Assembly: GCA_965200975.1 (NCBI GenBank) | Contig: OZ241740.1 | Location: 1,346,636-1,410,635, forward strand | DNA from: Dehalococcoidia bacterium | GTDB lineage: Bacteria > Chloroflexota > Dehalococcoidia > Lucifugimonadales > Australimonadaceae | DNA length: 64,000 nt | Direction of reading: 5' to 3' | Made by a program: the position numbers and the translations under genes | Notes under the pieces: generated by a model | The model's database searches: none | What the model was told of the DNA's origin: nothing | What the model saw: only the letters and a program-made list of their open reading frames with translations | In this document: positions 1 through 64,000 of the stretch, in pieces | Numbering within the stretch: the first letter of the stretch is position 1 | Layout of the letters: each line of letters starts with the position of its first letter

Positions 1-1049
1 CGGACGCCGGCAGCATTGTCGTTTACGGCGCCGGAGCTATCGGCGGGCAGATCGCCGTCCGGCTCGCGAACGCAGGACTCGACCTTGTCGTCGTCGAGCC
101 ATGGGCGCCGCAGCGGCAGGCTGTGCGGGCAGGGGGCTTGACCGTGCGCGACGAGCAGACGGGCGGAGAGGAGCGCGCCACGCTTCGGGTCGTCGCTCCC
201 GGCGAGCTGTCGGAGCCGGTGGCTATGCTCTTTCTGTGCGTGAAGTCGTACGACACGATGGAGGCGCTGGCGGACGTGAAGCCGCTGCTGAACGACGGCA
301 GCCTCGTTGTGTCGATGCAGAACAGCATCAATGAGGAGTGGATCGCGCCGGAGGTGGGCGCCGAGCGGGTGGTGGGAGGCGTCATCCTCGTGAACGGCTC
401 GTTTCTGGAGCCGGGGCGCGTGCAGGCGTCGTCGTCCGTGAGCAGAGCTACGGCGTCCGGGGCGCTGCCGGGCGTGTATGTGGGCGAGCACGAGGCGCCG
501 GCGGGCGAGAAGGCCGCCCGCGCGGCTGCGGCGCTGGCTCACGTATGGCCGAGCGCGGCTATCGACGATCTCGCGCACGAACGCTGGTCGAAGATGGTGA
601 ACAACACGATGCTCAATCCGGTGTCGGCCATAGGCGGCATGCGGTCCGCCGATCTCCTGGCGGACGCCGACGCGCGGAGGCTTGCGGTCAGGCTCGCCGC
701 CGAGACGATGAGGGTCGCAGAAGCCGAGGGGCATCCGCTTGCGGTGGTCATGGGCGAGTACGCCGCCGAGGACGTCTACGCAACGGCGGCAGGCGAGACG
801 GACACGGTAGAGCAGGCGCTGGCGGAGCGAGCGGGCCGGGTCAGCTCGCAGGCGATGACGTCGATGTATCAGGATGTCCAGCGCAAGCGCCGCACCGAGG
901 TCGATTACTTCAGCGGCCTCGTCGCGCAGAAGGGCGCGCTGCACGGCGTCGCCGCCCCGTACTGCGAAAGAGTCACCGAGCTTGTCCACAGAGTGGAGTC
1001 CGGCGCTCTCACGCCGGGCCCGGCCGCTCTCCGCGAAGCGCTGTCGTAG
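1..1049 (+). CDS. 2-dehydropantoate 2-reductase family (ApbA/PanE-like) oxidoreductase, 5' end at or just beyond the window edge
   Basis: Frame 3 is open from nt 3 (..VVYGAGAIGGQIAVRLANAG, Rossmann GxGxxG) and runs in frame into the 123..1049 ORF. The C-terminal part (..SMYQDVQRKRRTEVDYFSG..) resembles the ApbA_C domain. Confidence 0.7.
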   Translation, partial: DAGSIVVYGAGAIGGQIAVRLANAGLDLVVVEPWAPQRQAVRAGGLTVRDEQTGGEERATLRVVAPGELSEPVAMLFLCVKSYDTMEALADVKPLLNDGSLVVSMQNSINEEWIAPEVGAERVVGGVILVNGSFLEPGRVQASSSVSRATASGALPGVYVGEHEAPAGEKAARAAAALAHVWPSAAIDDLAHERWSKMVNNTMLNPVSAIGGMRSADLLADADARRLAVRLAAETMRVAEAEGHPLAVVMGEYAAEDVYATAAGETDTVEQALAERAGRVSSQAMTSMYQDVQRKRRTEVDYFSGLVAQKGALHGVAAPYCERVTELVHRVESGALTPGPAALREALS

Positions 1050-1281
1050 CCATTCCTGGGGGGACGGCAGCGGCGGATAAGCGGGGCGTCAGCGCGCGCT
1101 GACGGAGAGGGTGCGCTCCCCAGGTCCCCTGGAGCTTGGGAGAGGGCGCGCTGCTCCGACGGACTTGGGATGGGAGGGTTGGGGAGGGCGCCGCGCCGTG
1201 GTAAAGTTGACATGCGCTCCCAGCCTGCATTAGATAACGCGGCCCGCGGGGGATCCCGCGCTCGCCTTTCGGGAGGTTCCT

Positions 1282-2331
1282 TTGAAATACCGCGAGATGG
1301 GATCGACCGGCATACGCGTGTCCGAGATAGGTTTCGGATCGGGCGACAACGCTGGTCTGCTGGTGAAAGGCGAGCCCGCCGAGCAGTTGCGCGCGATTGA
1401 GCGCGCTCTCGAGCTGGGCGTCAACTACTTCGACACATCGCCCGACTACGGCAAAGGCCTCGCCGAAACCAACATCGGCAAGGCTATGCGCGAAATAGGC
1501 TTTCGCCCCGTGCTCACAACCAAAGTCGAGATCATGCCCGACGAGCTCGACCACATCGCCGACGCCGTCGTCGAGTCCGTCGAAGACTCGCTGCGTCGTC
1601 TGCAGGTCGACCACGTCGACGTCGTGCAGATACACAACCCTCCGAGCATCGAGACGGACACTACGGTTCCCGGATGGCTGCACCTTGGGCTGGACGACTA
1701 CCTGGGGGCCGGCGGGGCAATGGAAGGGCTCGAACGCCTTCGCCGCGCCGGGAAGACGCGCTGCTTCGGCTTCGCCAACGAGGACGCCGACGCCGACGCC
1801 CTTCTCGAACTGCTGGAGACCCGGGAGTTCCACATGCTCAACGTGTGGTACGACTTGCTGAACCCGACCGCCGGACTGCCCACGCCTGACGGGCTCGACG
1901 TGCAGCACGACTACGGGCAGTTCCTGGAGCGGGCGCGCGAGCTTGGCGTCGGCGCAGCTGTCATTCGCCCTCTCGCGGGAGGCGTCCTGACCGACCATGC
2001 GGTGGGCGGGGGAGGCAGGCATCCGCTTGCGGGCGGCGGGCTTACGCGCAACGCGGATATGTACGAGGCAATGGTGCGGCGCGCGAAGCCGTTTGCGTTC
2101 CTCTCGCGTCCTGGGCAGACGCTGTCGCAGGCTGCCTACCGGTTCATCCTTCAGGACGAGAGCGTGACGACGGTGCTTGGCGGGTTCTCCGAGATGGAGC
2201 ATCTGGAGGAGGCGGCCGGCTGCTCCGGCGCAGCGCCGCTGAGCGAGGAGGATATGGCGCGGCTCCATATGGCGTGGCGTTCGAACGTGGGCCGCTGGGA
2301 CGAGGAAGAGCAGTTTATCTCGGGCCTCTAG
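1282..2331 (+). CDS. aldo/keto reductase
   Basis: TTG start 6 nt after GGGAGG (1271-1276). N-terminus ..GSTGIRVSEIGFGSG..LGVNYFDTSPDYGKG.. is typical of the AKR family. Confidence 0.8.
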   Translation: MKYREMGSTGIRVSEIGFGSGDNAGLLVKGEPAEQLRAIERALELGVNYFDTSPDYGKGLAETNIGKAMREIGFRPVLTTKVEIMPDELDHIADAVVESVEDSLRRLQVDHVDVVQIHNPPSIETDTTVPGWLHLGLDDYLGAGGAMEGLERLRRAGKTRCFGFANEDADADALLELLETREFHMLNVWYDLLNPTAGLPTPDGLDVQHDYGQFLERARELGVGAAVIRPLAGGVLTDHAVGGGGRHPLAGGGLTRNADMYEAMVRRAKPFAFLSRPGQTLSQAAYRFILQDESVTTVLGGFSEMEHLEEAAGCSGAAPLSEEDMARLHMAWRSNVGRWDEEEQFISGL

Positions 2332-2362
2332 GCCCGCATTCAGCCGAGGAGGCAGTAGTTCA

Positions 2363-3355
2363 ATGGACATTCAGCTCAGCATTGGCATGGCGTCGAACCC
2401 GAGGACCTGGCCTATCCACGACGGCCGCGTGAAGCCGGACGGCATTCAGCTCGTATGCAGCCCTGTGCATCCATCGGAGCTTTTCTGGCGCCAGCTCAAG
2501 TTCGGCGACTTCGACGTTTCGGAGATGTCGTTCTCCTCGCTCATCATGGCGATGGCCGTGGGCGACGACAGGTGGGTTGGCCTGCCGGTCTTCACTACGC
2601 GGCGCTTCTTCCACACCGGCGTGCTCATTCGCAAGGACTCCGGCATTCAGAGCCCGGCTGACCTGAAGGGCAAGCGGGTGGGAGTGCCCGAGTACCAGCA
2701 GACGGCAGCGCTGTGGACGCGCGGCGTCTTGCAGCACGAGTTCGGCGTCGAGCCCAAGGATATGGAGTTCTTCATGGAGCGCGTGCCGGAGCAGAGCCAC
2801 GGCGGCGCCACAGGTTTCAAGCCTCCCGAGGGCGTCATCGTCAACCAGATTCCCCTCGAGAAGAACATCGGCGAGATGATGCTCTCGGGCGAGCTCGACG
2901 CTACGCTCCTGTACATCGTCGACCCGAACCTCATCGACCGCAGCACAGCCAATCTCTGGAGTCACCCGGACATCGCCCCTCTCTTCCCTGACGCTCGCGC
3001 GGAGGGCGTTCGCTTCTACCAGAAGACCGGCCTCTACCCCATCAACCACGGCATGGTCGTCAAGCGCGAGATCGTTGAAAAGCATCCGTGGGTGCTTCTC
3101 AACCTGATGAAGGCGTTCAACCGAGCCAACGACATCGCCAACCGCGAGCGCGCCGAGCACGTCGACTACTACGTCGAGACTGGGCTGGTCTCAGCCGATG
3201 GAGGCGCGGGGCTCAAGCAGCCGCTCGTTCAGCACGGCGTTCGCGCGAATCGGCTGGTGCTTGAGACCGCGGCGCAGTACTCGTATGAGCAGGGCCTCAC
3301 GCCCAAGCTCGCTCAATTGGAGGACGTGTTCGCCAAGAACACACTCGACCAGTAA
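2363..3355 (+). CDS. 4,5-dihydroxyphthalate decarboxylase-like / NMT1-type periplasmic-binding-fold protein
   Basis: 330 aa. ..DGRVKPDGIQL.., GKRVGVPEYQQTAALWTRGVLQHEFGV, YQKTGLYPINHGMVV..HPWV.. match my recollection of the PhtD-like decarboxylase family. Not verified by search. Confidence 0.5.
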   Translation: MDIQLSIGMASNPRTWPIHDGRVKPDGIQLVCSPVHPSELFWRQLKFGDFDVSEMSFSSLIMAMAVGDDRWVGLPVFTTRRFFHTGVLIRKDSGIQSPADLKGKRVGVPEYQQTAALWTRGVLQHEFGVEPKDMEFFMERVPEQSHGGATGFKPPEGVIVNQIPLEKNIGEMMLSGELDATLLYIVDPNLIDRSTANLWSHPDIAPLFPDARAEGVRFYQKTGLYPINHGMVVKREIVEKHPWVLLNLMKAFNRANDIANRERAEHVDYYVETGLVSADGGAGLKQPLVQHGVRANRLVLETAAQYSYEQGLTPKLAQLEDVFAKNTLDQ

Positions 3356-3410
3356 CCGGCGCAGAGCGATCAGACATTGCGGAGAAGCGCTATTCGGATG
3401 CGAGACCAAA

Positions 3411-3439
3411 CCGCGGCGCGCGATGTGCACGCGCCGCGG
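3411..3439 (+). terminator. GC hairpin after the PhtD-like gene (10-bp perfect stem CCGCGGCGCG/CGCGCCGCGG, 9-nt loop), no U tract
   Basis: Inverted repeat read directly from the sequence, 56 nt after the stop at 3355. Confidence 0.3.
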
Positions 3440-3505
3440 TGAGCGCTCTCCCGATGCGCGCGTACTCCGTGATGAGACACTCGAACCAGAGCGAACACGC
3501 AGGGC

Positions 3506-5722
3506 ATGGACATTCTACAGTCCGTAATTGACGGATACTCCGCAATGTTCAGCGCGGGGGGCGAGGCCATCGGCGAAATGGCCGCGTGGCAGCCCCTGCT
3601 TGCGCTGCTCGTCGGCGTCACTGTCGGCGTGCTCAACGGCGCAATGCCGGGCGGAGCGGTGCCGAGCCTGATCGTGCTCCTGGGTTTCGCGTACGGACTG
3701 GACCCGTACATTGCGTTGCCGCTGGCCGTCGGCATGGTGGCGACGGTGCCGACGGGCGACACGCTGCCTGCGGTGCTTCTGGGAATGCCGGGATCGACGT
3801 CGGGCCAGGCGACGATACTGGACGGGAACCCGCTGGCGCGCCGGGGCAGAGCCGGCGTAGCGCTGTCGGCGGCGTACTTCTCCTCGTTGCTCGGTGGAAT
3901 CATCGGCGCGGTGTTCCTCTTCCTCACGATTCCGGTGGCGCGCCCGGTGGTGAACACGTTCAGCGCCGCGGAGTTCTTCGTGCTGGGGCTGGTAGCGATA
4001 GCGGTCGTCGGAGTCGTGAGCAGCGGAGCGCTGCTGCGGGGGCTGATGGCGGGCGCGTTCGGGCTGCTGATTGCGAGCGTGGGCTACGACGACGCTACGG
4101 GAGCGCACCGGCTTACGTTCGGGCAGGACTACCTGTGGGACGGGATCCACGTGATCCCGGTCGTCATCGGACTGTTCGCGCTGCCGGAGTTCTTCGATAT
4201 GGTCGTGAGCGACGTTTCGATAGCGCGCCACGCGGGAGCGGCGCAGGCCGACGCGTCCGCGCAACGCCGCGAGGGTATGGGCGCGGTGCTGCGGAACTGG
4301 CTGCTCGTCATACGTTCGGCGGCGATGGGTGTATTTGTCGGACTGCTGCCTGGAATCGGCGGTTCGCTGGCCCAGTGGCTGTCGTATGCGTCGGCGCGGC
4401 AGACGGTGCGCGGCGGAACGGAGACGTTCGGCACGGGAGACATCCGCGGGGTTATCGCGCCGGAGTCGGCGAACAATGCGGTGGACGGCGGGCAGCTTGT
4501 GCCGACGCTGTTCTTCGGCGTTCCCGGATCAGTGGGGATGGCGCTCTTCCTCGGGCTGCTGATCATCCTGGACGTTCGCCCAGGCCCGGACATGCTGAAC
4601 AATCAGCTTCCGCTGACGATGACGATAGCGTTCTCGCTGGTGATGGCGAACGTGCTGGCGACGGGTCTTGCGCTGGGGTTCACCCCGTTGCTCACGCGGA
4701 TAGCGTTCGTGCGCCCGAACGTGCTGGTGCCGATTATTCTGGCGGTGATGACGATAGCGGCGTTCCAGGCGAACCGGGCGATTCACGACCTGCTCGTGAT
4801 GCTCGCGTTCGGGGCGCTGGGTTACTTCATGAAGTCGCACGGGTGGCCGCGCCCTCCGATCATCATTGCGGTGATTCTCGGGGGCATCATCGAGAGGTTC
4901 TACGGCATATCGAGCGGGGCGTTCGAGTGGGTGAACTTCAGCGATCCGATGGACGGCGTCTTTACGCGCCCGGCAGTGCTGCTCATCATTGCAGTTGCGG
5001 TGGGAACGGCGGCGTACACGGTGCGGATGCAGCGGAGCGTCAACCGGACAATGATGAGGCAGGAAGCGGAGTTCGCGGCGCGCGCGGAGCAGGGAGCGCC
5101 GCCTCCGCCTGCAGGCGGCAGCGGGGAGAGTCCTGCCGCCGGGGCGGCGCCTGCAGCGGAGCCGCGCCGGCGTCCGCCGCTTCGGGAGCTGTTGCGTCCT
5201 ACTCCGAGCGGAGTATTCATTGCGCTGCTGGCAGTCGCGTTTGCGTTTACGCTCCAACAGTCGTTCGGGTGGACAGGCGAGGCGGCGCGTCTGCCAAGGG
5301 TCATCACCGTCGTCGGGCTGGCGCTCGTCGCCGCATACGCGGCGGTCCACATTCTCTTCCCGTCATCGTCTGCGAGCCGCATTATGGACATTGGCAGGAC
5401 GCAGACGGACGCCGAACGGGCGGTGGTGCTGCAGCGCACAGTCAAGGCGATAGGCTCGACATTCGCTCTGGTAGGGGCGATCTGGCTGATAGGGTTCCAG
5501 ATAGCGATCCCGGTCTACGTGTTCCTCTATCTGCTCATCTTTGGGCGCGTCCGGTTGTGGGCGGCGCTGCTGTGGCTCGCGCTGTTCCTGGCGCTTATCT
5601 ACGGGTTCTTCGACCTTGTGATTCACATCCCGTGGATCGACCCCGTGCTGGGAGACTTCCTGCCCGATATTCTGAAAGGCAGGGAGACGATTACAGGGTT
5701 CTGGCGAGGCCTCGTTGGCTGA
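3506..5722 (+). CDS. tctA: tripartite tricarboxylate transporter permease, TctA fused to a C-terminal TctB-like 4-TM module
   Basis: TctA-like motifs (LNGAMPGG, LLGMPGSTSGQATILDG, GLLPGIGGSLAQWLSYA, PESANNAVDGGQLVPTLFFGVPGS). A Pro/Ala-rich linker around aa 510-550 is followed by four more hydrophobic helices. Confidence 0.8.
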   Translation: MDILQSVIDGYSAMFSAGGEAIGEMAAWQPLLALLVGVTVGVLNGAMPGGAVPSLIVLLGFAYGLDPYIALPLAVGMVATVPTGDTLPAVLLGMPGSTSGQATILDGNPLARRGRAGVALSAAYFSSLLGGIIGAVFLFLTIPVARPVVNTFSAAEFFVLGLVAIAVVGVVSSGALLRGLMAGAFGLLIASVGYDDATGAHRLTFGQDYLWDGIHVIPVVIGLFALPEFFDMVVSDVSIARHAGAAQADASAQRREGMGAVLRNWLLVIRSAAMGVFVGLLPGIGGSLAQWLSYASARQTVRGGTETFGTGDIRGVIAPESANNAVDGGQLVPTLFFGVPGSVGMALFLGLLIILDVRPGPDMLNNQLPLTMTIAFSLVMANVLATGLALGFTPLLTRIAFVRPNVLVPIILAVMTIAAFQANRAIHDLLVMLAFGALGYFMKSHGWPRPPIIIAVILGGIIERFYGISSGAFEWVNFSDPMDGVFTRPAVLLIIAVAVGTAAYTVRMQRSVNRTMMRQEAEFAARAEQGAPPPPAGGSGESPAAGAAPAAEPRRRPPLRELLRPTPSGVFIALLAVAFAFTLQQSFGWTGEAARLPRVITVVGLALVAAYAAVHILFPSSSASRIMDIGRTQTDAERAVVLQRTVKAIGSTFALVGAIWLIGFQIAIPVYVFLYLLIFGRVRLWAALLWLALFLALIYGFFDLVIHIPWIDPVLGDFLPDILKGRETITGFWRGLVG

Positions 5723-5962
5723 TCGCAGCCGCGCCTGCGCCCGTGGCGCGTTGACGGGCGGGCGCGCGATAGCGCTCGCTTCCGCACTCGCCTTGCAGAA
5801 CCGGGAGATGGCGCGCCTCCCCGGGACTCCTCATGCGCGCCGGACGCTACCCTTGTGCAGCCGCGTTTACGACGGCGCTGCATCGTGTTAGCATCTACGC
5901 CACCTTTCGACGCATCCGCTTAACGCGACATTGACGCAACATTTCTCACGACGGGAGGACTG

Positions 5963-7252
5963 ATGAGCATCTGCTTGTCCGGACGACAGAAAACCCTGGG
6001 TTTAGTTGCAGCGCTTGCGTCGCTTGCGCTGCTGATTAGCGCCTGTGGCGGCGACGACCCGACGCCCACGCCAGCGCCGGTAAGCAACCCCACTCCGACT
6101 CCGACCGCAATGATGGAGCCGGAGCCGGCTGCGCCTACCGCAACGCCTACGCCGCTGCCGCCCGGCGTAACTCCTCCGCCTCCGACGGCTACGCCGACTC
6201 CGGAGCCAGCGCCGGAGCCGACCGCTACGCCGACCCCCATTCCGGAAGACCAGCAGGTGGACTTTAGCGGCAAGACGGTGCAGATAACGGTCGGGTACGC
6301 GCCAGGCGGAGGGTTCGACACGTTCTCCCGCATCTTCGCGGCGCACCTTTCGGATGCGCTGGAAGGCAACCCGAACGTTTTCGTAAGCAACAAGCCCGGA
6401 GCCAACACCCTCGTGGCCGTCCGGTCGGTCACGGAGAAGGACTACCGCGAGAACCAGGTCGACATCGTGGTGGTTATCTCGACGCTGGTGCAGCAGTCGA
6501 TCCTCTCCGGCGTCGAGGGCTTCGACGCGGCGACCGACCTGCAGTACCTTGGCGCGCCGGACTTCACGCCGAGCGACCAGACGTGGTGCATTCGCACCGA
6601 CCTGCTCTCCGACCCGAGCAATGCGCTCGATGAGTACTTCGCAGGCAACTTCACGATCGGCCAGATCGGCCGCGTCGACACCTACGCCACTTCAACGGAG
6701 TGGGCGGTGCAGGTCGGCTTCCCGTTCGAGCGCGTCTTCGGGTACACCGGCACGTCCGATATGAACGCTGCGTTCAACCGGGGCGAGATCGAAATCACTC
6801 CGACTTGCCGCGACTCGGAAGTGCGGAACAACCCCGAGTGGGTTGATGAGAGCTATGCGACCCCGCTCTTCTACACTATTCAGGAGCCTGCATGGATCGC
6901 CGCCGGCAAGGCGGAAGGCAAGTGGCCGTGGGCCAACACCCTCGCGAACATTGCCGGCGACCGCCTGGGCGCCGACCAGGCGTACCTGGACGCATTCCAG
7001 GCGCTGATGGACCTTGCAGCGTCCAGCCGCATCTTCGGTATGCCGTCCCAGACGCCGGACAACATCGTGGCTTCTGTCCGCGCGGCGTTCGAGGAGGTCG
7101 TTTCCAGCGACGCGTTCGTGGCCGACATGAACGCACGGAACTACGACGTGGGACTGCGCACGGGCGACCAGTACCAGGCGCAGGTCGACGGGCTCGCCGC
7201 TCTTCCCGAAGAGACGCTGAGTATTATTCGCGGCCTCTTCCCCGAGGAGTAA
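5963..7252 (+). CDS. tctC: TctC/Bug-family tricarboxylate-binding lipoprotein with long Pro/Thr linker
   Basis: Signal peptide plus lipobox LISAC, then a ~70-aa PT-rich linker. VQITVGYAPGGGFDTFSRIFA..NKPGANTLVA matches the Bug/TctC family. GGAGG lies before the ATG. Confidence 0.75.
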   Translation: MSICLSGRQKTLGLVAALASLALLISACGGDDPTPTPAPVSNPTPTPTAMMEPEPAAPTATPTPLPPGVTPPPPTATPTPEPAPEPTATPTPIPEDQQVDFSGKTVQITVGYAPGGGFDTFSRIFAAHLSDALEGNPNVFVSNKPGANTLVAVRSVTEKDYRENQVDIVVVISTLVQQSILSGVEGFDAATDLQYLGAPDFTPSDQTWCIRTDLLSDPSNALDEYFAGNFTIGQIGRVDTYATSTEWAVQVGFPFERVFGYTGTSDMNAAFNRGEIEITPTCRDSEVRNNPEWVDESYATPLFYTIQEPAWIAAGKAEGKWPWANTLANIAGDRLGADQAYLDAFQALMDLAASSRIFGMPSQTPDNIVASVRAAFEEVVSSDAFVADMNARNYDVGLRTGDQYQAQVDGLAALPEETLSIIRGLFPEE

Positions 7253-7274
7253 GCGGAGCAAGCATGCTGATCGC

Positions 7275-7303
7275 GAAGGGGCGCCCGCAGAGGGCGCCCC
7301 TTC
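7275..7303 (+). terminator. hairpin after tctC (12-bp perfect stem GAAGGGGCGCCC/GGGCGCCCCTTC, 5-nt loop) followed by TGTT
   Basis: Read directly from the sequence, 23 nt after the tctC stop. Confidence 0.5.
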
Positions 7304-7362
7304 TGTTAGCGCCTCCGCGGCCATACACTGAAGCCGGCATTCCCCGGCACTGGAGGCTGCGC

Positions 7363-8070
7363 GTGGACTTCACAGGCAAGACAGTGATTGTTACCGGCGG
7401 GAGCGGCGCCATCGGCAGCGTCGTAGCGCGGCGGTTCGTCGAGGCCGGAGCGTTCGTGGTTGTGGCCGATCTCGCGCCGCTGCGCGACGAGGACGCGGCG
7501 GCTCTCGGCGACCGGCGCGACAGGCTTTTGCATCACGAGACCAACGTGCTCGACGAGGCGTCGGTGCAGAGCCTGTTCGAGGCGGCGTCGGCCCACGGCG
7601 GTCCTCACGTTCTCGCCAACGTCGCGGGCGGTTTTCGCTTTGGCCCCGCCGTCGAAGAGATGGAAGAATCGGACTGGGACAGCCTTCTGCAGCTGAATCT
7701 CAAGTCAGCGTTCCTCACGATCAAAACGGCGCTGCCGTATATGAAGCGGCAGGACTACGGGCGCATCGTGAGCGTCGCCGCCCGCAGCGGGCTCAAGGGC
7801 GACCGGATGGTGGCGCACTACTCGGTGAGCAAGGGCGGGGTTATCCTCCTCTCACAAGCAGTAGCCGATGAGGCGCACGACTACGACATTACCGTGAACG
7901 CCGTGTTGCCCAGCATTGTGGACACGCCGGCGAACAGGGCGGCGATGTCCGACGCCAACGCGTCGCGCTGGGTGCGGCCCGACGACCTGGCGAGCGTCAT
8001 CCTGTTTCTTGCATCCGAAGAGGCGAGGGCAGTGTCCGGTGCCGCTCTTCCGGTATATTACAAGACGTAG
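7363..8070 (+). CDS. short-chain dehydrogenase/reductase (SDR)
   Basis: GTG 7363 lies 6 nt after GGAGG (7352-7356). TGGSGAIGS Rossmann motif and YSVSK (YxxxK). The longer 6892 ORF overlaps tctC and the hairpin, so it was rejected as the start. Confidence 0.8.
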   Translation: MDFTGKTVIVTGGSGAIGSVVARRFVEAGAFVVVADLAPLRDEDAAALGDRRDRLLHHETNVLDEASVQSLFEAASAHGGPHVLANVAGGFRFGPAVEEMEESDWDSLLQLNLKSAFLTIKTALPYMKRQDYGRIVSVAARSGLKGDRMVAHYSVSKGGVILLSQAVADEAHDYDITVNAVLPSIVDTPANRAAMSDANASRWVRPDDLASVILFLASEEARAVSGAALPVYYKT

Positions 8071-8089
8071 CAGAAGGGGAGGGCGAGCC

Positions 8090-8767
8090 ATGCCGGAGCT
8101 GGAGGCGACCTTCAAGGCGCTGGAAGAGCACAGGAGTTCCATCGGAGGCGAGCTGCGCCCTGTAAACGACTGGCTTTCGCTCCGAATGCGGCGCTCCATT
8201 AGCTGGGGCCTGCGAGGCGACGCCGCGCTTGCCGACGACGATCCCGACGCGGCCTTCGTCTTCTACTGGATAGCCTTCAACGCAGTCTACGGGGAAGAGC
8301 GCGAGGAGCAGACAGAAGAGCGGGAGCGGGAGCGGATAAACCGCTACCTGCAGAGAATCGTTGCGCTCGACCGAGAGGGCACGATACACGACGCGCTCTG
8401 GAAGAAGTACTCCGGCCCCGTGCGGATACTTCTCGAGAACCAGTACGTCTTTGGGCCGTTCTGGAAGCACCGCAACGGCGCGCCAGGCTACGACGACTGG
8501 CAGCGGTGGTTCGAGAAGGATCAGGCGCGGTCGTTGCAGGCGTTGAGAGACGAGGAGACGCTAACTTTGCTGACCATTCTTTTCGACCGCCTCTATGTGC
8601 TGCGGAACCAGCTTGTCCACGGGGGCGCAACATGGGGCGGCAGCGTCAACCGCTCACAGGTGCGGGACGGCGCCGCTATCATCGCCTTTCTCGCCCCGCG
8701 GTTCATCGAGCTGATGCTCGACGCTCCCGGCGAGGACTGGGGCCCCGCCTACTACCCGGTGATCTGA
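8090..8767 (+). CDS. hypothetical all-alpha protein with HEPN-like Rx4H motif (LRNQLVHGG)
   Basis: ATG 8090 follows AGGGGAGGG. 225 aa, helix-rich, with RNQLVH near the C-terminus (HEPN Rx4-6H with polar residue after R). Lies immediately upstream of a RidA gene. Confidence 0.45.
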   Translation: MPELEATFKALEEHRSSIGGELRPVNDWLSLRMRRSISWGLRGDAALADDDPDAAFVFYWIAFNAVYGEEREEQTEERERERINRYLQRIVALDREGTIHDALWKKYSGPVRILLENQYVFGPFWKHRNGAPGYDDWQRWFEKDQARSLQALRDEETLTLLTILFDRLYVLRNQLVHGGATWGGSVNRSQVRDGAAIIAFLAPRFIELMLDAPGEDWGPAYYPVI

Positions 8768-8811
8768 GGAATGAAGCGCGCCATTGGCGCCATTGCGCAG
8801 GAGGACACTCG

Positions 8812-9207
8812 ATGCCCGACATCCAACGCACGAATCCCGACGGCCTGGCGCCTCCCCCCGGCGGACGCTACGCCCACGTCGTCAACTCCGGCAACCTGGT
8901 GTGGATCGCGGGTCAGACGGCTCGACGGGCTGACGGGAGCGTCGCCGGCAAGGGCGACACGCTCGCGCAGGCGCGTCAGGTGAACGACAACCTCAAGACT
9001 GCGATCGAGTCGGTTGGAGGGCGCCTCTCCGACATCGTGAAAGTCACGATATTCCTCACGCCCCAGGCGGACGTCGAGGCGGCGCGCCAGGCCCAGAATG
9101 AGTATCGCGACGAGCATGAGCCGCCGGCCAGTTCGATGGTGTTCGTCCAGGCGCTTGCGCACCCGGACTTCCTCATCGAGGTCGAGGCTTTCGCCGTCGT
9201 CGATTAG
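8812..9207 (+). CDS. ridA: RidA/YjgF/L-PSP family protein (enamine/imine deaminase family)
   Basis: ATG 8812 follows AGGAGGA. 131 aa with ..YAHVVNSGNLVWIAGQ..VTIFL..IEVEAFAV. typical of the RidA fold. Confidence 0.75.
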   Translation: MPDIQRTNPDGLAPPPGGRYAHVVNSGNLVWIAGQTARRADGSVAGKGDTLAQARQVNDNLKTAIESVGGRLSDIVKVTIFLTPQADVEAARQAQNEYRDEHEPPASSMVFVQALAHPDFLIEVEAFAVVD

Positions 9208-10073
9208 CGGGCGGTCGCAGCCCAGTTGTCGCCGCTGTCGGCAGGCCGCGGGCCCCACTTCCCCGCCTCTACCTGCGCAAGGAACTCGCTCAGAGCGGCG
9301 TTGAACGCGGCGGGCTCTTCCAGATTGCATGCGTGCCCGGTGTGCGGCAGCACAACAAGTCCGCAGCGGGGAACAGTGCGCCGGAGGAAGAGCGACGGCT
9401 CGAGGCAAGGGTCGTCCTCGTCGCCGCAGATAACCAGAAGAGGGAGCTCCATTGCGGCGAAGTCGCGCTCGCGCGTGTAGATGCTTGGGCGCCGTCCCTG
9501 GAATCCGCGCAACGTATTGGCCGAGCCCTGGGGAGAGTGCGCGAGGAAGAGCTGGGCGAACCGCTCCCAGCCGCCCGGATCCTTTTCGCGGAACCGTATG
9601 CGCGTTGAGCCGGAGAGGTACGCCTCCATGCCGCTCATGCCGCCGGCCTCGAGCAGGGCGGCGCGCTCCTCCGACTCCTTCAGGAAGAGATCGGGGTCGG
9701 CGCTCCCTGTCCCGATCCCTGCTGCAGTGACGCTGAGGCAGCGCTCCGGGTGGGCGAGCCCGAACTGCGCCGCGGTGTACGCGCCCATCGACAGCCCGCA
9801 AATGTGGGCCTTGTCGATGCCGAGGTGGTCGAGCAGCTCCAGCAGCACCTGCGTTTGCCGGTCGTACGCGTAAACGCGCCAGTCGTCCGGAACGGCGGAG
9901 GGCGGATAGCCTTTGGCGTTGTAGGCCACAACGCGGAAGCGGCGCGAGAAGTAGCTCATCTGCGCGTCCCAGCTCTCCATGCTGCCGGCGAACTCATGAC
10001 AGAAGACGAGCGGCGCGCTGTCGCCCATCTCCGTGTATGCGATGGCCGCCTCGTCCAGTATGGCGTAGGGCAT
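9204..10073 (-). CDS. alpha/beta hydrolase
   Basis: 289 aa with nucleophile elbow GLSMG and an HGxxxx-type N-terminal oxyanion region (LVFCHEFAGS). Confidence 0.75.
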   Translation of the reverse strand: MPYAILDEAAIAYTEMGDSAPLVFCHEFAGSMESWDAQMSYFSRRFRVVAYNAKGYPPSAVPDDWRVYAYDRQTQVLLELLDHLGIDKAHICGLSMGAYTAAQFGLAHPERCLSVTAAGIGTGSADPDLFLKESEERAALLEAGGMSGMEAYLSGSTRIRFREKDPGGWERFAQLFLAHSPQGSANTLRGFQGRRPSIYTRERDFAAMELPLLVICGDEDDPCLEPSLFLRRTVPRCGLVVLPHTGHACNLEEPAAFNAALSEFLAQVEAGKWGPRPADSGDNWAATAR

Positions 10074-10179
10074 GCGAAATCTCCCTTCATCTCCCTCTCA
10101 GGCTAGCCGCGATTCTATCGCGCTAGTGCGATACTGTGGGCCTAAGGTTCCGCGAGGATACGCCTACGGAGACGAATGC

Positions 10180-11547
10180 ATGGCTACGACGAACTACGGA
10201 CTCATCCGCACGGTGCAAGTACGCAACGACAACGTGCCTGGCGTGCTTGGCGCGCTCGCTACCGCTATCGGCGGCGCAGGCGCCAACATTGGCAACATTC
10301 AGACTGTCCACATCGGCCAGAACCAGGTGCTGCGCGACATCGACATCTACGTAGAGGACCAGGCCCATCTGGTGGAAGTGCTGCAGGCCGTCTCTCGCGT
10401 TGCCGGCGTCCGCGTGACCGAGACTCGCGACGACGTGATGGACCTTCATCAGGGCGGCAAGATCGAGATAGTCAGCCGCCATCCGGTGGAGAGCGTTGCT
10501 ATGCTCCGCAAGGTCTACACCCCCGGCGTGGCGGAGGTCTGCCGAGCTATCGTCGGCGACCCTGCGCTTGCAAAGCGGTTCACGTCCATAGGCAACACAG
10601 TCGCCATTATCACCGACGGCACAGCCGTGCTCGGGCTCGGCAACGTCGGCTTGCCCGCGGCTATGCCCGTAATGGAGGGCAAAGCCGCCCTGCTGCAGCA
10701 GTTCGGCGGCATCAACGGCGCCCCTCTCCTGATAGACGCTTCCGACCCGGACGAGTTCATCCGGGCCGTCGTCAGCGTCGCCCCCACCTATAGCGGCATT
10801 CATCTGGAGGACATTGCGTCTCCGCACTGCTTCCAAATTGTCGACAGGTTGCGCGAGCAGCTGGCCATTCCTGTGATGCAGGACGATCAGGACGGCACTG
10901 CCGCGGTCGTGCTTGGCGCGGTGATGACGGCTATGCGGCTCACCGGGAAGAAGCTCGGCGATGTGACCATCGGCCAGATAGGCCTCGGAGCAGCCGGGCA
11001 GTCGATAGCTTCCTTGCTTATGCACGCGACCGACCGCCCTGTACTGGGCGCCGACCTCAATGAGGACTGCCTGGCGCGCCACGCGCAGCTGGGAGGGCGG
11101 GAGGCGTCGCTCGAGGAGATTATGGCGACGGCGGACGTCGTCATCGCCACTACAGGCGCGCCCGGGCTCATACGCAGCGAGATGGTGCGCGATGGGCAGG
11201 TCGTGTTCGCCCTCTCGAACCCGGACAGCGAAATCTTGCCGGCTGCCGCGCTCGAGGCTGGCGCCGCTCTTGCGGCGGATGGGACTTCCGTCAATAACGT
11301 GCTTGGCTATCCGGGCATATGGAGCGGCGCGCTCGGCGTCCGCGCGACGGAGATCAACCGCGCTATGCTGATTGCAGTCGGCGAGACGCTGGCGGACGCG
11401 GCCGCTCCCGGCGAGCTAAGCCCGAGCCCTCTCGATATAACGCTGCACCGCCGTATCGCCTACGCTGTCGGGAAGGCTGCAGTTGAGAGCGGGGTAGGCG
11501 AGCCCGACGGACTGGGACGGCTCGAGTTTGTGGGCGGCGCGCCCTAG
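10180..11547 (+). CDS. NAD(P)-dependent malic enzyme with N-terminal ACT-like domain
   Basis: The ATG 10180 start (MATTNYG..) is in frame with the 10072 ORF. ACT-like ~75 aa, then VYTPGVAEVC, ITDGTAVLGLGNVG, PVMEGKAALL, GIHLEDI, DDQDGTAAVVL. Confidence 0.8.
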   Translation: MATTNYGLIRTVQVRNDNVPGVLGALATAIGGAGANIGNIQTVHIGQNQVLRDIDIYVEDQAHLVEVLQAVSRVAGVRVTETRDDVMDLHQGGKIEIVSRHPVESVAMLRKVYTPGVAEVCRAIVGDPALAKRFTSIGNTVAIITDGTAVLGLGNVGLPAAMPVMEGKAALLQQFGGINGAPLLIDASDPDEFIRAVVSVAPTYSGIHLEDIASPHCFQIVDRLREQLAIPVMQDDQDGTAAVVLGAVMTAMRLTGKKLGDVTIGQIGLGAAGQSIASLLMHATDRPVLGADLNEDCLARHAQLGGREASLEEIMATADVVIATTGAPGLIRSEMVRDGQVVFALSNPDSEILPAAALEAGAALAADGTSVNNVLGYPGIWSGALGVRATEINRAMLIAVGETLADAAAPGELSPSPLDITLHRRIAYAVGKAAVESGVGEPDGLGRLEFVGGAP

Positions 11548-12542
11548 AAATCCTCGTCGAGGGAGACTTCGCCGGAAACGGCTGACTGGTAGGCGGAGAC
11601 GCGACGCTCGAAGAAGTTCGACAGCTCCTGCACGTCCTGCAGTTCCATGAACGTGAGCGGGTTGCGCGACCCGAAGTGCTTGGGCATATCGAGGTTCACC
11701 AGGCGCTGGTCGGCCACATACTCGAGGTACTGACGCACTTCGGAGACGGTGAGCCCCACCACGCCGCCCTGCAGCAGATCTTCAGCGAACTGCGTCTCGC
11801 AGTCGACGGCCTCCTCCAGCATGCGGACGACCTGCTGCTTCATGCGCTCGTCGAAGAGCTCGGGGTACTCCTCGCGCACATGCTTCACGACGCCCAGAGC
11901 GAAGAGCATATGCTGCGATTCGTCGCGGAACACCCAGTTGGTGCCTGAGGCCAGCCCGTTCAGCAGCCCCTTGTAGCGCATGAAATATACGTAGGCGAAC
12001 GCGGCGTAGAAGAAGAGTCCTTCGATGCAGGTGGCGAAGCAGATGAGGTTCAGCAGGAACTGCCGCTTCTCCTCCATTGTGTCGAGAGTGTCGAGGCTAT
12101 GGATGGAGTCCATCCACTTGAACCCGAAGTCCGCCTTCTTCTTGATAGAGGGGATCGTGTCGATGGCGCGGAACATTGCGTGCCGCTCCTCGATATCCGG
12201 TATGTACGTGTCGAGCAGCGTCAGGTAGAACTGCACATGGAGCGCTTCCTCGAAGAGCTGCCGCGAGAGGTACAGCCGCGCCTCGGGCGAGTTAATGTGT
12301 TTGTACAGGTTAAGCACCAGATTATTCGCGACGATCGAATCGCCGGTGGCGAAGAACGCCACCAGGCGGCTGATCAGGTGGCGCTCAGGCTCCGTCAGCC
12401 GCGCGATCAGGTCTTTGACGTCGTCTGAGAAGTCGACCTCGTCGACCGTCCACGTGTTGCGTATCCCGTTCTTGTACATCTCGTAGAAGTCCGGGTACTG
12501 CATAGGCCGGAGCGTCAGGTTCAATCCGGGTTCGAGAATCAT
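11544..12542 (-). CDS. nrdB: ribonucleotide reductase class Ia beta subunit
   Basis: FATGDSIVANNL, FEEALHVQFY (ExxH with Tyr at the radical position), EGLFFYAAFA, FRDESQHM. ATG 12542 (MILEPGL..) is preferred over the TTG at 12632, whose extra 30 aa look non-conserved. Confidence 0.85.
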   Translation of the reverse strand: MILEPGLNLTLRPMQYPDFYEMYKNGIRNTWTVDEVDFSDDVKDLIARLTEPERHLISRLVAFFATGDSIVANNLVLNLYKHINSPEARLYLSRQLFEEALHVQFYLTLLDTYIPDIEERHAMFRAIDTIPSIKKKADFGFKWMDSIHSLDTLDTMEEKRQFLLNLICFATCIEGLFFYAAFAYVYFMRYKGLLNGLASGTNWVFRDESQHMLFALGVVKHVREEYPELFDERMKQQVVRMLEEAVDCETQFAEDLLQGGVVGLTVSEVRQYLEYVADQRLVNLDMPKHFGSRNPLTFMELQDVQELSNFFERRVSAYQSAVSGEVSLDEDF

Positions 12543-12693
12543 CGCCGCCTGCTCGTATTCGATTTCATAGCTGTTCGCTGTCGGAAAGGCCCGCCGCCTC
12601 GGACGAGGAACCAGCGCGGGGGAGGGGGACAAGACAAGCGTTCGCGCGCCCCGGCGAGCCGTCGCCGGGACGCGCGCGTAGGGTTTTCGGGGG

Positions 12694-15099
12694 TTACTGG
12701 CAGGCCTCGCAGCTCTCGGGATTCTCCAGCGAGCAGGCGATGGCCTCCTCGTCGGTGTACTCCCGTGCTGCTTCGGCGGACGTCGTCGTCTGCAGGATGC
12801 GGGTGGCGGGACGCGACCGCAGGTAGTACGTGGTCTTCAGGCCGGACTTCCAAGCGTAATTGTACATCGACGACAGCTTGCCGATGGTCGGCGACGCCAT
12901 AAAGAGGCTGAGCGACTGGCTCTGGTCGATGTACGGCCCGCGCGCCACGGCCATATCGATGAGCGCGCGCTGCGGCAAGTCCCACGCTGTCTGGTAGAGC
13001 TCCCGGATATCCGGCGGGATCTCCATGATGTGCTGAATGGAGCCGTCGCCCATCTTGATCTGGTTGCGGATGCTGTCGGTCCAGAGGCCGCGCGCCTTCA
13101 GGTCGGCGACCAGGTAGTTGTTGATCTGGAGGAACTCTCCGGACAGCGTCTCGCGCTTGAACAGGTTCGACACTTGCGGCTCAATGCACTCGTACGCCCC
13201 GGAGATTGACGCTATCGTCGCGGTAGGAGCGATTGCGATGAGGAGCGAGTTGCGGAGCCCGTAGCGCTGTATGCGCTCCTTCAGCTCCGGCCATTCGGGC
13301 TTGGTCGGCGCGACGCCCCAGAGGTCGAACTGCAGGTCGTTCTGCGCCGCCCGCGTGTCGCTGAACGTCTCGTGCGCGCCGTGGGCCTGTGCGAGCTCGT
13401 TCGATTCGTCGAGCGCGGCGAAGTAGATCTCCTCCTGAATGCGGCCCGAGAGTTTGACCGCTTCCGGGCAGCCGAACGGCAGGCGCATCTTGAAGAGCGC
13501 ATCCTGCAAGCCCATCACTCCAAGCCCCACCGGGCGCCACTTGCTGTTCGAGCGGGAGGCGGCGTCCGTAGGGTAGTAGTTGATGTCCACCACACGGTCG
13601 AGGTAGCGCACTGCGGTGCGAGCGACCTCGCCGAGGCGTTCATAGTCGAACTCGCCGCTGTCGTTCACAAAGTGGCTCAGATTGATGGAGCCGAGGTTGC
13701 AGACCGCGGTCTCGTCGTTGTTCGTCACCTCGAGGATTTCGGTGCACAGGTTCGAGAGGTGTATGACATTCTCGCGGCGGAGCGTCTGATTGGACGTGCG
13801 GTTCGCCGTGTCCTTGAACGTCATCCAGCCGTTGCCGGTCTGGGCCAGCGTGCGCATCATGCGTCCGTAGAGATCCCGGGCAAGGACCTGGCGCTCGTAG
13901 CGGCCCTCGGACTCCGCTTGCGTGTAGAGCCGCTCGAACTCTTCGCCGTAGACGTCGACCAGCTCCGGCGTGGCCTTGGGGTCGAAGAGCGACCAGACGC
14001 CGTCCCCCTCCACGCGTTTCATAAAGAGGTCGGGTATCCAGTTGGCGATGTTGAGGTTGTGCGCGCGGCGCGCCTCGTCGCCGGTGTTCCCCCGCATCTC
14101 GAGGAAGTCTTCGATATCGGCGTGCCAGGCCTCCACGTAGACGCAGGCTGCGCCCTTCCGTTTCCCGCCCTGGTTCACTGCGGCTACCGAGGAGTCGAGC
14201 GTCTTCAGCCAGGGGATAATGCCGTTGGACACCCCGTTGGTGCCGACGATAAGCGATCCCTGCGAGCGCACCCGCGAGAACGACACGCCGATGCCGCCGG
14301 CGAACTTCGACAGCTTCGCGATGTCGGTGTAGCGGTTGTAGATCGCTTCCAAGTCGTCCTGCGGCGAGTCGAGGATGTAGCAGGACGACATCTGCGGGCG
14401 CCGCGTCCCCGAGTTGAACAGGGTAGGGGAACTTGGCATGTAGTCGAGGTTCGACATCAGCCGGTAGAGGTCGATCGCTTCACCGGGGCTCTCGGCGAGC
14501 CCGCACGCCACCCGCAGGAAGAAGTACTGCGGCGACTCTACGGAGAGACGGCTCTCGGGGTGCTTCAGGAGGTAGCGGTCGTACAGCGTGCGAATGCCGA
14601 AGTACTCGAACTTCAGGTTGGCGTCGGCGTCGATGGCGTCGTTGAGCTTTCGAGAGTTCTGAGCGACGAACTCCGCCACGTGGTCGGCGATCAGCCCCAG
14701 CTCGTGCCCGGTCCGCACCGACTGCGAGAACGAGTGGATGTCCTGGTTCTGTACTTCCTTGTCGATGTAGACGCTGAGCAAGCGGGCTGCGAGCTTGGAG
14801 TACTCCGGCTCCTCCGCGATTAGCGAGGCGGCAGTCCGTATGGAGAGTTCGTCGAGCTCGCGGGTCGTCGCGCCGTCGTACAGGCCGCTGATCGTTCGTG
14901 TGGCTACGCGAAGAGGGTCGATGCTGCCCAAGCCTCCGGCAGAGCGCTCAACCGCGCGCACGATTTTCATCACATCGGCGGTCTCAAGGCTGCCGTTGCG
15001 CTTGCGGACGCGCATCGTGTTCGGCGGCGCGTCCATGCCGGATGGGCTCTCTCCCGATCCAAGGGAGTTGACCTTATCCGAGGCAGGCGTGTACGTCAT
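12694..15099 (-). CDS. nrdA: ribonucleotide reductase class Ia alpha subunit
   Basis: 801 aa. ATP-cone (VRKRNGSLETADVMKIV), NLCTEI active-site loop, C-terminal redox tail CSLENPESCEACQ. GGAGGGG precedes the ATG. Confidence 0.9.
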   Translation of the reverse strand: MTYTPASDKVNSLGSGESPSGMDAPPNTMRVRKRNGSLETADVMKIVRAVERSAGGLGSIDPLRVATRTISGLYDGATTRELDELSIRTAASLIAEEPEYSKLAARLLSVYIDKEVQNQDIHSFSQSVRTGHELGLIADHVAEFVAQNSRKLNDAIDADANLKFEYFGIRTLYDRYLLKHPESRLSVESPQYFFLRVACGLAESPGEAIDLYRLMSNLDYMPSSPTLFNSGTRRPQMSSCYILDSPQDDLEAIYNRYTDIAKLSKFAGGIGVSFSRVRSQGSLIVGTNGVSNGIIPWLKTLDSSVAAVNQGGKRKGAACVYVEAWHADIEDFLEMRGNTGDEARRAHNLNIANWIPDLFMKRVEGDGVWSLFDPKATPELVDVYGEEFERLYTQAESEGRYERQVLARDLYGRMMRTLAQTGNGWMTFKDTANRTSNQTLRRENVIHLSNLCTEILEVTNNDETAVCNLGSINLSHFVNDSGEFDYERLGEVARTAVRYLDRVVDINYYPTDAASRSNSKWRPVGLGVMGLQDALFKMRLPFGCPEAVKLSGRIQEEIYFAALDESNELAQAHGAHETFSDTRAAQNDLQFDLWGVAPTKPEWPELKERIQRYGLRNSLLIAIAPTATIASISGAYECIEPQVSNLFKRETLSGEFLQINNYLVADLKARGLWTDSIRNQIKMGDGSIQHIMEIPPDIRELYQTAWDLPQRALIDMAVARGPYIDQSQSLSLFMASPTIGKLSSMYNYAWKSGLKTTYYLRSRPATRILQTTTSAEAAREYTDEEAIACSLENPESCEACQ

Positions 15100-15203
15100 C
15101 GATACCCCTCCAGGAGATGCCTCCGATCGCCTCTCGGGCAGGCGGTAGAGACAGGTTCATTCTATCAGAGAGAGCGCTGCAGCGGCCGCAGGAACCCCGC
15201 AGT

Positions 15204-15252
15204 GGGATACCATATAACGGACGATGTTGCAATGCTACCCCATATCTTGTAG
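15204..15252. promoter_or_regulatory. candidate tandem NrdR-type boxes in the AT-rich nrdAB leader
   Basis: Two ATAT-centred segments (..ATACCATATAACGG.. and ..ACCCCATATCTTGTAG..), centres 30 bp apart, 105-150 nt upstream of nrdA. By my own alignment they match only ~9/16 and ~11/16 of the remembered consensus acaCwAtATaTwGtgt. Confidence 0.3.
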
Positions 15253-15431
15253 TCGGCTGATTTTTAGTCACAACCCAAGTTCGGGCGAGTCGCCCCGGCG
15301 CCAAGGCCTGACGCGTCGCTCGTTCGCGGGACGTCCATCACCGCGCAACGGGCTTTGTCTGCGCTGCCGCCAACAAGAGGAAGCGAAGGGGAAGGGAAGG
15401 AGGAGTCCGACGTTGGGAGCGAGATCGGGCG

Positions 15432-16514
15432 CTACGGCTTGGCGTCGCGCTGCTGCCTTGCCGTCGGGAGGGCAGGTTTCTCGAACGCGATTTGCAGGTC
15501 CTGCGTGGTGCGCGTGAGGAATCCTGCCTCGCAGGCGGCGAGGTAGTAGTCCCATGTGCGGGTGAACCACTCGCCGTAACCGAGGCTTCGCACTTCGTCG
15601 ATACGGCGCCAAAAGTTCTCCCGCCATTCGTGGAGCGTCGTCGCGTAGTGAAGCCCGATGTCCCGCGCGTCGGTGACTGCGAGGCCGGTGCGGCGATTCG
15701 AACGCTCCATCTCGGCCAGCGAGGGGAGCACTCCGCCAGGGAAGATATGCTTCTGCACCCAATTAACGCCGCTACGCTGCGCTTCGAAGTTCCGGTCGGG
15801 CACCGTGATCACCTGCATCGCGAGCCTGCCGCCGGGGCGGAGCAGTTCCGCGCTCTTGAGGAAGAACGTCTCGAAGAACTCTGCTCCCACGGCCTCGAAC
15901 ATCTCGATCGACACGATTTTGTCGTACGTCCCGGCGACGTCCCGGTAGTCGCTGAACCGCACTTCCACCAGGCTGTCGAGCCCGGCCTGCTTCACCCGCT
16001 CCGAGGCGAGAGCGAACTGCTCTTGCGAAATGGTTACTGTGGTCACGCGGCAGCCGTACTGCTGCGCCGCGTACATCGCGAAACCTCCCCAGCCGGTGCC
16101 GACCTCGAGCAGATGGTCGCGCTCCGTCAGGCCGGCGAGCTCGCAGACATGCCGGTACTTGTTCCGCTGGGCGTCGGCGAGGGATTGCCCTTCATACTCG
16201 TAGATAGCGCTCGAATAGGTGAGCGTTTCGTCGAGGAAGAGGCTGAAGAATGCGTTGCCGAGGTCGTAGTGGGCGTGAATGTTGTCCTTGCTCTGCGCGA
16301 TAGTGTTCGCCCGCGAGCGGTGGATGCGGAGGTTGCTCCGCTTCGTCACGAGCCGGAGCACGCCGCTGTTCAGGTCGACGGCCTGCCGGTTCACGAGAGC
16401 GAGCCGGAGAAGCTCCACGAGGTCGGGCGAGTCGCAGAGCCCTGCCTGGTACGCTTCTCCGAAGCCAATCTCGCCCCCGCTCATCACGCATCGGTAGAAG
16501 GAGTCGTTGCGCAC
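15432..16514 (-). CDS. cyclopropane-fatty-acyl-phospholipid synthase-like SAM methyltransferase (true start probably upstream, see findings)
   Basis: HYDLGNAFF, LLEVGTGWGG (SAM motif I), EMFEAVG. The conserved N-terminal region continues in frame upstream of the GTG at 16514 without a canonical start. Confidence 0.8.
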   Translation of the reverse strand: MRNDSFYRCVMSGGEIGFGEAYQAGLCDSPDLVELLRLALVNRQAVDLNSGVLRLVTKRSNLRIHRSRANTIAQSKDNIHAHYDLGNAFFSLFLDETLTYSSAIYEYEGQSLADAQRNKYRHVCELAGLTERDHLLEVGTGWGGFAMYAAQQYGCRVTTVTISQEQFALASERVKQAGLDSLVEVRFSDYRDVAGTYDKIVSIEMFEAVGAEFFETFFLKSAELLRPGGRLAMQVITVPDRNFEAQRSGVNWVQKHIFPGGVLPSLAEMERSNRRTGLAVTDARDIGLHYATTLHEWRENFWRRIDEVRSLGYGEWFTRTWDYYLAACEAGFLTRTTQDLQIAFEKPALPTARQQRDAKP

Positions 16515-16717
16515 GAGCAGGACGCCTTCCGGCCCCGGCGCCTCGCCGTGGACGATGCGGGACTCGCTTTCGGGCGTTACGACGCGCAGCGTCCCTATCT
16601 TGAGCTTCCCTACGGTTGCAAAGAAGGCGCGCCGGGCGATCTGGTCGGCGGCGGATGCGCCGAAGGACTTGGCCGCTCGCCCGAGTCGGCGCCCGGATTC
16701 GGTCGGGCGAGCCAGGG

Positions 16718-17803
16718 CTAGACCTCGCCGATGATATCGTTCGTGTGGATGCGGCTCGCCACCATGTCTCTCATCCGCGAGCGGAACGCCTCATACAGAC
16801 GCGGAGGCAGGCTTACGGGGGCGGCCTGGCTCACGCCTTCCGGGCGCGGGATGCCGAACCTGTCGAGCACAGCCTCCCCGACGAGCCCGTAGCCTGGTCC
16901 GCCGATGAGGTTGAGCACGCGCCGCGCTCCGCTCAGCGGCACGGGGCCGACACGGATATTGCGCCGAGCCGCGAGGTCTACGAACAGGCGGCCTGTCCGC
17001 TTCGTCGTGCCGGCCACCTCATGGAAGTTGCGCACGAGGTCGCGGGCGACGCGGGCGAAGTCCATATTCACCTTGCCCATCCACTCCAGCGCTCGGGAGC
17101 CGAGGTGCGGCGCCAAGCTGGTGCCCGGCATCTGAAACGTCAGGATGGTGTCCGCCACCATCCCCAGCATCTCCGGGTTCTCCTCCACTTGCAGCGCGGT
17201 CATTTCGCGGTACCACACCGTGTGGAGCGTCTCGCGGCGCTTCACGGAGGAGACGCTGCGGGCCGCATACGGCGCTTCCGTGCGGAGGATCCGGCTGATC
17301 ATCCCGTGCCAGTTGTCGGTGAGGTATTCCTGAATGACGCCGTAGGCGGTGAGCTCCACGGGCGTGAAGCCGCAGCAGTGCGCATAGTGCCGCTCCTGCA
17401 CTTCACGCATCTCGCCGAGCAGGTCTTCCTCCGAGTAGCCGAGGGAGAGCAGCATGTACTTGTATGGGGTGTAGTGGGTGTGTTCGTCGGGCGTCCAGAC
17501 GTTATCGTTGAAGCGGGCCAGCCACGGAGCGTCGAACCGCCGGGCACCTTCCTGAAACACCGCTGAATACGAGTCCGTCGCGCATTCCGTGAGCATCGCC
17601 AGTTTCAGGATCCCTACGAAGTCCTCTTCGCTCAGATCTTCCGGCAGGCTCTCCATCACAGCGCGGACATTCAGATCGCCGCAGGACTCGTGCATCTCCC
17701 GGGTGTCGACGAGCTGTCCCGGGTTTGCCTCGATCTGGCTGACCAGCGCTTCAAGCTTGGGGGCTGCGCCGGGCGGCAAGTAATAGCCGGTCGATGCGCT
17801 CAT
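16718..17803 (-). CDS. ferritin-like di-iron carboxylate protein, acyl-ACP desaturase-like
   Basis: 361 aa with E-x34-DEHTH and E-x32-RETLH, i.e. two E...ExxH pairs with the spacing of class I di-iron four-helix-bundle oxidases/desaturases. Confidence 0.5.
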   Translation of the reverse strand: MSASTGYYLPPGAAPKLEALVSQIEANPGQLVDTREMHESCGDLNVRAVMESLPEDLSEEDFVGILKLAMLTECATDSYSAVFQEGARRFDAPWLARFNDNVWTPDEHTHYTPYKYMLLSLGYSEEDLLGEMREVQERHYAHCCGFTPVELTAYGVIQEYLTDNWHGMISRILRTEAPYAARSVSSVKRRETLHTVWYREMTALQVEENPEMLGMVADTILTFQMPGTSLAPHLGSRALEWMGKVNMDFARVARDLVRNFHEVAGTTKRTGRLFVDLAARRNIRVGPVPLSGARRVLNLIGGPGYGLVGEAVLDRFGIPRPEGVSQAAPVSLPPRLYEAFRSRMRDMVASRIHTNDIIGEV

Positions 17804-17975
17804 ATCAGAGTGCTCCTCGTTATCGCGAGCGACATGGGAATTTCGTGAGATTCGTGAGAGAAGATTCTGCGAGTAGGAACGGGCGCGCCATTCCCTGCCT
17901 GATCCGCCGCATGCTTGACGTTATCAGCACTTAGGATAACCCATGATGATTCTACGCAAGCGCCCTCTGCGGTTG

Positions 17976-18536
17976 TCAACGTCGTTCCACTGCATTTGCG
18001 CCGGCATCCGAGTCATATCCGCCTGATTGGGCGGGGAGGGTGGGGGCTGGAGGCGGCGCCGTTCGCAGCGACGGCGGGCCCGCCAGCGTCAGTTCGACGC
18101 ATGGCATTCGGTCGAACACGCGGCGGACGAGGTAGAACGGCCCCCACCAGGGCAAGCGCAGCGCCCGGTTGACGCCCGCGGCGTACATCGTCCACGAAAG
18201 CGCTCTGCGCTGGGAGCCGGGCAGGCGCGTCCAGCGCGCTACGTACCGCATTATGTAGTCGGCGCGCTCACGGCGACCGCGCACGACCCGCGCCCGGACC
18301 GGCGCTTCCACCCAAACGCTTCCCTCGACCGTGTAGAGGGTTTGGTTAGGGAAGGCGCCCAGATTCGCCACCCAGTCCCGCTTGCCGGGGAAGCCGGAGA
18401 GGCGCACCTTGTCGCGCCCATCCCAGTCGTATGTCGTCTCGAGCACGCGCGGCAGGCCGCTCCGCCGTCCGGTGTGGGAGACTCGCACGACGAAGCTGGA
18501 CGCGAGAATGCTCCGGAGCGTCTCGTCGGGCGTCAT
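17976..18536 (-). CDS. deazaflavin-dependent nitroreductase (DDN)-like / PNPOx-like family protein
   Basis: Internal ATG at 18536 within the 554-aa composite ORF. TGRRSGLPR..., RDWVANLGAFPNQTLY resemble the DDN family (..GRKSG.PR.., W..NL.A.P). Its ATG overlaps the MFS stop (ATGA). Confidence 0.5.
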   Translation of the reverse strand: MTPDETLRSILASSFVVRVSHTGRRSGLPRVLETTYDWDGRDKVRLSGFPGKRDWVANLGAFPNQTLYTVEGSVWVEAPVRARVVRGRRERADYIMRYVARWTRLPGSQRRALSWTMYAAGVNRALRLPWWGPFYLVRRVFDRMPCVELTLAGPPSLRTAPPPAPTLPAQSGGYDSDAGANAVERR

Positions 18537-19831
18537 GGAATGTCTCCCTTGTCCACGAGCGCCGGGAAGATGCGCCGCAACAGCACGATGGAGAGGATTC
18601 CTGCGAGCGCGACGTACGTCACGCTCTCGCGCGGGCCCACCAGTTCGCCGATGATCCCCATCACGAACATTCCCGGCGCCTGAAACCCGATGCCGAGGAC
18701 AATGCCGCCCATCGCGCGGCCCCGCTGGTCCGGCGCGACCGCCTCCATTGGGATGACCGGCTGCATCGTCGCGAACGCTGCAAGCCCCAGCCCGGCGACG
18801 AACATGAATCCCAGCGCGAGCGGATACAGCGGAGTCCAGGCGTACGCGGTCGCGGCCGCCATAAGCAGCCCGGCGCCCAGCGTGTACACGTTGCCCTTCT
18901 TCATCGGTTTGGCCGAGGCGATTACGGCGGCGCCGACCAGCGCGCCGAGGCCGAGCGCGCTCAGCAACAGCCCGTACTCCACCTCTCCAACGCCGATGAT
19001 GTCGCGCGCGATCACCGGCACCATCTGAATGAACGGCCAGCCGAAGAAGTTGAACGAGGCGGTGACGAGCACGGCGCCCAGCACCGTGCGGTTGCGCTTC
19101 ATAATGAAGGCCGCCTCCGCGATCTGCCGGAGCGCCGACCCCTTCTCCGTTCGAGTCTGCCGCACGCGCACGCGCATATTGAGGACGAGCAGCAGCGCCG
19201 CCGCCATCATCAGCGCGATGCCCACGTACGCTCCTGCGAAGTCCGTGTACCGCACCAGCAGCGTCCCCAGCAACGGGCCGATCATGTTCGACCCGGTCAC
19301 GAGCCCGGAGTCCAGCGCCACAGCGTTCGTGAGCGCGCCTCCCTTGAAGATGTCGGCCAGCAACGCTCGCCGGGCCGCATAGTCGATAGCCCACGACGTG
19401 CCGGTGATGAATATCATTGCGAATGCGTGCCAGTGCTCCGCCCATCCCTGATAGAGGAGAACCACCATTACGAGGGCGGCGGCCAGGTTTAGCGATTGGG
19501 CGCCCCGCATCAGCACATGGCGGGGGAAGCGGTCGGACAGTCCGCCGGCGATAAGCCCGAAGAGGAACATCGGCGCAATGCGGCTGACGCCCACCAGCGC
19601 GACCTGCAGCTCCGAGCCGGTGATAGTGAGCACGAACCACGAGAGCACTGCGATCTCAGTGCCCCGGTAGGTGTAGTAGAAGACGCCGATGCTCCAAATT
19701 CGCCGGAACGTGGGGTCTTGAAGCGCCGCGAAAGTTCCGAAGCGTGTGAGAAGGGCAAGGGCGATAGCTGGAGTGCGGACCATGGGCAGCCACGCTATTC
19801 TACCCGCCGGAAACAAAAGCCGTACGACCAT
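18533..19831 (-). CDS. MFS transporter
   Basis: 432 aa, about 12 hydrophobic helices, with GGLSDRFPR loop 2-3 motif. The start may be the internal Met at 19783. Confidence 0.8.
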   Translation of the reverse strand: MVVRLLFPAGRIAWLPMVRTPAIALALLTRFGTFAALQDPTFRRIWSIGVFYYTYRGTEIAVLSWFVLTITGSELQVALVGVSRIAPMFLFGLIAGGLSDRFPRHVLMRGAQSLNLAAALVMVVLLYQGWAEHWHAFAMIFITGTSWAIDYAARRALLADIFKGGALTNAVALDSGLVTGSNMIGPLLGTLLVRYTDFAGAYVGIALMMAAALLLVLNMRVRVRQTRTEKGSALRQIAEAAFIMKRNRTVLGAVLVTASFNFFGWPFIQMVPVIARDIIGVGEVEYGLLLSALGLGALVGAAVIASAKPMKKGNVYTLGAGLLMAAATAYAWTPLYPLALGFMFVAGLGLAAFATMQPVIPMEAVAPDQRGRAMGGIVLGIGFQAPGMFVMGIIGELVGPRESVTYVALAGILSIVLLRRIFPALVDKGDIP

Positions 19832-19920
19832 GGATTTGGCGGCGGCTCGACCGCCGGTTGGGAGCCGGTTGGGAAAGATTCTATCGATTGTTCAAGATTT
19901 CCACCGGCAGCGCCTGCAAA

Positions 19921-20040
19921 GCTCCGCTCGACAGGGTACGGCGCCGATCGGCGGATGTCGGCTCTGGTCGGCAGAGCACGGCGCCGATCGGCAGACGTCG
20001 GCGCCAGTCGGCAGAGGTCGGCAGGCATTAGCTCCGGTCG
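19921..20040. repeat. array of twelve 10-bp units (consensus GC-N5-TCG), with 20-bp and 40-bp higher-order periodicity
   Basis: Consecutive 10-mers: gctccgctcg acagggtacg gcgccgatcg gcggatgtcg gctctggtcg gcagagcacg gcgccgatcg gcagacgtcg gcgccagtcg gcagaggtcg gcaggcatta gctccggtcg. Confidence 0.85.
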
Positions 20041-20129
20041 CATCAAGCCCTGGCCCGTATGGACACGGGTAATTCCCCGCCCATACACTTTCGAGAGTCC
20101 CATAGCGAGTACGCGAGGAGCGGCTTCGG

Positions 20130-20474
20130 ATGCTGCGGTCAGCGCTCATCGGCGCGGCTATCACTTTGGCCTGCATCGTTGTGCCGGTCGTGCACTTCAT
20201 AACGGCGATTCCGTCAGCGTTCATTGGCGGGTACGTCGCCGGGGCCCGGCTGGCTTGCGCTCCCGGCCAGGCGCTTGCAGTCGCGGGGTTGATGGCCGCC
20301 CTGCTCGCCGTCCCCGTCCTCGCAGCCGCCGTCATCGTGCGGATTGTCGACCCCGAGTTCCCTATAGGGTTCGTCGCCGGCGCCGGCGTTACGCTCCTGG
20401 TCTGGTTTGGCGGCAGCGGAGCAGTGGGCGCCGCCCTCGGCGGCGTCAGCGCCCGCCGCAAGGCCTCGCAGTAA
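20130..20474 (+). CDS. small hypothetical membrane protein (3-4 predicted TM helices)
   Basis: 114 aa, Ala/Gly/Val-rich hydrophobic segments, GAGGAG 9-14 nt upstream of the ATG, G/C-rich third positions. No homology recognised. Confidence 0.45.
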   Translation: MLRSALIGAAITLACIVVPVVHFITAIPSAFIGGYVAGARLACAPGQALAVAGLMAALLAVPVLAAAVIVRIVDPEFPIGFVAGAGVTLLVWFGGSGAVGAALGGVSARRKASQ

Positions 20475-20593
20475 CGCCCGCCGCGACCGCTTCCCGCTAG
20501 CCGTCCTCCGCGTTCGATCGCTGCGTTCACGCCCCCGGCAAAGGAGTTTAGACGCGGTTTTGCCAAATATTGGGCTAATCTCTAGCAAAAGTA

Positions 20594-20622
20594 TTGACTT
20601 CTCGAAAAACACGGCGGATAGT
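20594..20622 (+). promoter_or_regulatory. sigma70-like promoter candidate TTGACT-N17-GATAGT upstream of the MBL gene
   Basis: Lies in an unusually AT-rich stretch (20555-20640), 40 nt upstream of ATG 20663. An alternative is TTGCCA-N17-TAGCAA at 20560-20588. Confidence 0.35.
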
Positions 20623-20662
20623 ACCCAAATGCTCGCGGTATGCTCGTGACAGGAGATCCCTC

Positions 20663-21613
20663 ATGCCCCAGCCGCAACGACCATTCGCCCGCCTCATGCG
20701 CATAGGAACCACTCGCTTCGACGGGGGCAGTCTGTTCGGGGCCACCCCAAAGACGACCTGGGAAGCCTTTACCCCGCCCGACCGGCAGAACCGCGTCGCC
20801 ATCGGCAACTTCTGCATGCTGATCGACCACCCCGACGGATGGGTGCTCGTCAACTCCGGCCCCGGCGACAAACCCCCTGTCGACTTCAATATCCCTCCCT
20901 CACGGAGCCGTTCCTCGCTCCTCAGAGAGCTCAGGGATCTCAGCCTGACGCCCAAGGACATCGCCGTCGTCATCTACACGCATATGCACGACGAATACAC
21001 CGGCGGCGGCACTCACTTCACCTCGTCCGGGCGCACCATCCCTACCTTCCCGAACGCGCGCTACATCGTTCATAGCGACGCGCTCAAGGACGCCCTCTCT
21101 CCAAACGAGCGCCGCAAGAAGCACTATCGCCGCGACAACGCCGAACCGCTCCTCGAGTACGGCGTTCTCGAAACCGTCGACAGCTCCGCCGAGGTCTGCT
21201 CCGGCGTATGGGTCGAACCTGCGCCGGGCCCCACTCCCGGCCACCAGATCGTCATCTGCCAGAAGAACAAGGCCACGTTCGCGTTCCTGGGATCGCTCGT
21301 GCCGACGTCGATGCACCTCTGGCCAATGGTCAACTCCGCTATCGACTGGAACCCTGAGGCGACCGCCCGCACCAAGTCCGAAGTGCGCCGCCAGGCCGTC
21401 GCTGAACGCTGGCAAGTCGGGCCTGTCGGCGGAGACGATTGGGCCACTGCCGCCGAGCTGGACAGCCTCGCAGCGTTCAGCATTGGCCAGACCCAAGCGG
21501 CCCCTGCAAAGACGCAGCGGAAAGCCGCCGCCAAGCCCACAGCCCCCGCCATTGCAAAGAAGGTCGCCGCGGCAAAGGCGGCAAAAGCCGAGAGGGTTGC
21601 GATTCCCGCCTAG
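20663..21613 (+). CDS. MBL-fold metallo-hydrolase-like protein with Ala/Lys-rich C-terminal tail
   Basis: ATG 20663 follows AGGAGA. ..[13 protein letters not shown].. sits at the position of the HxHxDH motif but is degenerate. The last ~45 aa are [32 protein letters not shown].. Confidence 0.6.
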
Positions 21614-22347
21614 TTGCGGGGCGGCCAGCCAAGCTCCTCGAGGACGCGCAGGTCGTCCTCGCTCAGCGCAGCGTTCGCGAGCATATCCGGCCGGCGCTCG
21701 AGCGTGCGACGCAGAGCCTCGCGCCGCCGCCATCGCGCGATAGCGGCGTGATCGCCCGAGAGCAGCGTATCCGGCACGACTGCCCCTTCGAATTCCGCAG
21801 GCCGCGTGTACTGCGGGTGCTGCAGTAGACCAGACGTGTGCGAGTCGTCTTGCAACGCTTCGACTCCATGCCCCAGCGTTCCCGGCAGAAGGCGCACGAC
21901 GGCGTCGATCACCGTCATCGCGGGAATTTCGCCTCCGCTCAGCACGTAATCGCCCACGCTCAGCTCTTCCGCTCCCGTCAGATGCAGCACCCGTTCGTCG
22001 ATCCCTTCGTACCGCCCGCAGACGAGGATGACGCGCTCCATTCCGGCGAGGCGCTCCGCCTCCCGTTGCTGGAACAGCCGCCCTTGCGGACTCAGCACGA
22101 TGACGGGCGTGTCCGGCGGCTCCCGCAAGGCCCTCACCGCCTCGAGCAGCGGGCCGGGCCGCATCACCATTCCCGGCCCGCCGCCAAACGGCGCATCGTC
22201 GGTCGAGCGATGGCGGTCGCGTGTGAAGTCGCGCAGGTCGTGCGTCTTCACTTCGGCGAGGCCGGCTTCGATGGCTCTTCCCACGACGCCGAACGAAAAC
22301 GCCGCGCTGAACATCTCGGGGAATATGGTGACGACGTCGATGCGCAT
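21610..22347 (-). CDS. trmD: tRNA (guanine37-N1)-methyltransferase
   Basis: [13 protein letters not shown].., ..[13 protein letters not shown].., ..[13 protein letters not shown].. are typical TrmD sequences. Confidence 0.9.
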
Positions 22348-22353
22348 CGGCGG

Positions 22354-22836
22354 CTAGTGGCCGCGGTCGGCGCCGGTGAGCTGGCCAAGCGCGTGCGGCA
22401 GCGCCGGCCTCAGCGCCTCGAGTCCTTCGCGCACGCCTTTGGGGCTGCCTGGCAGGTTGACGATGAGCGTGCGTCCGCGGATGCCTGCGATTCCCCGGCT
22501 AAGCATCGCCATCGGCGTCTTGGTCATCCCGTACGCTCGCATCGCCTCGGCAAGCCCCGGCGCGGCCCGGTCGATCACTGCGAGCGTCGCCTCCGGCGCC
22601 ACATCGCGGTCGGTGAACCCGGTGCCTCCGGTGGTCACAATCAGATCCAGGCCGTCTTCGTCCGCCCATGCTCTGAGCGCGCGCTCTAGCGTCGGCTGGT
22701 CGTCAGGGACTACTTCGTATCTGCGGCAGTCGTAGTCGGGCGGGGCGAGGATTTCGCGTATGGCGGCGCCGCTCGTGTCCTCGCGCTCGCCCCTGGCGCC
22801 GGCGTCGCTGCTCGTGAGGATGCCGAGGGCGTACAC
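22354..22836 (-). CDS. MogA/MoaB-type molybdopterin adenylyltransferase family protein
   Basis: 160 aa with TTGGTGFTDRD and LSRGIAGIRGRTLIVNLPGSPKG. Confidence 0.8.
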   Translation of the reverse strand: MYALGILTSSDAGARGEREDTSGAAIREILAPPDYDCRRYEVVPDDQPTLERALRAWADEDGLDLIVTTGGTGFTDRDVAPEATLAVIDRAAPGLAEAMRAYGMTKTPMAMLSRGIAGIRGRTLIVNLPGSPKGVREGLEALRPALPHALGQLTGADRGH

Positions 22837-22850
22837 CGCGAGCTGCCCTC

Positions 22851-23300
22851 TCAGGCGAGGTTGGCCACAGCCTGCAGCGCGCGGCCAACGTGATGGCTCA
22901 TGATCAGCTCTTCGTGGAACACGCCGCGGATCACGGCCTCACTGTCGATAACGTAGGTAACGCGAGAGGTGCCCAGGTTAAAGCGCCGTGCAACGTCGTA
23001 CTGACGCCGCACTTCGCCGGACGGGTCGCTGCCCATAGGGAATGGCGCTTCGCACGACGCCTTGAACTGCTCTGTGGTGGCTACGCTTTCGGGGCCGACG
23101 CCGATGACGATAGCGTTGAGCGCCAGGAACTCGTCGTAGGCGCGGCGGAAAACCTTTGTCTCCAGCGAGCAGCTCAGCGTGAAGGCTTTGGGGTAGAAGT
23201 AGAGCACTACGTTCTTACCCCGGTAATCGGAGAGCGTGAATTGCTCCCCTGAACCGAGAGGAACCGTGAAGTCCGGAGCGGGAGTGCCTACCTTGAGCAT
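22851..23300 (-). CDS. bcp: peroxiredoxin, Bcp/PrxQ type
   Basis: PAPDFTV..., [14 protein letters not shown] (TxxC peroxidatic Cys). No second Cys at +5. Confidence 0.8.
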
Positions 23301-23395
23301 ACTGGGGCGATATTACCACCAATACCAGCGCTTGGGAATAGCAACGCCGCGTTTTCTTACGCGATAAACTGGATGGTGTGAGCCAGGCCGCGCGT

Positions 23396-23472
23396 CGGGG
23401 CGTGGCGCAGACCGGCAGCGCGCCTGCTTTGGGAGCAGGAGGTCCTGGGTTCAAATCCCAGCGCCCCGACCA
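23396..23472 (+). tRNA. trnP: tRNA-Pro (anticodon UGG), CCA encoded
   Basis: Folded by hand. Acceptor CGGGGCG/CGCCCCG, D stem GCGC/GCGC, anticodon stem CCTGC/GCAGG with loop TTTGGGA, variable loop AGGTC, T arm CTGGG-TTCAAAT-CCCAG, discriminator A, CCA. Confidence 0.9.
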
Positions 23473-23638
23473 ATTTGCTACTCCGCCATTCCCGCGCCCT
23501 CTCCTCTTCCAGCCGCCCCCCAGCCGCCTCCGCCTCGACCGCTTGCCTGCGAGGCGGCGCCCGCCGCCGCTGCGGAAAGGCGCCGCGCAGGATGAAAGAG
23601 GCGTATCCTCAGCGCGTGCAAGCACCGGCGGCGCCAAC

Positions 23639-24898
23639 ATGCGAATAGGGTCGACTCCCCTCCGGTCGGCCATCCTCTTCCTCTACTTTCCGTCAATCCT
23701 TATGGGGCTGGGGCAGGGGATGGTCATCCCCGCGCTGCCCCTTATCGGCGAGGCCTACAACGTCCCGGGAGCGCTCGCCGCGCAGGTGCTTACTGTGCAG
23801 CTCCTGGGGCGAATGATTACGCTCATTCCCGCCGGCGCCATGATCGACCGCTTCGGCGTCAAGCCTTCCATGGTAGGCGGCGCTCTTCTCGCCGCGCTCA
23901 GCGCCTTTGGCGCCGCCTACGCGCCGAGCTTCCTCGCCATCGCAGCCACCCAGTTCACCCTTGGCATGGGAAAGAGCATCTGGATGTTCGGGCGCGAGCT
24001 CTCGGCAGTCGATATGGTTCGCCGCGAGCAGCGAGGGCGGCAGATGAGCGCGCTGATGGGCATCAGCAGCACAGGCATGGCGTTCGGCCCCGCCCTTGGC
24101 GGAGTCCTTGCCGACGCGGTCGGCGTGCGCGGACTCTTCCTCACGCTCGCCGCAGTGTCGGGAGTCGTCTTCGTTATCTCCGCAGCCTACAAGGAGACCT
24201 CGCAGCGCACTGCGGGAGAGCGCAGCCCTGTCTTCAACTTCAAGGTCGTCAGCCTGATCCATCCGTACTTCCGGCTTACCTACCTCATCCTCTTCTTCTC
24301 GACGTTCGCGCAGATGCTCCGCTCGCAGGTCACGAACTCGATGCTGCCGCTCTACAGCCAGGACGAGCTTGGCTACTCCGCGACATTCACAGGCATCCTC
24401 TTCACCCTCATCGGGCTCACCACGTTCTCGATGATCATCCCCACCGGGTTCATCTCCGACAAGCTTGGCCGCAAGTGGGCGGCGGCGCCCGCCGCGGTGC
24501 TCACTACTGCGGGGTTCATCCTCTTTCCCCTCGGAGGCGCCGTCTGGTCGCTCGTCGCCGCCGCGGTTCTCGTCGGCCTCGCCAACGGGCTTGCCATGGG
24601 CGCAATGACGATCTACACCTACGATTTCGTGCCGCGTCACGCCCGGGCGCAGCTGCAAGCGTTGCGGCGCACCGCAGGCGAACTCGGCGCGGTAATGTCG
24701 CCTCCCGTCGCCGGCGTCGCCGCCACGCTGTTCTCCGCCGGGACGTCGTTCTGGTTCTTTGCGCCGCTCCATGCGGTGTCGGCCATCCTGCTCGTCGCCG
24801 TTGCGCGCGAAAGCTTGCAGGGCCGCCGCGGCCCGAACGCCCCGACTACCGAAGAGATCGAAGCAGGGCGGCCCGCGTCTACGCAGCCGCGATTGTAG
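23639..24898 (+). CDS. MFS transporter
   Basis: ATG 23639 (MRIGSTPL..) is in frame with the 23378 ORF, whose 5' part overlaps the tRNA. About 12 TM helices, with an MIDRFGVKP loop motif. Confidence 0.8.
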   Translation: MRIGSTPLRSAILFLYFPSILMGLGQGMVIPALPLIGEAYNVPGALAAQVLTVQLLGRMITLIPAGAMIDRFGVKPSMVGGALLAALSAFGAAYAPSFLAIAATQFTLGMGKSIWMFGRELSAVDMVRREQRGRQMSALMGISSTGMAFGPALGGVLADAVGVRGLFLTLAAVSGVVFVISAAYKETSQRTAGERSPVFNFKVVSLIHPYFRLTYLILFFSTFAQMLRSQVTNSMLPLYSQDELGYSATFTGILFTLIGLTTFSMIIPTGFISDKLGRKWAAAPAAVLTTAGFILFPLGGAVWSLVAAAVLVGLANGLAMGAMTIYTYDFVPRHARAQLQALRRTAGELGAVMSPPVAGVAATLFSAGTSFWFFAPLHAVSAILLVAVARESLQGRRGPNAPTTEEIEAGRPASTQPRL

Positions 24899-24935
24899 TA
24901 GCCTTGCGGACATTCCCGCCGAAGGGGGTTGAACC

Positions 24936-25985
24936 ATGGCCACGACCGTACGCACATCCGTCATCGACGCCGATTGCCACGTTATCGAAACGCCGCGCAC
25001 GTTCGATTTCATGCGTGAAGAAGACGCTCGCCACCGGCCGATCGCGCTGGTGCGGGAAGACGGCGCCAACACCGACAAGTACTGGTTCCTCGAAGGGCGC
25101 GCCTGGCGCATGAACCAGAACGTCGGGCCCGAGTTCCCCTCCGCCGCCCGCGAAGTGGCCGATATCGAGGCGCGCCTTGCCCACATGGACGAGCTCGGCG
25201 TGGATATGCACATCCTCTACCCGACGATGTTCCTGCGTCCGCTGACCACGCACGCCAACACCGACTACGCCATCTCCCGCGCGTACAACCGCTGGCTCGC
25301 GGACGTTTGGGAGAAGGGCCGCGGCAGGCTCCGCTGGGCCGTCATTCCTCCGCTTCTCAGCATCGACAAGGCTATCGAGGAGATACATTTCGGCAAGGAG
25401 CATGGCGCTTGCGCCGTCTTCTTCCGGGGCCATGAGCACGGGATGATCCTCGCTGACCCGTACTTCTTCCCCATCTACGCGGAAGCAGAGAGTCTTGGCC
25501 TCCCCATCGCCGTGCACGCCGCCGCCGGAGACTTCGCAGCGATGGATCTTGTCGACCGCAGCTTTGGCCTCCAGACATTCAAGTTCCCGACCGTCGGAGC
25601 CTTCAGCGACCTGGTGCTCCACCGCGTGCCCGAGAAGTTCCCCGATCTCAGCTGGGCCTTCATCGAGGTTACTTCGCAGTGGTTGCCCTATGTGATGAAC
25701 GACCTCGTGCTCCGCTCCAGCCGCTTCGCCGACGGGGCATTCCCCCGCGACGCCCAGCTCATGGAGGAGTACCGCCTCTACGTCGGCTGCCAGACCATCG
25801 ACGACCTCGGCTATGTGATCGACCGCGTCGGCGACGACCACCTTGTCATCGGCACCGACTACGGGCACGCGGACACGACTGCCGAGATCGACGCCCTCAG
25901 CAAGCTCGCCGACGGCGGCAAAGTCTCCGTGGAGTCCACGCGGAAGATACTCAGCGACAACCCCAAACGGCTGTACGGCCTGTAG
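24936..25985 (+). CDS. amidohydrolase-2 (ACMSD/LigW-like metal-dependent hydrolase/decarboxylase) family protein
   Basis: VIDADCHVIE N-terminal metal motif and C-terminal IGTDYGHAD. Paralog of 44187..45299. Confidence 0.75.
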   Translation: MATTVRTSVIDADCHVIETPRTFDFMREEDARHRPIALVREDGANTDKYWFLEGRAWRMNQNVGPEFPSAAREVADIEARLAHMDELGVDMHILYPTMFLRPLTTHANTDYAISRAYNRWLADVWEKGRGRLRWAVIPPLLSIDKAIEEIHFGKEHGACAVFFRGHEHGMILADPYFFPIYAEAESLGLPIAVHAAAGDFAAMDLVDRSFGLQTFKFPTVGAFSDLVLHRVPEKFPDLSWAFIEVTSQWLPYVMNDLVLRSSRFADGAFPRDAQLMEEYRLYVGCQTIDDLGYVIDRVGDDHLVIGTDYGHADTTAEIDALSKLADGGKVSVESTRKILSDNPKRLYGL

Positions 25986-26002
25986 CAGGCGCCTGCGCCC
26001 CG

Positions 26003-26953
26003 CTACCGGCCTTCAGCCGCGCGCATCTCCGCGACGTAGTCGGCGAACGCATCGGCTATCGAGTACTCAGGCGACCAGTCAAGCAACGCTTTCGCCTGCG
26101 AAATGTCCAGCGGGGATGTCGCCGACGGCACTGGCTGGTCGGTCGGCGCGATGCTCACCTGCAGGCCAGGCAGCACGGAGCGCACTGCGTCCGCGAGATC
26201 TTCGAACGACGTGATGTAGCCGTTGCCCGCGTTGAACGCCGTAACGCCCGACACCGGCGCCGTGGCGGCGCGGCGCGTCAGCCGGCCCAGATCCTTGCAG
26301 TACACGTACTCGAACGCCCGCGCGCGGACCGCCGGCACAACCAGCGGCTCGCCGGTGAACCCGGCCTCCACCAGACTGTGCACCGTCATTCCTCCGCCGG
26401 AGCCGCCGCGGAAGTGTCCGTACCCGAACACGTTCGACGGCCTCACGAACACCAGCTCGAACCCGTAATGCGCCGCGTACGCGTGCGCAATGTGCTCGTT
26501 GGCCACCTTCGACGCGGAGTAGGGATTGCCTTCTCCGGCGCGCGGATAGTCCTCAGCAATCAGCGCTCCCGCCTCTGACCTGCGGTCGTACACGCCGTAA
26601 GTGCTCACGTGAACGAACCGTTTCACCCCGGCGAGACGCGCAGCCTCCAGCACGTTGATAGTCCCTTGCACGTTTATCTGCATTCCCGTGTATACCGGGC
26701 TGCCGACGCTGTTGCCTATCAGTCCCGCCGTGTGCACAACGATGTCGGGCTTGTGCTCCTGCATTGCTCCGACAAGCGCCGGAAGGTCGCGCAGGTCTCC
26801 CTGCACCGTCGTGTACGAGGCGTCGCCGAGCTTGGCCTTCAGGTAGCCTGCGTCTGGTCGCGCGTCGAAAATTACAGCCGGGTCGCCCTGCGCCAGCGCC
26901 TCGCGCGCGTACGCGGTCCCGACGAGTCCTGCTCCGGTGATGAGGCTGGTCAT
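26003..26953 (-). CDS. NAD-dependent epimerase/dehydratase (extended SDR)
   Basis: ITGAGLVGT Rossmann motif and YSASK catalytic motif. Confidence 0.8.
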   Translation of the reverse strand: MTSLITGAGLVGTAYAREALAQGDPAVIFDARPDAGYLKAKLGDASYTTVQGDLRDLPALVGAMQEHKPDIVVHTAGLIGNSVGSPVYTGMQINVQGTINVLEAARLAGVKRFVHVSTYGVYDRRSEAGALIAEDYPRAGEGNPYSASKVANEHIAHAYAAHYGFELVFVRPSNVFGYGHFRGGSGGGMTVHSLVEAGFTGEPLVVPAVRARAFEYVYCKDLGRLTRRAATAPVSGVTAFNAGNGYITSFEDLADAVRSVLPGLQVSIAPTDQPVPSATSPLDISQAKALLDWSPEYSIADAFADYVAEMRAAEGR

Positions 26954-27191
26954 TCTCTTGCTCCTTCGGTTTGGTGTGCGGACGCCGCCCGCCCCATTGT
27001 AGAGAGTTAGGGACTACGGCGGCGCGCGGCCCATTCCCGGGCGTCGCCGTCACGCGCCGACTCCTCGCCTCTGAACAGGCGCCGCCCGACTCCGCCGCTA
27101 GCAATTTCCGCGCGATAGGCGTACTTTCCGCAGTGTATTCGGGCGCCTGATGCTTGCTCCGGAACTCGCAGCGGAACGCAGAGGTGGACTA

Positions 27192-28289
27192 ATGGATTCG
27201 TGCAAGGCGGCAGTCTTTGTCGGCGCCAACATGCCGCTGGAGGTGCAGGAGTTCCCGATCCTGCCCGTCGAGCCCGGCGGCGCTCTCGTTCAGATGCGGA
27301 TGGCCGCCATCTGCGGCACGGACGTGCACGCCGCGCATCTTGACGCGACGCCCGCCCCGATGATCTTCGGGCACGAGAACGTCGGCGTCATCGCCGAGCT
27401 CTCGCCCGACATCTCAACCGACGTGCTTGGGGCGCCGCTTCGTCCGGGCGACCGCGTGATCTTCCGCGACGCCCCGTGCGGGCGCTGCTTCCGGTGCGCG
27501 CTCGGCGAACCCTGCGAAAAGTCCCGCCCCTATGGAATGATCCCTTCCTCCTCGCCCCCGCACCTGCGCGGCGGGTTCGGCCAGTACCTCCAACTCTCCG
27601 CCACTCCCTGGATTCTCCGTGTGCCCGACGATGTCTCGAACGAGCGCGCGCTCCTTAGCGTCATCGGCAACCATACCGCCCTCAACGGCATCGACCGCAT
27701 TGGCGGGATCAACGCCGCCGACACCGTGGTCGTTCAGGGTTCCGGGCCTATCGGCATGGGCGCGCTCAATCAGTCCCTCATCGCAGGCGCCGCTCGCGTT
27801 ATCGTCGTCGGAGCCCCCGAGAGCCGCCTTGCGCTCGCCCGCCGGCTCGGCGCCGCCGACACTATCGGCCTCGCCGATTACCCCACGCCCGAATCGAGAG
27901 TCGAGCGCGTAAAGGAGCTTACCGGGGGCCGCGGGCCGGATATGGTCATCGAGGCGTCCGGCGGGCTCACCGCGTACCAGGAAGGGCTTGAGATGGTGCG
28001 CTTTGGAGGGCGCTATCTCGTTATCGGGCAATGGACCGACTACGGCCCCCTCCCTTCCAACCCTACGCTGCTTACCCGCAAGGTTATCCGGGTGCAAGGA
28101 GTGGTGTCCGCAGCCCCGCGCCACATCATCCGGTCGTTGCAATCGATGCGCGCTATCGTCAACTGGCCCGTCGAGGAACTCATCACGCACCGGTACGCCC
28201 TTGAAGACGTAAACGAAGGATTCAGGGCCCACGAGAGCCTCGAGGCTATGGTTGCAGTTATCCTGCCGAACGGCGAACCCGCGGAATAG
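27192..28289 (+). CDS. zinc-dependent alcohol dehydrogenase (MDR family)
   Basis: ATG 27192 follows GAGGTGGA. CGTDVH, GHENVG, structural-zinc CGRCFRCALGEPC, GSGPIG Rossmann. Confidence 0.8.
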   Translation: MDSCKAAVFVGANMPLEVQEFPILPVEPGGALVQMRMAAICGTDVHAAHLDATPAPMIFGHENVGVIAELSPDISTDVLGAPLRPGDRVIFRDAPCGRCFRCALGEPCEKSRPYGMIPSSSPPHLRGGFGQYLQLSATPWILRVPDDVSNERALLSVIGNHTALNGIDRIGGINAADTVVVQGSGPIGMGALNQSLIAGAARVIVVGAPESRLALARRLGAADTIGLADYPTPESRVERVKELTGGRGPDMVIEASGGLTAYQEGLEMVRFGGRYLVIGQWTDYGPLPSNPTLLTRKVIRVQGVVSAAPRHIIRSLQSMRAIVNWPVEELITHRYALEDVNEGFRAHESLEAMVAVILPNGEPAE

Positions 28290-28299
28290 GAGGACATCT

Positions 28300-29460
28300 A
28301 TGGCAAAGGACGGCTACAAGATTATCGACAGCGATATGCACATTATGGAGCCGCCGGACCTGTGGCAGCGCTACACCGACGAGCGCTACCGGCCTTACGC
28401 GCAGGTCGGCGTAACCTCCGCGAACGTCCGCGACCTCCGCACGACCCATCCCGACGGCAGGCCCTGGGGCTCGCCCTCCACGTTCGCCGGCGGACGCCGC
28501 GAGGGCAATCCCAATACTCCCGGCGGACACAACTACGAGCGCAACCAGCGTCTCTACGCCACCCACGCCGAACGCGGTTGGTCGACTGAGGTGCAGCTCG
28601 AGGCTATGGACGTCGAGGGGCTTGATGTAGCCGTGCTCTTCCCCACGCGCGGACTTCACACCCTCGCCGAGCCTCATATGGAGCCCGGCCTCGCCGCCGC
28701 TCTCGCCCGCGCCTACAACGACTGGATGTACGACTTTTGCGAACCCGCGCCCGACCGCCTCATTGGCGCGGCTATGATCTCGCCGTTCAACATGGACGAC
28801 GCCGTCGCCGAGGTCGAACGCGCGGTCAAGGATCTCGGCTTCAGGGCCGTGTTTATGCGCTCCAACCAGATGACCGACAAACCGTGGCACGACCCGGTTT
28901 ACGATCCCTTGTGGAGCGTGCTGGAAGAGAATGACGTCGCCATCGGCTTTCACGAGTCCTCATCTTCGGGCGCGCGGCAGGTCGGCGAGCACTTCGACAA
29001 CTTCATGCTGCGCCGCGTCTTCGCGCAGCCCGTCGAGCAGATGATGGCCCTCGCCAGCTTCTGCGGCGGCGGCGTCCTCGAACGCCACCCCAGACTCCGC
29101 GCCGCCTTCCTCGAAGCCAACTGCGCCTGGCTTCCCTGGCTCCTCTGGCGCCTCGACGAGGCCTACGAGCGCGAGGCCGACGTCTGCGTCCCCGAGCTCA
29201 CGATGGCCCCAACCGAGTACTTCAAGCGCCAGTGCTGGGTCTCCGTCGAACCCGACGAAGAGCCCGCCCGATACGCGATCGATTGGGTCGGCAGCGACAA
29301 GATGGTCTTCTCCACCGACTACCCGCACGGCGACTCCAAGTACCCGGAAGCCGTCTCCAGTTTCCTCACCCTCGGAATCTCCGACGACGACAAGCGCAAA
29401 ATCCTGTGGGACAACTGCGCCGGCCTCTACAATCTCGCCCCGGTCGCTGCGACCGCGTAG
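28300..29460 (+). CDS. amidohydrolase-2 family protein
   Basis: ATG 28300 follows TAGGAGGA. IIDSDMHIMEP and C-terminal FSTDYPHGDS. Same subtype as 50431..51459. Confidence 0.75.
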   Translation: MAKDGYKIIDSDMHIMEPPDLWQRYTDERYRPYAQVGVTSANVRDLRTTHPDGRPWGSPSTFAGGRREGNPNTPGGHNYERNQRLYATHAERGWSTEVQLEAMDVEGLDVAVLFPTRGLHTLAEPHMEPGLAAALARAYNDWMYDFCEPAPDRLIGAAMISPFNMDDAVAEVERAVKDLGFRAVFMRSNQMTDKPWHDPVYDPLWSVLEENDVAIGFHESSSSGARQVGEHFDNFMLRRVFAQPVEQMMALASFCGGGVLERHPRLRAAFLEANCAWLPWLLWRLDEAYEREADVCVPELTMAPTEYFKRQCWVSVEPDEEPARYAIDWVGSDKMVFSTDYPHGDSKYPEAVSSFLTLGISDDDKRKILWDNCAGLYNLAPVAATA

Positions 29461-29482
29461 GCAGAGCCAAGGAGAGAACGCC

Positions 29483-30112
29483 ATGACCACCGTCCAGACC
29501 GAGACCGCATTGGACCGCTTTATCGCCAGGACGCGCGAACTCTTCGCCGACGAGCCCGACGAAGAGAAGCGCTGGACGCAGCTCGCTCCGGCGCTAAGGG
29601 AGCTGCTCGCCGACCCCGATGTGCAGGCCGCCTCGAAGCAGTGGCCCGTCAACGTTTTCACCGACCGCGCCGAGAACCTCCTCTTCTACGAGGACGCCGA
29701 CTACGGGTTCGTGGTGAACGCGCTGAAACGCACGCCGGAATCGAGGCCGGTCGCCGTGCCCCAGAACTCGAAATGGCGCGGCATCCACGACCATGCTCAC
29801 ATCTACACCCTCTACGGCGTGCTGGTCGGCCATGAAATGATCGAGCGCTACGTCCCCGCCGAAGGCGTCGAACGCCGCGACGACTACGTCGAAATCGAGC
29901 AGGTCGGCAACTTCAAGGTGGAGCCGGGCGACGTCGACCTCGTGCGCCCCTATGAGATTCACGCTGAGCGCAGCCTCGGCGAGGAGACCATCGCCGTCAT
30001 CATTCGCAGTCAGAAGTCCGGCGACTTCCTCCAGGGCCGTTACGATTACGAGACAGGCCACTACTGGCAGGGACTCGGCCCCGTCCAGCGCGAAGTCGAG
30101 ATGTTCGGCTAG
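29483..30112 (+). CDS. cupin, cysteine-dioxygenase-type-I-like (COG5553-like) protein
   Basis: 209 aa with ..GIHDHAHIYTLYGVLVGHE.. (cupin metal motif). Clear paralog of 41173..41799. Confidence 0.5.
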   Translation: MTTVQTETALDRFIARTRELFADEPDEEKRWTQLAPALRELLADPDVQAASKQWPVNVFTDRAENLLFYEDADYGFVVNALKRTPESRPVAVPQNSKWRGIHDHAHIYTLYGVLVGHEMIERYVPAEGVERRDDYVEIEQVGNFKVEPGDVDLVRPYEIHAERSLGEETIAVIIRSQKSGDFLQGRYDYETGHYWQGLGPVQREVEMFG

Positions 30113-30267
30113 CGCAGGCTTCGGGGTACGGATAGCGTTCTTCCGGCAGTCCACGAGGGATCGGCGGTCTTCCTTCGCCTCTACCCTTCTCCGTCTTCAG
30201 GGAGAGGCGATCCAAGCGCGCCCGTCTTGGACGTGTGCGAGGAACAAGGATTGAGAGGAAGGGTGCA

Positions 30268-30319
30268 GGGGAGGAGTAAGGGAGAACGGCTGCGTCTCCG
30301 TCCTCCCCCCCTCCTCCCC
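30268..30319. terminator. long imperfect purine/pyrimidine hairpin between convergent genes
   Basis: GGGGAGGAG-TAA-GGGAGAACGG / 8-nt loop / CCGTCCTCCC-CCC-CTCCTCCCC. The 3' arm is part of a ~30-nt C/T tract (about 30296-30326). Confidence 0.35.
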
Positions 30320-30381
30320 CTTCCCCCATGGGGCTGCGCCACAGAGGATGATCCGGCGCGCGCCCCTGAAGGGCGGTCCGG

Positions 30382-32817
30382 TTACGAGCACTCCATCGCG
30401 GCGCGAAGGCTGTTCAAGTTGTCGCGCATGAGGCCGAAGTAGTCCCCGTGCTCGTCCAGTTCGTTCTGGGTAACGCTCTCTATCGCGTGGATCGGGTAGA
30501 CGCCAGCCCCCGTCTCGCGGGCGAGCGACTGTATATTTGCGCCGGAGAGCACGGGCTCCAGCAGCACCGCCGTGATGCCGAGATCCTTGATGCGATCGGC
30601 GATGCTGGCGAGGCGCTGCGCCGACGGCTCTGTTTCCGGGGAGAGGCCGGCGACTCCTACCTGTTCCAGGTCGTACGCTAGCGCGATGTAGCCGTATGCA
30701 GAGTGAGACGTGACGAACTCGCGGTGGGCGCACGATCTGAGGCCCGCCTCGAACTCGACGTGCAATGCCCGGAGTTCGGAGGAGAGCGCGGCGAGATTCG
30801 CCCGGTAGAAGTCGGCGCCTTCCGGGTCCGCCTGGATGAACGCCTCGGCTATGCGCTCCGCCTGGATGATGGCGCGCAGCGGGTCGAGCCAGAAGTGAGG
30901 GTCGAACTCGCCGTGATCGTGTTCGTGGTGTTCGTCCTCGTCTTCGTGCGCGTGCTCATCCTCGTGCTCGTGCGCTTCACTTTCACCGAGGACGCCGACG
31001 AAGGCGACGCCACTGGGGGAACCGCCGACGCGCCATTCCTCCTCGATCTCCATGTGTTCGAGATGGACCCCGAGGACATGACCGCTATTCGGGTCGGCGA
31101 GGAAGAGCATTTCGCCTACGACGATCATCGAGGGCGAGGGCCGTCCAAACACCCTCTCGAATGGGCCGACCAACTGCATGGTCCCGACCAATTCGCCGTC
31201 GTGAGAGTCGACAGCGCGCAGGACGCCGTCAGCGGCGAGCGTGTAGAAAGTTTCGCCGTCGCTCGAGAACGCAGCAGTGACGCTGGGCTCGGGGATCACC
31301 TCGCGCAATTCGCGGTTGACCACGTCAACCAACCAGACGCCGCCGAGCTCACAGCACTCACCGTCAGGGAAGATGGTCGCAGGGGCGAAGAAGTTGTCGC
31401 TGTCACGGTGTCCGTAGAAGAGGCCGAGCGCGACCTCCCCACCCGTCTCCTCTGGATAGGGAATGATCTCATGCTCGTACTGCCCGTCGTGCCACTGTAC
31501 GAACAGCACTCCGCCGAAGCAGCCGAAGACGGCGCCGTGCGCGTTGTGCGATTCGCCATGCAGGCCCGGGCAGGAGTTGTTGGCTGCGTCGTAGACGACT
31601 TCATTGTCGAACGTGCGCACAACAACGCCCAGTGGCAGGCAGTCGCCTGATGGGATGAACTCAGTGCAGAGCGGGTTGTTGACAGACATGATGACGTGTT
31701 CATCGGATATCGCGAACCCAGTGCCGTGCTGGATTCCGGCCTCAAGCACGATTGGTTCGTAATCGCCGCGTGAGCTCGCCAAGTCCTCCTCGTTGATCAG
31801 AATCACGTGACCGTTGGTGTCGGCGAAGATGGCGGTCCAGCCGTGGCTGTTGACGGAGTGGACCGGCCACTCTTCGACGATCTCAAGCGAGTGGCGTGAG
31901 ACGGGCTCACTAATCAGGTCGTAGTGATCACCGTGGGGGACGTAGAACACGCCGCCGTCGAAGATGTGAATGCGGTCGTCGCCACTTTCGGGTCCTCGAG
32001 CGAGGACGAAGCCGTAGCGGTGCGTGAGGCTGGGGTAGATTGACGCGTTGGGCCCGGCAATTTCGAAGATTCCGCTCTCAACACCACCGGTCCCCAGATC
32101 GATTACGGAGAGGCTCGCTTCCACCCCGTCCGCAACGAGCAGCCGGCCTATGTGGCCGTGCTCATCCTCTTCCATGCTCCCATGCTCGTCTTCGTGCGCG
32201 TGTTCGTCTTCGTGGCCGTGCCCATGCTCATCCGCGAACGGGACCGCCGCCTCCGCGTACGCAGCCTCGACGACGATGCCGGACACCTCGTCGCCCAGGG
32301 ATTCGAGCACGCGCTCCATCCACAGCTCCAACCCCAGGCCGTTCATTGCCACCACGTCGGCCTCACTGATCGCGCGGATGTCACGCGGCGTGAGCTCGAA
32401 CCCGTGGGCCTCGGCCCCGGGCGGCACGAGGACCCGCGAGTTCACGCGGTCGCCGCCGACGCGCTCGGCGAAGTACTGCATCGGATAGATGCTTGCCACC
32501 GTGCTCAGCGGCTCGGTCGCGCTGACCGGCGTGCTTGTAGGCGGAGGGCTAGCGGGGGTGTTTGTCGGCGGAGGGCTAGTAGGGGTGTTTGTGGGCGGAG
32601 GGCTAGCGGGGGTGTTTGTCGGCGGAGGGCTAGTAGGGGTGTTTGTGGGCGGAGGGCTAGCGGGGGTGTTTGTCGGCGGAGGGCTACTGGGGGCGTCCGT
32701 GGGCGGAGGGTTGGCGGGCGTGTTCGTGGGCTCTGCATCTCCCGAGCAGGCAACGACCGCCAGGGCCAGCGTCCCGACGACGAGCAGATGGCGCAAACTA
32801 TTGAGAGCATATCTCAT
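30382..32817 (-). CDS. ZnuA/TroA-type (cluster A-I) metal-binding lipoprotein with ~390-aa beta-propeller-like insertion flanked by two His/Asp/Glu tracts
   Basis: Lipobox VVAC, then PT 9-aa repeats. N-lobe: YPMQYFAERVGGDRV..VPPGAEAHGFELTPRD. C-lobe: GEFDPHFWLDP..SHSAYGY..EPSAQRLASIADRIKDLGITAVLLEP. The insert spans aa ~196-638. Confidence 0.8.
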   Translation of the reverse strand: MRYALNSLRHLLVVGTLALAVVACSGDAEPTNTPANPPPTDAPSSPPPTNTPASPPPTNTPTSPPPTNTPASPPPTNTPTSPPPTNTPASPPPTSTPVSATEPLSTVASIYPMQYFAERVGGDRVNSRVLVPPGAEAHGFELTPRDIRAISEADVVAMNGLGLELWMERVLESLGDEVSGIVVEAAYAEAAVPFADEHGHGHEDEHAHEDEHGSMEEDEHGHIGRLLVADGVEASLSVIDLGTGGVESGIFEIAGPNASIYPSLTHRYGFVLARGPESGDDRIHIFDGGVFYVPHGDHYDLISEPVSRHSLEIVEEWPVHSVNSHGWTAIFADTNGHVILINEEDLASSRGDYEPIVLEAGIQHGTGFAISDEHVIMSVNNPLCTEFIPSGDCLPLGVVVRTFDNEVVYDAANNSCPGLHGESHNAHGAVFGCFGGVLFVQWHDGQYEHEIIPYPEETGGEVALGLFYGHRDSDNFFAPATIFPDGECCELGGVWLVDVVNRELREVIPEPSVTAAFSSDGETFYTLAADGVLRAVDSHDGELVGTMQLVGPFERVFGRPSPSMIVVGEMLFLADPNSGHVLGVHLEHMEIEEEWRVGGSPSGVAFVGVLGESEAHEHEDEHAHEDEDEHHEHDHGEFDPHFWLDPLRAIIQAERIAEAFIQADPEGADFYRANLAALSSELRALHVEFEAGLRSCAHREFVTSHSAYGYIALAYDLEQVGVAGLSPETEPSAQRLASIADRIKDLGITAVLLEPVLSGANIQSLARETGAGVYPIHAIESVTQNELDEHGDYFGLMRDNLNSLRAAMECS
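32540..32728 (-). repeat. seven tandem 27-nt units (five near-identical) encoding the (S/T)PPPTNTP(A/T) linker
   Basis: ggcggagggctagcgggggtgtttgtc alternates with ggcggagggctagtaggggtgtttgtg (54-nt super-unit). The last two units are diverged. Confidence 0.9.
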
Positions 32818-33082
32818 TTAAGGCGAGCCTCCTGTTTGGCTATAGGGCAGGCGTCAGTGTGAGTGCGCCCGGGTCCCGCGCATATGCGTGTCCGCGCCGC
32901 CTCGATTGCTTTCCAGACAGCCGTCGCAGCGGCGGTATAACGTCAGCCGGCGCCCAATGCGTCCGCCTCTCCAGGGATCTTGCTAGAGGACGCCGGCATC
33001 TCCAAGCAAGCGCAGCGCGGGGTAGGCAGTCGTCCGACCTAGGCGCGAACTATCGGGTTCTTCGGGACCAGGACCCTGAATC

Positions 33083-33123
33083 AGACAGTAGGACTGTCTT
33101 CACGTCCCGTCAATACTTAGTAT
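33083..33123. promoter_or_regulatory. two adjacent palindromes in an AT-rich island of a 568-bp divergent intergenic region
   Basis: AGACAGT-agg-ACTGTCT (33083-33099) and ATACT-t-AGTAT (33113-33123), both perfect. Confidence 0.3.
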
Positions 33124-33384
33124 CAATAACGAGCAAGAATGATACGCCCTACGACCTCACGCAGTAGGTGATGGGGAGGGTTTACAGGCCCCTGCCTGCG
33201 CCGGAGGCATAGCCTTCCCCCGTCTTCGGAGAAGAAGGCCGGATCCCTGCGCCCCAAGCCTCCCCACTCCTGTGGGGAGGGGGTTTGGAACGTCTCACTC
33301 CAGAGGGAAGCCCATGGTTGGCGCGTTGTGCGCCTGCGGCTTATGCGATAGTCTCGCCCCATCTCGCTGAGGAGGGCGACCGCT

Positions 33385-34539
33385 ATGGTTATGCAAGGCA
33401 CCGATATGAAGGTCGCGGAGACCCCAACCACCGGGCTCCAGGACTTCCGCATCCCCGACGCCTACGAGGACTGGCTCGAGAGCGAGGGCGTCATGGTGCA
33501 CAAGACTTTCTACATCCCCAACTGGCACGAGGTCGAGGTCGGCCCATGGGAGCGCAAGGGCGGCGAAGGCGCCGTCGTCCACATCGACAACCCGCTCCTG
33601 CCGAACGACCTCCACGTCGTCGACATCAGGCCCGGCGGCAAGTCCGAGCCCGAGCACCATATGTACGAGATCAACTTCTATGTCGTGCAAGGCCGCGGCG
33701 CCACCACTGTCTGGATGGACGAGAACAGCAAGCAGACCTTCGAGTGGAAGGCCGGCTCTCTCTTCACCATCCCCCTCAACGCTTGGTACCAGCACTTCAA
33801 CGGCTCCGGCGACGAGAAGGTGCGCTATATGGCCACCACTAACGCCCCGCCGATGATGCGCCTCTTCCGCGACACCGACTTTATATTCAACAACGACTTC
33901 ATGTTCCGCTCCCGCTACTCCGACGACGAGACCTACTTCTCCGGCAACGGGACGCTCTACAACAAGCGCATCTGGGAGACCAACTTCATCCCCAACGCGC
34001 CCGATATGGCCCTCTACGGGTGGAAGGAGCGCGGCGCCGGCGGCATCAACGCCATGCTCCAGATGGGCAAGAACGATATGGGCAACCACATCTCCGAGTT
34101 CCCCATCGGCACCTACAAGAAGGCCCACCGCCACGGCCCCGGCGCCCACCTCTTCCTGCTCAGCGGCGACTCCGGTTTCTCGCTGCTCTGGACGAAGGAC
34201 GACCGGTCGGACATGGTGAAGTGCGATTGGCAGATCGGGTCGATCGTCATCATCCCGAATGACGGCACCTACCACCAGCACTTCAACTCCGGCACGAAGC
34301 GCGCCCGCTACATGGCGCTCCGGGACGGGAAGGGCGGCTTCATCGCTCCCAATACGCCGGTTGGCGGCGACGTCTCGATCAAGGACGGCGGCATGCAGAT
34401 CGAGTACGAGGACGAAGACCGCGAGATCCACGAGATCTTCGAGGCCGAGCTCGCCAAGTCCGGCGCCCAGTGCAATATGAAGGCGTTCATCCCGTACTGC
34501 ACCGGCGTCGCCGGCGTCACCAGCGAGCGCGACACCTAA
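33385..34539 (+). CDS. bicupin, gentisate-1,2-dioxygenase-like family (paralog 1 of 3)
   Basis: N-cupin: PGGKSEPEHHMYE..WYQHFN. C-cupin: YKKAHRHGPGAHL..DGTYHQHFN (3-His type). Conserved tail GGMQIEYEDEDREIHEIFE..CNMKAFIPYCTG..SERDT. Confidence 0.7.
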   Translation: MVMQGTDMKVAETPTTGLQDFRIPDAYEDWLESEGVMVHKTFYIPNWHEVEVGPWERKGGEGAVVHIDNPLLPNDLHVVDIRPGGKSEPEHHMYEINFYVVQGRGATTVWMDENSKQTFEWKAGSLFTIPLNAWYQHFNGSGDEKVRYMATTNAPPMMRLFRDTDFIFNNDFMFRSRYSDDETYFSGNGTLYNKRIWETNFIPNAPDMALYGWKERGAGGINAMLQMGKNDMGNHISEFPIGTYKKAHRHGPGAHLFLLSGDSGFSLLWTKDDRSDMVKCDWQIGSIVIIPNDGTYHQHFNSGTKRARYMALRDGKGGFIAPNTPVGGDVSIKDGGMQIEYEDEDREIHEIFEAELAKSGAQCNMKAFIPYCTGVAGVTSERDT

Positions 34540-34551
34540 GCGCGGCATTGG

Positions 34552-34604
34552 CGCCCGCCTCTCCTCCGAAAGCAGAGCAGAGCGGAAGGGGAGAGGCGGG
34601 CGCG
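34552..34604 (+). terminator. long hairpin after bicupin 1 (14-bp perfect outer stem GCGCCCGCCTCTCC/GGAGAGGCGGGCGC plus inner TCCG/CGGA)
   Basis: Read directly from the sequence, 13 nt after the stop. No U tract. Confidence 0.4.
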
Positions 34605-34662
34605 AGCAAAGGCGCCCGGCGGTTACACATTCTCCCTTCTTCGGAAGGAGCACGGACGGCCA

Positions 34663-35130
34663 ATGAAATACCAAGGCAAGGTTGAATTCGCGGCCCAGCC
34701 GCTCACGGTGTGGAACACCGTGCTCGATATGGAGCAGTTCGTCGCCTGCTTCCCCGGCGTCGACGACATCGTCATGGTCGATGACCGCACGTTCGAGGGG
34801 GGAATGAAGGCGCAGGTCGGCCCTGTGGCCGGGGACTTCACGTTCCGCGCCCAGATCGTCGAGGCGGAAGAGCCGGTGCGGCTCCGGGCCGAAGTCGTCG
34901 GCGAGGACTCGCTCACCAAGAGCCAGATGACCGCCGACATCGAAATGAGCCTGGCGCCGCTGGGCGCCGACCGCGCTCAACTCTCCTACCTCTCGGAAGT
35001 GCGCATCAAAGGCAGGCTCGGCATCGTCGGCGATATGATCATCAGAGCGACCGGGGCGCAGGTCATCGAAGAATTCTTTCGCCGGCTGCGCGTCCGGGTG
35101 GAACCATCGGAAACCGGCGCGGAGGCCTGA
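34663..35130 (+). CDS. SRPBCC/CoxG-family protein
   Basis: 155 aa. ..PLTVWNTVLDMEQFVACFPGV..GPVAGDFTF..IKGRLGIVGDMII.. resembles carbon monoxide dehydrogenase subunit G-like proteins. Confidence 0.6.
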   Translation: MKYQGKVEFAAQPLTVWNTVLDMEQFVACFPGVDDIVMVDDRTFEGGMKAQVGPVAGDFTFRAQIVEAEEPVRLRAEVVGEDSLTKSQMTADIEMSLAPLGADRAQLSYLSEVRIKGRLGIVGDMIIRATGAQVIEEFFRRLRVRVEPSETGAEA

Positions 35131-35137
35131 ACCCGCC

Positions 35138-36655
35138 ATGACGCAACAGCGCGCATTCGACGTCATCGTTATCGGAGGCGGCTCCGCCGGCTGCGCGGCT
35201 GCCGCGCGCCTCAGCGAAGACCCGAACCGGCGTGTGCTCCTGCTCGAGGCCGGCCCTGATCCGCAGCCGCAGCCTCCCGAGATCGCCAGCGGCGACCGCG
35301 CCGCTCGCGTCGTCCTCGAATCGCCCTATGTCGTCCTCTACGAAACGGAGCGCGCCAGCGGAGACGGCGCCTTCTACAACGTCAGCGGGCGCGTTATGGG
35401 CGGCGGGTCGTCCGTCAACGCTATGGCGGTCGTCCGGCCTACGCGCCATGACCTCGACACCTGGGCTGCTCTCGGCAACCCCGGCTGGTCTTACGACGAT
35501 TGCCTCCCGATTCTCAAGCGCCTCGAGACCGACGCCGACTACGGCGACCACGACATTCACGGCAACGAGGGGCCGCTCTACGCCCAGCGCCTCTTCCGCC
35601 TCGACATGGACGCGTCCGAGCCGGTGCAGGCTTTCATCGACCGCGCCGTTAGTATGGGCCTGCCTATCTGCCCCGACCTTAACGTTCCCGACCCCTTCGG
35701 GGTCTGCGGCTCCGCGTACAACGTCAAGGACGGCGTCCGGCAGTCCACGGTTGTCGCCTACCTCGACCCCGCCCGCGGGCGCCCCAACCTGGAGATCGTC
35801 GCCGGCGCTCCTGTTCACGCGCTTCGGTTCGCCAGCGGCCGTGTCTCGGAAGTCGTTTACCGGCAGGGAAGCAGCCTCGTCTCCGCCGCGGCGGAGAGCG
35901 TCGTCCTCAGCGCCGGCGTTTACCACAGCCCGCAGATACTCACCCTCTCGGGCATTGGCCGCGAGGAAGAGCTGCGCCGCCTTGGCGTTCCTCCTGTGCT
36001 CATCCGTGAAGGCGTAGGCGAGAACTACCAGGATCACGCAACCCTCACGATGACGTACGAGGGCCGTTCGGATTTCGACCCCGACTGGGTGATCCCGCGC
36101 TTCCGTCTGATGTACAAGAGCGACCCCGGCCTGCCGTGCGGCAACTTCCACATCTTCCAGCGCCCGCCCACCATCATCGAGGGTATGAAGCGGATGATGC
36201 CCGTCTCCGCGAACCTCGTCGAGCAGCGCGCCCGCGGAAGCATCCGCTTCAACAGCGCGAACCCGGACGACACTCCTGAAATCCTCGACGCGATGCTCAA
36301 GCATCCCGACGACCTCAAGGCGATGCTGACCGCTATGGAGTTCATCCACGAGCTCGTCAGCGACGAGTCGATGGAGGCGTACTACGGCCCGCTGCTCTCT
36401 CCTTCCTCAGGCGAGGACTGGACGGAGTTCGCGCTCGGCGCGCACGCCTCGTACCATCACGGAGTCGGCACCTGCAAGATGGGCCCGGCGTCCGACCCTC
36501 TGGCCGTTGTCGGCAACGACCTCAAGGCTCACGGCGTCGACAACCTCTACGTCGCCGACGCCTCCATAATGCCGACTACCCCCCATGCCAACACCAATGT
36601 AACCGCCATTATGATCGGCGAGCGCCTGTCGGACATCATCAAGGCGCAAGACTAG
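35138..36655 (+). CDS. GMC-family FAD oxidoreductase (choline dehydrogenase-like)
   Basis: DVIVIGGGSAGCAAAARLSED..LLLEAGP, and C-terminal SYHHGVGTCKMG..VADASIMP. Confidence 0.85.
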   Translation: MTQQRAFDVIVIGGGSAGCAAAARLSEDPNRRVLLLEAGPDPQPQPPEIASGDRAARVVLESPYVVLYETERASGDGAFYNVSGRVMGGGSSVNAMAVVRPTRHDLDTWAALGNPGWSYDDCLPILKRLETDADYGDHDIHGNEGPLYAQRLFRLDMDASEPVQAFIDRAVSMGLPICPDLNVPDPFGVCGSAYNVKDGVRQSTVVAYLDPARGRPNLEIVAGAPVHALRFASGRVSEVVYRQGSSLVSAAAESVVLSAGVYHSPQILTLSGIGREEELRRLGVPPVLIREGVGENYQDHATLTMTYEGRSDFDPDWVIPRFRLMYKSDPGLPCGNFHIFQRPPTIIEGMKRMMPVSANLVEQRARGSIRFNSANPDDTPEILDAMLKHPDDLKAMLTAMEFIHELVSDESMEAYYGPLLSPSSGEDWTEFALGAHASYHHGVGTCKMGPASDPLAVVGNDLKAHGVDNLYVADASIMPTTPHANTNVTAIMIGERLSDIIKAQD

Positions 36656-36693
36656 AACCACGCGGCGACAGCCAGCAGCCAAGGAGGCGACCA

Positions 36694-37149
36694 ATGGCCA
36701 CAGACACGCGCACCGCTCCCAAAACTTCCACGTTCTCGATCAAGGGCCCCTACCTCTCCGCCGGCAGGCTCAACATCGACCTCGCCCGCACCGATCTGCT
36801 CTGGCTGAGCCTCAAGGTCAACGCCGAGGGAGGCGAGAACGCCGTCCACGCCCACACCGACGAAGACCACTCGTTCATCGTCCTCGAGGGCGAGGTTACG
36901 TTCTTCGACGAAAACGGCGACGGCAAGACGCTCTCACAGTACGAGGGCATCATGATCCCCAAGGGCGCCTACTACCGCTACCTCAACACCGGCGGACGCA
37001 ACCTCTTCCTCTTGCGCGTCGGCGCGCAGATGGAGCGCAGCGGCATAACCCGCGTCACGCCTGGCGGCGTCGAGATCCCCGGCGACTCCCCGGAGAACCA
37101 CCACGTCGACCCCGTAGCTATCGAGGGCAAGAACTTCGGCGCGCAGTGA
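36694..37149 (+). CDS. small cupin-domain protein
   Basis: 151 aa. NAVHAHTDEDHSFIVLEGEV...MIPKGAYYRYLN. AAGGAGG precedes the ATG. Confidence 0.6.
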   Translation: MATDTRTAPKTSTFSIKGPYLSAGRLNIDLARTDLLWLSLKVNAEGGENAVHAHTDEDHSFIVLEGEVTFFDENGDGKTLSQYEGIMIPKGAYYRYLNTGGRNLFLLRVGAQMERSGITRVTPGGVEIPGDSPENHHVDPVAIEGKNFGAQ

Positions 37150-37263
37150 CCCCCGGCGCGCCGGCGGACGCGGCAGCCCCATTCCTCGCGTGGTCTCGCG
37201 TGGGCGGAAGAGGAGTAGGGTTGCCGCGTCGTCTTGCGCGGACAGGCGCCTTGCAGCTCGCCG

Positions 37264-38478
37264 CTAGAGGGTCAGCTCCAAGATGTAGAGCCCGCCCTTC
37301 AGGCGATCCACCACGTACATAATGCCGTTCTCGTCCACGTAGACGTCGTTGATCCCGTTGGACGCCGCCCCTTCCGGGATAGGCGGCACAAAGTACGCTA
37401 CCTCCTCCGGCTGGAACGGGTTGCTCGTGTCGAACACCCGAACGCCGGCGTTGAAGAACGTGCCGAATATCAGCGTGTCGGACTGGAAGCAGGTGGGCCC
37501 CGGCTGGTTCTCGTAGATGTTGTGCGCGCCGAAGCGTCCGGGGCGGTTGAAGAAGTCGTTGGTGTCCGGCATAGGGAAGGTGCTGATGATCACAGGGTTG
37601 GTCTCGTCCCGAATGTCCATCATCCAGATTAGCTTGGGGTAGTCCTCGCCGTTGTTCCGCACCGCCTCCTGCGTCACCACCATCAAGTCCCGGCTGAACA
37701 GAGGCAGCGCAGTGTGGGTGAACCCGGGGAAGGGCGGCGCGTAGTTGAGCCGGCTCACGACCGTGGGGTTGGCCTTGTCGGAGATATCGAGGATGGCTAT
37801 CCCGGAGTCCAGGTAGGCGCAGTAGGCGCGGTCGGGACGTTGGGGATAGACGTTGGCGTTGTGCAGTCGATGCCCGGAGTCGAACTGGGGATGCCGCCGC
37901 ACAGGCGGGGCGTCGTCTCTTTCCCGGGTTCCGGGAACCCACCAGCGTCCTGCTTCCGCCGGACGGGCAGGGTCTCTGACGTCGACAATCATGTAGAACT
38001 GGTCGTCCTTCTGGTCGCGCGGTTGAAAATCAGCCGCGCCGGTGGAGAGATGGGCGTACTCCCCATCCACCCACCAGAGAACGTGACAGCCCCGCGAGTA
38101 GGGGCCGCCCGTGTCGAAGAAGCTGATTCGTTTCGGGCCGTCCGCGCTGCCGATGTCGTAGACGCCCATCCCCGTACCGGGCTGCCCGGGATCCAGCGAC
38201 TGATAGGCCACCAGCATTGTGTCGTCCACAATGGAGAGGGAATTGGAGCGCAGATGGGGGTAGTCCAGCTCAGTCTGCACCGTCACCCTGGGGTTGGCGA
38301 TGTCGGTGACGTCCACGCCGGTGATGTCCTTGGGCGCGCTCTCATGGGCCATATAGAGGATGCGGCGTCCCTCTTTCGTCTGATGGAGATGCACTCCTTC
38401 GCCGATGTTGCCGAAGCCGTTGAGGTCGTGGTGCGAGATGAGCCACATATTGCGGATTTCCTGCGTTTGAGTAGCCAT
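37264..38478 (-). CDS. LVIVD-repeat beta-propeller protein
   Basis: ATG 38478 follows AAGGAG. Recurring xxxxD(I/V)xxPxxP blades (VDVTDIANPRV, MIVDVRDPARP, IAILDISDKANP, WMMDIRDETNP, VRVFDTSNPFQP). Confidence 0.6.
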   Translation of the reverse strand: MATQTQEIRNMWLISHHDLNGFGNIGEGVHLHQTKEGRRILYMAHESAPKDITGVDVTDIANPRVTVQTELDYPHLRSNSLSIVDDTMLVAYQSLDPGQPGTGMGVYDIGSADGPKRISFFDTGGPYSRGCHVLWWVDGEYAHLSTGAADFQPRDQKDDQFYMIVDVRDPARPAEAGRWWVPGTRERDDAPPVRRHPQFDSGHRLHNANVYPQRPDRAYCAYLDSGIAILDISDKANPTVVSRLNYAPPFPGFTHTALPLFSRDLMVVTQEAVRNNGEDYPKLIWMMDIRDETNPVIISTFPMPDTNDFFNRPGRFGAHNIYENQPGPTCFQSDTLIFGTFFNAGVRVFDTSNPFQPEEVAYFVPPIPEGAASNGINDVYVDENGIMYVVDRLKGGLYILELTL

Positions 38479-38584
38479 AGCGTCTCCTTTAGCGTGGCCT
38501 CGCGCCCTGCGCCGCACAAGCTACCAGCAAACCCGCTTGTCCGCCACGCCGTCCTTATTGTTGCGCAAGCGCCCAGAGCGGAAA

Positions 38585-38651
38585 CTGGGAGAGCGTCCGC
38601 TCTCCCAGACCCCCTGGCGTCATTCGGAGCCGCTTCCCCCAGACCTCCTGG
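38585..38651. repeat. two copies (minus orientation) of the dispersed element ..GG(A/G)GGTCTGGG(G/A)GA(G/A)GC.., one with perfect palindrome GGGAGAGCG-tc-CGCTCTCCC (38587-38606)
   Basis: Compared by eye with 41900-41983, 44121-44153 and 63513-63550. Confidence 0.6.
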
Positions 38652-38740
38652 CTTCAATTCCGACCGCTCTGCCAGTCTCTCCTTGGCCTGATTCGGAATC
38701 GCTAGCACGGCTCTCCCCTGAATCCTTTACAATCGCTCCG

Positions 38741-39757
38741 ATGATTATTGACGTCCATGGGCACTACACCACCGCGCCTCCACAGCTCCGGGAGTGGCGC
38801 GCCCGCCAGATCGAAAGCGCGGGTCGGCCTTTCACCGAACCGCTGCGCATCACCGACGACGAGATACGCGAGACTATCGAGAGCGGGCAACTCCGCCTCC
38901 AGCGCGACCGCGGCACGGATCTCGCCCTCTTCTCATCTACCGCCGGCGGTATGGGACACCACTACGGCGACGCGCGCACCAGCCTCGAGTGGACTCGCGC
39001 CGTCAACGACCTCGTCCACCGCGTCTGCGCTATGTTCCCGGACAACTTCATCGGCGTTTGCCAGCTGCCCCAGTCGCCCGGAGTCTCTCCTTCCGAATGC
39101 GTCGCCGAACTCGACCGCTGCGTCAACGAACTCGGGTTCGTTGGATGCAACCTCAACCCCGACCCCTCCGACGGCTACTGGACCGATCCGCCGCTCACCG
39201 ACCGCTGGTGGTACCGCCTCTACGAGCGCATGGTCGAGCTCGAAGTCCCCGCGATGGTGCACGTCAGCATGTCGTGCAACCCCAACTTCCACGGCACCGG
39301 CGCCCACTACCTCAACGGCGACACCGCCGCCTTTATGCAGTTCCTGACGTCGGACATCTTCTCCGACTTTCCCTCGCTCACGTTCGTCCTTCCCCACGGC
39401 GGCGGCGCCGTCCCTTTCCATTGGGGGCGCTACCGGGGCATCGCGCAGGATATGGGCCGCCCTCCGCTGGATGAGCTCCTCCTCGGCAATCTCTACTTCG
39501 ACACCTGCGTCTACCACCAGGCCGGCATCGACCTGCTCGTACAGGTAATGGGCGCCGGCAACGTGATATTCGCTTCGGAGATGATCGGCGCCGTGCGCGG
39601 GGTCGACTCCCGCACAGGCCGCTACTTCGACGACACGAAACCGTACATCGACGCCGTCCCCGGCATCACAGAGGACGACAGGCGCAAGATCTTTCATGAC
39701 AACGCTCTGTCGGCTTACCCCCGGCTGCGCTCCCGCCTCGCTCTCGCCGCGGGCTAA
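38741..39757 (+). CDS. amidohydrolase-2 family protein (ACMSD / resorcylate-decarboxylase-like)
   Basis: ATG 38741 (MIIDVHGHY..), with ..VHVSMS.., LPHGGGAVPF, FASEM... typical of the decarboxylase branch. Confidence 0.75.
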   Translation: MIIDVHGHYTTAPPQLREWRARQIESAGRPFTEPLRITDDEIRETIESGQLRLQRDRGTDLALFSSTAGGMGHHYGDARTSLEWTRAVNDLVHRVCAMFPDNFIGVCQLPQSPGVSPSECVAELDRCVNELGFVGCNLNPDPSDGYWTDPPLTDRWWYRLYERMVELEVPAMVHVSMSCNPNFHGTGAHYLNGDTAAFMQFLTSDIFSDFPSLTFVLPHGGGAVPFHWGRYRGIAQDMGRPPLDELLLGNLYFDTCVYHQAGIDLLVQVMGAGNVIFASEMIGAVRGVDSRTGRYFDDTKPYIDAVPGITEDDRRKIFHDNALSAYPRLRSRLALAAG

Positions 39758-41124
39758 CGCTCCGCGCTCTGCCGCTGCTCCATCGGACGAAAGAGGGCGA
39801 GCAGGGTCGCCGCCGCCATCAGCGTTCCGAACACGAGATAGGCCGTTCGCGCAGCCGCCGCGACGCGTTCCGCGCCGGCCTCTTCCAACCCCGTTGATCC
39901 GAGCCCTGACGTGAAAATCGCCTCGGCTAGCGCAACGCCGACTATCAACCCGACGTAGCGCAGCGTCGGAATCAGCGCCGACACGGTGCCGACGCGCTCT
40001 TGAGGCGCCGCGCGCATAATCACGCTCTGGTTCGGCGCCTGGAAGAACGAGCCGCCAACCCCCGCCAGGACGAGTATCCCCGCAACCACAGGGATCGGCG
40101 TCGACGGCGTCAGCGTCGCAAACAGCAGCAGCGCAGTTGCGGATACGCCCAGCCCTATCGTGGTCGGCGCCTTGGGGCCGATGCGGTCTGAAAGCCGCCC
40201 GACGAACGGCGGAATGAAGATGAACGTCACGGGAAGGCAGAGCATCACGAACCCCGTTTCAATCGGCGTCAGGCCCCGCGACGACAGCAGATAGAACGGC
40301 ATCAGGAACGTCACCGCCATCGCCGACGTCCCCGTAACCAGCATCAGCGCGCTCGCAAACGACAGCGCCGGGTTCCGGAACATCCGCAAGTCCACCACCG
40401 GACTCTCCGCCCGCACGGAGCGCAGCGCGAAAGCCGCCATCGCTCCGCCGCTCAGCAGCAGCGCAAAGGCAATGGACGGCGACGTCCACCCAAGCGCGGG
40501 GCCGCGATTCAGGCCGACGGCCATCAGCGTAAGGGCTGCGAACAATAACGCTGCGCCGGTGAAATCAGTGCGCCTGTCGAGCGTTGCGCGAGCGCTTGGC
40601 AAGCACGCGGCGGCGAGCGCGAACGCGGCGAACCCGAACGGCGCCCGCGCCCAGAAGACCGATCGCCATCCAAGCGTGTCCAGCAGCACTCCTCCCAGCG
40701 CAGGGCCCGCCATCAGGCCGAACCCGGCGACCGAGGCCAGCAGTCCCAGGGCCTTGCCCTTCTCGTTGACCGGGAATGCTCTCGAAACCAGCCCGACCGA
40801 CAGCGACACCATCATCGCCGCCCCTATGCCCTGGACCGCCCGCAGCCCGATGATCGCCAGGATGCCGGGGGCGATCGCGGTGAGGGCCAGTCCGGAGGAG
40901 TAGATGAACGCTCCACCCGTGAAGATGATGCGGGGCCCGAACTGGTCGGCGAGCCGCCCCATTGGCAGCGCTAGCCCCAGCACAAGCAGCTGGTACGACA
41001 GCGCAATCCATACGACGGTCGAAGTCGAGGCGCCGAACTCCCCGGCGAGCGAGGGCATAGCGATAGCCACGATCGAAAAATCGGACGTGCCAAGCAACGT
41101 GCTCGCCGCTGCGACGGCGAGCAC
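39754..41124 (-). CDS. MFS transporter, DHA2 (14-TM drug/H+ antiporter)-like
   Basis: 456 aa. ..IVAIAMPSLAGEFGAS...GRLADQFGPR.., RAVQGIGAAMM. Confidence 0.8.
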   Translation of the reverse strand: MLAVAAASTLLGTSDFSIVAIAMPSLAGEFGASTSTVVWIALSYQLLVLGLALPMGRLADQFGPRIIFTGGAFIYSSGLALTAIAPGILAIIGLRAVQGIGAAMMVSLSVGLVSRAFPVNEKGKALGLLASVAGFGLMAGPALGGVLLDTLGWRSVFWARAPFGFAAFALAAACLPSARATLDRRTDFTGAALLFAALTLMAVGLNRGPALGWTSPSIAFALLLSGGAMAAFALRSVRAESPVVDLRMFRNPALSFASALMLVTGTSAMAVTFLMPFYLLSSRGLTPIETGFVMLCLPVTFIFIPPFVGRLSDRIGPKAPTTIGLGVSATALLLFATLTPSTPIPVVAGILVLAGVGGSFFQAPNQSVIMRAAPQERVGTVSALIPTLRYVGLIVGVALAEAIFTSGLGSTGLEEAGAERVAAAARTAYLVFGTLMAAATLLALFRPMEQRQSAER

Positions 41125-41172
41125 GGCCCATTTCGATCCCGAAGGCGCCTGTTCGCGAACAGCTGCGATCGG

Positions 41173-41799
41173 TTACTCCGCAGGAGAAGGAAACATCTGC
41201 ACCGGAGTCTGCCGGGGCCCCAGGCTCTCGTAGTATTCGTTCGTGTCGAGGACGTAGCGCCCCTGGTTGAAGCCGCCCGACTTCTCGCTGCGGATGATGA
41301 TCGCTACGGTGCGCTCGCCTACGGTGTTCTCCACGTGAATCTCGTAGGGCTTCACCAGGTCGATCTCTCCGGGCCCGACATGCATGTCGGCGACGAGCTT
41401 GACTTCAGCGTAGTTGGGGCGGGAGCGGTCGTCGATGCGCTCGTAGCGCGAGATGCGCTCGTGGCCGTCGAGCACTCCGTAGAGCGTGTAGATGTGAGCG
41501 TGGTCGTGCACGCGGTTGCTCTGCCGTCCCTGGCGAGCCTCTCCCTTGGTGAGGCCATTCACTGCGAAACCGAAGTCCGGGTCTTCGTAGAAGATCAGGT
41601 TCTCGGCCCTGCCGTCGGCGGGCACGCAGTCGGGCCAGGACGCAGAGGCCTCGATGACGCTGGGGTCGGCGAGCATCTCCGCGAGGATTGGCGTCAGCGC
41701 AGTCCAGCGTTTCTCCAGGTCGGGTTCCTGTGCGAACAGCTCACGGGTCTGGGCGACAAACCGGTCGAGAGCGTTCTGAGTCCGGGTTTCCACTACCAT
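41173..41799 (-). CDS. cupin, cysteine-dioxygenase-type-I-like protein (paralog of 29483..30112)
   Basis: ATG 41799 follows GGGAGGA, giving 208 aa versus 209 aa for the paralog. Shared blocks: ALDRF.A.TRELFA.EPD.EKRW, ENL.FYED.D(Y/F)GF, HDHAHIYTLYGVL.GHE, VAIIIRS.KSG.F.QGRY. Confidence 0.5.
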   Translation of the reverse strand: MVVETRTQNALDRFVAQTRELFAQEPDLEKRWTALTPILAEMLADPSVIEASASWPDCVPADGRAENLIFYEDPDFGFAVNGLTKGEARQGRQSNRVHDHAHIYTLYGVLDGHERISRYERIDDRSRPNYAEVKLVADMHVGPGEIDLVKPYEIHVENTVGERTVAIIIRSEKSGGFNQGRYVLDTNEYYESLGPRQTPVQMFPSPAE

Positions 41800-41899
41800 G
41801 GCGTCCTCCCTGAGGTGCTGGTTGCATTGGAGTGTGCGCCCCTGCGCCGTACAGGTCAAGTGCAGGCGTGCGCCTGTAACCGTCAGACTACCAGCAACG

Positions 41900-41983
41900 C
41901 CCCAACGAGGGGTCTGGGGGAGCGCACTCCCTCCCGGTTCCGTACCCCAACGAGGGGGTCTGGGGGAGCAGGCGCTCTCCCAG
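41900..41983. repeat. two tandem ~45-bp copies of the dispersed element CCCCAACGAGGGG(G)TCTGGGGGAGC..CTC(T)CCC
   Basis: 41900-41935 and 41945-41983, in the divergent region between the CDO-like cupin and bicupin 2. Confidence 0.7.
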
Positions 41984-42053
41984 TGGCGCGCCGAACGAGC
42001 GGCGGAAGGCGTATAGTTGCCCCGGTTCGAACAACACGCAGGAGGAGGACGCC

Positions 42054-43217
42054 GTGACTACCGTCGACCCGGACGCAGCAATCAAGTACGCGCCTACCCC
42101 CGAGGGGCTGGACGACTTCGGACTTGTTGATTCGTACAAGGAATGGCTCCTGACCGAGGGAGTGAAGGTCATCGAAGACTTCGCCTTCGCCGACCTCTCC
42201 GCCGTCGAGCTTGGGCCGTGGGAGCGCAAGGGAGGGAAGGGCGCCGTCATCAACATTCCCTACCACGTCCTCACCAACGACTCCCAGATCATCGAAATCG
42301 ACCCCGGCGGCAAGTCCGAGCCGGAGCGCCACCTGTACGAGGAGTACATCTACATCGTCTCGGGTGTCGGCGCAACGAGCATCTGGACTCGCGACGGCGC
42401 GGAGAAGAAGACGTTCGAATGGAAGAAGGGCAGCCTCTTCTCGATTCCGCTGAACGCCTGGTACCAGCACTTCAACGGCAGCGGGGCGGAGCCGGCGCGC
42501 TACCTCGCGGTCACCACCGCGCCGCCTAATATGCGCCTCTTCAACGACAACGATTTCATCTTCAACTGCGACTACGCCTTCTCCAGCAGGTACAGCGGAG
42601 AAGACGACTTCTTCAGCGGCAACGGCAAGCTCTACAAGCGCCGCATATGGGCGTCCAACTTTATGCCGAACGCCCCCGACATGGCCCTGTACGAGTGGAG
42701 CGAGCGCGGCGCCGGGGGCATCAACTCTATGTTCGAAATGGCCGGCAATCTCTCCAAGGCGCACATCTCCGAATTCCCGGTCGGCACCTACAAGAAGGCC
42801 CACCGGCACGGCCCCGGCGCCAATCTCGTCCTCCTCAGCGGCGACGCCGGCTTCTCGCTCCTGTGGACCAAAGACGATATGTCCGACCTCCGCAAAGCCG
42901 ACTGGAAAGTCGGCTCGCTCGTCATCGTCCCCAGCGACGGGACGTACCACCAGCACTTCAATTCCGGGACTCGCAGGGCCCGCTACATGGCCTTGACGCC
43001 CGGAACGCACGGGCTCCGCGGGCCTGTGCCGCGCGGGCAGGGCGCCGACCAGAGTTTTAAGGAGGGCGGCTACCAGATCGAGTATGAAGACGAGTCGCCC
43101 CGTATCCATGAGATCTACGAAGAGGAGCTTGCCCGGAACGGCGTAACCTGCCGTATGAAAGCCTTCATCTCCTACTGCAAGGGAGAGGTCGGCCCCACCT
43201 CTGCGCGCGACACGTAG
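42054..43217 (+). CDS. bicupin, gentisate-1,2-dioxygenase-like family (paralog 2 of 3)
   Basis: GTG 42054 follows AGGAGGAGGA. Same blocks as paralog 1 (PGGKSEPERHLYE, WYQHFNGSG, YKKAHRHGPGANL, DGTYHQHFNSG, YQIEYEDESPRIHEIYE..CRMKAFISYCKGEVGPTSARDT). Confidence 0.7.
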   Translation: MTTVDPDAAIKYAPTPEGLDDFGLVDSYKEWLLTEGVKVIEDFAFADLSAVELGPWERKGGKGAVINIPYHVLTNDSQIIEIDPGGKSEPERHLYEEYIYIVSGVGATSIWTRDGAEKKTFEWKKGSLFSIPLNAWYQHFNGSGAEPARYLAVTTAPPNMRLFNDNDFIFNCDYAFSSRYSGEDDFFSGNGKLYKRRIWASNFMPNAPDMALYEWSERGAGGINSMFEMAGNLSKAHISEFPVGTYKKAHRHGPGANLVLLSGDAGFSLLWTKDDMSDLRKADWKVGSLVIVPSDGTYHQHFNSGTRRARYMALTPGTHGLRGPVPRGQGADQSFKEGGYQIEYEDESPRIHEIYEEELARNGVTCRMKAFISYCKGEVGPTSARDT

Positions 43218-43248
43218 GATCCCAACCGAACGCCAAAAGGAGAACCCC

Positions 43249-44046
43249 ATGGACTTCAATCTCGACGGCCGCGTGGCTATCGTCACCGGCGGCGCCCAGG
43301 GACTCGGACGCGCCTGCTGCGCCGAGCTCGCAAAGCACAACGCCGACATCGTCGTCGTCGCGCGCGAACCCGAAGAGGTCACCTACGGACGAAGCCGGCC
43401 TCACGCGCCCGTGGACGACGTCGTCGAGGAGGTGCAGGCCCTGGGCCGCCGCGCGCTCGGCGTCACCGCCGACGTGCGCGACAAAGACCAGGTCGACGCT
43501 ATGGTCGAGAGCGCCCTCGCGGAGTTCGGCAGGGTCGACGTTCTGGTCAATGTCGTCGGCGGCAGCTGGGGCGAAACGTTCAAGGCTGGGCCGCTGATGG
43601 AGCTCACCGAGCACGACCTGCTCGAAGCGTACCGCGTCAACGTCGTAACGATGTTCCAGTGCAGCGTCGCCGTCGCGCCGATTATGAAGCGCCAGGGCAG
43701 GGGGTCGATCATCAACATCGCCTCCATCGCAGGGCGCTCGCCGAGCCCCGACTCGCCGGCCTACGGCGCAGCCAAGGCGGGCGTCATCAACATGACGCTC
43801 TCCATGGCTGCGCTGTGGGGCCCTGAAATCCGCGCTAACGTCATTGCGGTAGGAGGCATAGAGACTCCGCACCGCCCACGCTGGAGCGAGTCGTCGGCCG
43901 CCGCGTACGGCCCCGGCAGCACATCGGCGCTTGGCCGCCTCGGCAAGCCCGAGGAGCACGCGGGCACGGTCGTCTGGCTCGCCTCCGACTACGCCGGCTA
44001 CATCACCGGAGAAGTCATCGACGCCAACGGCGGCGCCCGCCGCTAG
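43249..44046 (+). CDS. short-chain dehydrogenase/reductase (SDR)
   Basis: TGGAQGLGRA, NIASIAG, YGAAK. AAGGAGA precedes the ATG. Confidence 0.85.
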   Translation: MDFNLDGRVAIVTGGAQGLGRACCAELAKHNADIVVVAREPEEVTYGRSRPHAPVDDVVEEVQALGRRALGVTADVRDKDQVDAMVESALAEFGRVDVLVNVVGGSWGETFKAGPLMELTEHDLLEAYRVNVVTMFQCSVAVAPIMKRQGRGSIINIASIAGRSPSPDSPAYGAAKAGVINMTLSMAALWGPEIRANVIAVGGIETPHRPRWSESSAAAYGPGSTSALGRLGKPEEHAGTVVWLASDYAGYITGEVIDANGGARR

Positions 44047-44059
44047 GCTGCCTGTCCGG

Positions 44060-44095
44060 CTCCCCGCTTCTCTTCGAGCACGGAGAAGCGGGGAG
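44060..44095. terminator. hairpin between convergent genes (13-bp perfect stem CTCCCCGCTTCTC/GAGAAGCGGGGAG, 10-nt loop)
   Basis: Read directly from the sequence, 14 nt after the SDR stop. Confidence 0.45.
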
Positions 44096-44186
44096 ATCAG
44101 GGCGCTCTCTCACGTTTCCGCCCCCGGGATTGGGGGAGCGGACGATCTCCCGGCGGCGCGCCGGCGCCGGCTAAGGCTGCGGCGCC

Positions 44187-45299
44187 CTAGAACCCGTACA
44201 CCGCCCGAGGGTTCGCGTCGAGGATCTTGTCCACCACGCGCGGCTCGACGGAGCCCTGCTCCTTGAAGATGCGCATCGCTTCGATCTCCGACGACTGATC
44301 GGTGTGGCCGTAGTCGGTGCCGATGAGCAGGTTGTCCTCGCCGGCGTACTGCACCAGATACGCGATGTCGTCGTCCGTCTGGCAGGTAACCCACACCCGG
44401 TTCTCCGCGAAGAGGTCGTCCGGCGCGGCGCGGCCCTTCCTGCCGGGGTAGCGCCGCCCGAGGTCGTTCACGACGTACGGCGCCCACTGCGCCGCAGCCT
44501 CGACGAACGCGATGCGTAGTCCGGGGAACATCTCCGGCACTCCGGCCAGAATCCAGGCATGGCAAGCCGCCACCGAAAAGATGCGCATCGACGAGAACGG
44601 AGAGCCGCCGTCGCCGGTGTTCAGCAGCGACTCCATAGCCGGATTGCCGTTGCCTATGTGCACGGTGACGGCCATATCCAGCTTGCTCATCTCCTCGTAC
44701 AGAGGATAGTAGTAGGGGTCTTGCAGCACCCCCTCCTCTTCGATGCCGCGCATAAAAACGCCGTTTGCGCCGTGCTCCGCGGCCCAGCGCAGCTCCTTGA
44801 TCGACTCGTCCATCACCGACAACGGCAGCACTGCCGCCCAGCGCAGCCGGCCCTCCGACTGCGTCCAGATGTCGGCGAGCCAGCGGTTGTAGCCCCGGCT
44901 CAACGCCACACGCGTCTCGTCGCGCTCCGCAAGCTTCCGCAGGAAGATCGTTGGGTACAGCATCTGAAAGTCGATGCCCAACTCATCCATATGCCGGAGG
45001 CGCGCCCCTACGTCCTCCATATGCTTCGAGGCGTCGGGCGCGTCCACCTTGCGCCCGGACTTCGCCGAGGTCGCCGCCATATCCGGCGCTACCCTGTCCG
45101 GGTTCCATTCCTCCCGCTTGCCGACGGGTTGGCGCACCGTGCCCCGCAGCACGCCGTCGATCTCCCAATACCGAACGTCATTGCCTGCGTTGTTGGTTCG
45201 CGTAACGATCACAGGCCTCAGATGCCGGTCTGAGGGCGGGATGAAGTCCCACGTGCGCTCCGTCTCAACCACATGCGCGTCCGAGTCGATAACTGCCAT
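44187..45299 (-). CDS. amidohydrolase-2 family protein
   Basis: MAVIDSDAHVVE.., RLRHMDELGIDFQMLYPT, IGTDYGHTD. Paralog of 24936..25985. Confidence 0.75.
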   Translation of the reverse strand: MAVIDSDAHVVETERTWDFIPPSDRHLRPVIVTRTNNAGNDVRYWEIDGVLRGTVRQPVGKREEWNPDRVAPDMAATSAKSGRKVDAPDASKHMEDVGARLRHMDELGIDFQMLYPTIFLRKLAERDETRVALSRGYNRWLADIWTQSEGRLRWAAVLPLSVMDESIKELRWAAEHGANGVFMRGIEEEGVLQDPYYYPLYEEMSKLDMAVTVHIGNGNPAMESLLNTGDGGSPFSSMRIFSVAACHAWILAGVPEMFPGLRIAFVEAAAQWAPYVVNDLGRRYPGRKGRAAPDDLFAENRVWVTCQTDDDIAYLVQYAGEDNLLIGTDYGHTDQSSEIEAMRIFKEQGSVEPRVVDKILDANPRAVYGF

Positions 45300-45432
45300 G
45301 ACGGATTCCCCTTTCGCTCCGTTGCCGTCCAGCCTTCAGACGCCCGCACCTTACCACAGGCCTGCGGAGCGTTACGCGCGGCTGTAGCGGAGGATGCGCG
45401 AGTTTAGCCCTCCAGCTGCGAGCGCCGGCGCG

Positions 45433-46407
45433 CTACAGCAAGAACGCGGTTTGATGCTCGGGTTGAGCCGGCGCAGCGGCAAGCGCCTGCTCAAAACTCT
45501 CGGGGGTCTCGGGGTCAGGCCACAGGCAGGCCCCCTTGCGGATGAGAGCCTCGAACGCTTTACCTTCTCCGCATCGGACGTACACCGGCGCGAGGTTCAA
45601 CTTATCGAGTTGCTCGACTGCGCCGGCCCACGTTCCTCCCTGCTGATAGTCGGAGTTCACAATGAGCGCCGCATCCGCCATCGCGTAGATCATCTTGTTC
45701 CGCTGCATCGCATTGCCCACGTTGAAACCGGCAGCGGGAGCATACGGAGAGACCAGCGTCAAGTGTCCGTCAATGAGGGCGCTCCGATGCTCCCCGCGAA
45801 GCGCCGCGCCTTGCAAGTCGTTGCTCAGGACGCCTACGACGGCGCCGTCCGCCTCCAGTGCTCCCCGCATGGCTGCCTGGTCTACGCCTCGCGCCCCTCC
45901 GGAGATGAGCGCGCGTCCTGCGCGCGCCGTGAGTTTGCCGATACGCTCTGCGTAATCGAGGACGTCCTCATCCGTGCGCCGGGATCCGACTACCGCCAGC
46001 CCTCCCTGACGCAGCAGCGAATGGTCGCCGCATCCGAAGAGGATGGGGGGCGCATCCTTCCCAAGCCGCTTGAGTCGGGGAGGGTAGTCATCGTCGGCAG
46101 CGCCGACCACCCATATCGCCCGGCTGCGCCAATGCTCCAGCGCCTGACTCAGCAGGAAGCCGCGCGACAGCAGCAGCCGGAGCCTATCAGCGTCGAGAGG
46201 CAGCCTCTCGTGCGTGAGCGCATCTTCAGCGCCCTTGGCGAGCAGATCGGCGAGCGACCAGCCGTTTTCGCTAAGGAATCCGGTAAAGCGACGGTGCTCG
46301 CTCGGCTGGAGCGGCTCCGGCGCGCCATCCTGCCGCCTCGTCAGGAGGGGCGCTATGAGAAGAAGAGCCGCCTGCGTATCGGCTGAGATGTCGTCTCTGA
46401 GCGTCAT
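45433..46407 (-). CDS. DprA/Smf-like (SLOG Rossmann) protein, PsyrA/RqlI-like candidate
   Basis: ATG 46407 overlaps the helicase TGA (ATGA). YPPRLKRL..., [85 protein letters not shown]. Confidence 0.7.
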
Positions 46408-48524
46408 TCGCTGCGTCCTGCCCGGCTGAGAGAGAGCGGGAAGACGTCGCCGCTTCCGTGAAAGCGGAGCAAGTAGGCGGCCGCCGTCATAGTCCAACGG
46501 GAGTCCACGATGTCGTCAACCAGAAGCGCCGGGCCGGGCGGCGGGTTAGCGCCAATCTCCAGCGACTGGCCGACGTTCCATGCCTGGTGGGCGCTGTTCT
46601 CCATATCCTTCTGCTTCTGATGGATCCCGCTTCGCTCCAGCACGCAATGGCAGGGCAATCCTAGCGCCTCCGCAAGCCGCTGCGCGAACTCCCGCACGAG
46701 TTCCGGGCGGCGGATAGACGGGATCGGGACTACCCAGGCCGGCGCAGGCGACGGGGCCCATTCCCGCACCAGGCGTACGCAAGCGTCCACCAGCTCATCC
46801 GAAAAGCGCTCGTACTGGTATTTTCCAGCAAGCACGAGCTCGCCCCATCCGGCGTCTCCCCACGCGCAGAGCGCCCTGCCCGGAGCAGCCGCCAGATGAG
46901 GGGGAATCCTTCCGGACATTCCGCCAGCGCCGTCTGCCGCGCGCCTGCTCAAGCCGCCGGGAGTATCCGCAAGCATACTCGCCAGCCCGGGGGGCCACTC
47001 TTTGCGCGGTTCAATAGTGATGGCGGAGCGACGCAGGAAGGCTGCCGCCTCTCGCGCCAGGCCGTCGCCGACGGTAGCCGGCAAAGGCTGAAACGTGGGC
47101 GGAGTCGCCTGCCCGGGGTCGCCGTCCAAAGCGCGGATAAGGAACTCCATATGACCTGACTCCAGTCCTACGTACTCCTGCATCTGCTCGAGTTCCGCCT
47201 TTCGGAGCGTAGTCAGGCGGCCCACGCGCTCCCAAAAGTCTTCGCTTAGCCTGGCCGCGGTCAGCCGCCATTTGGAGCCTTCGTGCACGACTGGCGCGGG
47301 CGACTCAAGCGCCAGCAGCTGTAGAGCTTTCTTCACACGCCCCTGGCGAATGTTTACTCGACGCATCGCTTCCGGCACAGAGAGACCGCGGGGAGCCTGC
47401 TCCAGCGCAGCGGTCAGCTGCTCCACCTCCGCGCGAGTCGGGAAGGCCGTCTCGATGAAGTAGTTGCTGATGTCCTGTTCTTCAGGCCCGCTCAACAGGA
47501 CGCCATATGCTCTGTCCAGCGCTCGACCGGCTCGCCCCACCTGCTGGTAGTAGTGAATCACCGAACCCGGCGCCTGGTAATGGAACACGAACGCGAGGTC
47601 AGGCTTGTCGAAGCCCATCCCCAGCGCAGTCGTTGCGACGAGCGCCTTGACCTGGTTGTTCAGGAGCGCTTCTTCCAGCTCCGGCCTGCGGTTGCCGCTC
47701 TCGCCGGTGTACGCCTCGACCTCGAACCCTTTGAAACGCAGCCAGTCTGCTACGCGCTCCGCATCCCGGACAGTGAGCGTGTAGATGATGCCGCTTCCGT
47801 CAATCTCTTCGAGACGCGAGGCCAGCCATGCGAGGCGCTCCGCCTGACTGGGAAGGCGAATAGTCTGCAACAGCAGCGACGGGCGGCCCAATTCGCCCCG
47901 GCGCACGCTGAAGCTCAGACCGGGCAGGCTCTTCAAGTCGTCCAGCACGCGGTCCGTAGCGGTGGCGGTCGTCGCCAGTATCCGCAGGTTGGGAGGCAAT
48001 AGACGAACGATGCGCTCGACCCGCCGGTAGTCCGGGCGGAAATCGTGCCCCCAGTCCGAGATGCAGTGCGCCTCGTCGATTACGAGCAGGCTGATCTTGC
48101 CGGCTGCGCCGGCGAGCGCCTCATCGTTGAAGCGCTGGTTCCCCAGCCGCTCCGGCGAGATAAGCAGGACGTCCAGCGCATCCGATCGTAAATCGTCTTC
48201 TATCGATTTCCAGTTATCGGAGTTGTCGGAGTTGATGGTTGCAGCGCGGATCCCCATTCTCTCCGCAGCGGCAATCTGGTTGCGCATCAGTGCGAGCAGC
48301 GGCGATATGAGGAGGGCAGGGCCGTAGCCCGCCTCGCGGAGCAGCCGGATGGCGATGAAGTAGATGTAACTCTTGCCCCATCCTGTCCTCTGAACGAGTA
48401 GCAGCGGCCCGTCTCCTTCCACTATGTGGCGGATGGCCTCTTCCTGGCCGTCCCGGAACTGCGCGTCGGGCAAACCTGTGCCGAGACGAAGAAGTTGCAA
48501 GGCGCGGGAATGGTTGTATTCCAT
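46404..48524 (-). CDS. RecQ-family SF2 helicase fused to a C-terminal ComF-type phosphoribosyltransferase-like domain, PsyrT/RqlH-like candidate
   Basis: TGWGKS (Walker A), [21 protein letters not shown] (RecQ-type motif II), [18 protein letters not shown]-terminal ..VVPIPS...[13 protein letters not shown] (PRPP-loop-like). Confidence 0.75.
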
Positions 48525-48743
48525 GGTGCTGCAGGGCCCTCTCTGGGTTGTTCGCAGTCGATGGAGCTACCGTAAAAGCCTCGCCGACGCCCGGACAAGG
48601 GGCTAATGTCATAGCGCAGGAGCGCGAATGAAAAGAAGGCGCGCGGCCCGGTGGGGCGGACGCCCGCAGCGCGCCGCTCGCAAAAGCGCAGGCAGCTGAA
48701 GAGTTTCGCGCGAGTGGTAGCATTGCCCGCGTGGAGGCCGGCT

Positions 48744-50408
48744 ATGTACAACGTGTCGCCTGATGAACTGCGCGGACTCGCCCGCATTGCAGGACTGCGC
48801 GTCCTCGACGAGGATATCGAACCGCTTACGCTCCAATTCAATGCGCTCACGGAAGGGCTCGCGACGCTCGACGAACATGACTTGCACGATGTCGCGCCCT
48901 TGCCGGCGCTGCAGCACCCGTCTCCCCCTGTCTCGGGCCCCCGTAGTCCTGAAGCCGCGCCGCCGGCGCCAAGCGCGGAGTCCGATGCGCCTCTGCCGTA
49001 CAAGTCGATTGCCGAACTGGCGGGCCTGCTCCGCGCCCGGGAAATCTCGTCCGCCGAGCTCACCGGGATGTACCTTGACCGAATCGAGCGCTTCGACAGC
49101 GAACTCAACTCGTACATCACCGTGACGACGGAGATCGCTCGCGAGCAGGCGCGCCGGGCCGATGCGGCGCTCGCGAACGGAGAAGACGCCGGGCCGCTCA
49201 TGGGCATCCCCCTCGCCCACAAGGATGAGTTCTGCACCGACGGCGTTCTCACCACGTGCGGCTCTCGGACGCTCGCCGAGTACGTCCCCGATTACGACGC
49301 CGCAGCCATCGAGCGGATGCACGCCGCCGGCGCCGTTATGCTCGGCAAGCTCAATATGACCGAATGGGCGTCCCCTCTCACCTGGGTTTTCCCGTACGGA
49401 CAGCCCCGTAATCCCTGGAGCCTGGAGCACGACGCCGGGGGATCGAGCACCGGGTCGGGCGTAGCCGTCGCCGCAGCGCTCTGCGCAGGCTCAATCGGCG
49501 AGGACACCGGAGGATCGATTAGACGACCCGCCTCCTGCAACAGCGTTGTTGGCCTGCGCCCCTCGCTCGGACGCGTCAGCGCCTACGGGATGTTCGCCAG
49601 CAATTGGAACCAGGACACCGTAGGCCCCCTTGCACGCTCCGTCGCCGACTGCGCGCTCCTGATGAACGCCGTCGCAGGCTACGACCCTCGCGACCCTGTC
49701 TCCGCCAACCTGCCAGTTCCCGACTACGCCGCCGCATTGACCGGCGACGCCGTTGGCCTTCGCGTAGGCGTAGTCCGGGAAGCGTTCGACGCGCCTCACC
49801 TTGACCCGCGAATCAAGCAGCTTGCGCTCGACGCCGTACGGACTCTCGAATCGCTCGGCGCCGCCGTCGCGGACGCTTCCATCCCGTTGATGACTCTCAG
49901 CGGACTCATCAACGGCGCCTTCGGGGCTCCTCGCGCCGCGCTCCACTGGCGCTACCTGAACGACGCTCCCGAACTCTACGACGTCGGCGTCCGGCGCAAC
50001 ACCATCCTGCCGGCCCTGCTTCCGGCGTCGACGTATCAGCGGGCTCTGCAGCTCCGCGCTCTGATGCGCGCGCAGACCCTCGAGGCCCTCGCCCGCTGCG
50101 ATGTGCTGCTGGCGCCGGCCTACGCCGGGTTCCCGCCGCTCATCGCGGCAGGCAAGAGCGACCCTCCCTCAAAAGAGGCGGCGGTCGAGCAGATGCGGCG
50201 CTACGGATTCCACACTCCCGCCAACTACACCGGCGCGCCCGCAATGTCCGTGCCCATGGGTTTCTCCGGCGACGGTTTGCCTATCGGTTTGCACATTATG
50301 GCGAAGCCGTTCGACGAGCTTGCAATCTTTCGCGCCGCCTACGCTTACGAGCAGGCCGCGCCGTGGCGGGCGATGCGTCCGCCCTTCGGCGACGGCGCGC
50401 CGCCGTAA
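48744..50408 (+). CDS. amidase-signature enzyme with N-terminal GatC-like domain
   Basis: ATG 48744 lies 6 nt after GGAGG. aa 1-50 SPDELRGLARIAGLRVLDEDIEPLTLQFNALTEGLATLDE.DL.DV.P are GatC-like. After a Pro-rich linker come GIPLAHKD, GGSSTGSG, GGSIRRPAS (AS family). Confidence 0.75.
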   Translation: MYNVSPDELRGLARIAGLRVLDEDIEPLTLQFNALTEGLATLDEHDLHDVAPLPALQHPSPPVSGPRSPEAAPPAPSAESDAPLPYKSIAELAGLLRAREISSAELTGMYLDRIERFDSELNSYITVTTEIAREQARRADAALANGEDAGPLMGIPLAHKDEFCTDGVLTTCGSRTLAEYVPDYDAAAIERMHAAGAVMLGKLNMTEWASPLTWVFPYGQPRNPWSLEHDAGGSSTGSGVAVAAALCAGSIGEDTGGSIRRPASCNSVVGLRPSLGRVSAYGMFASNWNQDTVGPLARSVADCALLMNAVAGYDPRDPVSANLPVPDYAAALTGDAVGLRVGVVREAFDAPHLDPRIKQLALDAVRTLESLGAAVADASIPLMTLSGLINGAFGAPRAALHWRYLNDAPELYDVGVRRNTILPALLPASTYQRALQLRALMRAQTLEALARCDVLLAPAYAGFPPLIAAGKSDPPSKEAAVEQMRRYGFHTPANYTGAPAMSVPMGFSGDGLPIGLHIMAKPFDELAIFRAAYAYEQAAPWRAMRPPFGDGAPP

Positions 50409-50430
50409 TCCCTATCCGCAAGGAGGAACC

Positions 50431-51459
50431 GTGAACGCTCCCTATGGAGTCATCGACGGCGACGGGCACGTCACCGAGACCGAAGAGCAGGTCCGCGCCT
50501 ATATGGAAGAGCCGCACCGCTCCCGCGGCGGCCAGATCCGCGCAGGCCACAACTACTGGGACATCAATATGCGCGGACGCCTCGGCTCCGTCGCCAAGGA
50601 CGCGCAGACATGGCTCGACGCTATGGATCAGGGCGGCATGGAGACCGCCGTCCTCTACCCGACGTCCATCGGCTTCACCGCCGCCCTCATCTGGGAGCCC
50701 GAAGTCGCCGCCGCCGTCTGCCGCGCCTACAACGACTTCCTCTGCGAAGAGTTTACGAGCGTCAGCCCGCGCCTCAAGAGCGTCGCGCTGCTCCCGCTGC
50801 AGGACATCGGCGCGGCGGTCAAAGAGCTGCGGCGCGCAGTAGTCGAGCGCGGCCACTCCGGAGCGATGCTCTCCGCCATCGGCGCTCATCCGCCCCTGGG
50901 ACGCAAGGAGTACTTCCCGCTCTACGAAGAAGCGCAGCGCCTCGACGTGATGCTCGCCGTCCACTCCTCAACCCAGGGCATCCACCATCTCGCCGCCGAC
51001 GACTACCAGCGCTTCATCGAGGTCAACACTTTCTGCTTCCCCGTCGGCCTCTTCCGGCACCTCGTAAGCATGACCTTCGCCGGCATTCCCGAACTCTTTC
51101 CCCATCTGCGCATCGGTTGGATGGAGGCCGGCTGCGGCTGGGTCCCGTACTGGCTGGAGCGGATGGACGAGAAGTGGCGCATTCGCGGCGAAGAAGAAGC
51201 CCCCAACCTGAAGCGCTCTCCCACCGAGTACATTCGCAACGGACAGTGGTTCTTCCACGCGGAGGCCGACGAGAAAATCATCCCCTACGTCGCCTCCGTC
51301 GTCGGGCCCGACAAGCTGTTCTTTGCGTCCGATTTCCCCCACTGGGACTCGGAGTACCCGCATAACGTTACGGAACTGCTCGAGCGCGAGGACTTGGGCG
51401 AAGAGCTGAAGCGCAACATCCTCCGCGAAAACGCCCTCCGCCTCTACGGCCTGGGGTAG
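50431..51459 (+). CDS. amidohydrolase-2 family protein
   Basis: GTG 50431 lies 4 nt after AGGAGG. VIDGDGHVTET.., FASDFPHWDS. Confidence 0.75.
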   Translation: MNAPYGVIDGDGHVTETEEQVRAYMEEPHRSRGGQIRAGHNYWDINMRGRLGSVAKDAQTWLDAMDQGGMETAVLYPTSIGFTAALIWEPEVAAAVCRAYNDFLCEEFTSVSPRLKSVALLPLQDIGAAVKELRRAVVERGHSGAMLSAIGAHPPLGRKEYFPLYEEAQRLDVMLAVHSSTQGIHHLAADDYQRFIEVNTFCFPVGLFRHLVSMTFAGIPELFPHLRIGWMEAGCGWVPYWLERMDEKWRIRGEEEAPNLKRSPTEYIRNGQWFFHAEADEKIIPYVASVVGPDKLFFASDFPHWDSEYPHNVTELLEREDLGEELKRNILRENALRLYGLG

Positions 51460-51513
51460 CCCCGTCTGCAAGATCCACGCGACCAACGCGCGACCAACAA
51501 TGGAGCCCCCGAT

Positions 51514-52239
51514 ATGATGGAGCCGCTGAACTGGCGCAAGCGCATCGGCCTGATCACCACAAGCGGACAGGTCGTCACCGAGCCGCGCTACTACCAGCTC
51601 GCCCCGCCCGGCGTCACCTTCCACACGTCGCGAATGCTCAATGCCGGCAGCGGGGTCGAGTCGCTTATCGAAATGGAGAAGAACGCTCCGCGAGCCGTCA
51701 GCGAGCTCGTAACCGCCGAAGTCGACGCTATTGCTTACTGCTGCACCGTGAGCGGCGCGCTGCGCGGCATCGACGAAGACCGCGCGTTCTGCCGCGATAT
51801 TCTCGACCGCACCGGGATCCCCGCAACCTCCACAATGCTCGCGTGCGTCGAGGCCCTCCAGCGGCTCGGCGCATCCCGCATCGTACTCACCAGCCCCTAC
51901 GTAGACAGCCACAACGAACACGAGGCTGCCTACCTGCGCGCCGCCGGAATCGATCCCGTGGCGATGCGCGGCATGGGCCTGACTTCGGGCAAGCAGTACA
52001 ACCGTGTGCCGCCGGACGAGATCCTCCGGTTCTCGGTCGAGGCCTGGGACGACTCCGCCGACGCTCTGTTCATCAGCTGCATGAATTACGACGCTATCGG
52101 CGCGGCAGAGGCTATCGAACAGACCATCGGCAAGCCCGTCGTCACCTCGCACACCGCCACGCTGTGGCGCGCCCTCGCGCTCGCCGGCGTCGCCGACCCC
52201 ATCCACGGGGCCGGCTGCCTCCTTGCCGAGCCACGTTAG
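51514..52239 (+). CDS. maleate cis-trans isomerase / arylmalonate decarboxylase family (Asp/Glu racemase superfamily)
   Basis: 241 aa with the two Cys-containing segments at the expected positions (AYCCTVSG and FISCMNY). Confidence 0.65.
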   Translation: MMEPLNWRKRIGLITTSGQVVTEPRYYQLAPPGVTFHTSRMLNAGSGVESLIEMEKNAPRAVSELVTAEVDAIAYCCTVSGALRGIDEDRAFCRDILDRTGIPATSTMLACVEALQRLGASRIVLTSPYVDSHNEHEAAYLRAAGIDPVAMRGMGLTSGKQYNRVPPDEILRFSVEAWDDSADALFISCMNYDAIGAAEAIEQTIGKPVVTSHTATLWRALALAGVADPIHGAGCLLAEPR

Positions 52240-52292
52240 GACGGAGGATTCGCAGCAAAACCAGCAGCAAAACCAGAGGAGGCGACAGGTCT

Positions 52293-52316
52293 ATGGTACG
52301 GTGCGGCTCGCCCTAA
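52293..52316 (+). other. candidate 7-codon leader mini-ORF (MVRCGSP*)
   Basis: ATG lies 10 nt after AGGAGG (52277-52282). Its stop TAA (52314-52316) lies inside the left arm of the 20-bp hairpin. Preceded by the tandem 12-mer CAGCAAAACCAG x2 (52253-52276). Confidence 0.25.
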
Positions 52317-52352
52317 CCGCCTGCGGCGCTGGCGCAGGCGGTTAGGGCGAGC
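52306..52352 (+). promoter_or_regulatory. 20-bp perfect inverted repeat (GCTCGCCCTAACCGCCTGCG / 7-nt loop / CGCAGGCGGTTAGGGCGAGC) in the leader of the MFS gene
   Basis: Read directly from the sequence. Lies 38 nt upstream of ATG 52390, with no U tract. Confidence 0.6.
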
Positions 52353-52389
52353 GAACTGGCCCTTCGGAGAGGCATTCCGCCACAGAACT

Positions 52390-53658
52390 ATGGCGAGTCG
52401 ATTCAGCGCGCTGCGACATCGGGACTTCCGGCTCTACTGGGTCGGTTTCGTCATTTCCGTCTCCGGACAGCAGATGCAGTGGATGATCGAGGGATGGCTC
52501 ATCTACCAGCTCTCCGGCTCGAAGTGGCTGCTTGGCGTCAACGGGATCGCTCAGCTCATCCCCTCGACAGCGCTCACTCTGTTCGGCGGCGCGCTCGCCG
52601 ACAAGTTCGACCAGCGAAAGCTGCTCATCGCGGTCCAGCTGCTGTTCATACTCGTGCTCGGCGTCCTCTCCGCAATGGGCATCCTCGGAATTCTCACTGC
52701 GTGGCACGTCATCGCCGGCGGATTCGTCCTTTCCGCTATCGGCGCATTCGAAGGCCCCGCGCGACAGGCAATGTTCCCGCACCTCGTCCCGCGGGAGATA
52801 CTGCCCAGCGCGGTCGCGCTGAACGCGACGATCCACCCCAGCACCCGCGTGCTCGCCCCTGTGGCCGGCGGGCTCGTAAGCGCCTTCGTCTTCGACGCCG
52901 CAGGCTCCGCGAGCGTGGCGGGCGGAGTCATCTTTGCGCTCGCCGCCGTGGCGGTGGCCGTCTACGCGGTAATGCTCCAGCGCGTGAGGCTGCCCGCCAT
53001 CACCCGGGCGCGCGGGCGCAGCGTGCTAAGCGACATGGCCGCGGGCGTGAAGTACATCTGGCGCGAGCGCATCTTCAGCTTCCTCATCGGCATCGCCTAC
53101 TTCAATATGGTCTTCGGCTACTCGATGTCCGTCCTGTTCCCCGTATTCGCGGAAGACATCCTCCGCGTCGGCCCTGAAGGACTCGGCCTTATGTGGGGCG
53201 CCATGGGCATCGGCAGCGTAACCGGCGTGATCATCGCGTCGAGCTTCACCCGCCCCTTCCAACAGCGCGCGCTGCTCGTCGGCGGAACAGCCGTAATGGG
53301 CACCTTTATGCTCGCGTTCGCCCTCTCGACTTCCTACTGGCTCTCGCTCGCGCTCCTGTTCATCATCGGCACGGGCGCCTCGGTCTACAACGTCGCCGTC
53401 CAGACCAACCTGCAGATGCTCGTCGCCAACGAGCTACGCGGACGCGTCATGGGCATCTGGAGCATGGTGCATACGAGCATCCGCCCCATGGGAGAGGTGC
53501 AATTCAGCGCGATCGCCGCGCTGCTGTCCGCGCCGATCGCCTTCCTTGTCAACGGCGCGCTCATCGTCGCATTCGCGCTCGCCTTCGCCGCTCCTCACCG
53601 CCAGATGCGCCGCCTCCGCGACCTTCGCGAGGGCGCCCTCTCCCCGAAAGAAGACTGA
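52390..53658 (+). CDS. MFS transporter
   Basis: 422 aa. ..FRLYWVGFVISVSGQQMQ.., GGALADKFDQRK. About 12 TM helices, same subfamily look as 18533..19831. Confidence 0.8.
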   Translation: MASRFSALRHRDFRLYWVGFVISVSGQQMQWMIEGWLIYQLSGSKWLLGVNGIAQLIPSTALTLFGGALADKFDQRKLLIAVQLLFILVLGVLSAMGILGILTAWHVIAGGFVLSAIGAFEGPARQAMFPHLVPREILPSAVALNATIHPSTRVLAPVAGGLVSAFVFDAAGSASVAGGVIFALAAVAVAVYAVMLQRVRLPAITRARGRSVLSDMAAGVKYIWRERIFSFLIGIAYFNMVFGYSMSVLFPVFAEDILRVGPEGLGLMWGAMGIGSVTGVIIASSFTRPFQQRALLVGGTAVMGTFMLAFALSTSYWLSLALLFIIGTGASVYNVAVQTNLQMLVANELRGRVMGIWSMVHTSIRPMGEVQFSAIAALLSAPIAFLVNGALIVAFALAFAAPHRQMRRLRDLREGALSPKED

Positions 53659-53707
53659 GCGCCGCCGCTCTGCTAAAGTAGCCCCAACACCGGATGGAGG
53701 AGCTCTG

Positions 53708-54862
53708 ATGACAACCGTCAATCTCAGGGAGGCCGAGCTTCCCGACAAGATGGATATGTGGGAGGCGGGCGACCCGTACTTCGACTGGATTGAGCGCGAA
53801 GGCCTGAAGCGCATCGTCGACTACAAGTTCGAAGACCTCAACGACGTCGAACTGGGCGACTGGGAGCGCAAGGGCGGCAAGGGCGCAGTCATCAACATCC
53901 CCAACGGCTTCCTCCCGAACGACGCTCACCTGGTCGAGATCAAGCCCGGCGGGAAGTCAGAGCCCGAGCGCCATATGTACGAGGAGGTTATGTACGTCGT
54001 CTCCGGGCGGGGCGCGACCAGCGTCTGGCTCGACGAGGGGCAGAAGTCGACCTTCGAGTGGGCTGCCGGCAGCCTGCTCGTCATCCCGCTCAACGCCTCG
54101 TACCAGCACTTCAACGGCAGCGGCGCGGAGCCCGCGCGCTACGTGTCGATGACCAACGCCCCGCCCGTAATGCGTATGTTCCGCAGTCACGAGTTCGTCT
54201 TCGGCAACTCCTTCGCCTTCAACGACCGCTTCTCCGGGGACGACGAGGACTTCTTCAACGGGCAGGGCACGCTCTACCGCCGCAAGGGCTCCAAGTTCGG
54301 CACGATGTGGAAGACCAACTTTGTCCCCAACGCCGACATTATGAAGCTGTGGCAGTACCGCGACCGCGGCGCCGGCGGCATCAACACCCACTTCGACCTT
54401 GCCGGCAACGTCACCGGCGCCCACATCTCCGAATTCCCGGTAGGCACCTACAAGAAGGGGCACCGCCACGGCCCGGGCGCGCATCTCGTGATCCTTGGCG
54501 GCGTCGGTTTTTCCATGCTCTGGTGGGACAACGACAAGAAGAACTACGAGGTTGCCCCCTGGAAGAAGGGCGGTATGGTCATCGTTCCTGCCGACGCCAC
54601 CTTCCATCAGCACTTCAACACCGGGCCGGAGCCTGCCCGCTACCTCGCGCTCCGCAGCGGCGACGGTCAGCCTAGCCAGTGGGGCGAGTCCAACGTCAGC
54701 ATCAAGGAAGGCGGGATGCAGATCGAGTACGAGGACGAAGACCCCGAGATACACCGGATCTTCGAGTCCGAGCTCGCCAGCCACGACGCTCCCTGCCGCA
54801 TGAAGGCGTTCATCCCGTACTGCACTGGAGAAGTCGGCCCTACGAACGAGCGCGACACTTAG
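53708..54862 (+). CDS. bicupin, gentisate-1,2-dioxygenase-like family (paralog 3 of 3)
   Basis: ATG 53708 follows GGAGGAG. PGGKSEPERHMYE, SYQHFNGSG, YKKGHRHGPGAHL, DATFHQHFNTG, GGMQIEYEDEDPEIHRIFE..CRMKAFIPYCTGEVGPTNERDT. Confidence 0.7.
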   Translation: MTTVNLREAELPDKMDMWEAGDPYFDWIEREGLKRIVDYKFEDLNDVELGDWERKGGKGAVINIPNGFLPNDAHLVEIKPGGKSEPERHMYEEVMYVVSGRGATSVWLDEGQKSTFEWAAGSLLVIPLNASYQHFNGSGAEPARYVSMTNAPPVMRMFRSHEFVFGNSFAFNDRFSGDDEDFFNGQGTLYRRKGSKFGTMWKTNFVPNADIMKLWQYRDRGAGGINTHFDLAGNVTGAHISEFPVGTYKKGHRHGPGAHLVILGGVGFSMLWWDNDKKNYEVAPWKKGGMVIVPADATFHQHFNTGPEPARYLALRSGDGQPSQWGESNVSIKEGGMQIEYEDEDPEIHRIFESELASHDAPCRMKAFIPYCTGEVGPTNERDT

Positions 54863-54892
54863 CCCGCGCGCCGCAACGCTTCTGTCGCAACC

Positions 54893-54924
54893 GCGCCCCT
54901 TCCCCCGATCGGGAGAAGGGGCGC
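54893..54924. terminator. hairpin between convergent genes (GCGCCCCTTC(C)CC / GGGAGAAGGGGCGC)
   Basis: 10-bp perfect stem plus a 3-bp extension with one bulge. Lies between the bicupin 3 stop (54862) and the Rieske stop (54975). Confidence 0.45.
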
Positions 54925-54974
54925 TCTGCTCGTTAAACGGAAGCTGCCGTTGCGAGACTTACTTGCCCGACGGC

Positions 54975-56237
54975 CTAGAGGCCGACTTCTCGCCATTCGG
55001 GCAACTGCGCTCCTGCGCCCGACAGCAGCGTCTCGACGTCCGGCTTGCGCGGCACGGAGTCCTTGAACGGCCCGCCTGTGCCTTCGTAGCCGGGGTAGCG
55101 GAACTCCTCAATCGGCAGCACGATGATCTCGTTCTCTTCGGGGTTCCGCCACACGTTCATCGGCTCCCCGCCGTCCTCGACTACGCGCGCCTGCTGATCG
55201 AGCAGTCTCCGGTACAGAATAATCCCCACGTCCGAAACGCCCAGATGCTCGGTCGTTCGGTCGCTGACAGCGCCCTGTATCACCCACGCCGTAATGTCTT
55301 GCCCCATCACGTAGTCGCGCTTGATGCTGCCGTCGGGGAAGTACAGCGGCATATCCTCGTACCGCACGCTGTCAGGCTCGGTCTCGCCGTCCTCGAGCTG
55401 CCGGTACTCGTAGCGGAAATGGAGCGTGTGCGTGTCGTCGACGGGAACGCGGAACTGCAGGTTGCTCTGCACCCGCAAAATGTTCGGGAACAGCACGGGG
55501 TGCCCAATGCGCCAGTGATCGTCCTGCTCCGTCTCGTCGCCGACCATTCGGCGCTTGATTACGCCGTAGTCGGTGAGCTCGAAACCGATCTTCTTGTGAT
55601 CCGCGCCCCTGTGCGACGCCCGCCGGTTCCACGCGTCGCGCTCTTCCGCAGGCTTCAGCTTGTTCATCTGCCAGCCGCCCCAGTAGCGGTGCAGCCACTG
55701 GAAGTGGAGCGGGTCGAGCGAGTTCTCCTGGCATTGCAGCCAGTTGCACGGCAGCAAGGTGGAGTAGACGTTTTTCACGCCCGGCCACACCAGAATGTCC
55801 CACCGCGGCAGCAGCGGCGCCGGCTCCGGCCCCATATACGCGAACACCAGCCCGCCAAGTTCCTGCGCCTTGTACGCCTTAATGCGCACTTTGTCCTTGA
55901 ACTTCGAACCCTCCGGCTCCGACGGCTGGTCGACGCACTGCCCCTGCTCGTTGAATATCCATCCGTGATACGCGCAGCGGATGCCGTTCTCCTCCGGCAC
56001 GCCGTAGGAGAGGTTCGCCTTCCGGTGCGCGCAGCTCGGCTCGATCAGGCCGAGCGTTCCGCTGGCGTCGCGGTAGAGGACGAGGTCTTCGCCAAGGAGC
56101 CGCACTTCCCTGGTGGGATTGTCGGCGTTGAGTTCGGCGCTGCCGGCGATAGGGTGCCAGTACCGGCGCATCAGATCGCCCATCGGCGTGCCCGGCCCCA
56201 CCTGCGTCAAGCGGTCGTTCATCTCCTTCGAAAGCAT
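54975..56237 (-). CDS. Rieske [2Fe-2S] non-heme iron oxygenase, alpha subunit (single-component-oxygenase type)
   Basis: CAHRKANLSYG..x..CAYHGW (CxH..CxxH). ENSLDPLHFQWLH (Ex3Dx2Hx4H mononuclear Fe motif). ATG 56237 lies 6 nt after GGGAGG. Confidence 0.85.
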   Translation of the reverse strand: MLSKEMNDRLTQVGPGTPMGDLMRRYWHPIAGSAELNADNPTREVRLLGEDLVLYRDASGTLGLIEPSCAHRKANLSYGVPEENGIRCAYHGWIFNEQGQCVDQPSEPEGSKFKDKVRIKAYKAQELGGLVFAYMGPEPAPLLPRWDILVWPGVKNVYSTLLPCNWLQCQENSLDPLHFQWLHRYWGGWQMNKLKPAEERDAWNRRASHRGADHKKIGFELTDYGVIKRRMVGDETEQDDHWRIGHPVLFPNILRVQSNLQFRVPVDDTHTLHFRYEYRQLEDGETEPDSVRYEDMPLYFPDGSIKRDYVMGQDITAWVIQGAVSDRTTEHLGVSDVGIILYRRLLDQQARVVEDGGEPMNVWRNPEENEIIVLPIEEFRYPGYEGTGGPFKDSVPRKPDVETLLSGAGAQLPEWREVGL

Positions 56238-56339
56238 CTTCATCCTCCCTTGGAGCGCCTTGGAGCTTGCAGAGGCAATCATACCATCAGCCGCCGCGCA
56301 GTTGCCGCTCGCGACAGGAGAGCTGGCTCGCCTGCGCCG

Positions 56340-57044
56340 TCACCGCAGCGTCCCGGACAACCATTCCCTCAGCAGCGCGCGCAGTTCGTCCGCGCATTCA
56401 CGGAGCCCGTGGCCAGCCCCTGGGAACGTGACCAGCCGCTTCGGCCCCGGCGCCCAGCCGAGCACCGTCTCCGCATTCGAAAGAGGCAGCACCGCGTCCG
56501 ACTCGCCGTGCACGAGCAGCAGGGGCCTGCCGCCCAGGAGCACTGCGTCCTCCGCGCCCATCGTCTGCGTCGATAGTGCGGCGACTGCCCGCGCGTGCGT
56601 CGTGTACCGCGACGCCGACAGCACAACGCCGCCGCCGAACGAATGGCCCACCAGCGCAACCCGCGGATAGCCGGCGCCCGCCATATGCCATACGCCTACC
56701 AGCACATCCAGCACCGACTCGTCGAGATTGGCCGGGCGCCTGTAGTTCACTCGCAGCCCCGCAATCCCGTCAGCCGCCAGCTCCACTGCAAGGTCGCGGT
56801 ACAGTCCGTTCGCAGGGCCGGCGAACCCGCCGCGCGCTCCCGACGCCCAAACGACGCCGACCTCCGCAGGCTGCGCCGGCCGGTGCAGAATGCACGGCAC
56901 ATCGCCCCGCGTCGTGCGAAGCGTCAGCCCCTCGCCCGGCTCGCCCTCCGGCGCCTGTGCGCTGTCGGCGCCGAGCAGTTCGATCGACATGCGTTCGTAC
57001 AGCGGAGGCCGCGGAGCGTCGTCCCAACCAAACATAGAGGCCAT
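56340..57044 (-). CDS. alpha/beta hydrolase (dienelactone-hydrolase-like)
   Basis: VALVGHSFGGG nucleophile elbow, LLLVHGESD, GAGHGL. Start uncertain: the TTG 57170 extension looks non-protein-like, so ATG 57044 was chosen, but it has no clear SD. Confidence 0.65.
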   Translation of the reverse strand: MASMFGWDDAPRPPLYERMSIELLGADSAQAPEGEPGEGLTLRTTRGDVPCILHRPAQPAEVGVVWASGARGGFAGPANGLYRDLAVELAADGIAGLRVNYRRPANLDESVLDVLVGVWHMAGAGYPRVALVGHSFGGGVVLSASRYTTHARAVAALSTQTMGAEDAVLLGGRPLLLVHGESDAVLPLSNAETVLGWAPGPKRLVTFPGAGHGLRECADELRALLREWLSGTLR

Positions 57045-57214
57045 GCTACGAGCGCAGGCCCGGCTAGTCCACCAGTCTCTCAGCCGTTCAGCTTCGCCCT
57101 GGCGTCCGCCCTGAACAGCCGTCGCCCTGGCCAAAGCGCAAGTTGACCTCCACGCAGCGCAGGCGGACAATCCGACCGAACATCCGTCCGAACCAGAATC
57201 GGGAGACCTCCGTT

Positions 57215-57898
57215 ATGACCGCCACCGTAGACAACCAAACGTTCGTGCAGCAGCTGATCGACGACGTAGTCCAGCCTGCGTCCGACCGCCTGATGGAGAG
57301 CCGCTACTTCTCCGACCTCCGCGCTGGAACGCTCACTATCCGGCGGCTGCAGGGCTACGCCCTCCAGCACACCTGGTTCAACCGCGCCCTCCTCAAGGCC
57401 GGCGCTGTCCGTATGATTCGCGCAACCGACCCTTCAGCGTTCGCCGACGCTCTCGAGGGCGTTGTCGCCGAGCACGATCACCCCGATATGTGCCAGCAGT
57501 TCGGCGTCAATATCGGCCTGACCGATCAGGACTTCGCCGACACGAAGCCTATCTACGACGTGCTCTGCCACACGAGCGTCATCGTCGCCTCGTCGCTCAT
57601 CAGCGCGTCCCCTCTCGCAGGCCGCACGTCCGGCCTTACGAACGAGACGATGGTGCAGCGCTACTCCACCGAACTCTTCAATTACCTCCAGCAATCCCCC
57701 TACAACATCGCCCCCGAAAAGCTCGAGTTCTTCCGCATACACGGAATCGTCGATATCGACCACGCGGCAAGCGCAGGCGAGGACATCGCCGTGCGCATCA
57801 GCTCCGACCGCGACCGTCAGCTTGTGTGGGACGCAGCCGAGACCCAGGTCCGCCTCAAACTCGCCAAATTCGAAGGCATCTACGACTCCTACGCGTAA
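57215..57898 (+). CDS. heme-oxygenase-like fold protein (TenA/PqqC-like; possible HO-like di-iron oxidase)
   Basis: 227 aa, all-helical. AEHDH (ExxH) and VDIDH (DxxH) plus additional conserved-looking Glu/His residues. Confidence 0.45.
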   Translation: MTATVDNQTFVQQLIDDVVQPASDRLMESRYFSDLRAGTLTIRRLQGYALQHTWFNRALLKAGAVRMIRATDPSAFADALEGVVAEHDHPDMCQQFGVNIGLTDQDFADTKPIYDVLCHTSVIVASSLISASPLAGRTSGLTNETMVQRYSTELFNYLQQSPYNIAPEKLEFFRIHGIVDIDHAASAGEDIAVRISSDRDRQLVWDAAETQVRLKLAKFEGIYDSYA

Positions 57899-57925
57899 CC
57901 CCTCTCAACCGGAAGGAGCGCCCTC

Positions 57926-59125
57926 GTGTCAGATACGCTGAAGGCAGGCATCGCCGGGCTCGGCTTCGGCGCAACCGAGTTCATACCAACCCTCGAACGC
58001 CTCGATGAAATCGAAATCGTCGCAGGCGCGGATCTCCGCCCTCAGGCGCGCGATGAATTCGTCCGGCGCTACGGAGGGCGCGCCTACGACAACGCCGACG
58101 ACCTCTGCGCCGACCCCGACGTCGAGGCGGTCTGGATAGCCACGCCGAACCACCTGCACGCCGCCAATGCCATCGCCGCCGCCCGCAACGGTAAGCACAT
58201 CCTGGTTCGCAAACCGCTCGGAATCACCATGGAAGAGTGCCAGGCCGTGCTCGACGCCGTCGACGCCGCAGGCGTCAAGCTGCTCGCCGGAGGCCAAACG
58301 CAAGGTACGAGCCCGCTCATCCGCGAGGCCCGCCGCATCATCCGCTCAGGCGAGCTCGGCCCTCTCCGCGCTATGACCGTTCTCGCCTACACCGGCTGGA
58401 TGCTCCGCCCGCGAATGCCCCAGGAAGTCGACGAGTCCCTCGGCGGCGCCGTTGTCTGGCGTCAGGCCCCTCACCAGATCGAGACCGTCCGCTATCTTGC
58501 AGGCGGAGCAGTCAAAAGCGTCCGCGCCATCACCGGCGCCTGGCGCCCGGAGCGCCCCGCCGGCTCCGGCTACTACGCCGCCCTGCTCGAAATGGAAGGC
58601 GGCGCGCCCGTAACCATCACCTACAACGCCTACGGCTATTTCGACTCCCTTGGACTCACAACCTGGGCGTCGGACAACGGCGTTGCAGGGCGCGCGAAAG
58701 CCCGGCAAGCCCTGCTCGCCGGCGAGATCGACGAGGAGGCGGGCAAGGAGCTCACCCGTTTCGGCGCTGCCGGCGAAGGCAGCGTAGTCGGCGGCGACCC
58801 CGGAAGGCCCTGGACTCCGGGCAATCTCGGCGTCTTCCTCATCTCCTGCCAAAACGGCGACATCCGTATGTCGGAGAAGGGCTTGATGGTCTACGACAAC
58901 GACGGACAGCGCGAAGTCGAGGTGTTCCAGCCCGGCGGCGCCGGCATGGCGCTCGATTCCGAAGTCCTCGAGCTCTACAACGCCGTCAAACGCGGCGCGC
59001 CGCTGTTCCACGATGGACGCTGGGGCATGGCCACCGCCGAGGTGCAGTGGGCTATCATCGAATCATCCCGGCTCGGGCGCGAGATCCAGCTCAGTCATCA
59101 GGTCGCCGTCCCGCCCGGGGAGTAG
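57926..59125 (+). CDS. Gfo/Idh/MocA-family NAD(P) oxidoreductase
   Basis: GTG start follows GGAAGGAG. IAGLGFGA.., VWIATPNHLHA.., KHILVRKPL. Confidence 0.8.
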   Translation: MSDTLKAGIAGLGFGATEFIPTLERLDEIEIVAGADLRPQARDEFVRRYGGRAYDNADDLCADPDVEAVWIATPNHLHAANAIAAARNGKHILVRKPLGITMEECQAVLDAVDAAGVKLLAGGQTQGTSPLIREARRIIRSGELGPLRAMTVLAYTGWMLRPRMPQEVDESLGGAVVWRQAPHQIETVRYLAGGAVKSVRAITGAWRPERPAGSGYYAALLEMEGGAPVTITYNAYGYFDSLGLTTWASDNGVAGRAKARQALLAGEIDEEAGKELTRFGAAGEGSVVGGDPGRPWTPGNLGVFLISCQNGDIRMSEKGLMVYDNDGQREVEVFQPGGAGMALDSEVLELYNAVKRGAPLFHDGRWGMATAEVQWAIIESSRLGREIQLSHQVAVPPGE

Positions 59126-59146
59126 GCGCAAGGAGAAGCAACCGCC

Positions 59147-59506
59147 ATGCAAGTCCGCAAGATCAGCGAAACCCCCAAGGAGTCCGCCGCCGGCCCGCTC
59201 TTCACCAGCGACGACGTTAGCCGCCAACCCCTCGCCCCCGACAGCAACGACTTCAACGCCAGCGTCGTCAGCTTCGGCGACGGTGTCCGCAATAAGTTCC
59301 ACTACCACGAGAGCGACCAGCTCCTTATCGTTACGGAAGGGAAGGGCGTGGTTGTCACCGAGAGCGAGCGCGTCGAGGTCGGCGAAGGCGATGTCGTATT
59401 CGCTCCCGCCGGCGAGAAACACTGGCACGGGGCTCTGCCCGGCGGGCCTTTCGCGCACATCACCGTTACCCGCAAGGGGTCGCAGACTACCCAAACCGAA
59501 GAGTAG
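59147..59506 (+). CDS. small cupin-domain protein
   Basis: 119 aa. FHYHESDQLLIVTEGKG...FAPAGEKHWHGA. Confidence 0.65.
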   Translation: MQVRKISETPKESAAGPLFTSDDVSRQPLAPDSNDFNASVVSFGDGVRNKFHYHESDQLLIVTEGKGVVVTESERVEVGEGDVVFAPAGEKHWHGALPGGPFAHITVTRKGSQTTQTEE

Positions 59507-59529
59507 GCGAGCCGCCGCCGGCTCCCGCT

Positions 59530-59566
59530 CGCACGCGCCCTCCTGTGTTAGGAGGGCGCGTGTGCG
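59530..59566. terminator. hairpin between convergent genes (core GCGCCCTCC / 7-nt loop / GGAGGGCGC, extended with a 2-nt bulge)
   Basis: Read directly from the sequence, 24 nt after the cupin stop. Confidence 0.4.
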
Positions 59567-59620
59567 TGAGGCGGGCGTCGAGGCGAGGAGGCGAGCTGCT
59601 GCGAGCGCTGGCGAGCTGCT

Positions 59621-59929
59621 TCAATCCAGCGGGTGATCGGCGTAGTCGATCTGGTAGCTCTCTGTCGAGGGATGACCTCCGAGCAACGGCTCCAGCAGCG
59701 CGAGTTGCCGCTCGTAGAACCCGTGGGTGTCGCCGGCGTCCAGCGGGTCGTCGCTCTCCCATAGCGACATCAGCAGCCCCTTGCCGCGTCTCGTCCGCAT
59801 CAGGTAGCACCCTCCATAGCCGGTCTGCTTCCGCATCTCCGGCGCCACCTGACGCTCGAACGCGCGTTGCGCCTGCCCAAAGACTTCCTCGCTCACAACA
59901 ACATCGAAATGCGTCACCCGCGCATGCAT
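59621..59929 (-). CDS. small ABM/Dabb-like (ferredoxin-fold monooxygenase-like) protein
   Basis: 102 aa. Size and the pattern ..VTHFDV...GYGGCYLMRTRRGKGLLMSLWESDD.. are reminiscent of antibiotic-biosynthesis-monooxygenase domains. Weak call. Confidence 0.4.
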   Translation of the reverse strand: MHARVTHFDVVVSEEVFGQAQRAFERQVAPEMRKQTGYGGCYLMRTRRGKGLLMSLWESDDPLDAGDTHGFYERQLALLEPLLGGHPSTESYQIDYADHPLD

Positions 59930-60092
59930 GGCAATCCTCCGCCCAGAGAATCTATCATCTCTTCCACCTCAGTTCCCCGAACGCCCCGGCGCGGACTCGC
60001 TCCCGATTGCGCGTAATTGCGAGCGACCGCGAAGCAACTGCGAGCGGTTGCGCGCCAACAGGGCAGGGGAGCCGCCCCCCAGGAGGCCCGGA

Positions 60093-61037
60093 ATGGACAT
60101 CGGACTGATGGTCGAAGGACAGGACAATCTCGACTGGGAGCGCTGGCTCCACATTCTCGCGCTCGCGGAGCGCCTCGGCTTCCCTTCGCTCTTCCGCTCC
60201 GACCACTACTTCATCAACGAGCAGCGCCCATCGCTCGAAACGTGGACGTCGCTCGCCGTTGCAGCCCGCGAAACGTCCTCCCTCCGCTTCGGGCCGCTGG
60301 TGGCGCCGGTAACATTCCGCCACCCTGTCGACGTAGGACGAATGGCCGCCCAGCTCGACCTCCTCAGCGGGGGACGCTTTGTCCTCGGCCTCGGCAACGG
60401 CTGGCACGAACCGGAGCACGCCGCGTACGGCTTGCCGTTCCCCGAACGCGGCGAACGCTCCGGTCGGCTCGGCGAAGCTATCCGGCTGATGAAGGCGATG
60501 TGGGGCCCCGGCCCCGCCTCGTTCGAAGGCAAGTACTACCAGCTGCGCGACGTCGACGCGCTCCCCAAACCAGCTCCTGGCCGCCCGTGGCTGGTCATCG
60601 GCGGAAGCGGCCCGCAGCGCACCCTCCGCTACGTCGCTCAGTACGCCGACGAGTGGAACACTCCCAACGCTCCCGCCGCCGCAATGCGCGAGCGCATTGC
60701 AGTGCTCGAATCGCACTGCGACGCTCTCGGACGCGACCCCGCAACCATCAAGAAGTCGATGATGACGTTCGCGCTCGTCGGCCCCGACCGCCGGACTATC
60801 GAGCGCAACATGGCGCGCGTCCCCCGCCTCGCCGAACTCTCCACCTACGCGGAGAAGCGCGCCGCCGCTCTCGAACGCGGCCAGCTCGTCGGGGGCGCCG
60901 AGGAAGTCGTCGAGCAGCTCGGTCGGCTCGCGGAGCTCGGCGTCAGCGAAGTCCAGTTCCAGCACCTCGATTTCTACGACGACGCCGTTCCCGAATTCCT
61001 CGCCGCCGAGATCGCTCCCCAGGTGAAAGAGCTGTAG
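60093..61037 (+). CDS. luciferase-like monooxygenase (LLM), F420-dependent-oxidoreductase class
   Basis: ATG 60093 lies 6 nt after AGGAGG. MDIGLMVEGQ.., SLFRSDHY, LDLLSGGRFVLGLGNGW, IGGSGP.RTLRYVAQYADEWN. Confidence 0.8.
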   Translation: MDIGLMVEGQDNLDWERWLHILALAERLGFPSLFRSDHYFINEQRPSLETWTSLAVAARETSSLRFGPLVAPVTFRHPVDVGRMAAQLDLLSGGRFVLGLGNGWHEPEHAAYGLPFPERGERSGRLGEAIRLMKAMWGPGPASFEGKYYQLRDVDALPKPAPGRPWLVIGGSGPQRTLRYVAQYADEWNTPNAPAAAMRERIAVLESHCDALGRDPATIKKSMMTFALVGPDRRTIERNMARVPRLAELSTYAEKRAAALERGQLVGGAEEVVEQLGRLAELGVSEVQFQHLDFYDDAVPEFLAAEIAPQVKEL

Positions 61038-61188
61038 CGGTCTGCGGGAGCGCGCCCGCTCCCAGCTTTTCGAATTCCTGGGAGTCTGAGGAAGCGTGAA
61101 CAGTGGCCGCGCCGCGCGTCCGCTTGACCAGCGACCGCAAGGGCGCCAAGCTTACAGCGTCCGACCAATCCCTCCCAAGGAGGCAGCT

Positions 61189-61926
61189 ATGGCTGAGCGT
61201 GTCTGGGAAAAGTACCTCAGTGAAGCCGACCGCGAGCACATCGCCGCGAGCGGACACAAGACCAAGGGCTTCGGCGCGCGCCCAGCCCTCCTGATGATCG
61301 ACCTCTACCGCTGGGTGTTCGGCGACCGCCCGGAGCCTCTGATGGAGGCTGTCAAGACCTGGCCGGGAAGCTGCGGCCTCGCCGCCTGGGAGTCTCTCCC
61401 GCACATTCAGCGGCTCCTCGCCGCCGCCCGCGAGGTCGGAATGCCCGTCGTCCACGTCACCGGCCTCCCTGAAGAGGACTCCGGCGTCCTCGGCTGGTCC
61501 GGTTCGGGCAAGAAGCGTCAGGGACGCGCCGGCTATATGGGCGGCGGCATCGACGTCAAGGGCAAGTACGACATCATCCCCGAACTCCAGCCCATCGAGG
61601 GCGAGGCGTTCCTCCGCAAGTCTTCCCCAAGCGCCTTCTGGGGAACTCCCATCAACGGGCACCTCACCGCCCTCGGCGTCGATACGCTTATCGTAGCCGG
61701 CGAGAGCACCAGCGGTTGCGTTCGAGCGTCCGTCGTCGACGGCTGCACGAACCGCTACCGAATGGTCATCGCCGAAGAGTGCGTCTTCGACCGCCACGAA
61801 GCCCCCCACGCCATCAACCTCTTCGATATGAACCAGAAGTACGCCGACGTCCTGGCCGTCGACGAAATCATCGAGTGGATGCACGCCTGGCAAGCCCCCG
61901 AAGGCTACGGCCAGGAGCCGGAGTAG
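61189..61926 (+). CDS. isochorismatase-family cysteine hydrolase (amidase type, e.g. maleamate / N-carbamoylsarcosine amidase-like)
   Basis: ATG 61189 follows AAGGAGG. ALLMIDLY.., LIVAGESTSGCVRAS (catalytic Cys). Confidence 0.7.
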   Translation: MAERVWEKYLSEADREHIAASGHKTKGFGARPALLMIDLYRWVFGDRPEPLMEAVKTWPGSCGLAAWESLPHIQRLLAAAREVGMPVVHVTGLPEEDSGVLGWSGSGKKRQGRAGYMGGGIDVKGKYDIIPELQPIEGEAFLRKSSPSAFWGTPINGHLTALGVDTLIVAGESTSGCVRASVVDGCTNRYRMVIAEECVFDRHEAPHAINLFDMNQKYADVLAVDEIIEWMHAWQAPEGYGQEPE

Positions 61927-61931
61927 AAACC

Positions 61932-62690
61932 ATGGGCCGCCTCGACGACCGCGTCATCATCGTAACCGGAGGCGCCGCCGGCATTGGGCGCGCCTTCGCC
62001 GGAGGGTTCGTGCGCGAGGGCGCCAAAGTCGTGCTCGCCGACATCAACGGCCCTGCGGCTGAAGCCTCCGCCGCCGAACTCAACAGCGCCGGCGGCGAGG
62101 CGATGGCCGTGACCGTCGACGTGTCCGACCAGGCCCAGACCGAGGCGATGGCTGCAGCCGCTGTCGCCCGGTTCGGCAAGATAGACGGGCTCGTCAACAA
62201 CGCGGCTATCGCCCTTCGCGTGCGCCACACGCGCGCTCCGCTCGAAGAGATACCCATCGACGAGTTCGACCGCATGCTTGCAGTCAATCTCAAGGGCGTC
62301 TTCCTCTCCTCCCGCGCCGTCGTTCCTTATATGAAGGAGCGCAACTACGGCAAGATCGTCAATATGAGCTCCGGCACCTTCTTCAACGGGCGCGAGAACC
62401 TCGTCCACTACGTCGCTTCCAAAGGGGGCGTCATCGCCTTCACCCGCGTCCTCGCCCGGGAAGTCGGGGATTGGAGCATCACGGTCAACTCCATCGCCCC
62501 CGGCCTCACCGCCAGCGAGACGGAGGAGCATTCGATGGAGGAGTTCGCGCTGCGCATCCCCAACCGCGCCATCAAGCGCATCGAAATGCCCGAAGACCTG
62601 GTGGGCGCAGCCCTCTTCTTTATGTCCGCCGAAAGCGATTTCATCTCAGGACAGACGCTCGTCGTGGACGGCGGCGTCGCGGTCCACTAA
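61932..62690 (+). CDS. short-chain dehydrogenase/reductase (SDR)
   Basis: MGRLDDRVIIVTGGAAGIGRA.., NNAA, YVASK. Tandem paralog of the next gene. Confidence 0.85.
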   Translation: MGRLDDRVIIVTGGAAGIGRAFAGGFVREGAKVVLADINGPAAEASAAELNSAGGEAMAVTVDVSDQAQTEAMAAAAVARFGKIDGLVNNAAIALRVRHTRAPLEEIPIDEFDRMLAVNLKGVFLSSRAVVPYMKERNYGKIVNMSSGTFFNGRENLVHYVASKGGVIAFTRVLAREVGDWSITVNSIAPGLTASETEEHSMEEFALRIPNRAIKRIEMPEDLVGAALFFMSAESDFISGQTLVVDGGVAVH

Positions 62691-62708
62691 ACCGGCAAGG
62701 AGCGGCGC

Positions 62709-63461
62709 ATGGGCAAGCTCGACGAACGGGTCATCATCGTCACAGGCGGCGCGCAAGGCATCGGACGCGCGTTCGCCCTCAGGTTCGCCGAAGAGGGCGC
62801 CCGCGTTGTCATCGCAGACATCAACGGCCCCGCCGCCGAACAGACCGCCGCCGAAATCGGCGAGGCCGGCGGCGAGGCGATCGTCACCGTGACCGACGTC
62901 TCCGACCCCGACGCTACGCAGGCGATGGCGCAAGCGGCTATCGAAAAGTGGGGCCGCATCGACGGCCTCGTCAACAACGCAGCCTTCTTCCAGCGCCCCC
63001 AGGTCACGCGAGGCCCCATCGAAGAGATCAGCCCCGACGAGTGGGACCGTGTGATGGCCGTCAACGTGCGCGGGCCTTTCCTCTGCTGCCGGGCAGTGCT
63101 CCCTCATATGAAATCCCAAGGCTACGGAAAAATCGTCAATATCAGCTCGGGAACGTTCTTCTCCGGACGCTCCACAACCCAGTACGTCGCCTCCAAAGGG
63201 GCCGTCGTCGGACTCACCCGCACCCTTGCGCGCGAAACCGGGGGCTACGGCGTAACCGTCAACTCCATCGCCCCGGGATCGACCGCCAGCGACCCCGAAC
63301 GCGACGAGTCGAACTACCAGGGCCGCGTCCCCGACAGGGCCATCAAGCGCGTCGAGCGTCCTGAAGACCTCGCCGGCGCCGGCGTGTTCCTGATGTCTTC
63401 CGACAGCGACTTTATGACCGGCCAGACGATGGTCGTCGACGGCGGCGCCGCGCTCAACTAA
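62709..63461 (+). CDS. short-chain dehydrogenase/reductase (SDR)
   Basis: MGKLDERVIIVTGGAQGIGRA.., NNAA, YVASK. Confidence 0.85.
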   Translation: MGKLDERVIIVTGGAQGIGRAFALRFAEEGARVVIADINGPAAEQTAAEIGEAGGEAIVTVTDVSDPDATQAMAQAAIEKWGRIDGLVNNAAFFQRPQVTRGPIEEISPDEWDRVMAVNVRGPFLCCRAVLPHMKSQGYGKIVNISSGTFFSGRSTTQYVASKGAVVGLTRTLARETGGYGVTVNSIAPGSTASDPERDESNYQGRVPDRAIKRVERPEDLAGAGVFLMSSDSDFMTGQTMVVDGGAALN

Positions 63462-63614
63462 CTGCGCTTGCCCGCCGCCCCATAACCCCTTGCCGCGCTC
63501 TGTTATCCCGAACCAAGGGGGCTAGGGAAGCTGGCGCGCGCCTCTCCCGGCAGCGCGCCAGCGCCCTCTGCGGTATCCTGTATCCGTAATCCGCTTTCTA
63601 CAGGAGCGCGACAT

Positions 63615-64000
63615 ATGGGAGAGATCGTTTGGGCCGCCGGTTCAGTTCATGCGCCGCAACTGCTCACCAGACCCCCGCAGGAAGACCAGGCCCAACTGCA
63701 GGCCGGCATCGACGCAATGGGCGTGCTCGGCCAGGAGCTCGACGCCACTCAGCCCGACGCGCTCGTTCTCATCGGCATTGACCACGTCGAAACATTCTTC
63801 CCTGGCTCCGTCCCCGCGTTCGCCATCATCACCGGCGAAACAGCCACGGCGGAGTTCGCAGGCAATGAGTACCAGGTCCCCATCCATCAGGGACTCGCGC
63901 TCGATCTGCTCAACGGCCTCGTAGAGCAGGGCGTCGATCTCGCCTATGCGCACGAGGCGCTGCTCGGCCACGCGTTCGCGGTGCCGCTCGAGTACATCCA
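63615..64000 (+). CDS. class III (LigB-type) extradiol ring-cleavage dioxygenase, 3' end beyond the window
   Basis: Not in the ORF track (no stop in window). My own translation from ATG 63615 (CAGGAG 8 nt upstream) is MGEIVWAAGSVHAPQLL...ALVLIGIDHVETFF..AFAIITG...LLGHAFAVPLEYI, typical of the LigB/MhpB family N-terminal half. Confidence 0.65.
   Translation, partial: MGEIVWAAGSVHAPQLLTRPPQEDQAQLQAGIDAMGVLGQELDATQPDALVLIGIDHVETFFPGSVPAFAIITGETATAEFAGNEYQVPIHQGLALDLLNGLVEQGVDLAYAHEALLGHAFAVPLEYI

Follow-up and report, generated by a model that had tools for sequence, protein, structure and literature searches.

An AztD-type propeller predicted within the histidine-rich loop of a zinc-binding lipoprotein family of Chloroflexota

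The window, i.e., the whole stretch of DNA analyzed here, comprises 64 kb from a Dehalococcoidia bacterium. An earlier note on this DNA, made from the sequence alone, had described an 811-aa ORF at positions 30382-32817 without giving its strand. The ORF proved to be real and to lie on the minus strand, with its stop codon at 30382-30384. The plus strand is full of stops in translation and holds no ORF at these positions. The frame of the gene was continuous and its codon usage was uniform, with a GC3 of 0.79 as in other real genes of the window. A Shine-Dalgarno sequence, AGGAGG, was found 10 nt 5' of the ATG. The product was predicted as a lipoprotein, i.e., a zinc substrate-binding protein (SBP) of cluster A-I with an AztD domain placed within its His-rich loop. 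The amino acid boundaries that had been assigned to its segments were exact when the 811-aa translation was checked again.

The segments follow each other on the minus strand. A signal peptide with the lipobox VVAC (aa 1-24, ending in LALAVVAC; 32746-32817) forms a helix at residues 2-23 in the AlphaFold2 (AF2) model, and the lipobox C24 was invariant in 94 homologs. The Pro/Thr-rich stalk (aa 25-99; 32521-32745), of which aa 29-99 are the PT-rich linker proper, was predicted to be disordered, and its DNA repeats in tandem with units of 27/54 bp (32531-32731). The N-lobe of the SBP (aa 100-195; 32233-32520) carries the first predicted zinc ligand, H138. It is followed by His tract 1, DEHGHGHEDEHAHEDEHGSMEEDEHGH (aa 196-222, 8 His; 32152-32232), a disordered linker from the N-lobe to the first AztD strand. 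The AztD-type beta-propeller (aa 223-612; 30982-32151) was assigned by profile, PDB, AF2 and Foldseek matches. His tract 2, SEAHEHEDEHAHEDEDEHHEHDHGE (aa 613-637, 8 His; 30907-30981), begins 5 residues past the last AztD strand and is a disordered linker to the SBP ligand segment. This tract includes H633 and H635, and both His tracts are repetitive at the DNA level. The segment with the C-lobe of the SBP (aa 638-811; 30385-30906) comprises FDPHFWLDP, with D-P-H641-F-W, as well as H705 and E780.

Upstream of the gene, a conserved predicted promoter on the minus strand (33085-33125) was recognized by homology with locus L083 and eight other loci. It consists of the -35 element TTGACG (33113-33108), a 17-nt spacer and the -10 element TACTGT (33090-33085). 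A candidate Zur-type box, TGATACTAAGTATTG (33125-33111, minus strand), overlaps the -35 element. Boxes of the form TGATACnnnGTATCA were located just upstream of SBP or zur genes in 35 of 39 cases (P about 8e-33), and the window promoter bears the subfamily form TGATACnnnGTATTGAC. The candidate box may serve as a start for mapping the zinc regulons of uncultured Chloroflexota. The palindrome AGACAGTcctACTGTCT (33083-33099) was also considered as an operator. It overlaps the conserved -10 TACTGT, but was set aside because the palindrome itself is not conserved in L083. No promoters were returned by a sigma-70 consensus scan, and an Rfam scan of the 5' region gave only sub-threshold chance matches. 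The stretch from the promoter to the SBP gene contains the remnant of a decayed zur pseudogene (32854-33042, minus strand), which is interrupted by an in-frame stop, has lost about 45 codons of its core and shows no recognizable N-terminal part. A 623-aa ORF further upstream (33295-35166, minus strand) was discarded as an antisense artefact with no Pfam match and a nonsense composition; the real gene opposite to it is a plus-strand cupin (33385-34539, GC3 0.93).

The absence of an ABC permease or ATPase gene next to the SBP gene, already remarked on from the sequence, extends across the whole 64-kb window. Pfam scans of 30 neighboring genes detected no transporter partner, tblastn with ZnuB, ZnuC and CobW of homolog loci gave no match in the window, and no intact zur was found there. 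Therefore, the link of this copy to transport rests on its homologs. Within 10 kb of the homologous genes, an ABC-3 permease was encoded at 45 of 82 loci, an ABC ATPase at 53, a Fur-family gene at 38 and cobW at 10. One homolog operon has the order fusedSBP-znuC-znuB-x-cobW-WD40-zur-cobW-cobW, and a second has fusedSBP...zur-SBP-znuC-znuB. The family is thus genetically linked to znuBC, zur and cobW.

In the SBP part, the Pfam ZnuA model (PF01297) matched with 279.7 bits (cut-off 29) in two stretches split by the insert. When the insert was removed, the best NCBIfam model was AztC (NF040870, 192 bits, below the equivalog cut-off of 350) and the second was the manganese protein MntC (158 bits). 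The AdcA model (NF033605) covered its ZnuA part alone and reached 141 bits (cut-off 700), and Pfam and NCBIfam profile searches of the window protein gave no ZinT/YodA match. In the AF2 model, helices 646-663 and 665-694 join the two lobes. By Foldseek, AztC (5w57) was aligned over both lobes with a TM-score of 0.81, and the C-lobe matched many SBPs with rmsd values of 1.6-2.4. H138, H641 and H705 were invariant in the 94 family sequences, and E780 aligns with E279 of AdcA, a position that is mostly Ser or Gly in the wider family. From profiles and the model, the flanking halves are predicted still to fold as an ordinary zinc SBP of cluster A-I with a His3+Glu site, H138/H641/H705/E780. This part is closest to AztC, AdcA and YcdH.

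The insert was covered by the NCBIfam AztD model (NF038015) at positions 1-354 of 356 (E 7.5e-30). The score of 103.8 bits lies far below the curated cut-off of 400, so that the insert is to be read as a distant homolog and not as a protein which the NCBI pipeline would name AztD. Its identity to the characterized AztDs, PdAztD and CkAztD, is about 20%, and the AztD chains 6ck1 and 6cmk of the PDB were matched with E of about 1e-14. As AztD is not modelled in Pfam, the insert had to be identified by NCBIfam and by structure comparison; the sole Pfam match of the insert alone was PQQ_2/BamB, sub-threshold at E 0.03. The AF2 model of the insert is all-beta with about 35 strands. The pLDDT was about 85-97 in the propeller and both lobes but fell below 50 at residues 188-219 and 615-638, and the pTM of 0.55 makes the model no reliable guide to the placement of the propeller relative to the SBP cleft. 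In Foldseek, the nine best PDB matches of the model were all AztD (6cmk, 6n01, 6ck1), with TM-scores of 0.83-0.85, rmsd of about 3 Å and E of 1e-23 to 1e-28.

The metal sites were aligned by using the PdAztD ligand list of PMC6689063. At site 1, H320, H364 and H420 align with PdAztD H124, H167 and H218. At site 2, H295-G296-D297-H298-Y-D300 aligns with H99, G100, H102 and D104, and no specific histidine of tract 2 was matched to the fourth ligand, the C-terminal H408 of PdAztD. The cysteines C416 and C433 align with the disulfide pair C214-C231. The invariant set of the 94 sequences comprises C24, H138, H295, D297, H298, D300, H320, H364, C416, H420, C433, H633, H635, H641 and H705. These include the nine AztD metal-site and disulfide residues, which are kept even as identity to the window protein falls to 48%. 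Taken from homology and modelling, the insert is predicted as a complete AztD-type zinc-metallochaperone propeller of the 8-bladed fold. The earlier note had suggested that a ZnuA-type His-rich loop was split and now brackets a propeller-like, possibly AztD-like domain. This was borne out on both counts, i.e., ZnuA matches flank the insert with a His tract on each side, and the insert shows a full-length AztD profile match, AztD as the top structural hits, and zinc ligands that are conserved among homologs. For the alternative raised at that time, that the insert binds something other than metal, no support was found.

The insertion is also conserved. The order SBPN-AztD-SBPC is shared by no fewer than 182 sequences, almost all of which come from Chloroflexota MAGs, including complete long-read chromosomes of independent projects assembled as single contigs of 2-6 Mb. 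On this sequence evidence, the fusion is not unique to the window gene and belongs to a large family. Variants carry two tandem AztD modules, and relatives occur as standalone AztD lipoproteins, single and double, with long His/Asp tracts and no SBP nearby. The insert-free paralogs of the lineage have loops of 60-170 residues, and the fused forms have one or two 390-aa propellers at this place. The window protein itself is a mosaic. The closest relatives of its SBP lobes differ from those of its AztD module, and identity to these relatives switches within both His tracts. Two family proteins, P0007 and P0008, have the same combination of backbone and module in independent assemblies.

The nearest known system is AztABCD of Paracoccus denitrificans and Citrobacter koseri. 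It shares with the present family an AztD propeller (site 1, the H-G-D-H-x-D site 2 and the disulfide), a cluster A-I SBP, and Zur and CobW genes as neighbors, which are found here in homolog loci. The flexible His loop of AztC, which is needed for the published transfer, corresponds to the insertion point. However, AztD of that system is a soluble periplasmic chaperone which dissociates after transfer, whereas here it is nested in the SBP loop of the same chain. The insert is also remote from PdAztD and CkAztD and falls short of the NCBIfam cut-off. Long (D/E/H)n tracts serve as linkers in place of a short D-loop, the chain is a lipoprotein that carries a PT-rich stalk, and the hosts are Chloroflexota instead of Proteobacteria. 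Streptococcal AdcA is likewise a lipoprotein zinc SBP with a His-rich loop and an accessory zinc-recruiting domain in one chain, and its ligands H63/H140/H204/E279 correspond to H138/H641/H705/E780. Its accessory domain, however, is the lipocalin-like ZinT and is placed at the C-terminus via an 11-residue linker. With ZnuA of E. coli and Synechocystis (ZinT acting in trans), the family shares the Pfam fold, the three His ligands, an acidic His-rich loop directly before the D-x-H-x-W segment and Zur control, for which the box is a candidate here. The canonical ZnuA loops have tens of residues and contain no folded domain. A literature search found no description of an AztD-SBP fusion and nothing on ZnuA in Chloroflexi of sponges. 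From sequence comparison, a known two-protein zinc hand-off is predicted to be made into one chain, and this arrangement is common in environmental genomes.

The protein probably acts as a surface-anchored lipoprotein in which a zinc-specific SBP with AztD in its loop captures zinc, passes it within the chain and feeds a ZnuBC-type permease. In AztABCD, zinc is given from site 2 of AztD to AztC, the flexible loop of AztC and its histidines are needed, and site 2 is formed by the N-terminal and C-terminal strands together with the blade-2 hairpin (PMC6689063, PMC7463823). In the fused protein, the AztD module would capture scarce Zn(II) at the transfer-competent site 2, and the tethers would leave the propeller exactly at the terminal strands where this site is expected. 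Zinc would then pass to the SBP site of the same chain, probably via histidines of tract 2; H633 and H635 lie 6-8 residues before the ligand H641. The covalent joining of AztD to a cluster A-I SBP, at the loop through which transfer takes place, lends indirect support to such a direct hand-off. The loaded SBP would deliver zinc to a permease encoded elsewhere in the genome. Complex formation between AztD and AztC is slow and rate-limiting (PMC6689063, PMC7463823), and the fusion would exchange this bimolecular encounter for a tethered 1:1 step. Tethering would be useful where the cell may lack a closed periplasm to keep a soluble chaperone. In AdcA, the nearest analog, the accessory domain is dispensable for import (PMC7858048), so the AztD module may matter only under severe zinc limitation.

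A different role was considered, in which the protein, like its double-AztD and AztD-only relatives, would buffer or store zinc at the cell surface, with the transporter-less window copy no longer docking on a permease. The window without znuBC, the roughly 37 of 82 homolog loci with no ABC-3 gene within 10 kb and the standalone lipoproteins with His/Asp tracts and no SBP nearby agree with storage, and the 16 histidines across the two linkers together with two AztD sites would give a high metal capacity. However, the three SBP histidines and DPHFW are invariant and the lobes fold as in a normal SBP, which argues for selection on transport competence, and many family members are placed directly in znuCB operons. 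SBP genes that are remote from their transporter genes but still serve that transporter are also well known; AdcAII and AdcA both feed AdcCB (PMC8416893). Storage without import was therefore considered unlikely. It is also improbable that the same architecture imports Mn, Fe or another divalent metal instead of zinc, even though MntC was the second-best NCBIfam match of the SBP part and similarly folded cluster A-I SBPs bind Mn or Fe. The predicted site has three histidines and a glutamate, like those of the zinc proteins AdcA and AdcAII, and not the His2-Glu-Asp set of the manganese PsaA type, and the partner domain belongs to a zinc chaperone family with its zinc ligands conserved. His-rich loops are moreover typical of zinc SBPs. 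The homolog loci hold a Fur-family regulator and COG0523/CobW genes, which have been linked to zinc homeostasis and AztD neighborhoods (Neupane et al.).

That the propeller was re-purposed for adhesion or protein interaction, e.g., with a host or matrix, and lost its metal handling is very improbable, since none of its nine metal-site and disulfide residues varies among the 94 sequences and the linkage to zur, znuBC and cobW indicates metal handling. Such a role would fit the frequent use of beta-propellers as interaction scaffolds, the annotation of some zinc SBPs (Lmb, Lbp) as laminin binders and the names of many source MAGs, which resemble those of bins from marine sponge microbiomes. Finally, a chimera of an SBP gene and an AztD gene made in assembly or binning, a concern of the earlier note, could be imagined from the mosaic protein, in which the closest relatives of the lobes are not those of the insert, and from repetitive His-tract DNA that might mislead an assembler. 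It can hardly be credited, because the same domain order is conserved in the at least 182 sequences, single-contig chromosomes included; the independently assembled P0007 and P0008, the unbroken frame and the uniform codon usage also speak against it.

The preferred reading, i.e., capture and import of zinc by one chain, bears on how zinc moves between proteins. Because AztD and AztC form only a transient complex, little is understood of how zinc is passed directly from one protein to another, and the sole available view of this complex comes from docking, with the SBP loop engaging the propeller. An AztD domain nested in that same loop would give independent evolutionary support to the loop-centered model. 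The fused protein may be a stable single-chain target for crystallography, cryo-EM or kinetics, and the nested fusion would be a second, topologically different answer to the problem which AdcA solves with an appended ZinT.

A broader proposal is put forward only tentatively. AztD may be an exchangeable cassette in the His-rich loops of zinc SBPs, whose modules are swapped, duplicated, excised or inserted among free-standing AztD lipoproteins and diverged SBP backbones, with the repetitive His/Asp/Glu-coding tracts as sites of recombination. The fusion might at the same time be a natural single-chain form of the transient complex in which AztD passes zinc to AztC, and a tether would keep its site 2 at the entrance of the SBP site. 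If this were true, the protein-to-protein hand-off of zinc could be studied structurally in a direct way. The mosaic pattern would represent a folded domain exchanged via low-complexity linkers. There is also a gap in annotation: no name more specific than "zinc ABC transporter substrate-binding protein" or "hypothetical protein" is given to these 182 or more sequences, whose true number is probably several hundred.

The 811-aa ORF at 30382-32817, encoded on the minus strand, was confirmed as a real gene. Its GC3 of 0.79 matched the codon signature of the genuine genes of the window (65% GC), and a Shine-Dalgarno sequence, AGGAGG, was found 10 nt 5' of the ATG. The segment boundaries drawn in the earlier note were all exact on translation, i.e., a signal peptide with lipobox VVAC ending at C24, a PT-rich stalk (aa 29-99, a 27/54-bp tandem repeat in the DNA), the SBP N-lobe (aa 100-195), a first His tract (aa 196-222), the insert (aa 223-612), a second His tract (aa 613-637) and the SBP C-lobe (aa 638-811). 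The Pfam ZnuA match (279.7 bits) was split into two stretches with the insert between them.

The insert, which had been described as propeller-like and possibly AztD-like, was recognized as an AztD-type propeller by NCBIfam profile, PDB sequence match and Foldseek ranking. In Pfam, it gave a sub-threshold PQQ_2 match alone. NF038015, the NCBIfam AztD model, matched aa 228-607 along positions 1-354 of its 356, at E-values of 6e-29 (whole protein) and 7.5e-30 (insert alone); the score, approximately 101-104 bits, is well under the curated 400-bit cut-off. By phmmer against PDB sequences, both solved AztDs, i.e., 6ck1 (P. denitrificans) and 6cmk (C. koseri), were matched at E ~1e-14. The functional residues of Paracoccus denitrificans AztD (PdAztD) were taken from PMC6689063, and each of them had a counterpart in the window protein when aligned with PDB AztD sequences. 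Site 2, H99-G100-x-H102-x-D104 in PdAztD, corresponded to H295-G296-D297-H298-Y-D300, the site 1 residues H124, H167, and H218 to H320, H364, and H420, and the disulfide C214-C231 to C416-C433.

The window protein was modelled by AlphaFold2 from a 94-sequence family alignment. The insert was predicted as all-beta with pLDDT of approximately 85-97, and both lobes were confident too. The pLDDT was below 50 at residues 188-219 and 615-638, so that, according to the model, each His tract is a flexible tether. In the Foldseek search against PDB, ranks 1-9 were AztD chains (TM 0.83-0.85, E 1e-23 to 1e-28), followed by ZnuA-type SBPs. Four additional cysteines, at aa 384, 393, 488, and 489 of the insert, belong to CTEFIPSGDC and to the vicinal pair of DGECCELGG, and may form a further disulfide or a metal site. 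These cysteines are present in the AztD subtype of the window and absent from the other subtype and from P0007, a relative's protein.

AztC (5w57), the SBP partner of AztD, was aligned by Foldseek across both lobes, spanning the insert, with TM 0.81, which indicates that the SBP fold is intact around the insert. H138, H641 (in D-P-H-F-W), and H705 were invariant in the family, and E780 was aligned with Glu279 of AdcA, whose zinc ligands are H63/H140/H204/E279 (PMC7858048). H633 and H635, placed 6-8 residues ahead of the ligand H641, were also invariant. After removal of the insert, the SBP part scored highest against the NCBIfam model of AztC (192 bits), followed by MntC (158), ZnuA (121), and AdcA (120), all under their equivalog cut-offs.

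An AztD-in-SBP fusion is well supported as a prediction from sequence comparison and structural modelling. Its parts belong to known families, i.e., ZnuA-type SBP and AztD, and its functional logic resembles that of AztD/AztC and of AdcA (SBP plus ZinT), whereas the nested topology, tandem-module variants and apparent module exchange distinguish the fused family from both. Among the papers examined that deal with both AztD and zinc, no mention of an AztD-SBP fusion was found; the sole fusion discussed in them is ZinT::ZnuA in AdcA. AztD homologs were surveyed in 2019 by BLASTP from PdAztD at E < 1e-20, a cut-off that the inserts, approximately 20% identical to PdAztD, would probably not have reached.

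More than 330 relatives were found at E <= 1e-20 in 5.8 billion protein clusters. Most were 750-810 aa long and carried no more specific name than "zinc ABC transporter substrate-binding protein" or "hypothetical protein", and a Ca. Palauibacter (Gemmatimonadota) protein was among them. A scan of GTDB species genomes gave 536 relatives. The best 80 of these were nearly all from Chloroflexota MAGs (Dehalococcoidia, Caldilineaceae), plus one Acidimicrobiia MAG; SAR202 was also named among the Chloroflexota sources, outside the best 80. Isolate names of the forms SB066x_bin, IRCx_bin, RHOx_bin, and COS1_bin, which resemble those of marine sponge-microbiome bins, occurred at the homolog loci L006-L012, L019, L026, L028, L030, L033, L034, L046, L053, and L062. 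Lateral transfer in communities of this kind may account for the occurrence of the family in MAGs of Acidimicrobiia and Ca. Palauibacter.

Architectures were counted with family-built domain HMMs run on 120 proteins and the locus ORFs. SBPN-AztD-SBPC was assigned to 182 sequences and complete SBPN-AztD-AztD-SBPC to four. Standalone AztD lipoproteins (three double, three single) and six insert-free SBPs adjoining fused ones (L081:13999-15300, L062:12079-13182, L027:3124-4425, L017, L023, and L026) were also classified. The double form P0005 (1376 aa) was present in four independent contigs. Two tandem modules, each bounded by His-rich tracts, were seen in P0005, P0006, P0038, L069:9941-13621, and P0003/P0004/L009 (~990 aa); the pair is located in the SBP loop in some of these and makes up a standalone double-AztD lipoprotein in others. 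Only 548 clusters passed E <= 1e-3 when 1.84 billion representatives were searched exhaustively by HMMER, which marks AztD as a small superfamily. In six distant members, ZnuA was split around an internal AztD 24-33% identical to that of the window, suggesting that the nested design is either old or recurrent. Two other arrangements were observed. P0178 (637 aa) combines two types of zinc chaperone in a single polypeptide, ZinT (aa 61-224) and then AztD (aa 272-629), and P0155 (680 aa, Verrucomicrobiales), named "TIGR03769 domain-containing" at source, has a C-terminal AztD.

The lobes and the module of the window protein showed different relationships. Against P0010 and P0016, the SBP lobes were 81% identical and the AztD module 51-53%, whereas against P0021, P0022, and L008 the values were 33-38% and 77-79%. 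The best AztD match, at 82%, came from a standalone double-AztD lipoprotein, in its second module. The backbone cluster of the window usually bears a different AztD cluster (16 cases), and its own combination was found only in the window protein, P0007, and P0008. This reciprocal pattern is not explicable by different evolutionary rates, and module exchange or independent insertion is required. In 25-residue windows, identity flipped at approximately aa 201-226 and 601-626, inside the two His tracts (nt ~32140-32217 and ~30940-31017). The tracts are internally repetitive in DNA, and an 18-nt exact direct repeat, CTCGTCTTCGTGCGCGTG, which reads HAHEDE in minus-strand translation, brackets the module within them at 30937-30954 and 32185-32202. 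The repeat could be an excision or exchange site, or could merely reflect the codon composition of the tracts. Insert-free paralogs have (D/E/H)n loops of 60-170 residues where fused forms hold AztD. We hypothesize that the His tracts act as recombination sites.

Zinc is transferred from AztD to AztC from site 2 only, which lies on an extension formed by the two terminal strands and a blade-2 hairpin (PMC6689063, PMC7463823). The flexible loop of AztC and its His residues are needed for transfer, complex formation is slow and rate-limiting, and the best docking model places site 2 in the SBP cleft (PMC6689063, PMC7463823). In the fused protein, both tethers emerge from AztD where its site-2 element lies and return to the SBP at the loop flanking its zinc site. 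The simplest interpretation of this arrangement is an intramolecular counterpart of the transfer from AztD to AztC, in which tract-2 histidines, including H633 and H635, may serve as relay ligands. The AlphaFold2 pTM of 0.55 makes the domain orientation in the model not reliable. Chloroflexota are generally regarded as having no conventional outer membrane. By analogy with Gram-positive AdcA, this would favour tethering of the chaperone over its secretion.

The absence of an adjacent ABC permease or ATPase gene, stated earlier, extends to the whole window, i.e., ABC-3 permease, ABC ATPase, and cobW genes were found nowhere in the 64 kb. The stretch 23378-45299 was dense in Amidohydro_2 (five genes), cupin (three), MFS transporter, GMC oxidoreductase, CoxG, and SDR genes, and looks like a catabolic gene-rich region without link to metal uptake. 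A 417-aa protein (37264-38517, minus strand), 4.4 kb from the fused gene, matched an LVIVD repeat in Pfam and, weakly, choice-of-anchor B in NCBIfam. It is predicted to be another beta-propeller-type surface protein, and its relatedness to the AztD insert was not detectable by tblastn. At homolog loci, the fused gene was placed within standard zinc-uptake clusters, e.g., fusedSBP-znuC-znuB-x-cobW-WD40-zur-cobW-cobW in a Caldilineaceae chromosome and fusedSBP...zur-(insert-free SBP)-znuC-znuB in a Dehalococcoidia genome. Within 10 kb at 82 such loci, an ABC-3 gene was found in 45, an ABC ATPase in 53, a Fur-family gene in 38, and cobW in 10.

The palindrome TGATACnnnGTATCA occurred 39 times in the 1.66 Mb of locus sequence, with at most one mismatch allowed. 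Thirty-five of these sites, at loci within L001-L083, fell in the 9% of this sequence that immediately precedes a fused SBP or zur gene (P ~8e-33, binomial), from which we infer a Zur box of this lineage, a candidate for Chloroflexota. The only match in the window, 33111-33125, lies in the promoter region of the fused gene (33085-33125, minus strand). Its form, TGATACTAAGTATTGAC, was standard in all nine examined loci of the same SBP backbone type, where the box overlaps the -35 TTGACA; a spacer of 17 nt separates this from a TACyGT -10, and the start codon of zur comes next. In the subfamily of the window, the candidate box takes the form TGATACnnnGTATTGACA and likewise overlaps the -35.

Between promoter and SBP start codon, a zur (Fur-family) pseudogene was recognized at about 33042-32854 on the minus strand. 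It still encodes a recognition-helix stretch (LGRTTAYPALRLLGDAGVL) and the C-terminal end (IGRRLTLYRRCDGCLESN...HSH*), but has an in-frame stop, a deletion of approximately 45 metal-binding-core codons, and a lost N-terminal part. The decayed gene explains the ~300-bp gap from the box to the ATG, and zinc control of the window copy would depend on a Zur encoded elsewhere, if any. At L083, the locus of the closest relative, P0007, an intact zur was found at the same place, followed by the fused SBP and a second fused SBP (L083:9505-14923). P0007 has the AztD type of the window and the second protein (799 aa) the other type; the two are tandem paralogs differing mainly in the inserted module.

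Follow-up and report, generated by a model that had tools for sequence, protein, structure and literature searches.

A probable PsyrTA (RqlHI) toxin-antitoxin cassette with a zinc-less helicase in an uncultured Chloroflexota chromosome

Within the 64,000-nucleotide stretch of chromosome that we analysed (the window), two co-directional minus-strand genes, psyrT (rqlH) and psyrA (rqlI), share an ATGA stop/start overlap (Table 1). An AGGA Shine-Dalgarno-like site at 46419-46416 stands ahead of the psyrA start, and an independent gene call on a metagenome copy likewise yields a 324-aa product and a 4-nt overlap. An alternative psyrA start, TTG at 46497 (354 aa), was rejected because similarity to homologues and to the PsyrA model sets in only about 30 residues further on; it is also disfavoured by the independent gene call, which picks the ATG, and by the -4 overlap being the commonest spacing among 82 related loci, in which the DprA-like gene is almost always directly behind the helicase gene (directly downstream in about 70 of the 74 loci with room for a partner). 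The flanks are catabolic in a Pfam scan, with an amidase gene diverging from 48744 and amidohydrolase_2, SDR, cupin and MFS genes, and the gap upstream of psyrT measures 219 bp (48525-48743). A preliminary description, made from the letters and their open reading frames, had named the overlap, the 324-aa DprA/SLOG frame behind it, the catabolic flanks and the upstream region, all of which were confirmed. None of the features seen at the locus (reading frames, motifs, overlap, flanks) is attributable to chance.

Table 1. Features of the psyrTA locus in window coordinates.
Feature	Position	Strand	Basis
Whole inserted cassette (promoter region, psyrT, psyrA and 70-nt tail)	45363..48716	-	blastn against empty-site locus L083
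Candidate promoter, TTGTCC, 18-nt spacer, TACGGT (tentative)	48569..48598	-	Conserved columns aligned with L082 and L001 upstream regions
psyrT / rqlH, 706-aa RecQ-like helicase with ComF-type phosphoribosyltransferase (PRTase) domain (toxin component)	46404..48524	-	PADLOC PsyrT, full length
SF2 RecQ-type motor core, aa 21-345; motifs I GWGKS, II DEAH, III TATA	47490..48464	-	Pfam, RecQ alignments
RqlH-specific linker, winged-helix-like prediction, aa ~364-421 (tentative)	47262..47435	-	AlphaFold2 pLDDT 84-94, three helices and beta-hairpin
Degenerate remnant of RecQ/RqlH tetracysteine zinc module, aa ~455-490, all four Cys absent	47055..47162	-	Alignment with Cys-bearing relatives
16-aa insertion, aa 520-535	46920..46967	-	Alignments of relatives
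Predicted ComF-type PRTase domain, aa ~545-706, presumed toxic effector	46407..46892	-	AlphaFold2 and Foldseek; weak HMM matches
PRPP-binding loop, aa 666-680 (15 residues, with a 12-residue string at aa 667-678)	46485..46529	-	Conservation
ATGA stop/start overlap, translational coupling	46404..46407	-	Sequence read directly
psyrA / rqlI, 324-aa DprA-like (SLOG) protein, short form without C-terminal wHTH (antitoxin component)	45433..46407	-	PADLOC PsyrA
DprA/SLOG Rossmann core of PsyrA, aa ~94-291	45535..46128	-	Pfam DNA_processg_A E=9e-34, LDcluster4 (SLOG) E=3e-11

The amino-terminal part of PsyrT is an intact RecQ-type 3'-5' motor, as the preliminary description had recognized from its SF2/RecQ motifs. 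The protein matches the Pfam models DEAD (E=2e-23) and Helicase_C (E=4e-14), solved RecQ cores can be aligned with its residues 21-345 (4q47, E=9e-53; 1oyw, E=2e-46), and GWGKS, DEAH and QQVGRAGR are invariant across 78 aligned relatives. The motor is thus homologous to that of bacterial RecQ (E. coli, D. radiodurans and C. sakazakii structures), but the alignment ends at about aa 350-365, Pfam finds no RQC or HRDC match in the protein, and PsyrT differs from these helicases in lacking the zinc ligands, a canonically placed RQC winged helix and HRDC, with a PRTase domain instead. Behind the motor lies a winged-helix-like linker, a tentative call given that its Foldseek matches are weak (MarR/wHTH, E of at least 0.038).

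The RecQ-type zinc module is regarded as a signature of the extended RecQ family. In PsyrT only a Cys-less remnant occupies its position: residues 155-552 contain no cysteine, the first ligand is replaced by histidine (GHM) and the CGxCxxC segment is replaced within a 20-residue string, where more distant relatives read GC.M...CGxCxxC; the AlphaFold2 model of this region has a pLDDT below 50. The early observation that no Cys cluster follows motif VI held up in 20 close homologues, among which C553 and C582 are the only conserved cysteine columns past that motif. The 16-aa insertion further downstream is missing from all relatives displayed there (12 of the 31 zinc-less and four Cys-bearing sequences), and tabulated relatives are 15-17 aa shorter than the 706 aa of the window protein.

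The C-terminal tail of PsyrT is predicted to be a ComF-type PRTase, with good support from the modelled fold. Its AlphaFold2 model (pLDDT 78.5) finds H. pylori ComF (7p0h, E=2.9e-4) as the top Foldseek match, followed by APRT, PurF, ShosT and PyrR. Sequence models of the tail stay below threshold (Pfam Pribosyltran, E=0.022; TIGR00201 comF, E=0.021 and 14.8 bits against a cut-off of 233), as does a profile search of the PDB (PRPP synthetase, E=0.003), so that we base the domain assignment on the predicted fold and the literature. The preliminary proposal of a ComF-like tail with a PRPP loop is therefore sustained by fold and loop conservation, but not by sequence HMMs. The loop itself is intact: VDDIVDS (aa 669-675) is conserved in 75-78 of 78 sequences, with D670 and W677 invariant, D671 present in 77 and D674 in 75, and the T680-type position is (nearly) invariant. 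It corresponds to DIVD663 of E. coli RqlH, mutation of which abolishes toxicity (PMC4670107).

PsyrA carries the DprA/SLOG core, and its nearest solved relatives by sequence are DprA (3uqz, 3maj, 4ljk) and ShosA (8zva, 9vzo). Its match to the PADLOC PsyrA model (PDLC03927, E=2.1e-107) runs from position 3 to position 311 of the 398 in the model; the wHTH region at the C-terminal end of the model has no counterpart. The E. coli/Pseudomonas-type antitoxin has a low-complexity linker and a C-terminal wHTH, whereas the 324-aa window protein has neither, and DprA-like partners fall into two length classes among related loci.

Taken together, the pair is very probably a PsyrTA (= RqlHI) toxin-antitoxin/anti-phage module that forms an accessory cassette of 3.35 kb within the chromosome of an uncultured member of the Chloroflexota. 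The PADLOC check proposed in the preliminary description, which had called the pair PsyrTA-like, matched both components; PsyrT (PDLC03928) scores E=2.2e-254 and 843.9 bits, protein residues 1-703 covering positions 1-685 of the 689 in the model. PsyrT is 46% identical over its full length to an E. coli RqlH-type protein, and PsyrA 39% identical to the E. coli partner; that E. coli pair shares the 4-nt overlap. As in the PsyrTA/RqlHI systems of E. coli F11 and P. syringae, two co-directional genes with the helicase first overlap at stop and start, an order that fits PMC4670107, and encode a RecQ-like motor, a linker, a C-terminal ComF-type PRTase with a DDxVDSxWT PRPP loop and a DprA/SLOG partner. 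The window pair differs from them in that PsyrT lacks all four zinc-module cysteines and has the 16-aa insertion, and in lying in a catabolic neighbourhood, not in a defence island. The joining of helicase and PRTase that the preliminary description presented as a fusion is real but not peculiar to this locus, being the canonical RqlH/PsyrT architecture and the defining one since 2012 (PMC3378886).

One biochemical reference is the RqlH of M. smegmatis (MSMEG_5935; Ordonez et al. 2012), a helicase with 3'-5' polarity and ssDNA-dependent ATPase activity from a species in which classical RecQ is absent (PMC3378886). The two proteins share the ATPase, the RqlH-specific linker, the zinc-module position and the ComF-like PRTase, are similar in length (691 and 706 aa), and neither has HRDC. 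The mycobacterial protein, however, has a tetracysteine zinc module and no RqlI partner, whereas the window PsyrT is paired with a partner and lacks zinc ligands. As the tetracysteine module is missing, the window PsyrT is not a member under the strict 2012 RqlH domain definition and is a zinc-less RqlH variant. Given that the zinc-ligand cysteines of M. smegmatis RqlH and of the E. coli-type relatives are absent, and that a truncation removing the zinc module renders the M. smegmatis protein insoluble (PMC3378886), the helicase behaviour of the window protein may differ.

Comparison with a close relative identifies the pair as accessory. In the relative's syntenic locus (L083) the amidase and amidohydrolase genes adjoin each other with no psyrTA between; blastn homology to the window reaches 48717 and restarts at 45362, L083 having about 112 bp of other, unrelated sequence in between, and the flanking proteins are 93% identical. 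The empty site therefore makes the psyrTA pair a 3.35-kb indel (window ~45363-48716), and filled and empty sites in close relatives delimit a minimal mobile unit of about 190 bp upstream, the two genes and 70 bp downstream. Searches of 44900-49100 for repeats, target-site duplications and inverted repeats gave only short, chance-level matches, and there is no GC or skew anomaly over the insert. Over 45100-48900 a sigma-70 consensus scan returned no promoters, leaving the candidate promoter unflagged, and a terminator scan gave one terminator-like site, within psyrT and below shuffle expectation; neither untranslated region, 5' or 3', stood out in RNA folding (z-scores near 0).

In a neighbour-joining tree of 78 sequences, 31 zinc-less PsyrT proteins, drawn from many phyla, group as one monophyletic clade, all of them without the zinc cysteines, consistent with a single loss of the module. 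Identities within this clade are 55-86% across at least 10 phyla, and cross-phylum PsyrT identities of 73-75% indicate that the gene has spread laterally. The closest PsyrT relatives occupy a gene context different from that of the window. No relatives were found in phage genomes, and plasmids held only 14 in 72,556 records; nothing in these searches points to carriage by phages or plasmids.

Much of what the pair may do has been described for its homologues. psyrTA was discovered as a toxin-antitoxin pair through shotgun-cloning bias, and RqlHI behaves as a toxin-antitoxin-like pair in E. coli (PMC4670107). There, the toxin is the helicase-PRTase protein, acting via its PRTase domain, and the DprA-like protein is the antitoxin (PMC4670107, 2015); the unopposed PRTase domain is genotoxic, causing SOS induction, filamentation and mutagenesis, and RqlI of E. 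coli F11 binds RqlH through the PRTase domain and neutralizes it, its HTH being dispensable (PMC4670107). A PsyrTA homologue gives phage resistance, and a psyrA deletion was not obtainable (bioRxiv 10.1101/2022.05.11.491447). For the window pair, toxicity, neutralization and phage defence are putative functions, transferred from homologues only 39-46% identical.

A first alternative is that the pair is a selfish addiction module, stabilizing itself or its neighbourhood and offering its host no phage protection. The discovery of psyrTA as a toxin-antitoxin pair is in keeping with this, as is the position of the locus, which stands alone among catabolic genes, outside any defence island and with no other defence genes found nearby. 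We nonetheless regard it as improbable, given the phage resistance conferred by the homologous system and the defence contexts of E. coli homologues, which lie inside a type I R-M operon or beside SLATT and RelA-like genes; addiction and phage defence are, moreover, not mutually exclusive roles.

That the pair instead represents a housekeeping RecQ helicase and DprA recombination mediator, serving DNA repair or natural transformation and not conflict, is very improbable. The strong resemblance of the motor to solved RecQ, a recQ_fam score just short of its cut-off (TIGR00614, 218.1 against 219.8), the DprA Pfam domain of PsyrA and the precedent of M. smegmatis, with RqlH in place of classical RecQ, would all accord with such a role, but the equivalog models fail for both proteins (recQ TIGR01389, 251.4 bits against 640.2, and PRK11057, 183.7 against 1015; dprA TIGR00732, 83.6 against 191.15, and PRK10736, 65.8 against 495). 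The alignment to RecQ stops at about aa 350 and no RQC or HRDC follows, the close relative with 93% identical flanking proteins does without the pair at this site, and the differing gene contexts and apparent lateral spread of the closest PsyrT relatives likewise argue against a housekeeping role.

We give virtually no credence to the helicase being a DpdF-like part of a 7-deazaguanine DNA-modification/restriction (Dpd) system, or the pair being ShosTA, in spite of PADLOC matches to DpdF (up to E=9e-84) and ShosA (E=2.2e-23) and of ShosT among the structural matches of the PRTase domain: the DpdF matches span the helicase half only (aa 9-406; 280 bits against 844 for PsyrT), NCBIfam DpdF NF041063 scores 147.6 bits against a cut-off of 550, the neighbours scanned with Pfam models are catabolic and include no typical Dpd-cluster genes (e.g., tRNA-guanine transglycosylase-like DpdA), ShosT has no helicase, no ShosT model is among the best 25 of 41 PADLOC matches for PsyrT, and PsyrA outscores ShosA by 277 bits, so that score ratios and gene content effectively refute both identities.

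ShosTA of E. coli APEC O1 (8zvb-8zvd, 8zva, 9vzo) is still informative for PsyrTA as a related system, in which a PRTase toxin is likewise paired with a DprA-like antitoxin and PRPP binding is essential for toxicity. In ShosT the N-terminal place of the PsyrT helicase is taken by a pyrophosphatase-like hydrolase domain, and ShosT and ShosA form no stable interaction (type IV), whereas RqlI co-precipitates with RqlH; the ShosTA trigger is the loss of a labile antitoxin after host shut-off (PMC11961720). We propose that in the uninfected cell PsyrA would keep the PsyrT PRTase in check. Phage infection may then free the PRTase, either because a labile antitoxin is lost once the host is shut off, as in ShosTA, or because ssDNA or replication intermediates of the phage engage the helicase or the DprA-like protein. 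Once free, the PRTase would consume PRPP and damage DNA or nucleotide pools, thereby aborting the infection.

The preliminary description had also likened the domain set to the competence machinery for ssDNA. The likeness extends to ComF being the best solved match of the PRTase domain, to the DprA-fold partner and to an associated helicase, as ComFA is with ComFC. The window PsyrT, however, lacks the N-terminal zinc finger of ComFC, its helicase is RecQ-type and not ComFA-type, and there are no competence genes near psyrTA; the ComFA/ComFC/DprA parallel is, in addition, not new, having been drawn in PMC4670107. That psyrTA senses foreign ssDNA or nucleotide signals is speculation.

The cassette thus belongs to a described family and is ordinary save for its subclade's loss of the zinc-binding cysteines of the helicase. 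Its discovery value is small, as PsyrTA/RqlHI is catalogued, its architecture was published in 2012 and 2015, and standard defence-finder profiles detect the locus; for the mechanism of the family, it is no more testable than the E. coli systems. It is possible, though rather unlikely, that zinc-finger-less PsyrT, here paired with a wHTH-less PsyrA, marks a distinct, undescribed PsyrTA subtype. If so, loss of the zinc module could alter how the helicase engages DNA, and hence what the system senses, and the main target of a SLOG-fold antitoxin might be the PRTase or its nucleotide product, more than DNA. The natural 324-aa PsyrA mirrors an engineered RqlI 1-320, which fully neutralizes RqlH, and a zinc module that was apparently lost once, in a protein that is still widespread, provides a natural experiment on what the module is for.

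The preliminary description read the pair as PsyrTA-like, and its family identity, together with published work on RqlHI, PsyrTA and ShosTA, supports that interpretation. The PADLOC models for PsyrT (E=2.2e-254, protein 1-703 vs model 1-685/689) and PsyrA (E=2.1e-107) both match, DpdF, ShosA and other PADLOC models score far below them and each cover just part of the respective protein, and the equivalogs for housekeeping recQ (251 vs 640 bits) and dprA (83.6 vs 191 bits) fail. PsyrA also matches Pfam DNA_processg_A (E=9e-34) and SLOG LDcluster4, its closest solved relatives being DprA proteins and ShosA. Identity to an E. coli pair that shares the 4-nt overlap, annotated by PGAP as 'RecQ family helicase' and 'DprA', is 46% for PsyrT and 39% for PsyrA, and DNA-level matches to a gene of this kind occur in about 1,680 of 5,426 complete E. 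coli genomes. The window pair is a further member of the catalogued PsyrTA/RqlHI system. The helicase::PRTase 'fusion' and the competence-triad analogy are both already in the literature; the family-level nuances here are a zinc-less PsyrT clade and a short antitoxin form, together with a clean insertion site.

Coordinates of the features discussed (window positions unless a locus is named)
Feature	Position	Strand
psyrT, 706 aa	46404-48524	-
psyrA, 324 aa	45433-46407	-
psyrA ATG	46407-46405	-
ATGA overlap	46407-46404	-
Rejected TTG start of psyrA	46497	-
Former zinc module (aa ~455-490)	47055-47162	-
Homology to L083 (ends; resumes)	48717; 45362	
Terminator-like hairpin	48627-48681	-
Divergent amidase	from 48744	
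Run of catabolic paralogues	39754-56576	
Extra amidohydrolase_2, L083 vs window	L083 9017-10210; window 44047-44186	
811-aa ORF with ZnuA matches	30382-32817	-
E. coli 2/0 pair and operon	L087 1-10088	
E. coli SCU-102 pair	L088 7605-10086	

The 706-aa ORF and its ATGA overlap with a 324-aa ORF were confirmed by the ORF list, by direct reading of the junction (...AGC GAA TGA, with AGGA eight nucleotides upstream of the psyrA ATG) and by an independent gene call on a metagenome contig encoding an identical PsyrT protein, where the two genes code for 706 and 324 aa and overlap by 4 nt. A 354-aa psyrA from an upstream TTG was rejected because the PsyrA profile and all homologue alignments start about 30 residues downstream. 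Across 80 loci from many phyla, drawn from a scan of species-representative genomes, and two metagenome loci, a PsyrA homologue lies directly downstream of the helicase gene wherever at least 1 kb follows, with four exceptions, and a -4 overlap is the commonest spacing. No DprA-like gene was found downstream of full-length PsyrT/RqlH in L027, L054 and L074 (8 kb each) or in L048 (only 1.4 kb); two of these partnerless loci belong to Actinomycetota, which fits the published observation that RqlH is often alone in Gram-positive bacteria. DprA-like partners fall into a short class (~320-360 aa), which includes the window PsyrA, and a long class (~410-490 aa), whose members also have a low-complexity linker and, at the C-terminus, a wHTH. 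In E. coli strain 2/0 (NZ_CP023853.1), an RqlH/RqlI-type pair is nested in a type I restriction-modification operon (hsdM, hsdS, helicase, DprA-like gene, hsdR), and in E. coli SCU-102 an RqlHI-type pair adjoins GTP pyrophosphokinase (RelA/SpoT-like), nucleoid-associated protein and SLATT-domain genes, a neighbourhood that looks like a defence or mobile-island context.

The SF2/RecQ motifs of PsyrT held up, with Pfam matches to DEAD and Helicase_C, alignment of residues 21-345 with solved RecQ cores (E down to 9e-53; none past residue ~352), and motifs I, II, III and VI invariant among 78 aligned relatives. The ComF-type PRTase proposed for the C-terminal tail stood at the level of fold but not of sequence HMMs: Pfam Pribosyltran (E=0.022) and TIGR00201 comF (E=0.021) were sub-threshold, the latter yet colinear to the model end, and a 14-sequence tail profile gave PDB matches that were nearly all PRPP synthetases and HGPRTs at the PRPP loop, also sub-threshold (best E=0.003). 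Foldseek of an AlphaFold2 model of aa 495-706 (pLDDT 78.5) against the PDB ranked H. pylori ComF first (7p0h, E=2.9e-4), then APRT, PurF, ShosT, PyrR and OPRT, and on this modelled structure the predicted ComF-type PRTase holds. Its PRPP loop, VDDIVDS, is the counterpart of the DIVD663 motif of E. coli RqlH, mutation of which abolishes toxicity (PMC4670107). The model of aa 338-512 is confident (pLDDT 84-94) for a unit of three helices and a hairpin at aa ~364-421; it also shows a long helix, and has no confidence in the zinc-remnant part. Foldseek gave weak support for a winged helix. The window PsyrT has a 16-aa insertion at aa 520-535 that is absent in every relative displayed at that position in the alignments.

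The lack of a Cys cluster after motif VI was likewise corroborated, and is common to a whole clade. The 78 full-length relatives split cleanly by the zinc-module region: the window sequence and 30 others (L001-L029 and L082; 55-77% identity to the window) have no Cys there, and the other 47 (Providencia, Pseudomonas, Sinorhizobium, Clostridium, cyanobacteria and others; 42-52%) carry GC.M...CGxCxxC. In a neighbour-joining tree from which this region was left out, the 31 zinc-less sequences form one exclusive clade, with a median identity of 64% within it and 50% to the remaining sequences; as judged from the alignment, this monophyletic clade has lost all four zinc-module cysteines. Its members come from many phyla, among them Chloroflexota, Proteobacteria, Nitrospirota, Acidobacteriota, Verrucomicrobiota, Bipolaricaulota, Spirochaetota, Gemmatimonadota and Mycobacterium, and pairs from different phyla reach 73-75% identity, a sign of lateral transfer. 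In the papers cited here on RqlH/RqlI, PsyrTA and ShosTA we came across no RqlH clade described as cysteine-less.

The catabolic flanks also proved as described, the neighbours being amidase, amidohydrolase_2, SDR, cupin, MFS and arylmalonate-decarboxylase-like genes; with ribonucleotide reductase, malic enzyme, TctA, ZnuA and one tRNA-Pro elsewhere, the window is a stretch of ordinary chromosome and no defence island. It has a dense run of paralogous genes for amidohydrolase_2, cupin, MFS, amidase and SDR proteins. Since the named relatives of the ribonucleotide reductase are Chloroflexota MAGs (79-82% identity), the window probably derives from an uncultured Chloroflexota in which families of catabolic paralogues have expanded. 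Going by its two matches to ZnuA (periplasmic zinc uptake), the 811-aa ORF would encode a solute-binding protein of unusual length, apparently duplicated; the ORF may be an artefact of gene calling in high-GC DNA.

In L083, a close relative with an empty site (amidohydrolase 93% identical), the amidase and amidohydrolase are directly adjacent, 203 bp apart, and the break in nucleotide homology (81-84%) identifies the psyrTA pair as a 3.35-kb indel replacing ~112 bp, around which no flanking repeats and in which no GC anomaly were found. L083 has an extra amidohydrolase_2 gene between amidohydrolase and SDR that is absent from the window, so the cluster has further indels besides psyrTA. The closest PsyrT relatives (75-77%) lie between dnaE and folC/fabF in related Chloroflexota genomes, a different gene context that fits movement within the lineage. 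Some of the sequence upstream of the pair, with a TTGTCC-N18-TACGGT element in it, can be aligned to these nearest-relative loci, which suggests that a candidate promoter travels along with the cassette. Inside the insert, ~100 nt ahead of psyrT, lies a terminator-like element made up of a GC-rich hairpin and, after it, TTCTTTTCATT; it was not flagged by a consensus scan. The same strand has no gene upstream of this element, which may be left over from the donor context or serve as an insulator. PsyrT relatives were absent from the phage genomes searched and rare on plasmids (14 records); haloarchaeal plasmid matches (H10-H12; Halomicrobium, Halanaeroarchaeum) are full-length at 42% identity and 99-100% coverage, so the family reaches into Archaea.

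RqlH is an ATPase that depends on ssDNA, and a 3'-5' helicase (PMC3378886). In E. coli F11, the PRTase domain makes RqlH genotoxic when RqlI is missing; RqlI needs this domain to co-precipitate with RqlH, and RqlI 1-320, which lacks the HTH, is still able to rescue (PMC4670107); phage protection has been reported for PsyrTA (bioRxiv 10.1101/2022.05.11.491447). In the sister system ShosTA, the PRTase toxin requires PRPP binding, the DprA-like antitoxin is DNA-binding and unstable, and the trigger is T7 Gp0.7 shut-off (PMC11961720, PMC12961424). The window locus has an intact motor, an intact PRPP loop, a DprA/SLOG partner, translational coupling and accessory status; by analogy with the homologues, the helicase-PRTase protein would be the toxin, and helicase activity, genotoxicity that depends on the PRTase, neutralisation through direct binding and phage defence would carry over. 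We propose that infection would remove or titrate PsyrA, and that the freed PRTase may then use PRPP, damaging DNA or nucleotide pools and so aborting the infection.
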